From sequence record PQ036202: a stretch of 64,000 nucleotides of DNA; one strand, 5' to 3'. Origin of the DNA: Escherichia phage GEP101. Position numbers and translations under genes: made by a program. Shown piece by piece: positions 1 through 64,000 of this stretch. The notes under the pieces are model-generated. The model was not told the origin of the DNA. It saw only the letters and a program-made list of their open reading frames with translations, and ran no database searches. The stretch's first letter is position 1. Every line of letters starts with the position of its first letter.

Positions 1-21
1 AGCTTTTAAGGGGGAGAATAA

Positions 22-393
22 ATGAAGTGGCTAGAGGAAGCTTTTAAAAATAATATTGGTGCAATTGTAGTTGGTATTTTTAGTGTTATTGGGATGTATA
101 CCACCATGCAAGTTTCGGAAGGTAAACAAGAAGTGTCTATCACAACAAAGTTACAGCAGTTGGATAATTATTCCAAAAGTAATTATTCAGCTATTCGTGA
201 TTTACAGTCTGATATGAGGCTGCTTCAGCTAGGGATGGAGAACCAGAAAGTCCAGTTAGAGAATGTTAAGGGTGAGAACGCAAAACTTACTAAGACTCTT
301 GATAAATTCTCTGATAGTGTGAACAATCTGGCTCAATCAGTATCAGCCCTCCAAGCTATTACTGAAAAGAACACAAAGAATACTGAAAAGTAA
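22..393 (+). CDS. membrane-anchored coiled-coil protein (hypothetical)
   Basis: N-terminal hydrophobic helix (IGAIVVGIFSVIGMY) then heptad-like Q/L/N-rich segment; hairpin terminator directly downstream. Confidence 0.5.
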   Translation: MKWLEEAFKNNIGAIVVGIFSVIGMYTTMQVSEGKQEVSITTKLQQLDNYSKSNYSAIRDLQSDMRLLQLGMENQKVQLENVKGENAKLTKTLDKFSDSVNNLAQSVSALQAITEKNTKNTEK

Positions 394-400
394 AGTTTAA

Positions 401-427
401 GGCTCCTTTTTACGGGAGCCTTTTTTG
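401..427 (+). terminator. rho-independent terminator between convergent genes
   Basis: GGCTCC...GGAGCC stem followed by T6. Confidence 0.6.
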
Positions 428-429
428 TT

Positions 430-1329
430 TTATTTACCTACTGATAAAGGTGCTTCAATCTTTCCTGCATGTTGGTAATTATTAATACCACCAATAAAAT
501 CACTTGCAGTGAGATGTTTTAAGTCACTTAAAGTATTAAGTGGGATACCAATCTCAAAAGTTGGTGCATGGAACTCTTCATTGTTCATCAGTTCATAAAC
601 CTGTTTCATATGGTTCTGATAAATCTGAGTATCTCCAAAGACACCTATCAAGTACCGTGGAGTGTATCCAGTCATCTTACAAAGAACTTCCAGAATAAAA
701 CCATAAGATGCAATATTAAACGGAAGTCCTAAAAAGGTGTCTACAGAACGTTGATACCATTGTAAGTCAACTTCACCCTCGTTAGTGATATAAATCTGAA
801 ACAGAACATGACAAGGTGCTAAAGCCATTGAGTTTGCTGCAATATCTGCTGCATTCCAAGCATTAACAAGCATGTAACGGTCTGTGATATCACCCTTCAT
901 CTTTGTTACTAAGGTCTCTAACTGGTCTACAACACAACCGTTATGGCCTTCAAAGTTTCTCCACTGGACCCCATAGATTCTTCCACCTGCATCCTCTAAC
1001 CAATCTTGCTCAGAAGAATAATTAGAGCTTAACCAGCGTTTAAAATCATCTGACCAGATAGTCCAACGTTCTCCGTCATTTTCACCCCAAGTGCGATAAC
1101 GGAGTTCGCCAAGCTTATTCTCACCATTCAGGAACCATAAAGCTTCCCCAATAACTTGCCGTGTAAACACCTGTTTAGATGTTAATAGCGGGAAACCAGT
1201 TCGCATATCAAAACGAAACTGAGGTGGAGCAAATGCAGAGATAACATCTCCAGTTCGTGTAGTACGCAGTTCACCAACGGATAAAACATGGTTCAGGATA
1301 TTTTTGTAACTTGTATCTGCTTGTGACAT
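430..1329 (-). CDS. thyA: thymidylate synthase
   Basis: Active-site LAPCH motif, DTQIYQNH, RxxGxxDxxGxQW-like segments; 299 aa. Confidence 0.9.
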   Translation of the reverse strand: MSQADTSYKNILNHVLSVGELRTTRTGDVISAFAPPQFRFDMRTGFPLLTSKQVFTRQVIGEALWFLNGENKLGELRYRTWGENDGERWTIWSDDFKRWLSSNYSSEQDWLEDAGGRIYGVQWRNFEGHNGCVVDQLETLVTKMKGDITDRYMLVNAWNAADIAANSMALAPCHVLFQIYITNEGEVDLQWYQRSVDTFLGLPFNIASYGFILEVLCKMTGYTPRYLIGVFGDTQIYQNHMKQVYELMNNEEFHAPTFEIGIPLNTLSDLKHLTASDFIGGINNYQHAGKIEAPLSVGK

Positions 1330-1330
1330 A

Positions 1331-1876
1331 TCAAAAGTGTCCTTTTAATTGTGGAACATAAATTTCAAAAGTTGCTTTACCATCCTCTGATGGTTTTGAC
1401 TGTACCTTTGTAAATACATGGTTATCATACAGCTTCTCAAAGAAGTTTTCAAAAGGTAAATGCACAGTGGCCTCTTCAGTAACTTTATGGAAAACTGTAT
1501 GGAACACTACATCAGCATACGGTAAAGCATTGACAAGGACACCTGCACCACCAATTACAAAGACATCTTCATCAATAGAGCTATCAAGATATTTCAAAAA
1601 TGCTCCAAATGACTCTTTACTGGCTTTTGCATACATTACATCATCTTTGCCAAAGTCTATGCCTAAGTATGGTACAGAATTTGTTAAGATTAGGTTTGCA
1701 CGTTCTGGTAAAGGTTTACTACCCAGAGTCTTAAAAGTCTCATTCCCCATCACTACTAAGTTGTTTTTAGTGAGTCTCTTAAACTCTTGCATATCCTGTT
1801 TATGTCGAGGCCACGGCATACCAGTTGGAGTACCAAACTCCCCATTTTCACCACTTGCAAAGATTAATTTAATCAT
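1331..1876 (-). CDS. frd: dihydrofolate reductase
   Basis: GMPWP near N-terminus, VVMGNETFKTLG, PLPERANLILT; 181 aa; immediately upstream of thyA. Confidence 0.85.
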   Translation of the reverse strand: MIKLIFASGENGEFGTPTGMPWPRHKQDMQEFKRLTKNNLVVMGNETFKTLGSKPLPERANLILTNSVPYLGIDFGKDDVMYAKASKESFGAFLKYLDSSIDEDVFVIGGAGVLVNALPYADVVFHTVFHKVTEEATVHLPFENFFEKLYDNHVFTKVQSKPSEDGKATFEIYVPQLKGHF

Positions 1877-2133
1877 TTTGTAAATCCTTTCTTAATGAAC
1901 CAGTTGATAACATTCTTCACAGCTTTATTGCTATGGTAGATTAAGTGTGGTGTAGGTTGGTATGAACCATAAGCCCAGAAAGCAATGATTTCACTACACC
2001 CTGTACACCTTGTACTCTCTTCAGCAATATGACCGTTGACTATTTCACTCACCTCACCCTGTAAGTCTGTACATCCACAATGTGGACAACGGATAGGTGC
2101 TCCATCAGACTCATAGCAGTGTTCAATTTTCAT
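1873..2133 (-). CDS. small Cys-rich zinc-ribbon-like protein
   Basis: CPHCGC ... CTGC motifs; 86 aa. Confidence 0.45.
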   Translation of the reverse strand: MKIEHCYESDGAPIRCPHCGCTDLQGEVSEIVNGHIAEESTRCTGCSEIIAFWAYGSYQPTPHLIYHSNKAVKNVINWFIKKGFTK

Positions 2134-2649
2134 CTATTTAACCTCAAAAACTGGCTCAAGAACCAATATAAAGTCCACACAGTCATCTTCTTCATCCAGA
2201 ATACCATCAAAGTTCTTAGGAACGAAGTCGAAGAGGCTCATAACAAAGCAGTCAGAAGTAACCCTAATAGTGCCTCCCATATTCTCTACAGTCAACACTG
2301 TACGGCTTTCTTTTACCTCTCTCAAGAGATTACTCACAAAGTCATCTAGGAAGTACTTCATTAGTGACTTAAAGCCTTTAGGGTAGTCTGTACCAGAGTA
2401 TGTTTCAATCTGAGGTACAAGCTTAACATTTATGATAGTCTTTGCTAAGAATGTGCTAGAGAACATGCTATCAGGTAGCTTGCAAACAATCTTTCCAGTG
2501 CCTTCATGCTCAATCTCAACAAAACCAGCTTCGTCGCCACATGTAACTATTTTAAAAGATGCTTCATTCTCACACTGTGAAGCCATAAACTTTTTAAGCA
2601 TCACTTTAAGGAAATCTGCATGAGCATCTTGTAAGTAGATATCAATCAT
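2134..2649 (-). CDS. hypothetical protein
   Basis: 171-aa ORF tightly packed in minus-strand operon. Confidence 0.5.
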   Translation of the reverse strand: MIDIYLQDAHADFLKVMLKKFMASQCENEASFKIVTCGDEAGFVEIEHEGTGKIVCKLPDSMFSSTFLAKTIINVKLVPQIETYSGTDYPKGFKSLMKYFLDDFVSNLLREVKESRTVLTVENMGGTIRVTSDCFVMSLFDFVPKNFDGILDEEDDCVDFILVLEPVFEVK

Positions 2650-2662
2650 AGTTAATCACCTA

Positions 2663-3022
2663 TTATGGGAACAGACACTTGATGTCATCATTTTTGAAAA
2701 CGAAACTTGTGTAGTTGTGACCATCAACATCCAGCCAAACAGCCTGAACATCTACACCATCAAGATTCTGGTAAAGCTCTTTGATGAAGTGGTCTTTTAC
2801 AACCTGACTGCTAGTTGTTTCCAGCTTAATGTTAGAGATTGCTGAACCTACAGCCATATAACCCATGACACGTTTCTTCTCAGTATGCTTAATCTTACCA
2901 TCTTTGTAAGCCATAATGAGATTGGAAAGAATCTTCACACCATAATACTTTTCAAGGTGAGTAGGTACACCATAAAAACCTAATGCAAAGTTTTCAGAGT
3001 GGATAATGTTTTCACGTTTCAT
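2663..3022 (-). CDS. hypothetical protein
   Basis: 119-aa ORF, operon context. Confidence 0.5.
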   Translation of the reverse strand: MKRENIIHSENFALGFYGVPTHLEKYYGVKILSNLIMAYKDGKIKHTEKKRVMGYMAVGSAISNIKLETTSSQVVKDHFIKELYQNLDGVDVQAVWLDVDGHNYTSFVFKNDDIKCLFP

Positions 3023-3023
3023 A

Positions 3024-3353
3024 TTAATCTGCCAGCCTTAAATTAAAATTAACACCAAATTTTTCGCATACCTCCAACATATACTCAAGGGATACATTAC
3101 CAGTGAGGTGGATTATGTTGGATACACGAGCCTGAGAGATACCGCAAATTTTAGCAACTTGCTCTTGAGAAAGACCTCTGGATTTAATCTCTCTCTTAAA
3201 ACGATGTGCAACGAAATCTCTCATTTCGTCTACATCCATTGGACAAATATAACTCTCCATTTCAGCCTCTCTGTCAGCCTCCCAATCATCTTGTGGAGCA
3301 TAGGGGTCAAAAACCTCATTCATCTTTCTTCTTCCGTTTTCGTGAAGTGTCAA
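3024..3353 (-). CDS. HTH (XRE-like) DNA-binding protein
   Basis: C-terminal helix-turn-helix LSQEQVAKICGISQARVSNI. Confidence 0.55.
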   Translation of the reverse strand: MTLHENGRRKMNEVFDPYAPQDDWEADREAEMESYICPMDVDEMRDFVAHRFKREIKSRGLSQEQVAKICGISQARVSNIIHLTGNVSLEYMLEVCEKFGVNFNLRLAD

Positions 3354-3528
3354 TCAATGAATCTATGTTTGTAGCCCTAACCTTTTCACGTTCATCATTA
3401 AGATAATCATCAAGAGCCTTCTCAATCTGTGAATCATCTTGACAGATGACTGTAAAGACTGTAAAGCCGTCTGTATCATCAATTATCTTACCATAACCGC
3501 TTCTGGGATGTAACTTTTTAAGAGCCAT
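3316..3528 (-). CDS. hypothetical small protein
   Basis: 70-aa ORF overlapping neighbour start. Confidence 0.35.
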   Translation of the reverse strand: MALKKLHPRSGYGKIIDDTDGFTVFTVICQDDSQIEKALDDYLNDEREKVRATNIDSLIDTSRKRKKKDE

Positions 3529-3529
3529 A

Positions 3530-3913
3530 TCAAATACCTGTGCAGCTTCTGTTTTCTAAGAAATACTCAACACCATACATAGCTTTTTGCATCAAATCTT
3601 CTTTAAACTGGATACGATGATTGAGCATAGCCTGTACATCAATATCCTCATGGTGCTTCTCTTTAATGTTTGCAGATTGCAGGAAATACTCTGCAAGAAC
3701 ACGATACTGATAGTCAGTTACTTTATCAGTCATCTCTGTTAAAGACTCTTCAGAGATTGGTTTAAGTAACTCACCATTAGCCAGAGCAACACCTTTAACA
3801 ATCTGACAAGTATCTTCTGGAACACCTGATAAGTCCACATTCGGGAGTTCTGTTGCATTGACTGGTAAATTCATTGCCATAACCATTGCAGCAGCTAATA
3901 AAATCTTTTTCAT
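3530..3913 (-). CDS. secreted/periplasmic protein (hypothetical)
   Basis: Signal-peptide-like N-terminus MKKILLAAAMVMAMNLPVNA. Confidence 0.5.
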   Translation of the reverse strand: MKKILLAAAMVMAMNLPVNATELPNVDLSGVPEDTCQIVKGVALANGELLKPISEESLTEMTDKVTDYQYRVLAEYFLQSANIKEKHHEDIDVQAMLNHRIQFKEDLMQKAMYGVEYFLENRSCTGI

Positions 3914-4215
3914 AATGACCCCAAAGTTATATTAAATTTTGTATTACATTGAGTATAAAAATAAGCTATAACACCTGACTTGTCAACAGACTTTATAGCT
4001 TATTTGGCAGATTTTTTATAAGGCTACTGCCATCCTTCCATACATTACCTTACCTTACCTTACCAGACCACACCATGCAAAACCAGACTTCACATCACCC
4101 GACTGTGCAATACTTCACTTAAAAACCCTCTTAAAAGACTCTTAAGTGATGCTGGTGAGTACCCGTTGGTTTATGCTGCTCAGTATACTCACCAAATTTT
4201 CTATGTCAACAACTT

Positions 4216-5316
4216 TTATTCATAATCTCGTATAACTAACCCAACAGGGAACTGTAAAGAACCTTTACGAGTCATCTTCTGGAACTGAACCGTCAAAGGT
4301 TTCCCGATAAACTCTTCAGGATGTTCAGCAAGATACTGTTTCTTCTCATGAGTAGTCTTCCATGAGACATCTACAAAGACGTTAGGAAGAGTCTCTACAA
4401 CGAACTTGCCATGACCACGTTTATCGGTCTTTACACCAGTCACTTTAAACTCTTCAGTGTGCATCTTCTTGTGCTTAATCAAGAAGTATGAACGGTGACA
4501 ACACTCATAGAAGGAGTCTTCAGAGATTGAACGGTACATTGCACCTTCAAACTGAGCTTCAACCCACTTATCATGGGCTTCATCAAACTCTTCCCAAGAA
4601 TTTACACGACGAGACTTAACAGGAACAACTTTACAGCCATCTCTGAAGTCATTCAATGGTGAAGTCTCAATAATGTCTCTACGCTCAGGCCACGTCTTAG
4701 TACTGTCACAAATATCGTACCAGTAGAACTGGAGTAGATGTCGGTCTGGATTGTCAGCATTCTTAATCATAGACACAATATCTTCTAAGTCCCAACCATG
4801 AGCATAAATCTCACCATCAAAGTCTTCGACTTGTGGATGCAATTTAAGCAACAAAAGCAAATCTGGGATTAGTTCTGCTGGGACGTTGTAAATAGTATTC
4901 TCACGAGAATAAGCCGTGAAGCTAACTAAATCAGCATCTCTTGAAATTCTACAACGAACACCATCAAGTTTCGGTTGAGCATCAGCAGGGAACTTCAAAT
5001 ACTTTGCATGACTAACCTTTGCAGCATCATGAGCAAGCTGCACACCTACCTTCTCAGTATTCTGTGCAGACTCTTTTGTGTAAGCATAACCTTTGCGTTC
5101 AACTTGCTTTTTATACTTAGCAGCAACTTCAAAGAGAGCTTGCTGTTCAGCGTTACGCTCATTCTTTTTACCGATGTTTTTAGGTTCTGCTGTATACTCT
5201 TCAAACATCATCTTGCCATTTTCTTTACCGTAGGTTGTAATAACTTTGTCACCTACAGCAACGCATGACCAGACGTTAAAAGAGCCGTCTTTATTTTGTT
5301 TGTACAGTATTGTCAT
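4216..5316 (-). CDS. ATP-dependent DNA ligase
   Basis: Adenylation motif I KLDGVR (PKLDGVRC); 366 aa. Confidence 0.8.
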   Translation of the reverse strand: MTILYKQNKDGSFNVWSCVAVGDKVITTYGKENGKMMFEEYTAEPKNIGKKNERNAEQQALFEVAAKYKKQVERKGYAYTKESAQNTEKVGVQLAHDAAKVSHAKYLKFPADAQPKLDGVRCRISRDADLVSFTAYSRENTIYNVPAELIPDLLLLLKLHPQVEDFDGEIYAHGWDLEDIVSMIKNADNPDRHLLQFYWYDICDSTKTWPERRDIIETSPLNDFRDGCKVVPVKSRRVNSWEEFDEAHDKWVEAQFEGAMYRSISEDSFYECCHRSYFLIKHKKMHTEEFKVTGVKTDKRGHGKFVVETLPNVFVDVSWKTTHEKKQYLAEHPEEFIGKPLTVQFQKMTRKGSLQFPVGLVIRDYE

Positions 5317-5519
5317 TTTCTCTTACCACCAATTTCTACGTCAATAACTTGAACATCACCAGCAACATCGAACTTATGGATGATGCTTTCCACAGTGTAA
5401 GTCCAACCATCAATGCGAACCAACTCACCTTCCCGTGGGACTATTGGATTACGTTGAGCTACGGTTGTAGTGGAGTGAACAACATCATAACAGTAGATAT
5501 AGTTTACTAGGACTTCCAT
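5313..5519 (-). CDS. hypothetical protein
   Basis: Track ORF 5313..5618 trimmed to internal Met (ATG at 5517-5519, GAGG upstream) to avoid overlap with next gene; start uncertain. Confidence 0.35.
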   Translation of the reverse strand: MEVLVNYIYCYDVVHSTTTVAQRNPIVPREGELVRIDGWTYTVESIIHKFDVAGDVQVIDVEIGGKRK

Positions 5520-5529
5520 CTTGAAAACC

Positions 5530-5766
5530 TCACTCAATAACAGTAGTGTGTGATTGACCATTTTTGCCATAGCTATAAGATGTTGTTGTTTGAGAGTTTG
5601 GACATCTGACAACAACAATATCTCTGCTTATGGCATCACCATGTAACTTATAGACTTTGCAATCTTGCATCTCTGGTGGGAGGCTATAAGAAGCATTTTT
5701 ATCTTCATAAGAAGGGTTGCACCCAGCTAGAAAAATAACACCAAGTGCAATTACTGCTTTCCACAT
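5530..5766 (-). CDS. putative lipoprotein
   Basis: Start moved to Met9 (ATG 5764-5766 with AGGAGAGG RBS); signal peptide ending in lipobox LAGC. Confidence 0.5.
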   Translation of the reverse strand: MWKAVIALGVIFLAGCNPSYEDKNASYSLPPEMQDCKVYKLHGDAISRDIVVVRCPNSQTTTSYSYGKNGQSHTTVIE

Positions 5767-5952
5767 AATACCTCTCCTATTACTGTTCACGATGTTCTAC
5801 TTCTCTGTACGTTCGTCGATAGTATATAATAAGCTGTGCTAACTCGTTGCTTTTAACATCTGAACGTAGCAGTTGCCAATCAAAACCTTTACCAACTCTT
5901 CCATATAAGCTAAATAATTTTACTTTGCGTTTCATTTTGGTACTCCCAATAC

Positions 5953-6180
5953 TCAGAGGCCAATGCTAATACGTTCACCCTTGAGGACTCCTGTACGGTC
6001 TCTTGCAATCTTACCGTCAACAATAAGGATATGCGCAGACTTTAAAGATTCACTATTAAAACCTTTTACGAACTTACTAGGCATCACCACAATAAGCATC
6101 TCTTGAATCAACTCTGGAGTATAGCAATTGTCGTGAAGTTGCTGAATAACGTCTGCAAGTGTCATTTTTGATGTCTCCAA
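5953..6180 (-). CDS. hypothetical protein
   Basis: 75-aa ORF. Confidence 0.4.
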   Translation of the reverse strand: METSKMTLADVIQQLHDNCYTPELIQEMLIVVMPSKFVKGFNSESLKSAHILIVDGKIARDRTGVLKGERISIGL

Positions 6181-6371
6181 TACTCAATATCAATAAGTTC
6201 TTGTGCAATGCTTTTCAGATTACCTTTCAAGAAAACCTTCTCAGAACCTGAAAGAGATGAATTGTCAATTAACCTGTTCATTCTCTCAAACAACTTCTGC
6301 TTACGATTCTTGATAGTTTCCTTTGAAGCCCCTTTCATCATTGCTGCATGGGTTCTTCCACGGTGGCTCAT
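6162..6371 (-). CDS. hypothetical protein
   Basis: 69-aa basic ORF. Confidence 0.4.
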   Translation of the reverse strand: MSHRGRTHAAMMKGASKETIKNRKQKLFERMNRLIDNSSLSGSEKVFLKGNLKSIAQELIDIEYWRHQK

Positions 6372-6422
6372 AAGACCTCCTATATAAGATATTGTATAAG
6401 GTACTCTTCCCTGAGCACCTTG

Positions 6423-6956
6423 TCAAGATAGTTTTGCAAACTCTCCGTGGAGTTTAATAGCAGCTTCACAGTAAGCTTTATGGGCTTCTTCTGGTGTGTC
6501 ATGATAACCTAAAAACATCTTCTTACCTTTATAACTTATCTGTGCGACCCACTTACCAGACTTCTTCTTAAGACTTACACCCTTGTACCCAGATTTATTG
6601 GTGACTGGTTTACCTTTATTCCAAGCACTTTGAAAGTCATCTGCTTCCCTTAAGTTTACAATCCTGTTGTCAAGTGAGTCTCCGTTGATATGGTCAATGA
6701 TACCTTTTGGCATCTTGCCATACACGTAAAGCCATGCGAGTCTGTGTGCTTTATGTGCTTTCTTGTCAAAATAGATACTAACCTGTTTATGACCACTTGA
6801 ATCAGTCTGGATATTACCTGCCACCTTTCCTGCATAATTACTGTTAAAAACACTAACAGCTCTTGATTTACCTTCTCTACGAAGCCAAGTAAAGACCCCT
6901 GTTTCGGGGTCATAGTGCAGCAGCTCCTTTAAACGTTTTTGTAAAATTAAATCCAT
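6423..6956 (-). CDS. HNH homing endonuclease with AP2-like DNA-binding domain
   Basis: HNH motif IDHINGDSLDNRIVNLR; AP2-like segment GYKGVS...KWVAQISYKGKKMFLGYHDTPEEAHKAY; starts 3 nt after DNA polymerase stop. Confidence 0.75.
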   Translation of the reverse strand: MDLILQKRLKELLHYDPETGVFTWLRREGKSRAVSVFNSNYAGKVAGNIQTDSSGHKQVSIYFDKKAHKAHRLAWLYVYGKMPKGIIDHINGDSLDNRIVNLREADDFQSAWNKGKPVTNKSGYKGVSLKKKSGKWVAQISYKGKKMFLGYHDTPEEAHKAYCEAAIKLHGEFAKLS

Positions 6957-6959
6957 TAA

Positions 6960-7519
6960 TCAATGTACCTCATACCAGCTCTTACCAACCTTTGCTGTAC
7001 CAGTTACAAGTGTTTCTTTCCTCAAACCTAAGTTTTTTGAAGCTTGTCCATACATCCAGTCAGCAATTGCTTTCATATCATGTGTCATACCCTCTGGACA
7101 TTCCCAACTATTTTCATCGTGATATGCCAGAAGTAACCTTGCTCCGATAGCTGGTTTTCGAGCATTCAGTTTTGTCAGGCCATCTTCACAGGCTTTTCTT
7201 GCTGCTAGGTTGATGGCCTCATTCTGAATCTGTGCTTCCGAACTCATCAGGAGGTAGTTCAGTAGTTTATGTGGAGATTTGCACCATATCCATGCTCCAG
7301 CGACCCTGATATAACCACCTTTAGCAATTGAAGAGTTCTTCCCAAAAACCTCTTCCAGAGCCTTTTTAGACACCTTAAAATCAGCTTCTAAGCTATCAAG
7401 TAACTTCTTAATCTTTGGCAAACGCATATAGTAAGTTTGTTTAGTCAATGCACCTTCTTCCGTAGATGATGCCTTGATAGTTTTTGCAAACTTCTCATCG
7501 CCAGCCCCGAACAATACAT
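6960..7519 (-). CDS. DNA polymerase I (family A), exon 2
   Basis: Encodes ...VLFGAGDEK (end of motif B) and motif C YHDE; first in-frame codon after proposed 3' splice site at 7519. Confidence 0.75.
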
Positions 7520-7790
7520 CTGGTCAATACACTCGCAAGGTGTACCAGTTCTCTTATGAACTTCTCCGCATTTCTACGGAGTGTCGGACTATATCACGTA
7601 GCAGTGATGCTACCGTTGCACTTGGGGATGGCCATTAGCTTACCACCCTACTCTACTCAGTTCATACATTAAGTATGCTTTTCGATAGTCTCTGAACGTT
7701 CCTCTTAAGAGGCTTCGCTGCTGATTACCATATCTTTCCAGACTTAGGCTTCCAGCAATTCACAACGTTTTACATGCGCCACTGACGCAT
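7520..7790 (-). mobile_element. group I intron (ORF-less, 271 nt) in DNA polymerase gene
   Basis: Interrupts motif B between ...KNGIY and VLFGAGDEK; exon ends in U, intron ends in G; P1 pairing U|AUGCG with CGCAUG; consensus-like P/Q/R/S elements AAUUGCUGGAAG, AAUCAGCAGC, GUUCAGAGACUA, GAUAUAGUCC. Confidence 0.75.
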
Positions 7791-9960
7791 AAATGCCATT
7801 TTTGGCTTTCTTACGACCTTTTGTAATCTCGTGAAGAAGCTCCTCATCCTGCGTCTCCCTACAACGAACAATATCATCTTCCTTGTTTAGACCAAAGTAA
7901 ATACTATTCAGTGTATGTGCATCAGTACCTGTGTAGACTTCGTAGAGGTCATTCTCAGCATCATAACGAAGATACTTATCAGTTTCTGGATTGAGGTACT
8001 TATCGAGATGCTTGCAATAGTATCTTCCATCCTCTTGCTTGGTAAATTCTACTGACTCTTTACCTTCAGTTACCGCTTTGGTGAAGTCTTTATCACCCAT
8101 AAAGTTACACAGTAAAACAAGCTGTGCAGAGTTCTGGTCAACTGAAACGATATTAGTCCCTTCCTCGCAAATCCACACCTCCCTCATAGGTGCTCCATAG
8201 ACAGCAGCACCAGACGGTACGTTTACAATACCATATTGTGTCATACGTCCAGTTGAAGTACCAAATACCATTGCACCGGCACTAAGGCGACCATCAGGGC
8301 GAATCTGGTTCAACCAACCTTTTTCATCATCCTTTGAGTTCTCAATAGTTCTACGTCGGTGCATCAAAGTGTAGTATTTCGCAATCTTCTGTCCAAGCTC
8401 ACCTTCAATCGTATCATAAGATGATTCAGTAAGTTTTGGTGAAGTACGGATTAAGCAAGGCTCAAGCAAATCTGTGTACTTCTTCACAGACCAGTTATGC
8501 TCAATGTACTGGACACCTTCATGTTCAACATAACTCAAACCACACCGTTCCACCATCTCATCCCACTTAGGATGCTTTGTAATCATCTTTTTGTTGTCTT
8601 TGAAACGACAAACTTTGACAGGACGACCGTCAGAGTCTTTCTTGTAGTTCCAGTCATCTGGAATCCAACCAACTGATTTCAAGTAGTCTTTAACAACTGC
8701 TACCTGAGTCATACGAGAAACTTCGAACTCAATTGGTGTATATGGTGCATCAATCAAACCTGTGTAGCGACTTGACTCAAGCTCAAAGTGGTTAACGACA
8801 TGGCTGTTATAGTACTTCACAGTTTTAACTGTTTTTACTGGCTTCCAGTCTTTGCACTTCTTACCAATCTTTGCATTCAACTCATTGCAAATTGCACGAG
8901 CATCCTTCATTGCTACAAAACCTTCCTTGTACTCTTCACCAGTTACAGAGTTGGTTGGTGTATAGCAATTCCGCTTTTCAATGTTAAAAATCTTTGTAGT
9001 TGGCTTACCAAATGGCTTGATTTCATATGTCTGCATCTCACCGTTACGTACCTGTTGACGATACTTTGTCTTAGGGTACTTGGTAATTCTTTTCAGTCCA
9101 TCTGCATGACCAAATGCTTCAACATACTCATTCCAAGCTTTTGCAAACTCTTCTCCAGTGACTTTACCTTTGGTCTTAATAGTTGGAGGAAGATGTGGTT
9201 CAACTTCTGAAGCAAGCTCATTAGTCAACTTGTCAAGTTCCTTTACATGAAACTCCATAAGCTCTTTATCAGCTTTCCAACCATTGATAGCCTGTTGACT
9301 CATCCAGAAAGATGTTTCTTTAGCTCGCATGTAAGTCTCATAAGTGTCTATACCACACTTCTTAAGCTTGAGATACTCGTTATCAAGTGCCCGTTTAGTT
9401 TTGGCGTTGATACGGATATCTTCCACAACACGAGTGAAGATTTCTGCATTCCACACACCCCAATGTTCAATCTCTGGTTTACGGACACCAACACGAGCAC
9501 CCCATGCTGCCAAGCCATGAGCACCTTTATAGCCCTTTGGAGTTGGTCTATCCATCCACTGAACACGAGACTGGATAAGAGAATCCTGAAAGAAATTACT
9601 CCACGGCTTACACTTTGGATTATCAAAGTTCCACAAATCAGGTGCAATGTGGTTGAAAACCCACCAGTCATAACCGAGACCGTTATGGATGCAAAGACGT
9701 TTTGCCTTTAACGCAAACTCAACACCTTCACGCAAACCACCCTTAATGTACTTGGTGTACTTGTGACCGAGGATAGGCTCATCTGTAAAGACCCATACAG
9801 GTGGCTCTTCATCGTCAGATTTATAGTCTGCGAAAGCCATGACGTGTACTTTAGTGAACTCAAGGAGTAAACCATCAGTTTCTGTATCACCAACTAAGTG
9901 TAAGTTTTTAAAATCTACGTTTTCCATTTCTACTCCCTCTAAATCATTAACCACATACAT
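7791..9960 (-). CDS. DNA polymerase I (family A) with 3'-5' exonuclease domain, exon 1
   Basis: Exo I motif DTETDG near N-terminus; motif B start RKKAKNGIY at exon end; track ORF 7744..9960 is read-through into intron. Confidence 0.8.
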
Positions 9961-9985
9961 TACTGCAAAAAATTATAAAAAGCAA

Positions 9986-10012
9986 GTTGACAATGTACTT
10001 GACAAGGTGTTA
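9986..10012 (+). promoter_or_regulatory. tandem TTGACA element (GTTGACAA-N6-CTTGACAAGGTG), putative early promoter
   Basis: Two TTGACA hexamers 12 bp apart in the divergent intergenic region; same architecture at 46825 and 57046. Confidence 0.4.
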
Positions 10013-10182
10013 ATCTTTGCGAAGTGGGTTTTTACTTAAAAGGTTACTTAACAGTTTAACTATACAGATACTTTAAAACTCTTAAAAGATTATTTAATAG
10101 CTTTTAAAAGTTTTAAAGTATAACGTATAGAATACGTTAAGATAAAAGATTAAAACTTAATAGTTACTTAAAAGAGGCTTAC

Positions 10183-10605
10183 ATGCAGAAAATGTTTGTT
10201 CACCCAGACATAGCTGACTTTGTTAGAGCTTTGCAGAAGTTGGAAGAACTTGACATTGCTGCTCAACGGGAATATGCTCACCATCACAGGAGAATGGTTG
10301 ATATACAACATGAAATAGAGTTGTCTGAAAACTATGAAGATGACTTAAAATGCTCTGTATTTGAGCATATGAAAGATGTTGCTACAGCGAGACGTAAAGC
10401 TAAAGACACAGTTGCTTTACTAGATTCTCTTAAAAAGAGGTTGCAAAGTGGTACAGACCTGTGTAATCTAGCGTCACTGATTAACGATGTTGAAACTTCT
10501 TGGGATAGACATTACTATCCACGTTCTGAAAAGACACTTGACTTTTCTTCATCAGAAAACTTAAAATGCTCTAGAAAGAAACTTAACCAACTGAGAGAGA
10601 AATAA
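10183..10605 (+). CDS. hypothetical protein
   Basis: 140-aa ORF, first gene of plus-strand block. Confidence 0.5.
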   Translation: MQKMFVHPDIADFVRALQKLEELDIAAQREYAHHHRRMVDIQHEIELSENYEDDLKCSVFEHMKDVATARRKAKDTVALLDSLKKRLQSGTDLCNLASLINDVETSWDRHYYPRSEKTLDFSSSENLKCSRKKLNQLREK

Positions 10606-10606
10606 T

Positions 10607-11407
10607 ATGAATACTACTGTAGACCAGATGCTTAAAGAAAAAGGTATTGACGAAGCATTCTTAATCAATGCCGTAGAAAGCATGGCTATGATTCTTCGTG
10701 GAAACAACTACACAGAACAGTTTATGCCTGCAAGCTATAACTTGCCTAAAGACAAGTCTGATAACGGTGCTTTTGCAGAACAGGTTAATATGATGCTGTG
10801 TGACAAAACACTTGCTTTAGCATCTATCGTTGTAGGTGTTGATGCTCTCGCAGAGTTCATTTTTTATGAGATGCAGAAAAATGACTATATTGCCATGACC
10901 TCTGAAGAAAAAGACTTGCTACTGCTCTTAGGTTATGATGAGCTAGTTGACCTGTTAATTTCGTCAACAAGTGCTGTTATGGCTGCTCTTGAGAAGCGAA
11001 TGGAAGAGAAGCTGTCACGATATGAAAAACTTGATTGGGGTGTAGAAGAGTTAAACCCACGAATCAAAGAGATTATCCAGCAAACCAAAGATTCTTTGGA
11101 AGAAGCTGTTAAAGATGATTCCGTAGCTGATGTAGAACCACTACAGGTGAAGGTCGCTCTAATGATTCCAGCTATTTCTACAATGATGAATATCGTTGCA
11201 CTAATCCAACTTTCACAGATGATGGGTGTGAGTATGGAGTTCATTGAGGAGATGACTGGTGGTGTCAGTATGCAAGCAATCAATGATGTTTTGGTGAACA
11301 TTGGTGCTTCAATCATTGAAGAGAAACTACGCATTAACTTCGGTGATGATTTTGTGAAGCAACTCTCAGCTATGGCTGAAAAAGAGTCTGCTGAGCAACT
11401 GCACTAA
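10607..11407 (+). CDS. hypothetical protein
   Basis: 266-aa ORF; terminator downstream. Confidence 0.5.
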   Translation: MNTTVDQMLKEKGIDEAFLINAVESMAMILRGNNYTEQFMPASYNLPKDKSDNGAFAEQVNMMLCDKTLALASIVVGVDALAEFIFYEMQKNDYIAMTSEEKDLLLLLGYDELVDLLISSTSAVMAALEKRMEEKLSRYEKLDWGVEELNPRIKEIIQQTKDSLEEAVKDDSVADVEPLQVKVALMIPAISTMMNIVALIQLSQMMGVSMEFIEEMTGGVSMQAINDVLVNIGASIIEEKLRINFGDDFVKQLSAMAEKESAEQLH

Positions 11408-11425
11408 GTCTTTATAAACCCTACA

Positions 11426-11450
11426 AGCCTCCTTAGTTGGGGGCTTTTTA
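11426..11450 (+). terminator. rho-independent terminator
   Basis: AGCCTCC/GGGGGCT hairpin followed by TTTTT. Confidence 0.5.
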
Positions 11451-11468
11451 GTAATTAAGGGAGATAAA

Positions 11469-12212
11469 ATGAGTAATATTATTGCATTTACTGGAAAGGC
11501 GCGTTCTGGAAAAGATACCTCATGTTCTATTGTGAAGAATATCCTAGAAGATGAGTATGGCTACAATGTTGCAGTAATGGCCTATGCAGACAATCTTAAG
11601 CTATCTGCATCAAAGATATTTGACCTGACTTGGAATGACCTGTACGGTGAAACTAAAGAGACTCCACAGGTCTTTGATTTATCATACTCTGAACTTATGA
11701 CTAAAGTTACGGAAGCTATGGAGTTCACCTTCAGAGATGAACGTTACCATATGGACTTTAAGCTTATGTCAGAGTTAACCGGACGATTAATCATGGAACT
11801 TAAGAAGGTCGCTAAACCGACTCTATTGACACGTCTGGGATTTAGCAAAAAGTATAAATTCTCATCAAGACAAATTCAACAGATTTGGGGCACTGAAGTA
11901 ATCCGTAAAGTTATGGGTGACAAGTTCTGGTCTAAAGACCTTGAAAAAAGAATGGTAAACTTCTTTGACGTTTGCTCACTCAGGAATCAAGAAGGTGTTG
12001 TTTTAATCAGTGACTTAAGGTTTGACTCTGAAGCTGAGTGGCTGAGTAGATTTGCACACCAAACTATTGAAGTAAAAAGAGACAATGTGGACAAGGTTTC
12101 ATCACATGTTTCAGAAAATGGAATTTCTACCAAATATGCGCGTGACATTATCCATAATAATGGTACTCTTGAAGACCTTGAAAGCAAGCTAAGAGCTATC
12201 CTGAAAATTTAA
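11469..12212 (+). CDS. deoxynucleoside monophosphate kinase
   Basis: N-terminal P-loop FTGKARSGKDT as in T4 gp1-type dNMP kinases; 247 aa. Confidence 0.65.
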   Translation: MSNIIAFTGKARSGKDTSCSIVKNILEDEYGYNVAVMAYADNLKLSASKIFDLTWNDLYGETKETPQVFDLSYSELMTKVTEAMEFTFRDERYHMDFKLMSELTGRLIMELKKVAKPTLLTRLGFSKKYKFSSRQIQQIWGTEVIRKVMGDKFWSKDLEKRMVNFFDVCSLRNQEGVVLISDLRFDSEAEWLSRFAHQTIEVKRDNVDKVSSHVSENGISTKYARDIIHNNGTLEDLESKLRAILKI

Positions 12213-12220
12213 AAGAGAGA

Positions 12221-12421
12221 ATGAAGATGAGAGTAAAAGATAATTTTAAAGTTATTGACCATCGTTTAGTGGAACTCTCATCTCTTTCCAATGAGGTAAT
12301 GATTGAACGTCTTAAGAGAGTTGAATCACGAAGGAAAGAGATTGCAGATGAAATTCATGAACTGGACAAGATTGAAAATGGATTGAAGGCAGAACTACAA
12401 CGAAGAGGTGCTAATGTCTAA
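12221..12421 (+). CDS. hypothetical small protein
   Basis: 66-aa ORF. Confidence 0.4.
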   Translation: MKMRVKDNFKVIDHRLVELSSLSNEVMIERLKRVESRRKEIADEIHELDKIENGLKAELQRRGANV

Positions 12422-14399
12422 AGGTCGTAAATTGAAAGAGGCTGGTCAGTTTATTGGTCATTGTGCATGTCCACGTTGTGGCTCATCAGATGCTGGTTCA
12501 ATCTACCACCATGACGATGATTCTTATTCGATGACTTGCTTTAGCTGTAACAAAGGTTTCCCAGAGTGGGATTTTGATAAAGGACAAATCGTGAGCACTT
12601 ATTCTACTGGTTCAGATAATAAAAACCGTACTTTCCGTGGAATGGATTTAGATGATGTAAAAGAAAACCTAGAAGCAATGGACTTGAAAGACAGGAAGAT
12701 TCCTGCAAAAGTTCTTGAACGCTTAGGTATCAAGGTTGACATTGACAGTGACGGCGAAATTGACGCACATTTCTATCCAACTTACAAACGTAATGAAGAT
12801 GGCAAGCTAGAACATGTTGGCTACCGTGTTCGTCACCGTTACCCAGAAGACCATCCAAAAGAACACCTGCGTGGTAAGCTAAAAGACTTTTCAGGTGGTG
12901 TTGGAGACATTAAAGGTGAACTGGCAATGTTCGGTTCATGGATTGCTCCAGAAGGTGGGAACCGACTGTTCATCTGGGAAGGTGAGATGGAATGTGCGAC
13001 AGCTATCTACATGACTTCTTTGGCGATTAAAGATAAGTCTCGTCGTAAGAATTACTGTCACGTATCTGTTCCATCAGGTGCAAACATTAAGTCTATCAAA
13101 GACAACTATCAGTACATCACATCATTTGATGAGATTTACTTGTGCTTTGATAACGATGAAGCAGGTGCTAAAGCTACCAAAGAGGCTGCTGGTATCCTAC
13201 CTATTGAGAAGGTTCGTTTGTTCCAGTATCCAGAGGGTGTAAAAGACCTTAATGAATGGTGGACAAAGTTCTACAAAGAGAAAGACACAGTTCTGGAAGG
13301 ATTTAAACAGCGTATCTACAACGCACCTCGTTACTGCCCTGCTGGTATCAAGAACTTTGCAGATGGTTTTGAGGCAATGAAGAATCGTGGTCAGATTCCA
13401 TTGATTCCTTTCCCAGAATCTTTCGGGGATTTGAACAGGTTGACTTATGGTGGTTATGGTTTAGGTGAGATTACAACTCTGGCAGCACCATCTTCAGTAG
13501 GTAAATCAGCATACACCCGTGAAATGATTTACACTGCTTGGAAGGAAACCGATTACAATATTGGTGTAATTCCAGTTGAAGATACCTATGAAGAGTTGAT
13601 GGAGATGCTCTGTGCAATTCATCTAAGCAAGCAGATTTCTGAGATTCCTTATGATGAACGTGATTGGGATGAATTGAAGGAAGCACACGCAGAACTATCT
13701 AAAGGTCGTCGTATCCATATCGTTGACCATCAAGGGGCAATTGACCAAGATAACCTACTGGAATTTGTTGACTATCTTGTTAACAGCTTAGATTGCAAGA
13801 TTATCATTCTTGACCCTATCACGTTAGCTCTGTCACGTTCAGATACGGATGAAGAGGAAGTTTTGTCTGAGCTATTGCGTCGTTGCAAACGCTACCAGTA
13901 TGCACAGGTAAACGTATGTCACGTTCGTAAGAGTGCAGGTGGTCAGAAAGCTAACTCTGAAGGTGGAGATATCTCTGAAGAGGATATTAAGGGTTCTGGT
14001 GCATACTTCCAGATTTCCATGAACAACATTCTGTTAATGCGTAACAAGGTTGACCCAGACCCAGTTAAGAAAAACTTGACAAAAATCAAGTTAACTAAGT
14101 GTCGTCGTCATGGTAAGTCAACAGGTATTGCTGGTCATACTTGGTACAATCCAGATACAGGACGTCTCATCAAAGCTTCTGGATGTGGTGTTGATATTGA
14201 TGGTGCAGCAGAAAATATTCGTCAACAGTTTGGTATTGGTGAAGCTGAAGACCATTATGATGACTCTTTGCCTCATTATGAGGATGAAGTGTTTGACCGT
14301 GAGACTGGTGAAGTCTATACTGAAGAACAGCGTCAAAGCTCAACGATTCCACCTGTATTAAGTGAGGATGCAGATGACTGCCCGTTTGAAACTGAGTGA
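12408..14399 (+). CDS. DNA primase-helicase (T7 gp4-like)
   Basis: N-terminal Cys4 zinc ribbon (CxxC...CxxC), TOPRIM acidic motif DNDEAG, Walker A APSSVGKSAYT, Walker B IIILDP; 663 aa. Confidence 0.85.
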   Translation: MLMSKGRKLKEAGQFIGHCACPRCGSSDAGSIYHHDDDSYSMTCFSCNKGFPEWDFDKGQIVSTYSTGSDNKNRTFRGMDLDDVKENLEAMDLKDRKIPAKVLERLGIKVDIDSDGEIDAHFYPTYKRNEDGKLEHVGYRVRHRYPEDHPKEHLRGKLKDFSGGVGDIKGELAMFGSWIAPEGGNRLFIWEGEMECATAIYMTSLAIKDKSRRKNYCHVSVPSGANIKSIKDNYQYITSFDEIYLCFDNDEAGAKATKEAAGILPIEKVRLFQYPEGVKDLNEWWTKFYKEKDTVLEGFKQRIYNAPRYCPAGIKNFADGFEAMKNRGQIPLIPFPESFGDLNRLTYGGYGLGEITTLAAPSSVGKSAYTREMIYTAWKETDYNIGVIPVEDTYEELMEMLCAIHLSKQISEIPYDERDWDELKEAHAELSKGRRIHIVDHQGAIDQDNLLEFVDYLVNSLDCKIIILDPITLALSRSDTDEEEVLSELLRRCKRYQYAQVNVCHVRKSAGGQKANSEGGDISEEDIKGSGAYFQISMNNILLMRNKVDPDPVKKNLTKIKLTKCRRHGKSTGIAGHTWYNPDTGRLIKASGCGVDIDGAAENIRQQFGIGEAEDHYDDSLPHYEDEVFDRETGEVYTEEQRQSSTIPPVLSEDADDCPFETE

Positions 14400-14651
14400 T
14401 AGTTATAAAAGAGAGGGGTTCATACCCTTCTTTGAAGAAAAAAGTTTAAATGAATTTCAGGAAGAGTGTTTGACAAAGATTGATAGGTTCTATAGAATGC
14501 TCCTCATGAAATGCAATGGGGAGGTTGAGATAAAAGAAGATTTCTACCAAAGCACGATTACAGTCATCGTTGCACTGCCTCAGCATAATATCAGTTGGCT
14601 GTTTATAATTAAAGAAAATGTGTTTGAATATCAAGTATATCGGAGAATATC

Positions 14652-14801
14652 ATGAAACACTCTAAAGCATTTGAAAAAGTTTTTGGGGATTCCTTAAAAG
14701 CCACTGCTGGTAAACCAGCAAAATACTATGAAGAGAAGCGTGTAAGAACTGGAAAAACTGCACGTAAAGCAGCTTCTAAAGATAAGCACAACTTCCAGTA
14801 A
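14652..14801 (+). CDS. small basic protein (hypothetical, 49 aa)
   Basis: ATG at 14652 with GGAGA RBS; below ORF-track size cutoff. Confidence 0.3.
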   Translation: MKHSKAFEKVFGDSLKATAGKPAKYYEEKRVRTGKTARKAASKDKHNFQ

Positions 14802-14873
14802 TTAATGTTTGACAATAGAGTATCAACAAATTAGAATTGGTACTCTTCATAAATTGAGATAGAGGTTTAAATA

Positions 14874-15731
14874 ATGTCTAAAGTTGTTAAAATGAAAGCT
14901 CCGGTAGAGAAGTACAATGGTACTGAACGTCAAACTCTGCGTTACCTGCTGAAAGATGTTTGGTTTTATTACCTGAACACTTCACCACGTCCGGCAAAAG
15001 GTAAATCCATTGATAAGAAATTCCCAGGAAAAGATTGTAACTACAGTGTTTCAATTCTGGCAGAAGATGGTAACAAGCTGTTTAAAGAGTTTACTAAGTC
15101 TAAGAAAAACCCAGAAGGTTGGGATAAAGTTACTACTGAAGCAGTTGATGCAGATGACTTCGAAGAGAAGTTTGGTTGCAAACCACCATTCGAAGCAGAT
15201 ACTTACCATATCTTGAAAGTAAGTCGTGCAGCAGCTTATAAAGACGGTGCTGTATGGACAGCTAAACAGTCATTCCCTGTAATGCTGATTGAAGAAGTAA
15301 ACGGTAAGCGTGTAGCTGTTAAACAGCCGATGAAGAAAATCAAAGCTCAAGCATCTGACAAACACGAAGATGACAAGAACTATGATGTAATTCATCCAGA
15401 CATTGCAGTCGGTAACGGTTCTTTTGGTAGTGTGATTCTTTCTACTCACTTCTACACTTTTGAGAACAATGTTCTGACAAAACCTATTCAGGAACAGTTT
15501 ATCATTGACACTCTTGTACCTTACAATGGTGGTAACGGTGCTAACGGCGAACCTGAACTGGATGAAGATGAACTGGCTATGCTTGGTCTTGATGGTGTTG
15601 AAGATAACGGTGAAATCACTGAAGAAGACGCAAAAGACCACAAACCTTCTAATGATTCTGATGATGGTGACGATGAAGATTTGCCAGACCCAGATGACGA
15701 AGAAGATGAAGACTTCGATACAGAAGACTAA
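14874..15731 (+). CDS. putative single-stranded DNA-binding protein
   Basis: Long acidic C-terminal tail (DDGDDEDLPDPDDEEDEDFDTED), typical of phage SSBs; no other motif recognised. Confidence 0.45.
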   Translation: MSKVVKMKAPVEKYNGTERQTLRYLLKDVWFYYLNTSPRPAKGKSIDKKFPGKDCNYSVSILAEDGNKLFKEFTKSKKNPEGWDKVTTEAVDADDFEEKFGCKPPFEADTYHILKVSRAAAYKDGAVWTAKQSFPVMLIEEVNGKRVAVKQPMKKIKAQASDKHEDDKNYDVIHPDIAVGNGSFGSVILSTHFYTFENNVLTKPIQEQFIIDTLVPYNGGNGANGEPELDEDELAMLGLDGVEDNGEITEEDAKDHKPSNDSDDGDDEDLPDPDDEEDEDFDTED

Positions 15732-15749
15732 TCTCTGAAAGTTACTTTA

Positions 15750-15777
15750 AAGCCCTGTACTCAGTATGGGGCTTTTT
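15750..15777 (+). terminator. rho-independent terminator
   Basis: GC hairpin followed by TTTTT after SSB-like gene. Confidence 0.5.
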
Positions 15778-15793
15778 CATATGGAGAGTCACA

Positions 15794-16834
15794 ATGGAGA
15801 AGTATACGCTAACAAAACTTCCCGATTCAGTTACACATGTCTTTATTGACTCTGACAGTATTGCCTATAAAGGTGCTTGTGTAGTTGAGAAAGCAAAATA
15901 TAAATACGTCAATAAACTCACAGCAGAAGAATCTGAACCATTTGATAATGCAAAAGATGCCGCAAGATGGTTAGCAGACCAGAGAATCCTTGTAGAAGAG
16001 CTTGGCCTAGCATTTGATGAAGATGAATGGGAAAGACAGACTTGGAAAGAAGCTAAGAGTGAAAAAGAAGCTATCATGGCTACTCAGCAAGTTCTTCAGG
16101 AATGGCTTAAGGTTGTTGGTAAAGAAAGAACTTGGGTAGGTTACTTAACAGAGAAGGGTGTACATAAACATAAAGACGTTAAAGGTCTTGAGCACCAATA
16201 TCAAGGTAACCGTAAAGATGCTGTCACACCAACACACTTAGTTGCTTGTCGTGAATATCTTCTGTCAAGACCAGAGTTTAAATTGATTCTTGATGGATTT
16301 GAAGCTGACTCTATCGTTATCGCTAAAGCTGAAAAGATGGGTAAAAAGGCTGCCTTAATGAGTATTGATAAAGACCTTCGCCAAGCTGAAGGTACTTACT
16401 GCATTGATATGACCTATGAAAAATCACCTTTAATTTTCATTGCTGATAACAACGTTGGTGAAATTTGGGATTGTCCAATAAAATCGACACCAAAAGCTAA
16501 GAAGACAGTTGGAGTAGGTTTTAAATTTCTTTGCTATCAAGCTGTGGCTGGTGATAATGCGGATAACTACTTCGGTTTAAAAGGTGTTGGTAAAGCTGCT
16601 GTGATGAAGGCTCTTGAAGGGAAAACAACTTACAAAGAGTGTCTTGATGCAATTTACGAGCTATATGCTAAGAAAGACTCCTACACTTATGTATCATGGG
16701 ATGGTCAGACAATCACCAGAACACCCCTAGAGTTAATGCAGCAACACTTTTTCTTAGCTTATCAGGAAAGAAATAAGAAAGACGATTTCTCTTTTAAGAA
16801 ATATAATTGGGAGCCGTGTATGAATGAAGATTAA
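15794..16834 (+). CDS. 5'-3' exonuclease / flap endonuclease (RNase H-like)
   Basis: Acidic motifs FIDSDSIAY and SIDKDLRQ, helix-3-turn-helix-like GLKGVGKAA. Confidence 0.55.
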   Translation: MEKYTLTKLPDSVTHVFIDSDSIAYKGACVVEKAKYKYVNKLTAEESEPFDNAKDAARWLADQRILVEELGLAFDEDEWERQTWKEAKSEKEAIMATQQVLQEWLKVVGKERTWVGYLTEKGVHKHKDVKGLEHQYQGNRKDAVTPTHLVACREYLLSRPEFKLILDGFEADSIVIAKAEKMGKKAALMSIDKDLRQAEGTYCIDMTYEKSPLIFIADNNVGEIWDCPIKSTPKAKKTVGVGFKFLCYQAVAGDNADNYFGLKGVGKAAVMKALEGKTTYKECLDAIYELYAKKDSYTYVSWDGQTITRTPLELMQQHFFLAYQERNKKDDFSFKKYNWEPCMNED

Positions 16835-17321
16835 AGGGTTTGGTAATTGTCCCACCTATGGTCATTGGGTATCTTTATGTGGGGAAGTTGACCCCACTAA
16901 ACATTTTGGTTTTGTCTATTTAGTACACTGTAAGAAAACCGGACAATATTACATAGGAAAGAAACAGTTTAACAGTGTTACCAAAAGAAAAGTTGCTGGT
17001 AAGACTCGGAAGAAGGTAGTCACTAAGGAAAGTGATTGGATGACTTATGAGACTTCTTCTGAGTATGTTAAAAAAGATATTGAGAGCTTTGGAAAAGAAT
17101 TTTTTGACTTTTACATTATCCAAACCTACTACACGAAAGGTGGTCTAGTTTATGGTGAAGCAAACCTCCAACATAAATTCGATGTAATGACAAAAAGGAT
17201 TGACTCTAAGCTCAGACTCTTCTACAATGCCAACATTGCAGCAATTAAGTTTATCACTAAAGAAACTTATGAAGATGCTGAAAAAAGAATCCATAAGGTA
17301 ATGAAAGCAAACTGTGCTTGA
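16824..17321 (+). CDS. GIY-YIG domain protein (putative homing-endonuclease-like)
   Basis: FGFVYLVHCKKTGQYYIGKK resembles GIY...YIG module. Confidence 0.4.
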   Translation: MKIKGFGNCPTYGHWVSLCGEVDPTKHFGFVYLVHCKKTGQYYIGKKQFNSVTKRKVAGKTRKKVVTKESDWMTYETSSEYVKKDIESFGKEFFDFYIIQTYYTKGGLVYGEANLQHKFDVMTKRIDSKLRLFYNANIAAIKFITKETYEDAEKRIHKVMKANCA

Positions 17322-17327
17322 TAACTA

Positions 17328-17591
17328 TTGAGAGAGAATAAAATGTTTAACAAAAGTAAAGCTGTGAGTCATGTAGCAAAGGTTGACAGCAAGATTGAAG
17401 AACTTGAGCGCATTCTTGCAAATGCCAGAGAGTCAATAATTAAAGAAGTTGAAGCTGTTGAATCTCAAATGCAGCACCTAATGCTCAAACGTCAAGAGTT
17501 ACGTGAGCATCTGGAATATATTGAAACACGAGAGCTAAAGGTTAACAGATATTTTAAGGAGTCCAAATGTTTAACTCAAGAGAATCAGTAA
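17328..17591 (+). CDS. hypothetical protein
   Basis: 87-aa ORF. Confidence 0.4.
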   Translation: MRENKMFNKSKAVSHVAKVDSKIEELERILANARESIIKEVEAVESQMQHLMLKRQELREHLEYIETRELKVNRYFKESKCLTQENQ

Positions 17592-18322
17592 AAAACTGGA
17601 ACCTTCGTTGTGGAAACACTCAAAAGCAACCTTACAGTGATGAGTATTGGGAATCTTTGAAATCCCAGTCTCTGTGTATGCTTGAAGAAGCAAAAGAGCT
17701 TGTAAAAGCAATTGAAGAGAAAGACCCCATTGAGACACTGGATGCTCAAGCAGATTTGCAATATGTTCTTGATGGTTTGATTTACCTGTCACAACATGAC
17801 CATAATGGTGCTATGAAAGCTGTTTGTCATAATAATGACCTGAAGTATACAGACGACTATGAAGAAGCTTTAAAACGTCTTGCAGATGTTGAGAAGCGTA
17901 CTGGTCAAGAGTGTGTTATCAGAATGTCAGTAGTTGATGGTAAAGAGTGGTATGCAATTGTTCGTGCAGCCGATGGGAAGATTATGAAGCAATCAAATCT
18001 CCCTAAAGTACAGCTTGGTGAATACATTGTAGAGCTTGAAAGCCAAGAACTTTTTGTGGTAGTATCTGAGACATGCGTTATCTGCAAAGGTATTGTAAGT
18101 AGCTTAAAGGATTTGGGTGTAGATGGTTTTGTAGAAGTTAGTCCAATTACCTCTAAAGCAGATAAAGATTTCTGTAAAGAGAATGGACTATGGATTGCAG
18201 ATATTGTCTACTACGATGGTGAGCAGTTCCATGTAACCTCATACCCGAAACTGAATTATGATGCTAATAACCTGAAGTGCTGGTTAAAAGGGGTTGGTTA
18301 TAATGGATTCACAGAACATTAA
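17567..18322 (+). CDS. hypothetical protein
   Basis: 251-aa ORF. Confidence 0.45.
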   Translation: MFNSRESVKNWNLRCGNTQKQPYSDEYWESLKSQSLCMLEEAKELVKAIEEKDPIETLDAQADLQYVLDGLIYLSQHDHNGAMKAVCHNNDLKYTDDYEEALKRLADVEKRTGQECVIRMSVVDGKEWYAIVRAADGKIMKQSNLPKVQLGEYIVELESQELFVVVSETCVICKGIVSSLKDLGVDGFVEVSPITSKADKDFCKENGLWIADIVYYDGEQFHVTSYPKLNYDANNLKCWLKGVGYNGFTEH

Positions 18323-18626
18323 TAAAGAAGGTGTGGCTCAGAAGAGCCACTTCTCAAACTACAATATCTCTATGACGGTGTTTATGTATGACCCGTTACT
18401 TGAGAAGTATGGTGAGACTCCAGATACACTTCTGGATAATGAACAAGTTTTAAAAGCAGTCCTGTACAAATATGGGATTGATATTGAGAAAGAGTATTCC
18501 TTTGAAATCTGCCTACACAGAAATACTTTTGGGAAAGTTGTGATGGCTCCACTCTTCATGGGTGTAGAAAGAACTGACTATGGTTGGCTATATCTAAAAA
18601 GAAACTTGGAGAAATACCGTGTCTAA
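18294..18626 (+). CDS. hypothetical protein
   Basis: 110-aa ORF. Confidence 0.4.
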   Translation: MVIMDSQNINKEGVAQKSHFSNYNISMTVFMYDPLLEKYGETPDTLLDNEQVLKAVLYKYGIDIEKEYSFEICLHRNTFGKVVMAPLFMGVERTDYGWLYLKRNLEKYRV

Positions 18627-18957
18627 AGCAAAAAAGCTATCTTATGATGACATTATCTCAGGTGCTAAATTAGGTGTTGATAGTATCGGACAAGATGTTA
18701 AGCACGGAGACACAGTTATGTACTGCGATGACCGAAGAGGGAGAAGTGCAATCTTGTTTGGAAGAATTGTTTGCAAGATGCGAGGTAATTACGTTGTTGC
18801 AGACATGGATGTGAATGCCACACAAAAACTTGAAACAATTTTGGATGATAATACATCATCATGGTTCTCCCTAAATTGTATGCACACTTCTTCAGTCACA
18901 AAAGTAAGTGATAAGTTTTACGATATGTGGCAGAATGAGCAAATTTTCAAGATTTAA
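18619..18957 (+). CDS. hypothetical protein
   Basis: 112-aa ORF followed by terminator. Confidence 0.4.
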   Translation: MSKAKKLSYDDIISGAKLGVDSIGQDVKHGDTVMYCDDRRGRSAILFGRIVCKMRGNYVVADMDVNATQKLETILDDNTSSWFSLNCMHTSSVTKVSDKFYDMWQNEQIFKI

Positions 18958-18962
18958 ACTAG

Positions 18963-18987
18963 GGAGCCTCTTCGGAGGCTCTTTTCA
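18963..18987 (+). terminator. rho-independent terminator (UUCG-loop type)
   Basis: GGAGCCTC-TTCG-GAGGCTC then TTTT. Confidence 0.65.
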
Positions 18988-19003
18988 TCTGTAGGATTTA
19001 AAA

Positions 19004-21238
19004 ATGATTAAGACAATTAAAAAATCAAACGGTACAGTAGTAAGCTTTGACCCAGAAAGACTGAATAAGTGGGCATCATGGGCAGACAAGCGTGGAATTA
19101 TCTGGTCAGAAGTCACTATGGAAGCTATGAAACGTGTCTATGAGGGTTGCACTACAAAAGAGATGCACCAAGCCATGATTGATGTTTGTGTTGATAAACA
19201 AACTCAAGAGTACTCAGACATGGCTGGACGACTACTTCTGGGTATTATCTACAAAGAAGCCTTTGGAGGCTTTACTAAGGTTCCTACGCTGGTCACCTTC
19301 GTTAAAAATATGGAGAGAGCAGGGCTTTGGGAGAAGATGGACTATTCTCAGGAAGAGCTTGAATACCTGCAAGGTTATATCGTGCACTCAAAAGATATCT
19401 CTTACGGTTATGCAGTCCTGAAACAGTTCAGAGACAAGTATGGTATCCGTGATATTAAAACGGGAAGACTTTTTGAGTCACCACAGTTTATGTTTATGGG
19501 TATGGCTATGAAAGCCTTTGAGAAGCAACCAAAGCACCGTAGGCTGCAAGATGTGATTAAGCTGTACACTTACCTATCTGACCTGAAGATTAACGCTCCT
19601 ACGCCTTATCTGAATGGTTTAAGAGCTACTAAATCAGGTTATGCGTCATGCTGTTTGATTAAGGCAAATGATACCGCTGAATCTCTAGGTATTGCTGCAA
19701 AGGTTGCCTATGACATGACCACAAAGCAAGCTGGTATTGGGATGCTGATGGAGACTCGCACTATTGGTGATGGTATCCGTCAAAACACTATTGAGCACAT
19801 GGGTAAACTACCTTATTACAAGCTTGTACGTTCATCTGTAGAGGCAAACAAACAGAAGAGTCGTGGTGGTTCAGCTAATAACTTCTACACTGCTCTAGAC
19901 CCGCAGATTGAAGATTTACTGCGTTTGAAGCACCCGACAACGGTTCCTTCGAAACGTATTAATGAGATGGACTACTCATTCGGCACAAATGATTATTTCT
20001 GGCAGTGTGTTCAATATGATACAGACTGGTTGCTATTCTCTTACAAGGATGCACCAAAACTTTATGACATGTTCTACACAGCATCTGCTGATGAGTTTGC
20101 TATGGCAGTTGGTCACGCAGTCCATTCAGGTGTTAAGCACAGACGGGTGAAGGCTCGTGAAATTGCTAAACTGTTTATCCAGCAGCGTTATGCAACAGGT
20201 CGTGTGTATCCATTCTTCACGAATAATGCAAACACACATACACCATTTAAAGAACCTTTGAAGATGTCAAATCTTTGTATGGAAATTGTGTTGCCAGTGT
20301 ACGGCTTTGAGAAAGAGACAGACCTTTACAGAGATGATGCTGTGAAAGAGGATGGTGAGGTAGCTCTTTGCTTCCTAGCTAGTTTGGTTGCAGGGAGAAT
20401 TTCAGAAGATGAATACGCTGACGTTGCTTATTATGCTCTTGCAATGGTTGACTCCGTTATCGACCTTATGGATTATCCGTATCCGTCGATGTGCAACCAT
20501 GTTCAGAAGCGTCGTTCTGTTGGGATTGGCCTTACAAATGTGGCTCATTACCTTGCGAAAAACTACGTGAACTACTCTTCAAGAGCAGGTAAGACAAAGC
20601 TTCATGAGCTTGCTGAAATGCACTCTTACTACTTACACGAAGCTTCTTTAAGACTTGCTAAAGAACGTGGTGTGCCTGAGTATATGCAGTTCACTAAGTA
20701 TCCTGAAGGTTGGGTTCCTCCGAAAACAGCTAACAGGAAGATTGATGAGAAGCATGATGCAAAACTTCGTTATGATTGGGATGACTTAGCACAACGTATT
20801 AAAGAAAATGGTGGAATCCGTAACTCTGTATTAGAAGCTTACATGCCTAATGAGAGTTCTTCACTGGCAACTAATACGACAAATGGCTTGTATCCAATTC
20901 GTGACTTTATTTTAACTAAAAAGTCTGCAACTGGTAACGTACTGTTTATTGTTCCAGATTACGAAGAGTTGAAGTATGTCTATGAAATTGCTTGGGATAT
21001 TGACACCTTTGACCTGATTGATTGTTATGCAATTGTTCAAAAGTTCACTGGTCAAGCTATCTCTTCAGATTTCTATGTTGACTATGCAAAGTCTAAGAAG
21101 GTATCATTGGCTCAAGCTTTGAAGTACATGATTTATGCCAACTCAGTAGGTATGAAAACCATGTACTACCTTAACAGTCGCATTGGTGTAGGTAAATCTG
21201 CACTGCAAGATGCTTATTGCGAGGGTTGTGGTGTTTAG
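19004..21238 (+). CDS. nrdA: ribonucleotide reductase class Ia large subunit
   Basis: N-terminal ATP-cone-like segment, SNLCMEI active-site region; 744 aa. Confidence 0.9.
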   Translation: MIKTIKKSNGTVVSFDPERLNKWASWADKRGIIWSEVTMEAMKRVYEGCTTKEMHQAMIDVCVDKQTQEYSDMAGRLLLGIIYKEAFGGFTKVPTLVTFVKNMERAGLWEKMDYSQEELEYLQGYIVHSKDISYGYAVLKQFRDKYGIRDIKTGRLFESPQFMFMGMAMKAFEKQPKHRRLQDVIKLYTYLSDLKINAPTPYLNGLRATKSGYASCCLIKANDTAESLGIAAKVAYDMTTKQAGIGMLMETRTIGDGIRQNTIEHMGKLPYYKLVRSSVEANKQKSRGGSANNFYTALDPQIEDLLRLKHPTTVPSKRINEMDYSFGTNDYFWQCVQYDTDWLLFSYKDAPKLYDMFYTASADEFAMAVGHAVHSGVKHRRVKAREIAKLFIQQRYATGRVYPFFTNNANTHTPFKEPLKMSNLCMEIVLPVYGFEKETDLYRDDAVKEDGEVALCFLASLVAGRISEDEYADVAYYALAMVDSVIDLMDYPYPSMCNHVQKRRSVGIGLTNVAHYLAKNYVNYSSRAGKTKLHELAEMHSYYLHEASLRLAKERGVPEYMQFTKYPEGWVPPKTANRKIDEKHDAKLRYDWDDLAQRIKENGGIRNSVLEAYMPNESSSLATNTTNGLYPIRDFILTKKSATGNVLFIVPDYEELKYVYEIAWDIDTFDLIDCYAIVQKFTGQAISSDFYVDYAKSKKVSLAQALKYMIYANSVGMKTMYYLNSRIGVGKSALQDAYCEGCGV

Positions 21239-21293
21239 TTTTAATAACTATGAGGGTCGTAAAAGACCCTCTAAAATTAACTTTGGAGAGACC

Positions 21294-21551
21294 ATGAGAG
21301 ATTTAATAGAAAAACATGAACGACCTATATACTTGCTCCACAAGCCTCGAAAAACGATGTACTATGTGAGTAGCACAGATATGATGATAAAACAAAAGGA
21401 TGACTCATGGGTTGCTGGTATCTCTTACATCTCTACAGCAGATGGTAAAATCTACGCAAGACCTTATGAGATGTTCAACAAAGAAAATTGGGAAGTTTTA
21501 GACAGAAAACAAGCCTCAGAAATGATAAAGAAAGGAGAAATCACGCTATGA
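21294..21551 (+). CDS. hypothetical protein
   Basis: Track ORF trimmed to Met with GGAGAG RBS (ATG 21294); stop overlaps nrdB start (ATGA). Confidence 0.35.
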   Translation: MRDLIEKHERPIYLLHKPRKTMYYVSSTDMMIKQKDDSWVAGISYISTADGKIYARPYEMFNKENWEVLDRKQASEMIKKGEITL

Positions 21552-22621
21552 TTAACCAGCACCCAATCTTTTTAGGTGGTGAGAGAAAAACTTTTGACTC
21601 ACTTAATAAACACTACCCAAAAATCTTTGAACTTTATAAACAACAAAAAGCACAAGACTGGTCAGAAGATGAGTTCCCTTTTGAACAATCACGTCTTGAT
21701 TTTGAGAGTGTTCCAGCATCTATGTCAGGTGTAATGCTTGAGATTCTTAAGTGGCAATGGGAAGCAGATACCCAAGTTGCTAAGAGCTTGGCATTTGCCT
21801 TTGCACCATTTATCTCTGATGACATCTATGCAACTGCAATTATGAAGCAGTCTGAGATTGAAAACCTACATGCTCTTACTTACTCGGAGATTGTCAGACA
21901 ATGTATTAAAAACCCTGAAACAATCTTAGATGAGATTAACCAGAATGTTGCTGTACAAGACCGATTAAAAACTGTGAATCGTGTTCTTGAAGAATTACTG
22001 GATGAAGGGATAAACTATCGACTGAGTTATGTGCGTGACTCGCTTCTGGACAAAGACCCTTTACACTTCCATAAAGTGATTCTGAAAGGTCTATTTGCAG
22101 TGACTGCACTTGAAGGTATTTCTTTTATGGCATCCTTTGCATGTACTTTTGCACTTGATGCTCAAGATAAATTTCAAGGTATTGCTCAAGCTGTACAGAA
22201 AATTATGCTTGACGAAATCCTTCACACTAAAATTGATATTGAAGTTTTAAAAGAAACTTTAAGAGATGATGAGTGGCAAAAAGCTTTCCAACAAATTCTT
22301 CCAGAGATTAAAGTAATCTTAGATGAAGTAGTTGAAAGTGAAGAAAAATGGTCGTATTATATCTTCTCCGAAGGACGTGCTGTAGTTGGTTTAAATACAA
22401 AACTTCTTCATGAGTGGGTTTACTATAATGCTGCCCCACTGTATGATATGTTTAGCATTCCCAGAGATTTTGTAGCTCCTAAAGAACCACCTTTGAAGTA
22501 TATGATTAAGAAGATGGAAATTGATAAAGAGCAGAATGCTAATCAGGAGCAACAGAACGGTGCGTATTTATTAAATACTGTTGTAGACGATTTGAATAGT
22601 GGATTTTTAGAGGTTCCTTAA
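21548..22621 (+). CDS. nrdB: ribonucleotide reductase class Ia small subunit
   Basis: Position after nrdA, size, ferritin-like helical composition; start set at MINQHP (ATG 21548). Confidence 0.8.
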   Translation: MINQHPIFLGGERKTFDSLNKHYPKIFELYKQQKAQDWSEDEFPFEQSRLDFESVPASMSGVMLEILKWQWEADTQVAKSLAFAFAPFISDDIYATAIMKQSEIENLHALTYSEIVRQCIKNPETILDEINQNVAVQDRLKTVNRVLEELLDEGINYRLSYVRDSLLDKDPLHFHKVILKGLFAVTALEGISFMASFACTFALDAQDKFQGIAQAVQKIMLDEILHTKIDIEVLKETLRDDEWQKAFQQILPEIKVILDEVVESEEKWSYYIFSEGRAVVGLNTKLLHEWVYYNAAPLYDMFSIPRDFVAPKEPPLKYMIKKMEIDKEQNANQEQQNGAYLLNTVVDDLNSGFLEVP

Positions 22622-22863
22622 TGACTTATGTAATTTACTCCAAAACTGGATGCCCTCAGTGTGAGACTGCAAAGAATTTTGCAAAAGCTCGTGGTATTGA
22701 CCATGTTGTGAGAATGTTAGGGCAGGACTATGAGCTATCGGAACTAATGGACATTGCACAGATGCCAGTTCGTCAGATGCCATTCATCATGAAAACTGAT
22801 GGACAAAACCTAAAACCTGTTGGGACGCTACAGAATTTTATGGCAGAGGTGAATAATGCTTAA
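22621..22863 (+). CDS. glutaredoxin-like protein (NrdH-like)
   Basis: CPQC redox motif near N-terminus; 80 aa; adjacent to nrdB. Confidence 0.65.
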   Translation: MTYVIYSKTGCPQCETAKNFAKARGIDHVVRMLGQDYELSELMDIAQMPVRQMPFIMKTDGQNLKPVGTLQNFMAEVNNA

Positions 22864-23062
22864 ACGCCTTTGGGAAGGCTTGGTTATTGATGCACCAGCT
22901 ATTGTGATTGGTATGCTTGTTGTTAACCTATTTACTGATTTTGAACAAGGTTCATTGTTTGGAGCCATGTTACTATGGGTTATCTTTGAAATATTAGAAA
23001 TACAGTTAGGCATCACTGAAAAACTAAGAGAACTCTTTTCGAAGTTTTCTAAAAAGATTTAA
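22856..23062 (+). CDS. small membrane protein (hypothetical)
   Basis: Two hydrophobic helices; 68 aa. Confidence 0.35.
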   Translation: MLKRLWEGLVIDAPAIVIGMLVVNLFTDFEQGSLFGAMLLWVIFEILEIQLGITEKLRELFSKFSKKI

Positions 23063-23068
23063 AATGAA

Positions 23069-23093
23069 AGGGTCTCTTCGGAGACCTTTTTAT
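23069..23093 (+). terminator. rho-independent terminator (UUCG-loop type)
   Basis: AGGTCTC-TTCG-GAGACCT then TTTTT. Confidence 0.65.
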
Positions 23094-23110
23094 CATGTAA
23101 AGGGGCAATA

Positions 23111-25255
23111 ATGAACAAAGTACAAATTATTAAAAAGAATGGCTCACTTGAAGAACCGGATATCAAAAAAGTTTTAGCAGCAGTAACTAAGTCAGCTAAC
23201 AGGGTTGGATATAAAGAACTTCCACCAGATGTTACCCAAGCTCTTGAGTCAGCATTTATGAGGATTCTGGTAAAGTCCACTAAGCAGAATAACTTACTTA
23301 TCTCAGTAAATGATATTCACAGCATTGTTGAGGGTGCTTTGGCAGAAGTCAATCACGAGATTTATGAATCTTATTCAACATACAGAAATTACCGTAAAGA
23401 AGTCGCTCAAAATTGGGATGAGCTTTACCAAAAGACCAGAGACACACTCTTCTTAGGTGACCGTGAAAATGCTAACTTTGACAGTAGTTTAATTTCTACA
23501 AAAGGTTCAATCATTCGTGGTTACTTGACTAAAGAAATCTTTAAACAGTACCATTTAACACCAGAGGAACTTGAAGCCATTGAAAAAGGGTTTATCTATA
23601 TCCACGATTTAAGAGACCTGATTTTTGGTGGTATCAACTGTTGCCTGTTTGACATTGGTAAAGTACTGAAAGGTGGCTTTGAAATGTCTGGCATTGAATA
23701 CTGTGAACCGAAGTCTGTACTGTCAGCCTTACAAGTTATCGGTGATGTAGTTCTTTCAGCAACTGCACAGCAATTTGGTGGATTTACTTTAGCAGAGATT
23801 GATAAGGTGCTTGTACCGTATGCTAAGAAGTCTCTACGCTATCATGCTGAGAAAGCAGCATCTTACGGTATTCCTAAAGAACATTACCATAACTATGTCA
23901 TGGAGCAGCTACAGATTGAATTAACTCAAGGCTTCCAGTCACTAGAGATGAAACTAAATACTGTACCTTGTAGCCGTGGTGATTTTGCATTCACAACTTT
24001 AACATTTGGTTTACTTGACTCAGACATGTCTAATGAAGACAACCGGCTACAATACATGATTGCAAACACCATTCTTGATGTTCGCATGAATGGACAAGGT
24101 AAGAGTAAGAAGCCTGTTGTATTCCCTAAACTGGTTTATATTCATGACCAGAAGAGACACGATGAGAATATCTGTCAAGGCCAACTGTACAGTAAAGCTA
24201 TTGAGTGTTGCTCTAAAGCAATGTATCCAGATTTCTTAAGCGTATCTGGTCATGGTGCTGTAGCAGAGGCTTTTGAGCGTTCTGGCAAGGTAATTTCACC
24301 GATGGGTTGCAGAGCTTTCTTATCCCCATATCTTAACGAGAATGGAGAAGAGTTCTACGTTGGTCGTGCTAATATTGGTGCTGTATCTTTGAACTTGCCA
24401 ATGATTTACCAGTATTCTAAAGAGAGTGGTTTAGATTTCTGGAAAGAGCTTGATAAGTACCTAGAGATGATTCGCAGCTTCCACAAGAAACGCTACGAAA
24501 TGATTGCTAATATGCCAGCAAGTTCTAACCCTCTTGCATTCACACAAGGTGGTCTGTACAAAGGGACTAAGAAACCTACTGACAAGGTTGGCTGGGATAT
24601 TGTGAAGTCTTTCACAGCTTCTTTTGGGGTTACTGCGCTTGATGAGTTATCTGTTCTTGCTGAGGGTAAACGACTTCATGAAGTTGGAAGCTGTAGTTTT
24701 GCATACGATGTTCTAGCATACATTAACATGAAAACTGAAGAGTTTAAGGATGAAGATGGCTTCTTGTATGCAGTCTATGGCACTCCAGCAGAATCACTTT
24801 GTGGGACTCAGCTAAAACAGTTCAGAGAAATGTTTGGTGTTATCAAAGGCGTTTCTGACAAGGAATACTTTACAAACAGTTTCCATATGAATGTTGCAGC
24901 AGACATCTCACCATTTGAGAAGCAGGACTTAGAAGAGCCATTCTTCCATATCTGTAGAGGTGGCAGAATCCAGTATGTAAGGGTAGCTAACCCAGAAAAC
25001 TTAACAGCACTTAAAAGTTGTATTACAAGAGGCATGTTGAAAGGCTTTTATCAGGGACTTAACTTTGACTTAGCAATCTGTGAACATTGTGGTAACAGAC
25101 CAAAGGCTGATGTTGAAGAATGTGAAGTTTGCCATTCACATGATATCTCTGTGATTAACAGGGTGTGCGGGTACTTGGGGTGGACTAAGATTAAAGGCGA
25201 ATCCCGAATGAATGATGCAAAAATTGCTGAGATTCGTGACAGGATTTCTATGTAA
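23111..25255 (+). CDS. nrdD: anaerobic ribonucleoside-triphosphate reductase
   Basis: C-terminal glycyl-radical motif RVCGY, Cys cluster CEHCG...CEVCH; 714 aa. Confidence 0.9.
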   Translation: MNKVQIIKKNGSLEEPDIKKVLAAVTKSANRVGYKELPPDVTQALESAFMRILVKSTKQNNLLISVNDIHSIVEGALAEVNHEIYESYSTYRNYRKEVAQNWDELYQKTRDTLFLGDRENANFDSSLISTKGSIIRGYLTKEIFKQYHLTPEELEAIEKGFIYIHDLRDLIFGGINCCLFDIGKVLKGGFEMSGIEYCEPKSVLSALQVIGDVVLSATAQQFGGFTLAEIDKVLVPYAKKSLRYHAEKAASYGIPKEHYHNYVMEQLQIELTQGFQSLEMKLNTVPCSRGDFAFTTLTFGLLDSDMSNEDNRLQYMIANTILDVRMNGQGKSKKPVVFPKLVYIHDQKRHDENICQGQLYSKAIECCSKAMYPDFLSVSGHGAVAEAFERSGKVISPMGCRAFLSPYLNENGEEFYVGRANIGAVSLNLPMIYQYSKESGLDFWKELDKYLEMIRSFHKKRYEMIANMPASSNPLAFTQGGLYKGTKKPTDKVGWDIVKSFTASFGVTALDELSVLAEGKRLHEVGSCSFAYDVLAYINMKTEEFKDEDGFLYAVYGTPAESLCGTQLKQFREMFGVIKGVSDKEYFTNSFHMNVAADISPFEKQDLEEPFFHICRGGRIQYVRVANPENLTALKSCITRGMLKGFYQGLNFDLAICEHCGNRPKADVEECEVCHSHDISVINRVCGYLGWTKIKGESRMNDAKIAEIRDRISM

Positions 25256-25408
25256 AACTTGACAAGGTGGTGTGAGTCTTGATAGGCTTACATCACCTTT
25301 TTTATTGGATGTTAGACATGGCAGAGAATATTATTGGGTTGTTCATAGGTTCTGTTTTACTAGGGTTCTTTTAGGACTTTCTTATTGTGAATTGAGAGAT
25401 AAGTTAAA

Positions 25409-25609
25409 ATGTTTAAAATATCAAAAACGTTGATATACATACTCCACATTCTAATCTTCTTCTTTGGGGTTAGTGTTATGGTATGGGGTTTTTCAGACCC
25501 ACAATGGAGTTTATCATATCATGGGCAAATGGATTTATGGTCATGCTTCAAACCATTTTTAGGGTTAGCTATAGCATTCAGTGCATTACCAACTAAGGTG
25601 AAATTATGA
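25409..25609 (+). CDS. small membrane protein (hypothetical)
   Basis: 66 aa, hydrophobic. Confidence 0.35.
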   Translation: MFKISKTLIYILHILIFFFGVSVMVWGFSDPQWSLSYHGQMDLWSCFKPFLGLAIAFSALPTKVKL

Positions 25610-26001
25610 TTAAGTTGAACAAAAAACAGCTAGAGTGGATTAAAGATTACGCCTCAGAGTGTGGCTCTTGCGAAAAGAATCACGTAAGATATTCAACATT
25701 CCATATAACCTTCACATTGTACATCAGTAACAGTGTTCTAAGTGATTCCGTAGAAGACGGTGTAGTATTGCCTAATGAGTTACTTGATAAACTAGCTGTA
25801 GTCACTGGAACTTGGTCTGAAGAAGATGGTCACGAACTCTCTGATGATGTTGTCTTCTGCACTCTTGAAAACATTATGAATCCAGAGTACATTATGCTAA
25901 TGACGTGTGCACAAGACTGTGTACCATTACAAAACTTCATTAAAGAACACTGTGAAGAATTTATTACTAAACAGGTTCCTTGTCAGGTAGTGTTTGAATA
26001 A
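25606..26001 (+). CDS. hypothetical protein
   Basis: 131-aa ORF. Confidence 0.4.
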   Translation: MIKLNKKQLEWIKDYASECGSCEKNHVRYSTFHITFTLYISNSVLSDSVEDGVVLPNELLDKLAVVTGTWSEEDGHELSDDVVFCTLENIMNPEYIMLMTCAQDCVPLQNFIKEHCEEFITKQVPCQVVFE

Positions 26002-26036
26002 GTAAAACAATTAAATAATATTGGTGAGGTAACTAG

Positions 26037-26522
26037 ATGAATTACATGGAGATTCGACCATTTGACACAGCTAATGGTGAAGGGGTTCGGGTAAGCCTCT
26101 TCGTAGCTGGCTGTAAACATCACTGTGAAGGCTGCTTTAACAGGGAGTCTTGGAAGTTTAATGCTGGTAAAGAGTTTACTTATGCAAACCTCTACGGCAT
26201 CATTAAATTAATGGATGATGAGGCCATCAGTGGGTTGTCAATACTCGGTGGAGAACCTCTTGATGACAGAAACATTCAAGAAGTCACCAACATATGTAAA
26301 CGTATTAAAACTGTTTACCCAGAAAAGTCTATCTGGCTCTGGACAGGTTTTCAGTTACACGAAAAAATTCATCTAGATGTGATGAAATATGTTGACGTGG
26401 TGATTGATGGTAAGTATGATTCTTCTAAACCAACAGTTAAACCATATCGTGGTTCTGATAACCAAAACCTCTGGAGAAAAGAGTATGGATGGCAAGGCGA
26501 TTGTCAATGGCGAGCAGAGTAA
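26037..26522 (+). CDS. nrdG: anaerobic RNR activating enzyme (radical SAM)
   Basis: CxxxCxxC cluster CKHHCEGC near N-terminus; 161 aa. Confidence 0.85.
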   Translation: MNYMEIRPFDTANGEGVRVSLFVAGCKHHCEGCFNRESWKFNAGKEFTYANLYGIIKLMDDEAISGLSILGGEPLDDRNIQEVTNICKRIKTVYPEKSIWLWTGFQLHEKIHLDVMKYVDVVIDGKYDSSKPTVKPYRGSDNQNLWRKEYGWQGDCQWRAE

Positions 26523-26559
26523 ATCTCGTCGTAAAATTGGTTACGGGAAAGGTGAGATA

Positions 26560-26862
26560 ATGGTTATCTCTTTTAACAGTGCTTTATTAGGTACTTATAA
26601 GGTTAAGACTGAACTCCTTGATGAGTGGAAAAAGTATACAAACTCACTCTTCGGTAATGTTGGAATGGAAGCCTTAGCAGAGATTGAGAAGGCTGGAACA
26701 TTCGAAGTTGTTGGTAAAGGCCACTTTACAATGTTCTACAAAACAAATTTAAACGTTGGTGACAGTATTGTTGGTGTCACTGAAGAAGAACTTAAAACAT
26801 TTTGTGAAAAGATTGAGAGAGATGCGAAATGGGAATCTGGAACAGTTTTAAATCAAAAATAA
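26560..26862 (+). CDS. hypothetical protein
   Basis: Track ORF trimmed to Met with AAAGGTGAG RBS (ATG 26560). Confidence 0.4.
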   Translation: MVISFNSALLGTYKVKTELLDEWKKYTNSLFGNVGMEALAEIEKAGTFEVVGKGHFTMFYKTNLNVGDSIVGVTEEELKTFCEKIERDAKWESGTVLNQK

Positions 26863-27086
26863 AAGCAGCACTGGCATCACTAGGTATGCTCACTGGTGTT
26901 GACGTTACTCATCTCATGCAGAACTTCAAGATGGATGAGAAGCTGGCTAATGAGATTATGAAAAGTATCTATGTAGGCCGTGGTAAAGGTGGTAAGAAAC
27001 AAGCCCACCGTCCGTCTGGTGCAGCAGCTATTAAACGAGCAGCTAAGAAAGCTCGTAACCGTAAACGTAACAAGAAGGCTAAATAA
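26829..27086 (+). CDS. small protein with highly basic C-terminus
   Basis: C-terminal KRAAKKARNRKRNKKAK. Confidence 0.35.
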   Translation: MGIWNSFKSKIKAALASLGMLTGVDVTHLMQNFKMDEKLANEIMKSIYVGRGKGGKKQAHRPSGAAAIKRAAKKARNRKRNKKAK

Positions 27087-27088
27087 TC

Positions 27089-27409
27089 ATGAGCAAAGTT
27101 TATAACACTCGTAAATTACAGATTTTCGTACTGTGCCAGTTTATGGCTAGAGAGTATAACTGCTACTATTGTGGTACAGGGTTCATTAGTGATAATGACG
27201 GCTCATATCTACCATTCAAAGAGGCTGTAAAACTCTTCAATGAAGAGAAAAGCTCTAAGAAAGATATTGAAAAGGTTAAGCTAACCTACAGCAAGAAAGA
27301 TAAGAAGATTATCTGCCTAGATAACTTTGTAAAAGTTACTGGAGAAGCAAAAGAGTTTATGGATGAGAGTGAGATTTCATTCACAAGCATCTTGAAAGTA
27401 GCTCAGTAA
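27089..27409 (+). CDS. hypothetical protein
   Basis: 106-aa ORF; terminator downstream. Confidence 0.4.
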   Translation: MSKVYNTRKLQIFVLCQFMAREYNCYYCGTGFISDNDGSYLPFKEAVKLFNEEKSSKKDIEKVKLTYSKKDKKIICLDNFVKVTGEAKEFMDESEISFTSILKVAQ

Positions 27410-27420
27410 ACAGATACTAT

Positions 27421-27450
27421 AAGGGGACTGTAAAGGTTCCCTTTTTATTT
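27421..27450 (+). terminator. rho-independent terminator
   Basis: GGGGA...TCCC hairpin then TTTTTATTTT. Confidence 0.55.
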
Positions 27451-27598
27451 TGGAGATAATATGTATCTGTCAAATCTGAAACGTTCTGCTGCAATGTCTG
27501 TCCTAAGACTGAGCTTTGAAGAACGTCAAGAGTTCATTGATTCCCACCAATACGACCCTTCTAACTCGAATTACTGATTAGAAAGATTCAAAATGATA

Positions 27599-27628
27599 TT
27601 GACGGACTCGTCAAAGATTGGCTATAGT
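27599..27628 (+). promoter_or_regulatory. sigma70-like promoter upstream of methyltransferase
   Basis: TTGACG - 18 bp - TATAGT. Confidence 0.45.
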
Positions 27629-27661
27629 TAGCTCATTGGAACGAAACACAACGGAGTAAAA

Positions 27662-28383
27662 ATGATGGATATTAAAACAGAGAATGCGTGGTTAATGTTT
27701 GGTGACTGTCTGGAGCGCATGAAAGAAATACCGGACGGTAGCGTGGATATGATTTTGTGTGATTTGCCGTATGGTACGACGCGGAATAAATGGGATTTAG
27801 TAATACCTTTCGATAAACTTTGGGCAGAGTATAAGCGGGTGTGTAGCGGCGCCGTGGTTCTCACTGCCGCGCAGCCCTTCACCTCCGCCCTTATAATGAG
27901 TAACCAAAAGGATTTCAAGTATACGTGGGTGTGGGATAAGGCTACAGCACCGGTTTTCTTAATGCTAAAAAGCAGCCCCTTCGCCAGACAGAAGATATTG
28001 TCGTTTTCGGTAAGGTTAAGACTTACAATCCAATAATGGAAGTTAGGGGAAAGCCACGCAAGAAAGGAGGGCATAATAAGCCAGGAGGCTCTGATAACTA
28101 CGGCCGGTTCGGTGACGCAGTTTCTGTCAATAACGAATATTACCCTACCAATCTGTTGCGCATATCCAACGCGGTGCGCAAGGGTAGGCTGCACCCTACA
28201 CAGAAGCCAGTGGCCTTGATGGAATACCTTATCAAGACGTACACCAACGAAGGGGATGTGGTTCTTGATAACTGCATGGGCAGCGGTACAACTGGTGTGG
28301 CATGTCGCAACACAAACCGTAAATTCATCGGTATTGAAATGGACCCGACTTATTACGGCATTGCGTGTGGGAGAATTTTATGA
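27662..28383 (+). pseudogene. DNA methyltransferase (N6A/N4C beta-class), interrupted by a frameshift
   Basis: N-terminal ORF carries DLPYG (DPPY-type), C-terminal ORF carries HPTQKP and CMGSGTTG (SAM motif); frames differ by 1 nt near 27940-27955; locally GC-rich. Confidence 0.65.
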
Positions 28384-28556
28384 CACCAACACTCCTCGAA
28401 TGGCAACGTAAGCACGGTATCACGGCTGAGGCTCTGGCTGACCTTGTGACAAAACCAGTACCAGATGGCATAGGTAAATGTTCAGTGATTTATCACGTTG
28501 TAGACCCTGCAAAATGCAAATCTGCAATGGCAGTAACAAACGTAACTTTTGATTGA
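28365..28556 (+). CDS. hypothetical small protein
   Basis: 63-aa ORF. Confidence 0.3.
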   Translation: MWENFMTPTLLEWQRKHGITAEALADLVTKPVPDGIGKCSVIYHVVDPAKCKSAMAVTNVTFD

Positions 28557-28570
28557 GAGAGAGAGAAACT

Positions 28571-29452
28571 ATGAAAACATCTATCCGTGTTACAGTTCAT
28601 TCACCAACTAAAGGGACTCATGAAGAAGAGTTTAACATCATCCAATTCCCTTCTGGTGAGATTGGTGGACACTTTTCACCAGAGTTTGTTGATTTTACTA
28701 CCTATGCAGCATCATCTATCAACAATGTGATTATGATTGTAAAAGGCTATGATAAAGATATATTGTTTGCTGTGGCACTTGCTAAAGAGGCAGTGGACAA
28801 CTTAGTACCTCATAAGTTTGCTATGAAGACTGTTATCTTTTACTATTTACCAAATGCACGTTATGACCGTCACATGTTTAAAGGTGATGCAGCAGCTTTG
28901 AAAGTGTTTGCACAACAGGTTAATGCAATGGGTTTTGATGCAGTCTGTGCAGTTGACCCTCACAGTTATGTGCCAGATAACCTGTTTAACTGCTTCCAGA
29001 GCATTCCTCAAAAGGAAATTGCAGTCCACTATGCAAATGACCCACTGGTTGATTACTTAGTAGCCCCAGATGCAGGTGCTTCTAAGAAGATTGCAGAAAC
29101 TGCTAAAGAAGTGGATAAACCATACATCACAATGTCTAAAGTACGTAACCTTAAGACTGGTGAAATTACTGGTATGCGAATCCTTGATGATGTTGATTTG
29201 ACCGATAAAACTGTTATGATTCTCGATGATATCTGTGATGGTGGTCGAACCTTCATAGAAGCAGCTAAACATCTTCGTGAAGCAGGTGCAAAACGTGTGG
29301 AACTCTATGTAACTCATGGTATCTTCTCTAAAGGTGTTGAAAACTTACTTGACAATGGTATTGACCATATCTACACTACAAACTCTTTAGGGGAAGCTAA
29401 AGACCGTGGCTTAACACATTATGCCCAAGTTACTGTAGCAAACCTTGATTAA
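28571..29452 (+). CDS. prs: ribose-phosphate pyrophosphokinase family protein (Prs-like; possible ADP-ribose pyrophosphokinase)
   Basis: PRPP-binding motif ILDDICDGGRT, VDPHS; start set at ATG 28571 with GAGAGAG RBS. Confidence 0.8.
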   Translation: MKTSIRVTVHSPTKGTHEEEFNIIQFPSGEIGGHFSPEFVDFTTYAASSINNVIMIVKGYDKDILFAVALAKEAVDNLVPHKFAMKTVIFYYLPNARYDRHMFKGDAAALKVFAQQVNAMGFDAVCAVDPHSYVPDNLFNCFQSIPQKEIAVHYANDPLVDYLVAPDAGASKKIAETAKEVDKPYITMSKVRNLKTGEITGMRILDDVDLTDKTVMILDDICDGGRTFIEAAKHLREAGAKRVELYVTHGIFSKGVENLLDNGIDHIYTTNSLGEAKDRGLTHYAQVTVANLD

Positions 29453-29497
29453 AACTTTATAGGGGCTTTTAAGCCCCATTTTGAGAGAGATTAAAAG

Positions 29498-31279
29498 ATG
29501 ACTAAATCACTTTATGCAGTGCCAGCAGGTTTAAACGCAGATGCTTACAAGGCATCACATATATATCAGTATCCAGATGCCACACAGTACCTTATGCTGA
29601 ACCTGACACCACGTAGTGATAAATGGTTTAACAGTCCTTTAGCCATTGACGGTGTAGTTGCTTTTGGTATTCAACGTTTTGTTAAAGATTATTTAATAGA
29701 CCACTGGAATGCCACCTTCTTTGAACGTGACAAAAAAGAAGCAATTGACGAAATCTTAGAAGTCATGAACGGTGTTCTGGGTAAAGATGCTATTGGTCGA
29801 GAACACTGGGAAGCACTACATGACTTAGGTTATCTACCAGTTGAAGTGTACGCTGTAGAAGAAGGCACAGTTGTACCTATGCGTGTACCAATGATTGTCT
29901 TCCAGAACACTGTTTCAGGTTTCCATTGGGTAGCTGGGTATCTGGAAGATGCTTTCTCTGCTGAGATTTGGAAGGCTTGTACCATTGCAACTATTGCATT
30001 GCACTACAAACGTATCTGTAAGAAGTGGTCTGACCTTACTTGTGACAATGACTTGCATTTGCCTTATCAGTGCCATGACTTTGCTATGCGTGGTATGTCT
30101 GGCTTTACTGATGACGCATTTAACGCTGTAGGCCACTTAACCAGCTTTAAAGGAACTGATAGCTTCCCTGCTGTATATACAGCTAAACGAATCTATGGAC
30201 AGTCCTACCCAATCTCTGATATTGGCAGCTCTGTACCAGCCACTGAACACTCTGTAATGTGTGCAAACATTGCTTGGGAAGGTGGTAATGAGTTGATTGA
30301 AGAAGAAAGACGCTTTAAAGGTGAGTTACAAACCTTCCGTCGTTTCTTAACAGAAACTTACCCAACTGGTATTGCAAGTGTTGTTTCAGACACTTATAAT
30401 TTCTGGAGAACTGTATCAGAAATCTTACCAGCACTTCGTAAAGAGATTATGGAACGTGATGGTAAACTGGTAATTCGTCCTGACTCTGGAGACCCTGTAC
30501 ATATTGTCACAGGTTATAAAGCAATCCACTTAGAGTGTGCTAAAAAGGCTTATTACGAACACCTAAGCAAGCTGGAAGCCAGCGACACAAAGTTGAATGC
30601 TGTTCTGAACATGAATCTTGAAGACATTCACTATATTATGGCTGGGTGGTTACGTACAGAAGGCTATGAAATGGTGGTTGACAGAGAAGACTTTGAAGTA
30701 GCTGATACAGTGCTTCTGAAAGATGCCTACATCAATGGCTCTGCAAACGTTGTAACACGTCCTGTAGCAGAGATTGATGGGGCTATTAAGACCCTGTATA
30801 ACATCTTTGGAGGGACTATCAACTCTAAAGGCTTTAAGGTACTGGATGAGCACATTGGCCTTATCTATGGTGACTCTATCACGTTGGAACGTGCAAACGA
30901 AATCCTGAAGCGTTTGTATGAAATGGGTTTTGCAAGCTCTAACGTAGTGTTTGGTGTAGGTTCTTACACTTACCAGTACATGACTCGTGACACCTTTGCA
31001 TTTGCTGTCAAAGCAACTCTTGCAAGCATTGGTGGTAAAGAGATTATGCTTGCAAAAGACCCTAAAACAGATAGCGGTGTTAAGAAGTCTGCTTTTGGTG
31101 GTGTAGCACCTATGTGGGATGGTGATAAGCTGAAAGCTGTAGATGGCTATGGATTCCAGAGCTTTGCAGATGTGCTTGAACATCCAGCTTGTGCTTTACG
31201 TTTAATCTTTAGTGACTCTGAGCAGTTCGGTTACACAACTCTTGGTGATATTCGAAATAATATTGACAAGCAGCTTTAA
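29498..31279 (+). CDS. nadV: nicotinamide phosphoribosyltransferase family protein (NadV/NAMPT-like)
   Basis: NAMPT-like motifs DAYKASHIYQYP, HDFAMRG, SFKGTDS, VPATEHSVM, VVSDTYN, IRPDSGDP; 593 aa. Confidence 0.8.
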   Translation: MTKSLYAVPAGLNADAYKASHIYQYPDATQYLMLNLTPRSDKWFNSPLAIDGVVAFGIQRFVKDYLIDHWNATFFERDKKEAIDEILEVMNGVLGKDAIGREHWEALHDLGYLPVEVYAVEEGTVVPMRVPMIVFQNTVSGFHWVAGYLEDAFSAEIWKACTIATIALHYKRICKKWSDLTCDNDLHLPYQCHDFAMRGMSGFTDDAFNAVGHLTSFKGTDSFPAVYTAKRIYGQSYPISDIGSSVPATEHSVMCANIAWEGGNELIEEERRFKGELQTFRRFLTETYPTGIASVVSDTYNFWRTVSEILPALRKEIMERDGKLVIRPDSGDPVHIVTGYKAIHLECAKKAYYEHLSKLEASDTKLNAVLNMNLEDIHYIMAGWLRTEGYEMVVDREDFEVADTVLLKDAYINGSANVVTRPVAEIDGAIKTLYNIFGGTINSKGFKVLDEHIGLIYGDSITLERANEILKRLYEMGFASSNVVFGVGSYTYQYMTRDTFAFAVKATLASIGGKEIMLAKDPKTDSGVKKSAFGGVAPMWDGDKLKAVDGYGFQSFADVLEHPACALRLIFSDSEQFGYTTLGDIRNNIDKQL

Positions 31280-31294
31280 AAGTATATGATAAGA

Positions 31295-31316
31295 GGCTCC
31301 TACGGGAGCCTTTTTA
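31295..31316 (+). terminator. rho-independent terminator
   Basis: GGCTCC-TACG-GGAGCC then TTTTT. Confidence 0.65.
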
Positions 31317-31332
31317 ATTTCTGGAGAGGATT

Positions 31333-31668
31333 ATGAAAATCAAAGAGATGAATATCAATATTGTCTTAGAAGAACGTTGGGAGAACATCAAGAAGCCTGA
31401 AAATGGTCATAAGTTCCTCAACAAAATCTTAGTAGCAGCTAAAGAAGAACTGACTGGCAAGGTTGCAGCAGCAATCACAATAAAGGTGTGTGTAAAGGGT
31501 CTTCCAGACAATCACCAATTTGCACTTGACGAGTTTAAAGAAAGCTTCTACAATCCAAACAAACAGATGTTTGAAAGTAACTTTGCAGTATCTACAAGTA
31601 TCGTCCATGACAGAAGCTTTATCCTTTACAAGAATATGAGAGGTGAGTCATGCAAGCATATTGGATAG
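31333..31668 (+). CDS. hypothetical protein
   Basis: 111-aa ORF. Confidence 0.4.
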   Translation: MKIKEMNINIVLEERWENIKKPENGHKFLNKILVAAKEELTGKVAAAITIKVCVKGLPDNHQFALDEFKESFYNPNKQMFESNFAVSTSIVHDRSFILYKNMRGESCKHIG

Positions 31669-31826
31669 AAATTTTACTGTCACTTGGTAGTGTAGCAGTC
31701 TTTGTTTACCTTCTTTGCAAGTACTACGCAGAGCACAAAAAATGTGACTTCTGTAATGGAGAGGGCTATACAAGAGCAGGTTGCTGCCCTATGTGTGGTG
31801 GTTCTGGTAAAATGTTTAATAAGTAA
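31650..31826 (+). CDS. small membrane protein with CxxC...CxxC zinc-ribbon tail (58 aa)
   Basis: ATG 31650 with AGAGGTGAG RBS; TM helix then CDFCNGEGY...CCPMCGGSG; below track cutoff. Confidence 0.3.
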   Translation: MQAYWIEILLSLGSVAVFVYLLCKYYAEHKKCDFCNGEGYTRAGCCPMCGGSGKMFNK

Positions 31827-31854
31827 TTCAACAGTAAACTAAGAGGAAAGTATT

Positions 31855-34221
31855 ATGCGCATGGTAAACGACCACGCAGAAGTGATTAAGAGTTCAACTT
31901 CTTTAGAGACGTCGCAAGCACAGATTACAATGACACCTGAAATGTTCAGCCTTCTGAGTTCTGGTGTATATACATTTAAAGAGCGAGCAGTAATTCGAGA
32001 ACTGTCATGTAACGCAGTAGATGCTCAGAAAGAAGCTGGAAAAGAGAACATCCCGTTCCATGTGCATTTACCTACTCGTTTTGAACCTTACTTTGAAGTC
32101 CGTGATTTTGGAACTGGATTGACTCATGATAAAGTTATGAGTTTGTATCTAAACTACGGGGCTTCTACAAAGAATGACTCTAATGACTACATTGGTGCAA
32201 TGGGTATCGGTTCAAAATCTCCATTTGCAATTGCTCAGTCATTCACAGTATCTAGCTATGTTGATGGTATTGTTAATAAGTACTCTGTTTACCTTGAGAA
32301 TGGTATCCCTCAAGTAACTAAGCTGACCACCAACCCAACAAAAGAACCTAACGGTTTAGCTGTACGTGTAGCAGTTGCTGACCATCGTATCTCAAAGTTC
32401 TTTGAAGAAGCTGGTCACGTATACTCATACTTTGCTGTAAAACCAGAAAGTAATATCGAGTATGACGATGTATTAGCAGATATGAATGTCATTGCCCGTG
32501 AAGAAGGTATTTATGATGCCATGATTCATAAGCAAAGCTGGCGCTCTAGCAGTAACAGGACAGGGTTTAATGTGGTGATGGGTAACATTGCCTATCCAGT
32601 TAACATGGAAGCATTACTTGGTGATGATTTCTTCAAAATCTTGCCAGAATTTTTCCGTAGGAGTGTAGACCTTGTAAACATCTACATGCCTATTGGTTCA
32701 GTTGCTATAGCAGCTTCTCGTGAAGCTTTGCAGATGAATGATACGACAAAAAATGCTATCATTGAAGCTACTAAAAAGATAACTGAAGCAATCACAAAGG
32801 ATGTTATCAAGAAAGTTAATAACCAACCTACACTCATGGATGCTGCACAGGCTTATGCTGAGTTACGTTTAAACTCACGAGAGATGTTTAATGCTGTGTG
32901 TCCAAAGCTAGAGTGGGGAGGCGTGAAGCTTGATTCTTTGGAAGAAGAATTGCTAAACATTCGTCGTGGAATTATCTACGCAGAAGACGGCTCAGTCATT
33001 TACGAACGTGACGGTAAAGGCAATATTAAGGTTGATAGGAACGGGAACAATATCCCTAGAGTGGATTACCTTTATGACCCAGTTGCTTATGTCAAGTTCA
33101 ACTCTTTAGAGAGTAAGATTCGTGCAACATCACTTTCCTACACTCAAGAGGCAAGTATGTTCAATATCTTTGGCGCAATGCGTAAAAGCCAAATTGAACA
33201 GTTTTTGTTTGTCATAAATGACCGTCGCAATAAAAACGGTACTGAGAAGACTGTAGGACGCAATCAAATCTTGCGTGGTGCATGTCGAGACTATGCCAGT
33301 GAGTCGGATATGTTTCACAGATACAATGGTATTGTCTTTGTATTCTCTACTGAGGAAGAGCTAGATGATTTAATCAATCTGCACAAACTTGATAAAAGCT
33401 TGTTAAAGATTGTGAAGATGTCTGATAAGGAACATCATTATCAGCGTAAAGAAGCTGTAAGAGGTGTTGTAAAACTTTGGAAAGCTGTTCCAGCAGAAGG
33501 TGTAGCTTCATACACAGAGGTGTCAGAAGACTTAGACACGATTGAAGAGCCTCAGCTTTATATTAAGGCAGTTGGTGACACAGTTGATGGCGAATGTTTT
33601 TGCTCATCTCCAGAAGATGTAGCTAAGTCAGTTGCTAATGTTACAGGTAAGACAGTCTATGTTTTCCGAAAAGCAAATTGGAAAAAGATACCAGAAGACT
33701 GGATTGAAGTAGATGAGAAGCTCTTGAACGACAGCTTAACTGATGTTCACTGGATTAATCATAACAGGTATATGACACGTATCTATATCAATGGTGTCCT
33801 AGACCTTACAAGCAGTTGGATTATTGCCAGAAACTTTACTTTCAATAACAGGAAGATTTCTCGTGGTTATTGCTATTCACGAGACACAAACAAAACTATC
33901 TTCTTAGAAGGTAATGAAGATGCTGTTGAGGCAATGTTCGGTAAAATCCAATACGTTGCTGCACCATTTGCATACACTTACACTATTAGTGTGTTGCAAG
34001 ATTTGAAAAGGTGTCTTGACAACGATACAAAGCTGTACAAGAAAATCAAGAAGGCTGGTGACCGTATGGTTATTAAGGTGACAAACTATCTTTTAAAAAG
34101 AAAACAAGAAAACTTCTTGCTTTCTCATTTAGATTGGAATAAAGTGTCACCCATCGAAGTGAGTAAGTTCTTAGGCTTTGATGTGAAGTGTGTTCCAGAA
34201 GGGACTACAATTTACGATTAA
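31855..34221 (+). CDS. rIIA: rIIA-like protein (GHKL-ATPase-like N-terminus)
   Basis: 788 aa; N-terminal ELSCNAVDA and DFGTG resemble GHKL ATPase motifs; followed by rIIB-like gene. Confidence 0.5.
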   Translation: MRMVNDHAEVIKSSTSLETSQAQITMTPEMFSLLSSGVYTFKERAVIRELSCNAVDAQKEAGKENIPFHVHLPTRFEPYFEVRDFGTGLTHDKVMSLYLNYGASTKNDSNDYIGAMGIGSKSPFAIAQSFTVSSYVDGIVNKYSVYLENGIPQVTKLTTNPTKEPNGLAVRVAVADHRISKFFEEAGHVYSYFAVKPESNIEYDDVLADMNVIAREEGIYDAMIHKQSWRSSSNRTGFNVVMGNIAYPVNMEALLGDDFFKILPEFFRRSVDLVNIYMPIGSVAIAASREALQMNDTTKNAIIEATKKITEAITKDVIKKVNNQPTLMDAAQAYAELRLNSREMFNAVCPKLEWGGVKLDSLEEELLNIRRGIIYAEDGSVIYERDGKGNIKVDRNGNNIPRVDYLYDPVAYVKFNSLESKIRATSLSYTQEASMFNIFGAMRKSQIEQFLFVINDRRNKNGTEKTVGRNQILRGACRDYASESDMFHRYNGIVFVFSTEEELDDLINLHKLDKSLLKIVKMSDKEHHYQRKEAVRGVVKLWKAVPAEGVASYTEVSEDLDTIEEPQLYIKAVGDTVDGECFCSSPEDVAKSVANVTGKTVYVFRKANWKKIPEDWIEVDEKLLNDSLTDVHWINHNRYMTRIYINGVLDLTSSWIIARNFTFNNRKISRGYCYSRDTNKTIFLEGNEDAVEAMFGKIQYVAAPFAYTYTISVLQDLKRCLDNDTKLYKKIKKAGDRMVIKVTNYLLKRKQENFLLSHLDWNKVSPIEVSKFLGFDVKCVPEGTTIYD

Positions 34222-34302
34222 AGTGTTTGACAAGGGGCTTCAAAGCCCCTTAGAATAACCTCACAAAATGATTTATTAACTAACAAGAGAGAGAGTAATA
34301 AG

Positions 34303-35409
34303 ATGACTACTAAAACTAAAGCACAGATTGACGCAGAAATTTACAAACTGGTTAAAGAAGGTAAGCTGACTAAAACAGCTATTGCACAGAAGTTCAATAC
34401 TTCAACCCGTTCAGTTGGTCGTGCTGTAGAGCGTCATGAAGCAACCTTAAAAGGTAAGAAAAAGGTAGTTTCTAAACCAGCTACAAAGACTTTGAAACAA
34501 GTTGCCAAGACCTTTAAAAAGAAAGCTGACAAACCAGTTGAAAAGGTTGTTAAAGACACTGTACAGAAAGCTCCAGTAAATAAACTGCATGAAGCTATGC
34601 AGAAAGATGACAAGATTGAGTACATGATTACTGGTGACTCTGTAATTATGACTTATGGTTCAGAATCTGAAATTGTTGAGTCCACTCATCCGAACTATCA
34701 AGAGATTGTAGTTCATGTTGTGAAAGGTGAGTTCAAGAAAGCCTTTGAACTGATGAACATTCGTAAGTCTATCGAAAACTTCACTCAGGGTGCTATCACA
34801 ATCAAAGGTGATAAGCTATTCTACGGTGCTGTTGAGATGCGTTCTACTCTGGTTGACCGTATCCTTCACATGATGAAGACTGGTGATAAAGGTTTTGAAC
34901 GACTTGTAATGTTCTTCGAAAAACTGATGGAAAACCCATCTAAAGGCTCTGTAGAACAACTGTGGGGATTCATATCTCACCTTGATGTTGAAATTGATGA
35001 AGAAGGTTACATTATCGGTTGGAAAAAGGTACAAAGTAAAGCTGACGGTTCTCTGGTAGACAGCCACACCCATAAAGTACCTAATGACTTGGGTAACCTA
35101 GTTGAGATGCCTCGTTGGATGGTTGATAATGACCCTAACCGCACTTGCTCTCAGGGTTTACATGTTGGTGCATGGGGATATGTATCATGTTTTGGAGGTG
35201 ATACCATTCTGAAAGTTCGTGTCCATCCACGAGATGTTGTATCTGTTCCGACTGATTACAATGATATGAAGATGCGTGTATCAGCTTATGAGTCTTTTGC
35301 GATTGTTGACAGCAACCGTAAAGTTATCAAGGCTCACTCCGGCTCTGGTGGGTATCGTGTAGTGATTGGTTCTCACGGTGAGTTAATCTCCAAGACAGTA
35401 CGCGTTTAA
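34303..35409 (+). CDS. rIIB: rIIB-like protein (tentative)
   Basis: Position after rIIA-like gene; 368 aa; N-terminal HTH-like, Lys-rich linker. Confidence 0.35.
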   Translation: MTTKTKAQIDAEIYKLVKEGKLTKTAIAQKFNTSTRSVGRAVERHEATLKGKKKVVSKPATKTLKQVAKTFKKKADKPVEKVVKDTVQKAPVNKLHEAMQKDDKIEYMITGDSVIMTYGSESEIVESTHPNYQEIVVHVVKGEFKKAFELMNIRKSIENFTQGAITIKGDKLFYGAVEMRSTLVDRILHMMKTGDKGFERLVMFFEKLMENPSKGSVEQLWGFISHLDVEIDEEGYIIGWKKVQSKADGSLVDSHTHKVPNDLGNLVEMPRWMVDNDPNRTCSQGLHVGAWGYVSCFGGDTILKVRVHPRDVVSVPTDYNDMKMRVSAYESFAIVDSNRKVIKAHSGSGGYRVVIGSHGELISKTVRV

Positions 35410-35420
35410 TAGTTTACAAT

Positions 35421-35443
35421 AGGCTACTTCGGTAGCCTTTTTT
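35421..35443 (+). terminator. rho-independent terminator (UUCG-loop type)
   Basis: AGGCTAC-TTCG-GTAGCCT then TTTTTT. Confidence 0.65.
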
Positions 35444-35458
35444 GATATGGGAGGATGA

Positions 35459-36358
35459 ATGGCTAAAGCAGAACTTGATAAATACTACACACCAGATGAA
35501 GTAATAAGAGTGTGTGAATATAAGCTACAAAAGGTCTTTAAAGGCTCTATTTCGTGCATTATAGACCCCTGTGCAGGTGACGGAAGATGGAAAGATTCTT
35601 TTAAGAGGGTTTGTCAAGATGTTGTGCTATACGACATCGAACCAGACTCTGAGGATGTTAGTACAAGAGACTTCCTGAAAGATGACTTAGAGATTCCAGA
35701 TAAACCTTTTGCGATTGTTACCAACCCTCCATTTGGTAAGGCAAATAGTCTGTCTACAAAGTTCTTTAACAAGGCTGCTACAATGAATCCAGACTACATT
35801 TGCTTCTTAGTTCCTATTAACTTTGGGAAGAAGAATCTTAGCAGACTTAGCAGAGAGTACACCTGCATTGACGAAGTAGAACTACCTAACCTTCATTTTG
35901 AAAGGATTGATGGAGTTACCTACTCAGCAAAAGAGTCGTCACTACGCTGTAACTTCCAAATCTGGAAGAGACAAAAGCGGACAGATGAAACTTGTAAGAT
36001 TGTTCCTGTGATAGTTGATGGTGTAAGAGTCTATAAGCGTGAGAAATTCACACTATACAGGCCACCATGTCACAAGATTGATGGTAAAGAACAGCCAGTA
36101 GGTGTTTTAGGCAAACTGGATGGAAAAGATTTGTTCACGATTATTACACATGGTCGTAAGGCTGGTACTGTGAAGGTCTTTGAACCAGATAAAGATAAGG
36201 TGTCTGTGAAACAATTTATCGAGCCTCACATAGAAGGGCTTTACTCAGCAATCAAACAGGATTGGTTCGAAGATTTAAGAGATGGTTTTGCGCTGAGTTA
36301 TGCAGGTTCGATAAATTCACAGGAAATCATAGAAACCATAGAAAAACATTTGCATTAA
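35459..36358 (+). CDS. DNA N6-adenine methyltransferase (gamma-class-like)
   Basis: SAM motif IIDPCAGDG followed by catalytic VTNPPFG. Confidence 0.6.
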   Translation: MAKAELDKYYTPDEVIRVCEYKLQKVFKGSISCIIDPCAGDGRWKDSFKRVCQDVVLYDIEPDSEDVSTRDFLKDDLEIPDKPFAIVTNPPFGKANSLSTKFFNKAATMNPDYICFLVPINFGKKNLSRLSREYTCIDEVELPNLHFERIDGVTYSAKESSLRCNFQIWKRQKRTDETCKIVPVIVDGVRVYKREKFTLYRPPCHKIDGKEQPVGVLGKLDGKDLFTIITHGRKAGTVKVFEPDKDKVSVKQFIEPHIEGLYSAIKQDWFEDLRDGFALSYAGSINSQEIIETIEKHLH

Positions 36359-36413
36359 TAAAAGAATGTGTGTAGTATACCTGTAAACAAACCAAGTAGA
36401 TGAGAGAGTAATC

Positions 36414-37253
36414 ATGAAATTCAAAGAGTTCCAGAGCAAAACACCTTGTAAGATTGATTTCGTTTGTGGTGTAGCCTCATTCTTCATGGGGTACATGGAC
36501 TGGGCTAACTGTGCAAAACCTTACTCAGCAAACCGTAGCATCGAGCGACGTATTACAAAACCATATCTTAATGAAGACCTTCGTGAGGTGGATTTACGTT
36601 CCCGTGTTACGGGTGTACTGTTCAATGGAGAAGTTATCAACATTGATTCTCATGCTCGTGTAGAGAACTGGAAGAATGGTAAATTAGGTGCTCCCAAGAA
36701 CGGCCTTGTCTATGTGACCCTGTTTGCTGTTAATTCACAGGAAGAAGTAGATTTCCTCTACGACCAAGAAAACTCACTGGACTCACGAGCTACGAATGGT
36801 GACCAAATTACAACTGCAATACTACGCTCTGGTTATAAGCCACAGACAGCGTTCACCAAGAAATTTACTGGTGCTGGTGTGTGGGCCTTATTAGGTCTCC
36901 GTGGATGCCTTGATGAAGCATTTGTACTCTATCAAGAAGAGCTTAAACTTATTGATGCACTTGGCATTGATAAGGATGAGATGGATAAGTACAAAGAGAA
37001 GACTGTAAATGGTGTTAAGCAGAAGTGTGAACTGCGTAAAAAGTACTCTGCTCCAATTATGGCAGCAATGCTTAAGAGCTTCAAAGAAAACCCTGAAAAG
37101 GCTACAAAGTTCTGGTTGGACTACCGTGATGATGATGAGTCTGTAAGCAGCTTCTTAGATGCCATGAAGACCCAGTATGACCAGAATGGTGGTGTGTTTC
37201 AAGGTTATGTAATGTCACAAGCTGACGTTGCATTTAGAGCTTATAAGGACTGA
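36414..37253 (+). CDS. hypothetical protein
   Basis: 279-aa ORF. Confidence 0.45.
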   Translation: MKFKEFQSKTPCKIDFVCGVASFFMGYMDWANCAKPYSANRSIERRITKPYLNEDLREVDLRSRVTGVLFNGEVINIDSHARVENWKNGKLGAPKNGLVYVTLFAVNSQEEVDFLYDQENSLDSRATNGDQITTAILRSGYKPQTAFTKKFTGAGVWALLGLRGCLDEAFVLYQEELKLIDALGIDKDEMDKYKEKTVNGVKQKCELRKKYSAPIMAAMLKSFKENPEKATKFWLDYRDDDESVSSFLDAMKTQYDQNGGVFQGYVMSQADVAFRAYKD

Positions 37254-37488
37254 TATGCAAGTTAAAAAGATGATGGTAAGAGTTGCTCTCAAGTATCTGG
37301 GGGCAGCTACACAATACGAAGTAGCAGAGTACCTCTCTGCAAAGTTTGGTAAAAAATATCTCCCATCGGATTTTACACAGACTTTTATAGACTTAGAGAA
37401 GACGAAGACTATCACTAAGTTACCTGTTAAGCGTCGTAACTTTCGTAATGGGAAACCTACAGGTTTTGGGAACCTCTACGTAATGTAA
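37228..37488 (+). CDS. hypothetical protein
   Basis: 86-aa ORF, terminator downstream. Confidence 0.35.
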   Translation: MHLELIRTDMQVKKMMVRVALKYLGAATQYEVAEYLSAKFGKKYLPSDFTQTFIDLEKTKTITKLPVKRRNFRNGKPTGFGNLYVM

Positions 37489-37494
37489 CTAAAA

Positions 37495-37518
37495 GGCTGC
37501 TTCGGCGGCCTTTTTTAT
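37495..37518 (+). terminator. rho-independent terminator (UUCG-loop type)
   Basis: GGCTGC-TTCG-GCGGCC then TTTTTT. Confidence 0.65.
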
Positions 37519-37546
37519 TTGTATTTTGTGCAGAGTGCTGTATAAT
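37519..37546 (+). promoter_or_regulatory. sigma70-like promoter
   Basis: TTGTAT - 16 bp - TATAAT upstream of transglycosylase gene. Confidence 0.45.
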
Positions 37547-37577
37547 TGTTGTCACGATAAACTAAACAGGAGAACCA

Positions 37578-38126
37578 ATGAAGAAGTTGATTCTAGGTTT
37601 GTGCTTAATGTTTACAGCACACTTATCTTATGCAGTTGACTGCCCAGAGCTATCAATTAGCCAAAAAGTAAATATGTTAAAAGCTTACCAGTATGGTGAG
37701 AATAATATGGGTAAAGGGTGGGGCATCACTCTAGCTGCTATAGCCTTACAAGAGTCAGAGTTAGGTCTGAATATGGAGAATAAAAAGACCCATGACTATG
37801 GTATCTTCCAGAATCACTTGAAGACTGTTGTAAAGCGTAACAAAATCAGTCCTAATGTGGCTAAAAAGAAACTCTTAAAAGATTTTGACTATGCTGCAAA
37901 GGAAACACACAAAGAGCTTGAGTTTTGGACGAAGGTACATGGTCAACCAAAGTCAAAGAAGACTTTACAAAAAGTTTTAGCGTCATATAATGCTGGGTAT
38001 TCGTACAAAATCCCTAAAGCTAAGAAATATTCTCAGGATGTCTATAACAATATGAAAGTTATCGCTCAATGTGAATTTGCAACAAACATTTCTAAGGTAA
38101 ATCATGAAAAAATTAAGAAAGTTTGA
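37578..38126 (+). CDS. secreted lytic transglycosylase (SLT-domain)
   Basis: Signal peptide, catalytic-region pattern ALQESELG ... DYGIFQ ... YNAGY. Confidence 0.55.
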   Translation: MKKLILGLCLMFTAHLSYAVDCPELSISQKVNMLKAYQYGENNMGKGWGITLAAIALQESELGLNMENKKTHDYGIFQNHLKTVVKRNKISPNVAKKKLLKDFDYAAKETHKELEFWTKVHGQPKSKKTLQKVLASYNAGYSYKIPKAKKYSQDVYNNMKVIAQCEFATNISKVNHEKIKKV

Positions 38127-38799
38127 TGAAGTACTGTGTCATGCTTATGACTTGCATCCTCATGAGTTAGGTCTTGATTCCTGTGTATGGACGTCAGAAC
38201 AGTGCAGGGATTTTGAAGACACTGCAAGAGAAGTTGTATGTTCACTTGAAGAGTTCCACACATCAGAACCAATCGTGAACGTTGTGGACAAAGAGACTGG
38301 ACAAACTGTAGGAGTGAGACGTGACAGTCTAGTCATAGTCAATAAAGACCTTGTAGAAAAAGGTAACCTCATCTTAGCAGATATTGATGGCGTTCTTACA
38401 AATTTTAATCACGAAGATTACTCCACAGAGTTGACTGACGGGTCATTTTCACAGTACACTAATCTTCTTGACTCTGTAAGAGCAAAACCAACATACATTT
38501 TCAATATCATTGATGCAATTGCTAATCATGCTACTATCGGACTCTTGACAGCAAGAGGTGAAACTCAGAGAATACCTACTGAGATGTTCTTGAGGCACAA
38601 TATAGAGCATGATTACATGCTTTTTATGCGTGGTTTTGGAACTAACTCTCTAAGTGCAGAAAGTTTAAAAGTGAGGATGATTCAGTCTTGCATTCTGCCT
38701 TACTTTAATATAGTATGTTTTATAGAAGATACAGAGAAGAATGTTCAGAAGGTAAACAGAATCCTTCCACACATTAAAACCATGTTAGTTAAACATTGA
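38104..38799 (+). CDS. HAD-like hydrolase (putative nucleotidase/phosphatase)
   Basis: HAD motif I ADIDGVLT, downstream LLTARG and EDTEKN; true start may be an internal Met. Confidence 0.4.
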   Translation: MKKLRKFDEVLCHAYDLHPHELGLDSCVWTSEQCRDFEDTAREVVCSLEEFHTSEPIVNVVDKETGQTVGVRRDSLVIVNKDLVEKGNLILADIDGVLTNFNHEDYSTELTDGSFSQYTNLLDSVRAKPTYIFNIIDAIANHATIGLLTARGETQRIPTEMFLRHNIEHDYMLFMRGFGTNSLSAESLKVRMIQSCILPYFNIVCFIEDTEKNVQKVNRILPHIKTMLVKH

Positions 38800-38809
38800 G
38801 AGAAAACTT

Positions 38810-39274
38810 ATGAACAATATCATTACGGTAGCACTGGACGTTACGGAAAACAAATCTGAAGTAGTTCGTAACATTATCAAGAGCAACTTTGAGGGTAAAA
38901 TCTTCCGTGCTGTCAATGTAAAAGCAGACGGGAACATCCGGGAATATCGTGCTCTTCTGAATGTTAAGAAACATGTCAAAGGTGCTGGTTCAACGACTGC
39001 ACACAAAGAAAACCTGATGACTATCTATGATATGGGTATGGCTTCAGAGTTAGGTGCTGAAGGTATTGTTAAAGAAGGTGCTCCGTATCGCTCTTTCAAT
39101 CTGGAAACTGCTCTTATGCTTTCCTTTACAAGTGGTTCTAAAACAACTACTTATCTCTTTACTGATGCTGCAACGGTATCTGCTATTAAGGATAGCACTG
39201 TCAAAGCTGGGGTAGCTGCTGCTGCAAAAGCTTCTTCGATGGCTGCAAATGTCCTTGCTAAAGTCCTCAGTTAA
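38810..39274 (+). CDS. hypothetical protein
   Basis: 154-aa ORF, Ala-rich C-terminus. Confidence 0.45.
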   Translation: MNNIITVALDVTENKSEVVRNIIKSNFEGKIFRAVNVKADGNIREYRALLNVKKHVKGAGSTTAHKENLMTIYDMGMASELGAEGIVKEGAPYRSFNLETALMLSFTSGSKTTTYLFTDAATVSAIKDSTVKAGVAAAAKASSMAANVLAKVLS

Positions 39275-39285
39275 GGTTAAGATAC

Positions 39286-39308
39286 AGGCTCCTTCGGGAG
39301 CCTTTTTC
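39286..39308 (+). terminator. rho-independent terminator (UUCG-loop type)
   Basis: AGGCTCC-TTCG-GGAGCCT then TTTTT. Confidence 0.65.
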
Positions 39309-39326
39309 ATTTCAGGAGGTTGTTAA

Positions 39327-39674
39327 ATGACATTTAAAGAGTTCTGTCAAGCTACTTTCATAATTGTTTTCTTAGTTGGGGCAGGTGTCTGGGGAGGATA
39401 CTCCTACAGAGACTACCAAGTTGCTGAAGCTGAGCTAAACAATGAGAAACTGATAAGTGTCGCTAAAGATGCTTATCAGGAAGGTTTAGTCACACTCAGC
39501 ACCAATTACAAAAATGATTTGAAAGACGTGCTTGCTAAGAATAAGCATACAAAAGAGGTACTAACATATGAAAAAACTAAGCCAGAGTTTTATAATGTTT
39601 GTGTTACTGATAATTATGTCAGGGTGTTCAACGAACAGAGTGAACAGTACATTCAAAAACTCCCAAGTAAGTGA
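39327..39674 (+). CDS. i-spanin-like protein (N-terminal TM + periplasmic coiled coil)
   Basis: TM helix FIIVFLVGAGVWGG then charged helical region; lipoprotein ORF embedded in its 3' end. Confidence 0.4.
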   Translation: MTFKEFCQATFIIVFLVGAGVWGGYSYRDYQVAEAELNNEKLISVAKDAYQEGLVTLSTNYKNDLKDVLAKNKHTKEVLTYEKTKPEFYNVCVTDNYVRVFNEQSEQYIQKLPSK

Positions 39675-39837
39675 GAGTGACAAGTACACTCAAGAAGAAT
39701 CAAGATTCACTGTCAAAGGCAACACCGGTAGTGATGTGGCAGCAGCCCTTGAGTTTTATCGTGATGGTTTTTACCAGTGCACAATCAAAGCTAATAATCT
39801 TATTGACATGATTTTATTAGGGAACAAACAGCAATGA
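39568..39837 (+). CDS. o-spanin-like lipoprotein (embedded/overlapping)
   Basis: Signal peptide with lipobox-like IMSGC; begins inside previous gene in another frame with AGAGG RBS. Confidence 0.35.
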   Translation: MKKLSQSFIMFVLLIIMSGCSTNRVNSTFKNSQVSESDKYTQEESRFTVKGNTGSDVAAALEFYRDGFYQCTIKANNLIDMILLGNKQQ

Positions 39838-40103
39838 CAGAGAACGAAGACACTTTCTATGTAGAAGGGTACTTACTGCTACCACGACCAAAAGAAACTT
39901 ATATGCGGGTTGATTTTTCACCAACCATTATGGATAACGTGATGTGTCATATCTTTATGCAAGGTGTCACAGCACAACTTAAGCATGTTGGTAAAGAGTG
40001 CAAAATAAAGGTTGACACTCATCCAGAAATCAAAGAGAATCACTACACATGGTTCTTACCAGACTCTAAAGAAATCTTAGCAGTTCTTAAAACGAGGAAA
40101 TGA
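39834..40103 (+). CDS. hypothetical protein
   Basis: 89-aa ORF. Confidence 0.4.
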   Translation: MTENEDTFYVEGYLLLPRPKETYMRVDFSPTIMDNVMCHIFMQGVTAQLKHVGKECKIKVDTHPEIKENHYTWFLPDSKEILAVLKTRK

Positions 40104-40414
40104 TTATGCAATTCCAGCCAACAAATCGTGGATTTTCTTATGCAGAATTTAAAGATGCTAAAGGAGAGATTTGTACTTTACAAGAAAGTTCATCATATGA
40201 ACCATGTATCTGGTTAGGTGCTAAAGAGGTCTCTGTTCAGTACCTAGATGGTGGCTGGAAAACACTTGATATCCCAGCATTAGTAGGCAAAGATTTTGTA
40301 GGTAACCAAAGAATGAAACTCAACCAAGAACAGGTGAAAGAGTTGTTACCATACCTTCAGTACTTTGCTGAAAATGGTGAATTACCAACAGAGGAACTTA
40401 CAAATGCAGATTAA
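40100..40414 (+). CDS. hypothetical protein
   Basis: 104-aa ORF. Confidence 0.4.
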   Translation: MIMQFQPTNRGFSYAEFKDAKGEICTLQESSSYEPCIWLGAKEVSVQYLDGGWKTLDIPALVGKDFVGNQRMKLNQEQVKELLPYLQYFAENGELPTEELTNAD

Positions 40415-40727
40415 TGGAAGAGACTTTGTAGCCGTTTACTACGAGAAAGATAAAGAAGTTGGCGTAGCACAAGTATCTTATGGTAATGGTAAGTGGTTGT
40501 ATGGGACAATCGCAGTAGTCGGAACAAGAAGCGATACAAAAACTTTTAAAGATTGTGTTGACCTTCTTGAAGAATCCATCCACAATCATTGGTGTCTGAT
40601 ATGGATGACTGACAACGAAGTGATAGAACGCTTCAAAAAGATTGGTATCAACATTGATAGCATTGAGCATGTTGATTTGTATGAATTAACCGAAAAGGTA
40701 AACTATGAAAGCTCTAGAGGTAGTTAA
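40404..40727 (+). CDS. hypothetical protein
   Basis: Track ORF trimmed to ATG 40404. Confidence 0.4.
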   Translation: MQINGRDFVAVYYEKDKEVGVAQVSYGNGKWLYGTIAVVGTRSDTKTFKDCVDLLEESIHNHWCLIWMTDNEVIERFKKIGINIDSIEHVDLYELTEKVNYESSRGS

Positions 40728-40932
40728 CAAAGACACTGGAGAAGTCATATCTGCATGTGTTTTCATAAGCGATGGCACAGTGATACCGTTTTACAACCTT
40801 GATGGTTTTAGTTTTACAGGGATAACTCCAGAAGAATACTTTGAAGACCTCACCTTTGCCAGAATCTCTATAGACACATTCTATAAATGCTTCTATGATG
40901 AAGGTAAAGAGTTACGAGAAACTGAACTATAA
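40705..40932 (+). CDS. hypothetical protein
   Basis: 75-aa ORF. Confidence 0.35.
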   Translation: MKALEVVNKDTGEVISACVFISDGTVIPFYNLDGFSFTGITPEEYFEDLTFARISIDTFYKCFYDEGKELRETEL

Positions 40933-40943
40933 GGCGTATATTT

Positions 40944-41144
40944 ATGGCTGACTTCTGCAAAGATTGTGCTATCGAAATGTTCGGACGTGATACAGGGGAC
41001 TTAAAAGGTCTTATCACTGAAGATGACTTTAAAGCTGGCTATGCAATGCCAGTAATCTGTGAAGGTTGTGGATGTATCTGGGTAGACCACGAAGGACAAC
41101 GTGTAAAACCTTCAGAAGATAAAGAATCTTGGGAGAGATGCTAA
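40944..41144 (+). CDS. small Cys-rich protein
   Basis: CKDC...CEGCGC pattern; 66 aa. Confidence 0.4.
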   Translation: MADFCKDCAIEMFGRDTGDLKGLITEDDFKAGYAMPVICEGCGCIWVDHEGQRVKPSEDKESWERC

Positions 41145-41930
41145 ATGGGTATTGTAAAAATCATCAATGGGGATATCTTCTCCGCATTTGATAAAGGTAA
41201 GTTTGATATCATTGGTCACGGTTGCAACTGTATGAACTTAATGGGTGCAGGTATCGCTGACAAGATTTCTAAACTTTACCCAAAAGCATATGAGACTGAT
41301 ACAGAAGTTTATCTGTATGCAGGTGGTATAGGCCACAAACCCTGTGAAAATTTACTAGGTAATTTCTCTGTAGCACGTTTAGAACAAGGCCGTATAGCTA
41401 ACCTTTACACTCAGCTTAAGACTGGTAAAGATGCCCGATACAGTGCTTTAGAGTCATCTTTGAAACAGCTTAACAGATACTGTGAAGTCAATCAGTTGAA
41501 GAAAGTTGGGTTACCTATGATTGGCGCAGGTATCGGTGGGCTAGACCCTCAAGCCGTCACAGTTATCATTAATCAGGTGATGAAGAGCGTAGATGTTTAC
41601 CTGTATGTCTACGAGACAGAGATGTACAACGAGTTACACTCAGGTTGGAAGAACTACTGCGAACCGGAATACTTTGCAGGTGTAGTAACGTTCACAGACA
41701 ATACAGTTACCCTCTTCAGACGAAGAAAGGGTAAGGTACATCAAAGTAACCCTCCGGTTGAAAAGATGTCCCTAAGTAACGCTCTAGTTACCCACCTGTC
41801 GAAGAGCAATCACAGAATTGCCGTGACATTTGGCAGTGATGCAGATACGTATATCTATGCAAGAACTGATGAGGATGTTGAGGAAATTTTCTCTTCACAG
41901 GAAGTTACCTTCTTAGACGCAAAGAACTAA
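41145..41930 (+). CDS. macro-domain-like protein (putative ADP-ribose binding/processing)
   Basis: N-terminal INGDIF...DIIGHGCNCMNLMGAGIA resembles macro-domain core (GDIT...AIVNAAN...GGGV). Confidence 0.4.
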   Translation: MGIVKIINGDIFSAFDKGKFDIIGHGCNCMNLMGAGIADKISKLYPKAYETDTEVYLYAGGIGHKPCENLLGNFSVARLEQGRIANLYTQLKTGKDARYSALESSLKQLNRYCEVNQLKKVGLPMIGAGIGGLDPQAVTVIINQVMKSVDVYLYVYETEMYNELHSGWKNYCEPEYFAGVVTFTDNTVTLFRRRKGKVHQSNPPVEKMSLSNALVTHLSKSNHRIAVTFGSDADTYIYARTDEDVEEIFSSQEVTFLDAKN

Positions 41931-41989
41931 GAAACTCTGTAGGATATTCACAATAGACTAAGCCTTTCTTATCTGGTAAATTTTTCAGG

Positions 41990-42195
41990 TAAGGAGGGCT
42001 TTTTCATTTCAGGATTGTGCAGGTAGAGTTCTATAGAGAAATCTGTAGAGAGAATTTTGAACTCCAAAGAGAAAATTCATTTTCAAACTGTGCAGGTAAT
42101 CTCCAAAGAGCTTTTTCATTTTCAAAACGTGCAGAGAAAAATCAGGTCGGGCAAGAAAAATCATTTTAGAATTGTGCAGGTAGGTGGGTGCAGGT
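41990..42195. repeat. four ~40-bp direct repeats (TTTTCATTTTCAAA-CTGTGCAGGTA units)
   Basis: Repeated units beginning near 41990, 42060, 42102 and 42150, in a non-coding gap. Confidence 0.6.
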
Positions 42196-42359
42196 GGGGA
42201 TGTCGCCATTTCTCACAAGGCTACCACATCTGAAAAGAAAAGTCAACAGAAAAATTTGTAGCGGATTGAAAAATAATTCTTGATTGTAGTTCTGTTTTGT
42301 GGTAGTCGCGTGCGCCCGTTTCATTACAGTTTTTTGCCAAAATATTTTTAAAATTTTTC

Positions 42360-42452
42360 TTGACTATTCGAACGGGGTTATCTAGTATTTGCATCAACGG
42401 GGAGGAAATGACTTCCCCACTAAATAAAACCCTTAAACTAGGAGATTCTAAA
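42360..42452 (+). promoter_or_regulatory. promoter-hairpin-RBS cassette (type A, divergent copy)
   Basis: TTGACT-17-TAGTAT, GGGGAGG...CTTCCCC hairpin, conserved CCTTAAACTAGGAGATTCTAAAATG. Confidence 0.55.
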
Positions 42453-42644
42453 ATGGCATCAAGAAAAATCAAAGTTGGCGACGAGGTTAACGTAAAACAT
42501 GAATACTCTTACAAAATGTTAACTATTCGCTCTTACAAGGTTTATCAGGTGGAAGCTATCCACGAAGATGGAACATTTTCACTAAAAGGATATAGTGAAC
42601 GTTTCCCTGCTGAATTGTTCGAAAAATGGAGCACTAAAAAATGA
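42453..42644 (+). CDS. hypothetical small protein (cassette-array gene)
   Basis: Start reassigned to ATG 42453 behind conserved RBS. Confidence 0.55.
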   Translation: MASRKIKVGDEVNVKHEYSYKMLTIRSYKVYQVEAIHEDGTFSLKGYSERFPAELFEKWSTKK

Positions 42645-42847
42645 TTTACAGCCGTGAATTGATGGCCACAACTAACGTTAACACAAAGGTAAAACGTTTT
42701 TATATGCAAGTATGCGGCGCATGGCGTAGAATATCAGAATCTGACTATTGCAACTATGTAGAAACGGCTATTAATTCTAATTGCTATCTTACAAGAACTA
42801 CACGGAATTTTATAAAACATACAGCGGTTTACTATTACGATAAATAA
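42641..42847 (+). CDS. hypothetical small protein (cassette-array gene)
   Basis: ATGA start/stop overlap with previous gene. Confidence 0.45.
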   Translation: MIYSRELMATTNVNTKVKRFYMQVCGAWRRISESDYCNYVETAINSNCYLTRTTRNFIKHTAVYYYDK

Positions 42848-42935
42848 AAAGTACTTTACAAGGGGCTTAAAAGTTGATATCTTAAGCCCCAGAAAAAGAG
42901 CTTTACTAACAACCTTAAACTAGGAGATTCAAAAA
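42848..42935 (+). promoter_or_regulatory. type B intergenic element (palindrome + conserved RBS leader)
   Basis: AAAGTACTTTACA, 9-bp-stem palindrome GGGGCTTAA...TTAAGCCCC, AGAAAAAGAGCTTTA, CCTTAAACTAGGAGATTC; four copies. Confidence 0.5.
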
Positions 42936-43316
42936 ATGGCTTATCGTGCACCGAAATTCATCAACAAAGACAACTTTCGCAACGTACTGGAAAAGACACT
43001 TGATGAAAAATTTAACAGCAAATTGATTGTTGTTCACGCATTTAATTTCAAGTATGATATCAACGGGAATAAAATCAATCATTACACGGCAACAATGGTA
43101 GATGGTACACTATCAAGTGAAAAAGCCATACTGAATGCGCTTGCTGGACGTGGTAAAAACCTGATAAGATGTGATAAGAGACGTTATCAAGGCGGCGCAT
43201 ATGGTTATGATGATACTGTTTACCATCTTGAAAATATGGGCTATCAAGTAGAAAAAGCTGGAGTGTCGCAAATCATTGGTAGCGATGGTTATGTGACAAT
43301 CTTCAAAATTAAATAA
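42936..43316 (+). CDS. hypothetical protein (cassette-array gene)
   Basis: 126 aa behind type B element. Confidence 0.5.
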   Translation: MAYRAPKFINKDNFRNVLEKTLDEKFNSKLIVVHAFNFKYDINGNKINHYTATMVDGTLSSEKAILNALAGRGKNLIRCDKRRYQGGAYGYDDTVYHLENMGYQVEKAGVSQIIGSDGYVTIFKIK

Positions 43317-43405
43317 AAAGTACTTTACAGGGGGCTTATAAGGCTGTACAGTAAGCCCCAGATAAAGAGCTTTATCACTCAATCCTTAAACTAGGAGATT
43401 CAAAA
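43317..43405 (+). promoter_or_regulatory. type B intergenic element
   Basis: Copy 2 of palindrome + leader. Confidence 0.5.
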
Positions 43406-43918
43406 ATGAAAACTGTAGACGCTACCTTTGAAGTTGTAAAAGAAAAATTCACCATTATTTATGAGGCTGTTAATTGCTACGAAGCAAGCTATAATATGGA
43501 TAATTGGGAATTTACAAACAACCATAAAGGCGGGGTAACTATCAAAAATCCTAACTATCGACACAATGCATTTAAATATGCAATCCCTTTACATTACAGC
43601 CTAAAACAGCTTTCAAGTGACTATGCAAAACAAGGCCGTGAAAATCCATCGAAAGAGGCTTACATCAGCTTACAGAAAGAACTAGAAAGAGATTTAGAGG
43701 CTTCAGAATATTACCTATCTGCAAAAGTTGTAGACGCAAACGGGAAAACGGTTTTAGATAGTTTTTCTATTGGTTACGCTTTCGATTGGTGCTATAGCGA
43801 CGGCGTCGATTTAGCGGATAGACTAGAAGAGGAAGTGAGCAATTCAGGCGCAGAATCTGAAGTTATGGAACAATTAGAAGCCTTAAAAGATTCAGTGCTG
43901 AATATCTTTCAAAATTAA
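43406..43918 (+). CDS. hypothetical protein (cassette-array gene)
   Basis: 170 aa. Confidence 0.5.
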   Translation: MKTVDATFEVVKEKFTIIYEAVNCYEASYNMDNWEFTNNHKGGVTIKNPNYRHNAFKYAIPLHYSLKQLSSDYAKQGRENPSKEAYISLQKELERDLEASEYYLSAKVVDANGKTVLDSFSIGYAFDWCYSDGVDLADRLEEEVSNSGAESEVMEQLEALKDSVLNIFQN

Positions 43919-43934
43919 ATTAAGAGGAAACACC

Positions 43935-44267
43935 ATGTTAATGATGGGTATCACTGCAATCATCGCCATTATAGCACTTTACAAGGCTTATAGCGCATAT
44001 AATTTGGCAAGTAAGGCAATCACACAACAGGTTAGCGATAGCCTTGTAATGAGCTTTCTTGGGCGTTTAAGCGATGAGCAATTGAAACGGCTAGAAATGA
44101 GCTTCAGATTTCAATCAAAAACTTATCAAATCAGCGACATTTTCAAAGAGGATTTTCAGCTTGTCGATGATTATAACTCCCTGATAAATGCTTTAAATAT
44201 CAGTGACTTAAAAGATTATTACGCTGTAATTGTTCAAGAAATGAGCAAACGAAAACAAAACAGTTGA
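43935..44267 (+). CDS. hypothetical protein (cassette-array gene), N-terminal TM helix
   Basis: 110 aa, own AGAGGAAA RBS. Confidence 0.45.
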   Translation: MLMMGITAIIAIIALYKAYSAYNLASKAITQQVSDSLVMSFLGRLSDEQLKRLEMSFRFQSKTYQISDIFKEDFQLVDDYNSLINALNISDLKDYYAVIVQEMSKRKQNS

Positions 44268-44356
44268 CACTGATTTTTAGATATATTAAATTACACATCA
44301 ACGGGGAGGGAATGACCTCCCCCACTAAGTAAAACCTTAAACTAGGAGATTCAAAA
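44264..44356 (+). promoter_or_regulatory. promoter-hairpin-RBS cassette (type A)
   Basis: TTGACA-17-TAAATT, hairpin GGGGAGGGAATGACCTCCCCC, identical RBS/start context. Confidence 0.55.
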
Positions 44357-44629
44357 ATGTATACTACTAACAATGGCCGTACTCTAAATGTCACTCTACG
44401 CCACTATGTAGACGGCGTGATGAACTTTGAGGATTTACAAGCGGAACAACATATTTTGGATTGGCAACTTGCTGGATTCCAAAAAACTGCTACGGGATAT
44501 GGTAAAAAGATTCCAACTAGTTGGAAAGTATACTATAAAGGCCGTTTGCGCAGAATTTATCAGGATGTTTGCAGCAATAGCGCATCAACCTACATCATAG
44601 TAAAAGGTAAAAAATTACACTTAGTATAG
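44357..44629 (+). CDS. hypothetical small protein (cassette-array gene)
   Basis: 90 aa. Confidence 0.5.
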   Translation: MYTTNNGRTLNVTLRHYVDGVMNFEDLQAEQHILDWQLAGFQKTATGYGKKIPTSWKVYYKGRLRRIYQDVCSNSASTYIIVKGKKLHLV

Positions 44630-44717
44630 AGTACTTTATAAGGGGCTTATAGTTCGATAAAGTAAGCCCCAGAAAAAGAGCTTTATCGCATTAACCTTAA
44701 ACTAGGAGATTCAAAAA
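44630..44717 (+). promoter_or_regulatory. type B intergenic element
   Basis: Copy 3. Confidence 0.5.
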
Positions 44718-45122
44718 ATGGCTATCAATAAACGCGAGTTATCAATTTTAAAAGCACGTTTGACCGTTAACCGGATTAATGTTATCACGTCAGCAGCACC
44801 GGATGAAATACTACAAAACATTATTGGGAAGATTCAAAGTGTTATCTTAGACGTTGAAAGCGTAAAAAACTCACTGATTGACGTTGCAGCAGGTATCACG
44901 CTAGAAGGTGCACAATATGAAATGGTGGACATGTTAGGTAAATCTAAGGTAATGAATAGGGAGTTAGATTTGAAAATGTTTCGTTTTGCTGTTAAAGTAT
45001 GGCTATCCGTCGAGTATGGCGCGAATTTTGCAATCGCTGACTTTTTCGCAACATGGTTACAACGTAATTTGACAAATCATGATTTTCGTGATATCTGCGA
45101 TGCAATTTATGCAGAAATCTAA
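44718..45122 (+). CDS. hypothetical protein (cassette-array gene)
   Basis: 134 aa. Confidence 0.5.
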   Translation: MAINKRELSILKARLTVNRINVITSAAPDEILQNIIGKIQSVILDVESVKNSLIDVAAGITLEGAQYEMVDMLGKSKVMNRELDLKMFRFAVKVWLSVEYGANFAIADFFATWLQRNLTNHDFRDICDAIYAEI

Positions 45123-45132
45123 AAATTTTTTA

Positions 45133-45227
45133 TTGACACTGATTTTTAGATATATTAAATTACTAATCAACGGGGAGGGAATGACCTCCCCCACTAAGTA
45201 AAGTCCTTAAACTAGGAGATTCTAAAA
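45133..45227 (+). promoter_or_regulatory. promoter-hairpin-RBS cassette (type A)
   Basis: Near-identical to 44264-44356. Confidence 0.55.
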
Positions 45228-45425
45228 ATGGCTATTATTAACGGTTTAAACATTGAAACTACTCACATCAAAGATATCAAAGTCGGCGATATAGTCCTTT
45301 TTCACGGCGTAGAAAAAACCGTCACTGTAAAGGATATCAAAGAGGATTCTTTCATGGGCCGGACTCTTTTCGGTGATTCGTATTGCTTAGGCTATCTTGC
45401 AGTTTTAAAAGTTGTCAAAAATTAA
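45228..45425 (+). CDS. hypothetical small protein (cassette-array gene)
   Basis: 65 aa. Confidence 0.45.
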   Translation: MAIINGLNIETTHIKDIKVGDIVLFHGVEKTVTVKDIKEDSFMGRTLFGDSYCLGYLAVLKVVKN

Positions 45426-45518
45426 ATAAAAAGTACTTTACAGGGGGCTTAAAAGCTGATATCTTAAGCCCTAGATAAAGAGCTTTATCACTCAATCCTT
45501 AAACTAGGAGATTCTAAA
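45426..45518 (+). promoter_or_regulatory. type B intergenic element
   Basis: Copy 4. Confidence 0.5.
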
Positions 45519-46061
45519 ATGAAATGCTTTCACGGTACTACTCAAGAAAATTTTATCAACCTGATTAATAACGGTGATAAACCATCAGGCGCATGGAATT
45601 GTTCGGATATGGACGGGAATTTTTACGTTTATCCAGAAAATAAAATCTATGGCGACGATGAGGAAGAGATAATCTCTGAAGGTATCCAGCAAGCTCTGGG
45701 CAATGCCGCTATCACCGCAGCTTTCCAGATGAAAACTCAAAATATTGTTATCTTAGAACTTGATATTCCAGAAGATGAGTTAAATGATGATTATTCTTGC
45801 GATAATATGTCGAACATGGCAAGTTTTACGGAATATTTCGATTTAAACTGGATTAAAAAGGTTTATACCACTGAATTTAATGCTATGTTTTCGCCTTTTT
45901 GTCTTCCTTCACTGGATAACCCAAATTTAAATTATATTGATGAGTCTCTGGAACTTCTCGCTAAAAGCGTTCAACAGTTCGACAGTATTCAAGTTTTTTG
46001 GGACATCATGGACACACTGACGGGAAACATCGCAGAAAGAGATTTAAAGGGCTTTTTCTAA
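45519..46061 (+). CDS. hypothetical protein (cassette-array gene)
   Basis: 180 aa, acidic. Confidence 0.5.
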   Translation: MKCFHGTTQENFINLINNGDKPSGAWNCSDMDGNFYVYPENKIYGDDEEEIISEGIQQALGNAAITAAFQMKTQNIVILELDIPEDELNDDYSCDNMSNMASFTEYFDLNWIKKVYTTEFNAMFSPFCLPSLDNPNLNYIDESLELLAKSVQQFDSIQVFWDIMDTLTGNIAERDLKGFF

Positions 46062-46091
46062 AACCTATACAATCACCTTATAAACACTATT

Positions 46092-46113
46092 CAGCCCCTT
46101 GTAGGGGCTTTTA
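46092..46113 (+). terminator. rho-independent terminator
   Basis: AGCCCC-TTGT-AGGGGCT then TTTT. Confidence 0.55.
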
Positions 46114-46126
46114 AAGGGCTTAAAAC

Positions 46127-46360
46127 ATGCTTACAACCATTTATCTCATCCTTTCTATCTGTAACGGTCATTCATGTGATTTTAAAGGTCTCGAGGAGTT
46201 TACAGGGAGTAAAGAAAATGCTATTCAGGTTTGCCAGATAGCAAGACAAGACTACCCCGCCAGTGATGATATACAATGTTATTTTAAGACAGAAGACAGT
46301 GACGGCGTTTATTTTGACAGTGTTGACGGTCAATATGAAATTATCATAGAAAAAGACTAG
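46127..46360 (+). CDS. hypothetical small protein (cassette-array gene)
   Basis: 77 aa. Confidence 0.45.
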   Translation: MLTTIYLILSICNGHSCDFKGLEEFTGSKENAIQVCQIARQDYPASDDIQCYFKTEDSDGVYFDSVDGQYEIIIEKD

Positions 46361-46451
46361 ACAAGCCGGATAAAAGTCTGTAAATTACTAATTAACGGGG
46401 AGGGGATGACCTTCCCCACTAAGTAAAGCCCTTAAACTAGGAGATTCAAAA
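46358..46451 (+). promoter_or_regulatory. promoter-hairpin-RBS cassette (type A variant)
   Basis: TAGACA-17-TAAATT, hairpin GGGGAGGGGATGACCTTCCCC, conserved RBS. Confidence 0.5.
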
Positions 46452-46793
46452 ATGGCTTATGTAACCGTAATCACCGACAAGGTTGGCTCATCTTGGTCAA
46501 CTCAAGTAAGCGATAAGATGACACCTATGCAGTGCCTAAAATACTTTGAGCAATGGAATAAAGGCGAAGGTGTCAGCCCCTTTCAAGTGATGCGTATCGT
46601 TCACACTGACAAGGAAGGGAATAAAACGGCCTTAAATAGTGAGTACTACGCAACCAGATTCGAAACTAGAAGTAAAACAATGAAACTTTTACGTGAATCC
46701 GGTTATACCCATATCGCCGCATTAATCTGGGATGACTTGCTAAAAAACCAACGTATCAGCTATGTAAAACCTGAAAAAATATTTATCAGCTAA
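46452..46793 (+). CDS. hypothetical protein (cassette-array gene)
   Basis: 113 aa. Confidence 0.5.
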   Translation: MAYVTVITDKVGSSWSTQVSDKMTPMQCLKYFEQWNKGEGVSPFQVMRIVHTDKEGNKTALNSEYYATRFETRSKTMKLLRESGYTHIAALIWDDLLKNQRISYVKPEKIFIS

Positions 46794-46824
46794 TCAATAA
46801 CTTACAAAAAACTTTTAAAAAAGT

Positions 46825-46850
46825 GTTGACAATACCCCTTGACATTGGTA
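46825..46850 (+). promoter_or_regulatory. tandem TTGACA element (GTTGACAA-N5-CTTGACA)
   Basis: Same double-hexamer architecture as 9986 and 57046. Confidence 0.4.
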
Positions 46851-46923
46851 ATGTTGTTCGAGGGGGGTTTATCTAAAAGGGATTAACTTAAAAGATTCTT
46901 TATAGATAAACTTAAAAAATTGC

Positions 46924-47017
46924 TTGCAATCAGCTATCAAAACAAGTAAATTACTAATTAACGGGGAGGGGATGACCTTCCCCACTAAGTAAAGTCCTTA
47001 AACTAGGAGATTCAAAA
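46924..47017 (+). promoter_or_regulatory. promoter-hairpin-RBS cassette (type A variant)
   Basis: TTGCAA-17-TAAATT, hairpin, conserved RBS. Confidence 0.5.
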
Positions 47018-47548
47018 ATGAACAAGTTCAAAGCCATCAATTACATCCGCTCAAATAGTGTTATGTCAAAGCCTGTTAAAGACACCTATGAATTCCGTTG
47101 TAATGGTGTACACTTTGCAACCATCACCAAATCAGAAAACGGGGCTTATTACATTCATCGCCGTAATGTTGCAACCGTTGTAGTCTCTCATTTTATGCAA
47201 GCTGTCGCGGAACTCCTCCCGATGTTTTTAGGCCTTTACTTGGATGAGTGCAAAAACGTTCACAATCACGTTAAAAACCTTTTAAATAGTTATAAAATGG
47301 CTTATGAACGTTCTCTCAAGTCATTGAACAAGTTTTACAACGCACCTGAAAACACCATATCAATGGCCTATGCTGTAAATGGTGAAACAGTGAGTCTCTT
47401 TGAAGTGGAAAAAATCAAGCTGTACGATTTACTCCCTAGCGGTTACGCTAAAACCATCGGTGAAGGCTTAACGTTCAATATCAAGAACTTAGAAAAAACT
47501 TTAAAAGATATTGAAAAAGATATTGACGAGACAATCAAAAATCTATAA
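47018..47548 (+). CDS. hypothetical protein (cassette-array gene)
   Basis: 176 aa; last gene before non-coding repeat region. Confidence 0.5.
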   Translation: MNKFKAINYIRSNSVMSKPVKDTYEFRCNGVHFATITKSENGAYYIHRRNVATVVVSHFMQAVAELLPMFLGLYLDECKNVHNHVKNLLNSYKMAYERSLKSLNKFYNAPENTISMAYAVNGETVSLFEVEKIKLYDLLPSGYAKTIGEGLTFNIKNLEKTLKDIEKDIDETIKNL

Positions 47549-49272
47549 ATTGTCAATCAACGGGGCTAAAATAGCCCCAGATACCTTTTACAGCCCCTTT
47601 CCATATTGATTCGATAGAATCTATCTCATAGGGGCTTTTTTACGTCCTATCAAATCCCTTTCCCTTTCCCTTTCCAGAATCTATCCCACTAATTCGATAG
47701 AATCTATCTCATACCTTAAAAAGCAATAACTCTATAGCTTACTCTATAGCCTTTTATTAAATCAACTTAAATAAAAGCCAATACCCCCAGAAAGGGGATG
47801 GCCCATTTAAACGCTCTATAAAGCCCTATAACGGCCTTATTAACATAACTTAAGGGATTGCATTAACTCACCATTAAAAGCCCTTTATAAAGCTTTCTAG
47901 GGGCTTAAAAGAGCCTTAAAAGAATCTTATAAGGGTGTAAGCTTTATCATCTCGTTAGTTATCTTATTGGCATTGTTACAATTCCTAGTGAACTACTAAA
48001 AAGGGCTTGCTAGTGTCTTAAAAGTATGTTATAGGGGCTATAAAGTTGCTTAAAAGTAGCTTAAAAGTTACTTCAAAGTTACTTCAAAGTTACGTAAATG
48101 CTAGCCCCCTTAACAATTTCTTAACAAATCCTACAAAGTTATGCTTATTAGAGACTTGTTAGCAACTTGTTAGCCCCTTGTTAAATCTCTGTTAAAACCA
48201 TGTAAAGCCTTGTAAGAACCTTTGACATAGCCTTTAAAGCTCCTGAAAAGCCCTATAAAGAGCTTTCTACATAGTTGGGGTGCAATTACTAGGGAGAGAC
48301 TAAAAAGGGCTTATAAAGAGCTATAGAGAGCTTTTAAGAGGGCTATTTAAAGAATCACTAAGAGGGAAAGGGAACGATAAGAAAGAGATAGTGACCATGT
48401 TAATGGCTTGTTAAAAAGTTTAAACACTTGTTAGAAACTTGTTAATTATCTTAACAAAATAACTCTTAAAAATTAACTTCTTAACTCTTGTTAGTCATCT
48501 GTTAAGACTCTGTAAAGACCATGTAGCAACTGTTAAGGAACTGTTACATCCTTGTTAGTTCTGTTGAGAATCTGTTAAGACCTTTGAAGAGTTGTTAAGA
48601 AGATGTGAGAACTGTTAAGAGATTGTTAATGATATTTTAAAATTTTGCAAAGGGGGTGTTACAGGGATGTTAAGGGCTACCAAGCAGATATACATCTTTT
48701 ACAGATATTTTTGAGTTCCTTCAAAGACCCTAAAAAATGACTTGATAGTCCTATTTTATAAAAATTTTAAAATTCTGAATAATTACCTATACAGTCTTCT
48801 AAAAATACAGGCATAAACAGGCTTATAAGATACCTTGTTAATACCGTGTTAGACCTTGTGAGATAAGGTCTGCAAAGATATTCCTGTTAAGTTTGTTAAA
48901 ACAGTCTATATAGAGGCTTAGTAATACCTAGTGAACACCTATAGAGGGTAACATAGCTGACATAGAGATTAAGAGGTGTATAGGGGCTTCTAAGAGGTTA
49001 TAGAGAGATGGTTAAGGTGATTGTATAGGTTGTTAAGAAGGCTTGTTAGAAGAGTGTTTAGAAGGGCTATACAGAGGGGCTATTAAGACCACTAGATAGA
49101 TACTAAGATACTATATAGTACTATATAACTATATATAGAGAGTAAGCTTAAGAAGGTTGTTAAGAAGGGTAGATATTTTTATTCACATATGATGGTGACC
49201 CAGAGGTTGGGACAACCGATGAAATTTTATAAAAATTAAAAAGCCCCCAATTAAGGAGGCTCTTAAGATATT
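47549..49272. repeat. 1.7-kb ORF-free region with arrays of ~11-bp phased short motifs
   Basis: No ORF of 60 aa or more on any frame; TGTTAAG/TGTTAGC-type runs at ~11-bp spacing (48150-48200, 48400-48650), TATAAAGAG/TAAGAGG runs (48240-48360, 48910-49140), 11-bp x5 repeat at 48030-48100, 21-bp direct repeat at ~47608/47693, (CCCTTT)3. Confidence 0.7.
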
Positions 49273-49866
49273 TTAAATCAGTGTTTCCAGAACTGTCTTC
49301 AGTGATGACTTGGTTGTCTGATAAAAATGAGTAAATCCATTGTTGTTATCGAATACCTGCATCATGATGTCATCTCCCTTGATTGGGTACACTCGGATAT
49401 CATAGTGGAACCCATTAAAGACAGCAGAACCATTACAGAATAAACTAAAGTCATCCACTGAGATATACTCTTCATGTCCTGTGATTTTTATACAGATGCC
49501 TTTACTCGGTCTCTTAGGGTTAATATCTTCCATCACAGACATATTCTGTCCACCAAGAGATACCATAGTGACTACTTTACGGTTCTTCTGTTTAAAGTAC
49601 ATCTTAACTTTCTGTAAAGTGTCTTCATAGAACGGATACGACTTCTCTACAAAGATTCCTTCAAGTGGGTCTTTACCATTTTTAACTTCTCTGTAACCCC
49701 GTACTGCAAAAACAATCTGTTTTAATCTGTCAAGACTTTCTTCAGAGAGTGCTTCTTGAGCATCACTCCAATCAAGGACTAGGTAGTTACCTTCAACTTC
49801 TTTTAAGTTATCTTTTTCCATATCTATCACACCATTATCGTAAAACTTGGTAAGCTGGAACTGCAA
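49273..49866 (-). CDS. hypothetical protein
   Basis: 197-aa ORF, last gene of minus-strand block. Confidence 0.45.
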   Translation of the reverse strand: MQFQLTKFYDNGVIDMEKDNLKEVEGNYLVLDWSDAQEALSEESLDRLKQIVFAVRGYREVKNGKDPLEGIFVEKSYPFYEDTLQKVKMYFKQKNRKVVTMVSLGGQNMSVMEDINPKRPSKGICIKITGHEEYISVDDFSLFCNGSAVFNGFHYDIRVYPIKGDDIMMQVFDNNNGFTHFYQTTKSSLKTVLETLI

Positions 49867-50299
49867 ACTTGTTGCCGTTGTTCTTAATGAGGTCTTCTTC
49901 TGTTACTAAGAATGTAATCCCACATAAGTGTGTGTAGTGGCTATCATACTCAAATATTTTAAATAAGTATTTACCATCATGATAAACAGATTCTACTACA
50001 CCTTTTGCAACAATCTTCCCAGTCTTGAAGTCTTTAAGGTGGTATACATTACCAACTTTGGGGACTGTTTTCATCTCAGGTTCTTTTAGCTTCTCACTAG
50101 CTTCTACATCACCTAGTAAGCTAGAACTTTCAAAAGCTCTGAATCTCATATAAGCTTCTGAACATTCCCAGATAAAACAATGTACAAGAACCTTAGCAGC
50201 ATGTCTTGAGCAATTCAACTCATCACAGATTTCTTTGTACATTTCATCTTTAGTTGAATTGGTAAGCATTGCTTTTCGAACTGTTTCTTTAATTTTCAT
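49835..50299 (-). CDS. hypothetical protein
   Basis: 154 aa. Confidence 0.45.
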   Translation of the reverse strand: MKIKETVRKAMLTNSTKDEMYKEICDELNCSRHAAKVLVHCFIWECSEAYMRFRAFESSSLLGDVEASEKLKEPEMKTVPKVGNVYHLKDFKTGKIVAKGVVESVYHDGKYLFKIFEYDSHYTHLCGITFLVTEEDLIKNNGNKFAVPAYQVLR

Positions 50300-50717
50300 A
50301 AGCTCTCCGAATAATCCTATTAAGCATCTCTAAAGTCAGCTTTCCAGATTCTAAATGTGGCATAACAAGCTTTAAAGCTTTTTCAACATCATGCACAACA
50401 TCTATTATACCCTCTTCATAGGCTTCTACAAGGATATCTTTTACGTTTTGTGGGTTATCTTTTTGTGGTATTGCTAGACGCATATTAAACTCATTTGCTT
50501 GAGGGTGGTCACTACCACGCCAGTAACCATCTTTGTTAAAGCTGATGTAGTCACCGTGGTAAAAGTGTACACCATTAGCTTTAAACTTCTCCAGCACAAG
50601 GCATTGAATTGGGTATTCAGTATTCCACTCCCTGACTCCTATAACCTTCACTGTTGCGATGTACTCCTGTGTTTTTACATCTATGATGTCAAGTTCTTGA
50701 CCAGCTATGATTTGCAT
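50289..50717 (-). CDS. hypothetical protein
   Basis: 142 aa. Confidence 0.45.
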   Translation of the reverse strand: MQIIAGQELDIIDVKTQEYIATVKVIGVREWNTEYPIQCLVLEKFKANGVHFYHGDYISFNKDGYWRGSDHPQANEFNMRLAIPQKDNPQNVKDILVEAYEEGIIDVVHDVEKALKLVMPHLESGKLTLEMLNRIIRRAYEN

Positions 50718-50771
50718 ATTCGCTACCTTCTAAGTTTCTACAAAGGGGCTATCAAGTAACCCCTCAAGTTA

Positions 50772-50996
50772 CTACTCAGGCTTTTCAGTCTTCTTATCGG
50801 ATTTCTTACTAGTCTTCTTCTCAACTTTCTGCTCAGGTTCCTTCTCAGAAGTTTCCTTGATAATCATATCAAGAAGCTCTGACAGGTCACTCTTCAGCAG
50901 AGTAACAGGCTGCTCATTGTAGAAGTTTTTATCAAGATAGACTTTGAACTCTTCAATAGATGGAAATCCAAAAATTGGTACAGGTGTCTTAATCAT
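50772..50996 (-). CDS. hypothetical small protein
   Basis: 74 aa, Lys-rich C-terminus. Confidence 0.35.
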   Translation of the reverse strand: MIKTPVPIFGFPSIEEFKVYLDKNFYNEQPVTLLKSDLSELLDMIIKETSEKEPEQKVEKKTSKKSDKKTEKPE

Positions 50997-51072
50997 TACT
51001 TAGTTTCTCCATAAGCATCTTTCAAGATTGCCTTGTTAATCATTTCAGCGATTGCAAAACGAACACATACAG

Positions 51073-51606
51073 CTATAATTGTAGGTTGCATTCTTTACTT
51101 ACCTCTTCAAGTTTAACCTCAGAGTCCTTAAGTCGTTTCTTATGAACTCTGAATCTCATTAGTGAGATGATGATACCAACTAAAGGAACAGCATACAAGT
51201 ACCAAACATCATATACCTTTGCGGTAACCTGTGTAATGGTCAAATCTTGAGCTATGGAACTGATTGCTGATACTGCCAGCAATGTTGCTAAGAAAAATGC
51301 CAGTACCATTACCGTACTTAAACAACCTCTGGCATGGTGTTCATGCTTAATGCACTTATTCTTTTCGTCAACGACCCTGTTGTAGTCATTTGTAAAGTCT
51401 CTGTAGAAAGCTTTCAAGTATTCTTGAGTGTATCCTTCAAAGCAACCTGTACCGTACCAATAATCACCACCAAAATGAGCTATGATACCAGTATCTCCGT
51501 TTGGTTTTGTTACTCTTAGGGAGACATGATGACCAGTCTTCTGGTAATCTATCTTGTATCTTTCTTCGTAAATCATTTTCCAATCCCTCTCAATCGTTTG
51601 TTCCAC
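51073..51606 (-). CDS. membrane protein (hypothetical)
   Basis: Two hydrophobic helices (VMVLAFFLATLLAVSAISSIA ...). Confidence 0.45.
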   Translation of the reverse strand: MEQTIERDWKMIYEERYKIDYQKTGHHVSLRVTKPNGDTGIIAHFGGDYWYGTGCFEGYTQEYLKAFYRDFTNDYNRVVDEKNKCIKHEHHARGCLSTVMVLAFFLATLLAVSAISSIAQDLTITQVTAKVYDVWYLYAVPLVGIIISLMRFRVHKKRLKDSEVKLEEVSKECNLQL

Positions 51607-51791
51607 TCAAGGTCAACAAGTCTTTGTAGGACTTTACCTCTAGGTGTTATACCTTTTAAATCTGCGTCATAGCAATGGTAAAAATCACCTTCAGCGTGTC
51701 TGCCATAGCATCTTCTTATACTCTGACTTCTACGATATTGTTCTAATAGAGACAGCTTGTAGTAATCTTCAACTGTAGTTAGTTTTTTCAT
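51573..51791 (-). CDS. hypothetical small protein
   Basis: 72 aa. Confidence 0.35.
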   Translation of the reverse strand: MKKLTTVEDYYKLSLLEQYRRSQSIRRCYGRHAEGDFYHCYDADLKGITPRGKVLQRLVDLEWNKRLRGIGK

Positions 51792-52333
51792 TCTTTCACC
51801 ATAGCATTTCTGAACTGACGTTGAGTTTCTCTTGTAATTTCGTCTGGAGTAAACCCTGCTTTCAGCATATCTCTGAAAAGAACTTCTAAGTGATTCTTTT
51901 CAATAATGTAAATTGCATTCTGCACAGATGTTTTAAGTTCCTTCAGGTCACTGCTAATTTCTTCGCACTTGTTGACAATCTCTGTATCAACTTTCTTAAA
52001 GACTGGCATGGTATATCTACTACCACCATTAGCAGCATCCATGAAAAATTTAAAAGATTCCTCAGAGTCCTTTAAAGCAATCCCAATAAAGTTCTTGTAA
52101 GCACCTGTGAAAGCTAAAGACTCAATCTCAGCAGTTGAGTATACAGTTCCTGCACACAGTCTTGCGGAGGTACTAAATGTGTGGTTTGGTGTTATGTCAA
52201 AGTCTAAGTTCTTCAGTGGTCGAAAATAAACTGTGCCAGTATGCGAGACATGTGTTACAACAGCCTCCACACTCTTTGAAGGGTTCTGTTTAACATACAG
52301 AATAATTTTATCGTGTTCTTTCACTTTAGGCAT
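51788..52333 (-). CDS. hypothetical protein
   Basis: 181 aa. Confidence 0.45.
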   Translation of the reverse strand: MPKVKEHDKIILYVKQNPSKSVEAVVTHVSHTGTVYFRPLKNLDFDITPNHTFSTSARLCAGTVYSTAEIESLAFTGAYKNFIGIALKDSEESFKFFMDAANGGSRYTMPVFKKVDTEIVNKCEEISSDLKELKTSVQNAIYIIEKNHLEVLFRDMLKAGFTPDEITRETQRQFRNAMVKE

Positions 52334-52405
52334 ATCTATTCTCCAGAAACTAAAAAGGGAACTACCTCTCGATAGCTCCCATCATAGTTAATATTGTATA
52401 CTTGG

Positions 52406-52987
52406 TCAAGAGTATTTTTTAGGCAGTAATGCGCTACGCTTGTTACTCTCTTCACTCAATAGGGCGATAAATTCATCACCTTTCCCTTTCCACGGACTGA
52501 ATGTAGGGATGTGCTCTCTGATAGCCTCAATCACTGTTTTCAGGGCATTGTTCTTTAACCACCAATCAGACACTGCCGAAGCTACAATGTAGTAAGCTCC
52601 ATCATCTGTGAAGATTGGCTCAGAGATACATGGTGAAATCATAGTTGTAATGATAGAACCATTATTCATGTAGTATGTTCTTTTTTCAACCTTGTCAAGA
52701 AGTTTATGAAGGTCTGCAAAGAGACTTACCACCTCTTTATGGTCAATATCTTTTTCAAGATTTGCCCTGTATTTCAATAGTGCAGCATCAACCTCTTTAT
52801 CATTGAATTTGAAGTATTGGACTTCTTCATTCACACATACACTGATATTGTTGGTGTTTATCGTCAATTTGCACAGTTTGACTGGAGAGTTGATGTTGGT
52901 CTGGAAAAGTGCTACACAGCCTTCTACATTCCCGAAATGTTTGACTAGTGTAACTTCTGGTTGAATGTGCTCATGCTCTTCTGACAT
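52406..52987 (-). CDS. hypothetical protein
   Basis: 193 aa. Confidence 0.45.
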   Translation of the reverse strand: MSEEHEHIQPEVTLVKHFGNVEGCVALFQTNINSPVKLCKLTINTNNISVCVNEEVQYFKFNDKEVDAALLKYRANLEKDIDHKEVVSLFADLHKLLDKVEKRTYYMNNGSIITTMISPCISEPIFTDDGAYYIVASAVSDWWLKNNALKTVIEAIREHIPTFSPWKGKGDEFIALLSEESNKRSALLPKKYS

Positions 52988-53331
52988 TACAGTTTCCTCA
53001 TTAAATACTTTTTAAGTTGTGTGTTAGGTTTCTCAAAAACTTCTATAGAAGATATCTTGACAGATTCACCACGCATACCTGTGTGTTTGAATATGTAGTA
53101 CTCCAACATACCTATGTATTTTGCTGGTAAGTCATATTTGACGTACACCGTTATAGAATCTTCAAATTCAACAACCTTTGTACCATCTTTGTAGTTAAAC
53201 TCTTTAGGATGGTTGTAATTGTCGATGTCGTACATTAAAAAGAGTCTTTTACGCTGCATATCTAGCTTATTTGTCAAAGACTCTTTGATATCTGAGAAGT
53301 TTTTATAGACTATGACATGGAGCTTACTCAT
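52987..53331 (-). CDS. hypothetical protein
   Basis: 114 aa. Confidence 0.45.
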   Translation of the reverse strand: MSKLHVIVYKNFSDIKESLTNKLDMQRKRLFLMYDIDNYNHPKEFNYKDGTKVVEFEDSITVYVKYDLPAKYIGMLEYYIFKHTGMRGESVKISSIEVFEKPNTQLKKYLMRKL

Positions 53332-53617
53332 CGTTAAACTCTCTGACGAAGAAATAGTTGACTTTGTTATTACCTACCATAAGGTCAAAGCAGGTGTTCT
53401 CAAAAGGTTTGTTGTAAGCATCATATGAAGTGTACGTATCAGCTACTTGTTTAGTGTTGAGCTTTTTACTTGATGGGTTTAAGAGGCCACCATACAGTTT
53501 CTTGATAGCCTCTTCTACAACAGACCAGATGATTTCGTCAGTAATTTCTTCGTACAGGTCAAGTTCACGCTCTAGTGAGAAGTCACAAATAGGGAAAATA
53601 ACCTGTACTTTACTCAT
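53324..53617 (-). CDS. hypothetical protein
   Basis: 97 aa. Confidence 0.4.
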   Translation of the reverse strand: MSKVQVIFPICDFSLERELDLYEEITDEIIWSVVEEAIKKLYGGLLNPSSKKLNTKQVADTYTSYDAYNKPFENTCFDLMVGNNKVNYFFVREFNDE

Positions 53618-54033
53618 TAACGAATAACCTGTGTGACTTGAATTGCTTCAGTTACGGACAAATCACCTACTTTCTCTTCTTTGATAAAAGTGAAGGTGAG
53701 TTCAACAGGTTCTTCCTCTTCTTCTTCTTCTTCTTCTTCTTGCTCAACTGGAACACCATTAAGCTCATCAAAGATTGATTGGGTTGTCCAGTCTTCACCA
53801 CCATCTGGGTAGTGGATTGCGTAGAGAGGAAACTCCCTGTCAAACCAACCAAATACAGGGCAGCCATCTTCATCATCTCGCACTCGATGAAGGGTGCTTC
53901 CAGACCCTGTAAAACGAAGGAATAAATCTCCATTGCACTTGAATATTACTGCGTCGGCAAAACCAATGTCTTCTCGACCATCATGACCAAATGTGTCCAC
54001 CTTTACTTGGATATCTCTAACATCTTTATTCAT
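53617..54033 (-). CDS. hypothetical protein with poly-Glu tract
   Basis: EQEEEEEEEEEE encoded by (CTT)n run at 53712-53741. Confidence 0.45.
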   Translation of the reverse strand: MNKDVRDIQVKVDTFGHDGREDIGFADAVIFKCNGDLFLRFTGSGSTLHRVRDDEDGCPVFGWFDREFPLYAIHYPDGGEDWTTQSIFDELNGVPVEQEEEEEEEEEEPVELTFTFIKEEKVGDLSVTEAIQVTQVIR

Positions 54034-54424
54034 AAAAACCTCTCTCTGCTTGTTCGATTTTCGCTTTTAGAACTTCACACCGTTCAATGTGATATCTGGC
54101 TTCATGTTCATGTGTCGCCAAAGTTCTTTCAAGAATGGTTTTATAGTAACCTGCAAGTTGCTCTCTTGTCAATGGGTTCTCTGAAATAATATCGAGACCA
54201 CTTTCACCTAGAGTATTAAACTGTCCATGCTCATTTACATGGTAAGTTTCAAACTTGAATAAACCATTATTAGCAGACTCAATAGGTGATAGCTCAACCA
54301 ACTCAACAGTAAATCTTGTATGCACCCTATCTCCAACTGTAACAACGTTACTTCCAATGATGCGTACAAGCGAGCCATTACGAGTGTATTTGAAAGTCCC
54401 AAAGTCACTAGCCCAAAGCTTCAT
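54026..54424 (-). CDS. hypothetical protein
   Basis: 132 aa. Confidence 0.45.
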   Translation of the reverse strand: MKLWASDFGTFKYTRNGSLVRIIGSNVVTVGDRVHTRFTVELVELSPIESANNGLFKFETYHVNEHGQFNTLGESGLDIISENPLTREQLAGYYKTILERTLATHEHEARYHIERCEVLKAKIEQAERGFYE

Positions 54425-54440
54425 AGTTTTCTCCTTAGAA

Positions 54441-54466
54441 AATAAAAAGGCTCCCGAAGGAGCCTA
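54441..54466 (-). terminator. rho-independent terminator (UUCG-loop type, minus strand)
   Basis: On minus strand AGGCTCC-TTCG-GGAGCCT then TTTTTATTTT, downstream of lysozyme gene. Confidence 0.6.
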
Positions 54467-54474
54467 TGAAGATA

Positions 54475-54939
54475 TTACTTTGGGTATACACTGTCAAGAT
54501 AAATGTCAGCTTCCATTTTACGTCTGTTTTTCAGACCGTTTGAAGTGACCTTCTTACCTTTGACTGTAACCTTGTTCCACCACTGCATAGCTTCTGCACA
54601 GCCTACCTTATTACCAGCATTGTGGCGCTTGATAAATGTAGAATCCTGCATAGCTGTGATACCGATGTTGTATGTTTCACTTACAAGTGCATCGAACTCA
54701 TTCTGAGAAGTTGGAACCTTGATAGCTTTGTTCACTGCTGCAACAAACTTCTCAACATCTGCGAGAAGATAATGTTCAGCCTGTTCAGCCGTGATTTTCA
54801 TACCCATCTTAACAGGTTTTCCGTCAATACGGATTGTACCATACCCAATTGTTGGGATTCCGGCAGAGTCTTCGTAAGCCTCTAACTTCAGACCTTCAAA
54901 GAACTTAATAGCTTCTAAACCTTTTCTTGAGAGTTGCAT
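54475..54939 (-). CDS. lysozyme (T4/lambda-type endolysin)
   Basis: N-terminal catalytic pattern FEGLKLEAYEDSAGIPTIGYGT (E...D...T triad spacing). Confidence 0.8.
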   Translation of the reverse strand: MQLSRKGLEAIKFFEGLKLEAYEDSAGIPTIGYGTIRIDGKPVKMGMKITAEQAEHYLLADVEKFVAAVNKAIKVPTSQNEFDALVSETYNIGITAMQDSTFIKRHNAGNKVGCAEAMQWWNKVTVKGKKVTSNGLKNRRKMEADIYLDSVYPK

Positions 54940-55571
54940 TATACCTCCCCTGTTGGATTAACTGTAACTGTTGCTGCATTAGACGTTACAGAGCCACCTG
55001 CACCAGTAACTACACAGGTGTAGCTTCCTGCGTCAGTAGTAGTTGCACTTTCTTTGGTGTAAGTTGCAGCAGTTGCGTCTGGGATGTTTTCCTCACCCTT
55101 CTTCCACTGATAGCCTGTTGCATCAGTAGCAACAACACTTAGTGTCAAGGTGTCACCTTCAGTGATTTCTTGATTGGTTGGCTGCTGAGTGATTGCTGGT
55201 GGTTTGACAGCAGCCTTCAGCTTAGCATTCAACATTGAGAATGGTTTAACTCTTGCCAGCCATTCACAGTAAATTGTGTCAACATCTTTACCGTTGATGA
55301 TTGCATACTGTAAATCCATGAAGAAATCAGCAGTCCTCATCTGTGCACCAACACTGTAAAGGAGTTCATCACTAAAAGGGACTTTGTAGTCTGGTTTGTA
55401 GTCAAGCTTCTTAACTTCTGCGATATCAGCTTCAGGCCAATATGAGCTATAGGTGAGTGGTAAAATAGCTTCTTGATATGTTCTAAAATCATATCTCTTA
55501 CCAGCCTTTACATTTGCGATGAAGCCCTTCACAAATTCTTTGAAGTCTGGGTAAGTCTTTGCTTTAATCAT
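54939..55571 (-). CDS. protein with C-terminal Ig-like domain; N-terminus paralogous to upstream gene
   Basis: C-terminal ITEGDTLTLSV...YQW...DAGSYTCVVT...TVTV; N-terminal ~120 aa alignable with 55568-55939 product. Confidence 0.5.
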   Translation of the reverse strand: MIKAKTYPDFKEFVKGFIANVKAGKRYDFRTYQEAILPLTYSSYWPEADIAEVKKLDYKPDYKVPFSDELLYSVGAQMRTADFFMDLQYAIINGKDVDTIYCEWLARVKPFSMLNAKLKAAVKPPAITQQPTNQEITEGDTLTLSVVATDATGYQWKKGEENIPDATAATYTKESATTTDAGSYTCVVTGAGGSVTSNAATVTVNPTGEV

Positions 55572-55939
55572 TTCTTTTTAGCCTCTAAACGTGCGTTTAA
55601 TCTAAAATAGTCTTTATGCTGTGGAGACACATCACTAACAACAACACCTTCAACTTTATAGCCCTTACCAATTACATACTGGATATCCATAAGAAACGTA
55701 CCAAGCCCAACAATGTGGAACATTGGGTATAGCAACTTATCTGAATCTGGGAGTTTAATTTCTGGGTTATAGGTGGGTTGTTCGGCAGTTGGTGTAATGT
55801 CCTCTTCAGGCCATTTACTCATTCTCCATGTTAAAGGTGATGCAATAACATCGTTGAGATTATATCTTTCACCGTTCTCCACGGAATTGATATAGGATTG
55901 TAGGAAGCAATAAAAGTCTTTTGCACTCTTAGCCTTCAT
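55568..55939 (-). CDS. hypothetical protein (paralog of N-terminal domain of 54939-55571)
   Basis: Shared motifs KDFxxFxxxxIxxVxxGxRY, SxxWPExDI, LLY...FxMDxQYxI. Confidence 0.45.
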   Translation of the reverse strand: MKAKSAKDFYCFLQSYINSVENGERYNLNDVIASPLTWRMSKWPEEDITPTAEQPTYNPEIKLPDSDKLLYPMFHIVGLGTFLMDIQYVIGKGYKVEGVVVSDVSPQHKDYFRLNARLEAKKK

Positions 55940-55986
55940 TAAATATCCTTATAAATAGATAAAGGGGCATTAGCCCCTGTTTATAC

Positions 55987-56577
55987 TTAAGCTTTGGTCT
56001 TAAGTAGGTTCTTAAGTTTTTTGAGATTCATGCTCTCGTCAAACTTAAAACCAAATCCATTGACATAATCAATGAACTCAGATTTCTTACTAAGTGATAG
56101 CGCGTAACTCATATCAAAGTTATTACTTGTTTCTGCGTCTGGACTAGAGTTCACATCAAATGAAATTTCTGTAGGCTCTTGCTTGCTACTTCTCATATTA
56201 TCAATTAATAGGCATGTATAGTTCGCTGGATAGAAGTTTGCACTGCCATCAACATACCCATACTTATTGTTGTGAATAAGGTTTGAAAATACCTTAAGAA
56301 ATGTTTCTGAGTCGTGGCATACAAGTTTGAATTGACTGCACTCTCCAAGAGCAACTAAAGAGTAAGGGCTTTCACTATCAATGTCGTAGTTTGGATTTGA
56401 TGTTGTAACCGTCACACGCATCAAGTTATTAGCGATGGTCTTCTGTTTAAAAGAATTTGGGACATAGTGAAGACCTCTATCACACTGGTTAACTAACTCT
56501 TTAAGTAGGTCGTTTGCATATGGTGAATTAATTGATACAGAGCCATCACTATTATAATTAAAACTTACTGTTAACAT
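55987..56577 (-). CDS. hypothetical protein
   Basis: 196 aa. Confidence 0.45.
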   Translation of the reverse strand: MLTVSFNYNSDGSVSINSPYANDLLKELVNQCDRGLHYVPNSFKQKTIANNLMRVTVTTSNPNYDIDSESPYSLVALGECSQFKLVCHDSETFLKVFSNLIHNNKYGYVDGSANFYPANYTCLLIDNMRSSKQEPTEISFDVNSSPDAETSNNFDMSYALSLSKKSEFIDYVNGFGFKFDESMNLKKLKNLLKTKA

Positions 56578-56804
56578 TTTTCAGTTCTCCTGCGATTTAT
56601 GATTTTGCTGCAATAGAGAAACGAAGTAAACTCACTGGAAGAAACCATTAAGTGTTGTTCACTAGACTGAGCCATTGCCCTGAAATACATTCCAGTCAAA
56701 GCATCGTAGTGACTATTCTTTCCAATTGAGGTTATATAGCCATGACTCTTTGCAGTTTTATATAAATCTATAATATCTGCGATTTCTAATTGGGAACTAC
56801 ACAT
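56571..56804 (-). CDS. hypothetical small protein
   Basis: 77 aa. Confidence 0.35.
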   Translation of the reverse strand: MCSSQLEIADIIDLYKTAKSHGYITSIGKNSHYDALTGMYFRAMAQSSEQHLMVSSSEFTSFLYCSKIINRRRTEKC

Positions 56805-57045
56805 AGATAATCCTCTTGTCTTCTGTAATTTTGAAAGAACAGGTACAGACCAATTTCAGAGGATGAATAGTAGAGCAACTCTACCCTTTTTGATTCCTTA
56901 CAGTGATTGGTATTTTTACCTTTCTTCGGGTTGTTTGATTTTCTCATTAAGTCTCCTTTGTAGAACAAGGCAGACCTACAGCTTTAAATAAGATGGTACA
57001 GTAATCCATACAACAAGTCAAGAACTATTGCAAGTTAAAAAAGTT

Positions 57046-57072
57046 GTTGACAAAGGGCTTGACAAGGTGTAG
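57046..57072 (+). promoter_or_regulatory. tandem TTGACA element (GTTGACAA-N6-CTTGACAAGGTG)
   Basis: Divergent intergenic region; same architecture as 9986. Confidence 0.4.
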
Positions 57073-57196
57073 GCTTATAAATACTTAGAAGATAACTTAA
57101 AAGGTTCCTCTAAAAAGGCTATTTAAACAGATATCTTTCTGGATATCTATCTTTTATCTTAAAAGCCTTTTAAGAGGTCTTATAAGAGGCATACCA

Positions 57197-57568
57197 ATGA
57201 AAAACAGAACAAACAAAGGCCAGTTTAAAAAAGGCCAGTCTGGAAACCCATCTGGAAGACCAAAAGGCTCTCGTAACAAAAGTTCACTTGTAAAAGCTCA
57301 ACTGACCATTGATAATTCTGCTGAGTTTGCTGCAAAGTTGTTTGAAGCGATTGTTACAAGGGACGCTGCTAAGCTTGCAGAGTTCGGGTTAAACACAGAT
57401 GACGTAACCATCAAGAGCATGATTGAGGTCGGTAAAACTATCTTTACTCACTCAGCAGGTGAGATGAAAGCACTTGCAGCAGACACTAAGAAGACTTCTG
57501 ATAATGGTGGTCAGCCACAGACAGATAACAAACCAACGTTCTCTGCTGTAGCGACTCTCAAAAAATAA
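57197..57568 (+). CDS. hypothetical protein
   Basis: 123 aa; N-terminal Gly/Lys-rich GQSGNPSGRPKG. Confidence 0.45.
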   Translation: MKNRTNKGQFKKGQSGNPSGRPKGSRNKSSLVKAQLTIDNSAEFAAKLFEAIVTRDAAKLAEFGLNTDDVTIKSMIEVGKTIFTHSAGEMKALAADTKKTSDNGGQPQTDNKPTFSAVATLKK

Positions 57569-57648
57569 TTTTAAAAGGTGTTGACAGACTCTACAAAGTT
57601 GCTCTAAAGTCTGTCACATCAAACAACAAATGAGAGAGGAGAGTAAAT

Positions 57649-64000: not shown

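Follow-up and report, generated by a model that had tools for sequence, protein, structure and literature searches.

A gene-free stretch of phage GEP101 as a Felix O1-like genome terminus: phased short repeats in the direct terminal repeat

Introduction

What is served by 1.7 kb of phage DNA on which two blocks of genes converge, in which no gene can be found, and in which short words recur every 11 bp or so? Such a stretch lies at positions 47549-49272 of the window, as we call the 64,000 nucleotides of Escherichia phage GEP101 (sequence record PQ036202) analysed here. An earlier note, made from the letters alone, had placed its repeats on one face of the helix for the cooperative binding of a protein, and had offered a replication origin, a packaging or terminus region, or a silencing or organising nucleoprotein site as candidate roles. 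The window comes from a Felix O1-like myophage (Felixounavirus). Its ORF-free stretch is the terminus region of the phage genome; in replicating head-to-tail DNA it joins one genome copy to the next. Here we set out what supports this identity, describe the anatomy of the direct terminal repeat (DTR) and its surroundings, and weigh what the repeated cores may do.

The non-coding stretch and its neighbours

The stretch is bounded by two genes and by the terminators that follow them:

47018-47548, plus strand: last gene of the plus-strand block, 176 aa, from the ORF list; no assigned function
47562-47641, plus strand: two terminator hairpins closing the plus-strand block, read from the sequence
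49239-49264, minus strand: intrinsic terminator closing the minus-strand block, from a terminator scan
49273-49866, minus strand: last gene of the minus-strand block, 197 aa, from the ORF list; no assigned function

Between the stop of the plus-strand gene at 47548 and that of the minus-strand gene at 49273 there is no ORF of at least 40 aa in any frame, and the longest that lies wholly within measures 38 aa; the stretch is as free of genes as had been claimed, and the gene blocks do converge, both flanking genes terminating at its edges. Furthermore, the objection that it might be an artefact of assembly is ruled out, since 255 independent records of Felixounavirus, Suspvirus and Mooglevirus phages carry it with 80-93% identity. 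Missed by the earlier note, the outer 100 bp and 35 bp of the region are ordinary terminators. The first hairpin of the plus-strand block reads GGGGCT-AAAAT-AGCCCC (47562-47578) and the second pairs AGCCCCT with AGGGGCT ahead of a T run (47592-47641); both are kept in 10 genomes, and the AYO145A and Moogle records annotate terminators at positions matching both edges of the region. These edge terminators evidently stop both converging transcription units short of the junction.

The neighbouring genes say little of function. Comparison of ten flanking ORFs with PHROGs and Pfam returned no known domains and none with an assigned function, and PDB sequence searches with both immediate neighbours gave nothing. 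The 176-aa plus-strand gene matches PHROG 4725, a family annotated as of unknown function, and no Pfam entry. Its position beside the non-coding region is kept in four genera; in phiEa21-4 the homologue is gene 29, with 29% identity in the alignment.

Genome ends and the terminal repeat

The identity of the stretch follows from the ends of related genomes, which fall on three features:

48102-48115, plus strand: left boundary motif TAGCCCCCTTAACA, from record starts and alignment
48104-48681, plus strand: short DTR, 578 bp, present as a single copy in the record, from homology to relatives' DTRs
48668-48694, plus strand: right boundary block, TGTTAAGGGCTACC before the cut and AAGCAGATATACA after it, from alignment with relatives

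In genomic position and flanking genes the region is syntenic with those of mio, AYO145A, skuden, SUSP2, Moogle, Michonne, Sf13 and SEP1. The records of CRP22, D4, Pr103Blw and NBSal004 all begin at window position 48104, further records begin within about 10 bp of it, and that of EcSzw_1 begins at 48680, the right boundary, in reverse orientation; by these start positions, independent isolates have fixed, non-permuted ends in common. Pr103Blw carries a 581-bp DTR annotated at both ends, derived from PhageTerm, which aligns end to end with 48104-48681. The 608-bp DTR of UAB_Phi87, determined experimentally with Bal31 and run-off sequencing, is the same segment, its left edge lying within 8 bp, and its right edge within 2 bp, of those in the window. 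Through these two phages, homology places the segment at both ends of the virion DNA. Because the record starts, the Pr103Blw annotation and the sequenced DTR of UAB_Phi87 coincide there, 48104-48681 is almost certainly the DTR and the surrounding stretch the terminus. Thus the packaging or terminus role was the right one among those proposed, related virion DNA ends mapping to 48104 and 48681, although it had gone unrecognised that the TGTTAAG array itself is the terminal repeat.

The Felix O1-like DTRs of UAB_Phi87, Pr103Blw and Ro111lw share with the GEP101 repeat the same segment, the same flanking genes and the same end sequences. They differ from it in length, at 608, 581 and 613 bp respectively against 578 bp in the window, and the GEP101 isolate is without one CTTAACA unit at the left DTR edge. 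The terminase gene sits outside the 64-kb window; for relatives, PMC4837284 assigns the large terminase to the short-DTR clade.

Cutting, by homology, occurs at the left and right boundary sequences. The left virion DNA end falls between 48103 and 48104 (...GCTA/GCCCCC..., the slash marking the cut), in a context that does not vary among 10 genomes of three genera. It can still be made out in Kolesnikvirus, one record of which opens with an Illumina adapter tail and then GCCAC.... The right end falls after 48681 (...GGGCTACC/AAGCAG...), in the block at which the DTRs of Pr103Blw and UAB_Phi87 both end; this block, too, is unchanged throughout the 10 genomes from three genera, and its AAGCAGATATACA is retained in phiEa21-4 as well. 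The two boundaries share one motif of 12-14 bp in opposite orientations, TAGCCCCCTTAACA at the left and TGTTAAGGGCTA at the right. Against this placement, one Kolesnikvirus record has its deposited right end 27 bp upstream of the homologous position. The array of TGTTA-type cores is fitted closely to the cuts, starting 5 bp inside the left one and stopping 6 bp inside the right one.

Anatomy of the repeats

Within the DTR, three segments can be told apart:

48157-48216, plus strand: TGT[TA]A array I, 6 cores at steps of 11, 11, 11, 11 and 10 bp
48232-48380, plus strand: central DTR, with CTWWAAAG, TATAAAGAG/TAAGAGG units and GGAAAGGGAA
48398-48673, plus strand: TGT[TA]A arrays II and III, 16 cores at spacings of 11, 20, 33 and 49 bp

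Two inverted CTTAACA units (48109-48127) precede array I, and an AT-rich segment with inverted TTAACA (48449-48485) interrupts arrays II and III. The 11-bp periodicity that had been claimed stands up to lag analysis: identical 5-mers recur at lag 11 on 71 occasions where 100 dinucleotide shuffles give 3.4 (z about 30), with harmonics at 20-22, 31 and 42, and no sustained lag-11 signal is found elsewhere in the 64-kb window. The words are strongly biased to one strand: TGTTA has 28 copies on the plus strand, where the rest of the window would predict 2.6, against 5 on the minus strand (read as TAACA). More than 25 TGTTAAG-type units had been counted; exact TGT[TA]A cores number 21 in 48150-48650 and 22 in the whole DTR (to 48668), and the total passes 25 once inverted TTAACA and one-mismatch variants are added.

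The 22 same-strand cores keep phase with one another at 10.35-10.4 bp (R = 0.81), a value reached by 132 of 5000 jittered arrays, so that in a single genome the coherence is only moderately significant (p about 0.03). In each of the 10 genomes compared, which are not independent of one another, the optimal period falls at 10.35-10.45 bp. Between genera, identity is 0.95 in the cores and 0.73 at the other DTR positions, a difference attained by none of 577 circular shifts; indels between genomes measure 11, 21/22 or 32/33 bp, in other words steps of 11 bp; and the repeat layout is kept in four genera. The non-coding DNA as a whole is 74-76% conserved between genera, against 50-60% for the flanking genes.

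Outside the cuts, the region carries further repeats of its own:

47608-47630, plus strand: 23-bp hairpin-containing element GATTCGATAGAATCTATCTCATA, copy 1, in the loop of the second terminator
47655-47675, plus strand: (TCCCTT) x 3.5 simple repeat, from Tandem Repeats Finder
47691-47713: 23-bp element, copy 2
47714-48103, plus strand: left DTR flank, conserved blocks and 10 same-strand CT[AT][ATC]AAAG units
48042-48098: 11-bp x 5.2 tandem, from Tandem Repeats Finder
48695-49238, plus strand: right DTR flank, the part of the region best conserved between genera

The minor elements of the earlier description were recovered with small corrections of extent. Its direct repeat of 21 bp proved to be one of 22-23 bp (47608-47630 and 47691-47713), its (CCCTTT)3 is (TCCCTT)3.5, and the 11-bp tandem with inverted GGGGC/GCCCC flanks is present in 5.2 copies, bracketed by TGTTATAGGGGCTA (48027-48040) and TAGCCCCCTTAACA (48102-48115); TATA[AG]AG and TAAGA[AG]G units occur, as described, at 48254-48359 and 48909-49161. 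The 23-bp element is present or absent among relatives, in varying places and in either orientation. In Kolesnikvirus the left flank carries a different 11-bp unit, CTTCTAA. In the right flank, 72-78% of columns at 48700-48999 are identical across three genera. This flank holds an AT-rich stretch (48740-48807, up to 84% A+T), pairs of TGTTA (48836-48894, 49031-49044 and 49158), TATAGAG/TAAGAGG units (48909-49161) and a TATATA cluster (49096-49137). Since the TGTTA pairs at 48836-49158 lie outside the DTR, array and repeat do not coincide exactly.

What the cores may do

Taken as a whole, the evidence is best explained, in a judgement held with more confidence than doubt, by a terminus and DTR whose phased cores bind a protein in the service of packaging or end formation. 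The parts of this explanation differ in weight. It is probable that the TGT(T/A)A cores are protein-binding sites: some 22 one-strand TGT(T/A)A(A/G) cores stand in register over about 50 turns of 10.4 bp, and a putative protein could line one face of the DNA by way of them. Cooperative binding on one face, as the earlier note envisaged, draws support from phase coherence, core conservation and 11-bp indels, but the search for the protein itself, among the flanking ORFs and in the fold of the 176-aa neighbour, found no candidate. The AlphaFold model of that neighbour (from a 12-sequence alignment, pLDDT 90) had no Foldseek match in the PDB at E <0.1 and no recognisable DNA-binding fold, and on this predicted structure it was dropped as a core-binding protein.

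That the core-binding protein serves packaging or end formation is held more tentatively, at somewhat short of an even chance. The binder would most likely be that part of the packaging machinery which recognises DNA, or a helper of it; the bound DTR would thereby be marked, the terminase would nick both of its edges and the repeat would be duplicated, in a scheme of the T7 type. By the unit types, which differ between the flanks, the machinery could distinguish the left from the right side of the junction. Among relatives no small terminase is annotated, and the only candidate, a 66-aa acidic ORF upstream of the AYO145A large terminase gene, has no assigned function. Two other short-DTR phages, an N4-like one used as a negative control and an SP6-like one, are without such arrays; the arrays are therefore no general requirement of short-DTR packaging.

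A bolder version, speculative and in our estimate improbable, has the DTR defined by a protein filament polymerised along one face of some 22-26 phased TGTTAAG sites. With its edges marked by the inverted TAGCCCCCTTAACA and TGTTAAGGGCTA, the filament would act as a ruler for two terminase cuts about 580 bp apart, and the distinct left and right flank units would supply the polarity of the junction. If true, this would be a pac-site architecture undescribed for any short-DTR phage, and it might account for the unexplained arrays of T7 as well.

Alternatives to packaging

The cores could instead assemble a protein-DNA complex at the genome end that protects against exonucleases, controls ejection or starts replication near the end. 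There are possible parallels in protein p6, which coats the DNA ends of phi29, and in the repeat-rich injection stop region of T5. Phasing and core conservation fit such a complex equally well, the array fills the very segment found at both virion ends, the end-adjacent genes of the linear genome point outward and no inward-reading promoter stands out. We nevertheless consider it unlikely: neither the flanking genes nor the neighbour's fold offered a candidate end-binding protein, and the inverted boundary motifs stand exactly at the cuts, so the anatomy is tied to cutting.

A replication origin in the region, or formed by the whole of it, is distinctly less probable; the repeats would then be iterons and the AT-rich 48740-48807 the unwinding element. 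In its favour, the arrays adjoin an AT-rich 50-mer (84% A+T, at 48758), one exact DnaA-box-like TTATTCACA lies at 49179, an extreme of cumulative GC skew falls at 47-50 kb, and T7 has secondary origins near its ends. This role, one of those first proposed, has little specific support. Allowing one mismatch, the region has 6 DnaA-box-like sites where 5.2 are expected, which is no enrichment; IHF and Chi sites are absent from it, and PHROGs and Pfam scans of the flanking ORFs show no adjoining initiator gene. The cores measure 5-6 bp every 10-11 bp, against the usual iterons of 17-22 bp, and the array has its edges where terminase cuts. As for the skew, its extreme here is a maximum located where gene orientation changes, a confounder; its minimum, near 10 kb and flanked by the genes for DNA polymerase and primase-helicase, marks a site that is no worse a candidate.

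It is very improbable that the region works without a specific protein, through an intrinsic shape or direction-dependent flexibility that phased TG/CA and TTAA steps would lend to a packaged DNA end, or that the repeats are a mere by-product of 11-bp replication slippage in dispensable DNA. Indels between genomes come in 11-bp units, so slippage or unequal exchange does operate, and the AA/TT phasing of the left flank at 10.5-11 bp falls in the top 2-3% of window segments. Within the DTR itself, however, AA/TT phasing is not significant, and A-tract phasing was rejected as the source of the periodicity. Cores that are 95% identical between genera beside spacers at 73% form a pattern foreign to neutral slippage, and the region is better conserved than the neighbouring genes.

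A promoter cluster or an RNA gene was dropped because promoter-like sites are not above shuffles (8 sigma-70 sites against 6.8 +/- 2.5, no excess), and a structured non-coding RNA locus likewise finds neither a promoter excess nor an Rfam match, the scan, which covered 47000-49800 and admitted E values up to 1, giving only chance-level matches far below gathering scores.

Significance

The DTR of these phages was already known; its internal anatomy of phased cores, inverted cut-site motif and 11-bp length steps appears to be undescribed. Those parts of the literature on Felix O1-like DTRs that were accessible give lengths and one DTR sequence and leave the arrays undescribed; they likewise hold no description of the inverted boundary motifs or of the conserved 1.1 kb of flanks, and the accessible portions, the Bas63 knockout study included, report no experiment on the non-coding region.

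Placing the ends at 48104 and 48681 allows GEP101, and many Felix O1-like records opened elsewhere, to be oriented and annotated, and the DTR to be flagged as a collapsed repeat in assemblies. Several Felix O1-like phages are candidates for therapy or biocontrol, and the region defines what synthetic rebuilds or packaging vectors of such phages must keep. To our knowledge, how ends are recognised and duplicated in short-DTR phages other than T7 is poorly understood. With about 22 conserved, phased sites across four genera, these phages form a tractable system for finding the recognition protein, and the DTR arrays would allow it to be tested whether array length sets repeat length.

Comparison with known systems

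The closest analogue is T7, likewise a short-DTR phage with a non-coding junction, in which short-repeat arrays accompany a terminal repeat of 160 bp. Its 738-bp junction carries the heptamer YCTAAAG on one strand, in and around the repeat, in 17 copies, and the strand bias is complete (17 [CA]TAAAG against 0 CTTTAG). A one-strand array of short repeats in and beside the terminal repeat is therefore common to both phages, and the T7 heptamer resembles the CTTAAAAG and TGTAAAG units of the GEP101 region. We know of no established function for the T7 arrays. The differences are several. The T7 period is 13 bp, which is not a helical turn, whereas the GEP101 units recur locally every 11 bp and on average every 10.35-10.4 bp; the T7 copies lie mostly outside the repeat, whereas the GEP101 DTR is filled by one unit type; and the Felix-type region is about three times longer, with three unit types partitioned by the cut sites. 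The left end of T7 has inward-reading promoters, and in the GEP101 region none is evident in the scan. As the arrays share no sequence homology and differ in period and placement, the GEP101 region is an analogue of the T7 junction and not a member of its class.

Iteron-type origins resemble the region in having direct repeats beside an AT-rich stretch, but here unit size and spacing are different and the repeat field is bounded by terminase cuts. Another likeness, in short repeated sites at helical-turn spacing, is offered by the parC/ParR system and by the pac sites of P1 and SPP1. The pac sites are built from repeated short boxes, and P1 and SPP1 are headful packagers without defined terminal repeats. 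The parC centromere of plasmid R1 consists of two sets of five 11-bp repeats bound by ParR, and in systems of this type a small DNA-binding protein assembles cooperatively on sites a helical turn apart, along one face or as a wrapped complex. In contrast to parC/ParR, no partition genes or recognisable small DNA-binding genes lie beside the GEP101 region, and where parC has 10 sites, GEP101 has 22-26 over 0.58 kb.

Identity of the ORF-free region

The ORF-free region of phage GEP101 (window 47549-49272), which lies between two converging gene blocks, is almost certainly the phage terminus region, containing the short direct terminal repeat (DTR) and closed on both sides by terminators. Megablast with the region returned 255 phage records, nearly all of them Felix O1-like myophages (Felixounavirus and sister genera), and in 174 of these a single match, in most cases 80-93% identical, spans 80% or more of the query. 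Other genes in the window (DNA polymerase, primase-helicase, ribonucleotide reductases, rIIA/rIIB and 23 tRNAs) are consistent with such a phage. The identification as a terminus follows from where related DNAs begin and end. Records of CRP22, D4, Pr103Blw and NBSal004 all begin at query base 556, equivalent to window 48104, and that of EcSzw_1 begins at 48680 in reverse orientation. Bases 1-581 and 87841-88421 of the Pr103Blw record are annotated as a DTR on the basis of PhageTerm analysis (PMC8303462); aligned to the window, both ends define a repeat of 578 bp at 48104-48681. In UAB_Phi87, a 608-bp DTR was determined by Bal31 digestion and run-off sequencing, and its sequence (supplementary Figure S1) starts AACATTTTCTTAACAA... 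and ends ...GATGTTAAGGGCTACCAA (PMC4837284). It is the segment matching the window's repeat, its left end offset by at most 8 bp and its right end by at most 2 bp. Ro111lw has a DTR of 613 bp (PMC6454146). The GEP101 record opens at another point of the genome and contains a single copy of the repeat. Of the roles proposed for this DNA in an earlier note made from sequence alone, packaging or terminus is thus borne out, the ends of related phage DNAs mapping to 48104 and 48681. Because the gene blocks converge, end-adjacent genes of the linear virion DNA are transcribed outward, towards the ends.

Anatomy of the region

Between the stop codons of the + strand (47548) and - strand (49273) blocks there is no ORF of at least 40 aa, and the longest wholly inside is 38 aa, in keeping with the earlier claim that the region is free of ORFs. 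Its short units are of three types, nearly all on the + strand.

Features of the ORF-free region (cuts placed by alignment with relatives)
47562-47641, + strand: terminator closing the + block; hairpin plus T-run, annotated in relatives
48103/48104: left cut, between ...AATGCTA and GCCCCCTTAACA...
After 48681: right cut, between ...TGTTAAGGGCTACC and AAGCAGATATACA...
49239-49264, - strand: terminator closing the - block; hairpin plus T-run, annotated in relatives
Left flank: CT[AT][ATC]AAAG units, the main type there, 10 copies
DTR and right flank: TGT[TA]A[AG] units, the main type in the DTR with 20 copies; 7 in the right flank
DTR centre and right flank: TATAGAG/TAAGAGG units, 8 and 9 copies

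The boundary motifs TAGCCCCCTTAACA and TGTTAAGGGCTA are mutually inverted copies, and a third copy at 48027-48040 brackets an 11-bp tandem of 5.2 units (48042-48098). Within the DTR the TGTTA-type array begins 5 bp from the left cut and ends 6 bp from the right; it opens with inverted CTTAACA units, two in the window and three in all nine relatives. That tandem had been described in the earlier note, as had a simple repeat, here (TCCCTT)3.5 at 47655-47675, units of the TATAAAGAG/TAAGAGG type and a direct repeat of 22-23 bp at 47608 and 47691; all were found again. Its count of more than 25 TGTTA-type units holds if inverted and degenerate copies are added; exact TGT[TA]A occurs 21 times in 48150-48650 and 22 times in the entire DTR.

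A 23-27 bp element with a small hairpin (GATTCGATAGAATCTATCTCATA) occupies 47608-47630 and 47691-47713. Among the terminus regions of different genomes it varies in presence, place and orientation; examples are copies within the loops of terminators, one to the immediate right of the Moogle DTR and one at 48004 in SEP1. Such behaviour resembles that of a very small insert that is mobile or prone to recombination. Two small genes of 264 and 249 nt, found in most relatives between the 531-nt gene and the non-coding region, are missing here and likewise in SEP1.

A phased and conserved array of short sites

Pairs of identical 5-mers spaced 11 bp apart number 71, whereas dinucleotide-preserving shuffles average 3.4 (z ~30); this substantiates the periodicity of about 11 bp described in the earlier note. 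As harmonics fall at 20-22, 31 and 42 bp, the mean step is nearer 10.5 than 11 bp. A sliding scan of the whole 64-kb window found no sustained 11-bp periodicity elsewhere. On the + strand of the region TGTTA occurs 28 times, where its frequency in the rest of the window predicts 2.6; the complement occurs only five times.

The periodic structure appears to be functional, and four results favour this. First, an ORF-free region of ~1.7 kb with matching array layout is also present in Suspvirus (SUSP2) and Mooglevirus (Moogle, Michonne, Sf13), whose flanking protein is only 49-59% identical to that of the window; DNA identity between genera is 65-76% across the DTR and right flank and only 51-65% in the two immediately adjacent genes. 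Second, in a 10-genome alignment the cores (TGT[TA]A and inverted T[TA]ACA) are conserved between genera at 0.95, versus 0.73 for other DTR positions, with a sharp fall one base beyond the 5-6 bp core; in 577 circular shifts of the core mask this difference was never reached. Third, all 22 cores keep phase throughout the DTR (vector strength R = 0.81, period 10.35-10.4 bp), and the best period is 10.35-10.45 bp in all ten genomes despite DTR lengths of 570-613 bp. When each gap above 12 bp was moved by up to 5 bp, 132 of 5000 jittered arrays attained the observed R, a result suggestive rather than overwhelming, the ten genomes being non-independent. Fourth, genomes differ in length within 48000-48700 by 11 bp (six events), 21/22 bp or 32/33 bp, the only exceptions being single-base gaps and insertions of the 23-27 bp element. 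Taken together, conserved layout, conserved cores, long-range phase and quantised indels indicate that selection acts on short, sequence-specific sites which share one face of B-DNA in an essentially relaxed state. Pure DNA mechanics or neutral slippage is very improbable, opposed as it is by the contrast between conserved cores and drifting spacers.

Extension to Erwinia phages

Sensitive blastn extends the comparison to Kolesnikvirus, whose large terminase is 69% identical. At the same position as in Felix-type genomes, phiEa21-4 has an ORF-free region of 1.19 kb with TGTTAA and TTAACA arrays in 11-bp steps and the block AAGCAGATATACA; its left flank carries another 11-bp unit, CTTCTAA, in 10-12 copies by word counted. 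The record of vEam_PM_6 (PP079182.1) opens with nine bases of Illumina adapter 3' tail (TTCCGATCT), followed directly by GCCACTTTTACATTT, a sequence that aligns to GCCCCCTTAACATTT at the left end of Felix-type DNA and thereby shows conservation of the left cut site. The adapter tail is a public-record artefact, yet a useful marker of a true DNA end. In the vEam_PM_6 record the repeat as deposited spans 412 bp and stops 27 bp short of the position homologous to the right cut, either a real difference or an imprecision.

What the sites may bind

Sites on one face are what a cooperatively binding protein would require, and the cores are probably phased protein-binding sites. That their binding protein serves packaging or end formation is a tentative reading, albeit our preferred one. 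On this reading the DNA-recognition part of the packaging machinery would be drawn to the cores, terminase would then nick at both inverted boundary motifs, and duplication of the terminal repeat would follow, as the T7-type scheme has it; the differing flank units would supply left-right polarity. Terminase nicking with repeat duplication is established for T7. Relatives have no annotated small terminase, the ORF preceding the large terminase gene encoding a 66-aa acidic protein, and none of the ten flanking genes has a known domain. The 176-aa neighbour (+ strand, 47018-47548), whose position is kept in four genera, gave a confident model (pLDDT 90) and no significant fold match.

A protein complex assembled at the DNA ends for end protection or DNA entry, not packaging, is an unlikely alternative use of the same sites. 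Less likely still is a replication origin, another role proposed earlier and weakly backed: DnaA boxes are not enriched, no initiator gene was found nearby, and the GC-skew extreme at the region is a maximum that cannot be separated from the effect of gene orientation. The skew minimum falls near 10 kb, between the polymerase and primase-helicase genes.

Other observations

Units of the CTTAAAAG type, like those of the left flank, cluster at 9985-10180, 57040-57190 and 4100-4150. They sit in the leaders that follow two sigma-70-like promoters of almost the same sequence (CTTGACAAGGTGT); the first promoter separates the - strand DNA polymerase gene from the + strand block, and the second precedes the gene at 57198. 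At the 10-kb site the cumulative GC skew also reaches its minimum, which makes this site a candidate for an origin or for early control. A hairpin, GGGGCTTAAAAG...CTTAAGCCCC, occurs twice in gaps between small genes, at 42850-42900 and 45430-45480; the two copies are counterparts of the 57-bp direct repeats described from intergenic DNA of Felix O1 and are probably terminators or RNA processing sites. A (CTT)x9 run at 53714-53740 lies within a - strand coding region, where the frame would decide between a stretch of acidic residues and one of lysines.

Restriction and Dam sites are very strongly avoided in the window: GATC is absent against ~230 expected under a maximal-order Markov model, as are CTGCAG (20 expected), CAGCTG (13), CCATGG (11) and GGTACC (8.5). 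GU169904.1 (147 kb, named Staphylococcus phage SA1) contains a Felix O1-type terminus region at 135406-137078 (88-90% identity) together with terminus-flanking genes, which suggests a chimeric or contaminated deposit.

Comparison with known systems

The finding is a short-DTR terminus with repeat arrays. With sequence, position and ends all matching, the region can be assigned to the Felixounavirus short-DTR type; its identity is not new, since DTR location, length and sequence are already published for close relatives, and genome ends in a repeat-rich gap will not surprise a specialist. In a search confined to open-access literature, none of three features was found described: the phased and selectively conserved cores that fill the DTR, the inverted boundary motifs, and the persistence of the entire 1.7-kb junction in four genera. 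The core array offers a clean handle on how such phages recognise and measure their terminal repeat.

No comparable array is present in the one N4-like and one SP6-like short DTR examined. The closest mechanistic analogue is T7, where the junction between genome copies, rebuilt from the T7 record, has 17 [CA]TAAAG heptamers, all on the same strand, within and beside its 160-bp repeat. The T7 array, however, has a period of 13 bp rather than a helical turn, places most heptamers beyond the repeat and shares no sequence homology with the Felix-type region; the relation is one of resemblance, not membership. Elsewhere, parC of plasmid R1 presents phased 11-bp sites to cooperatively binding ParR, and p6 of phi29 coats the ends of phage DNA; both are parallels by analogy only.
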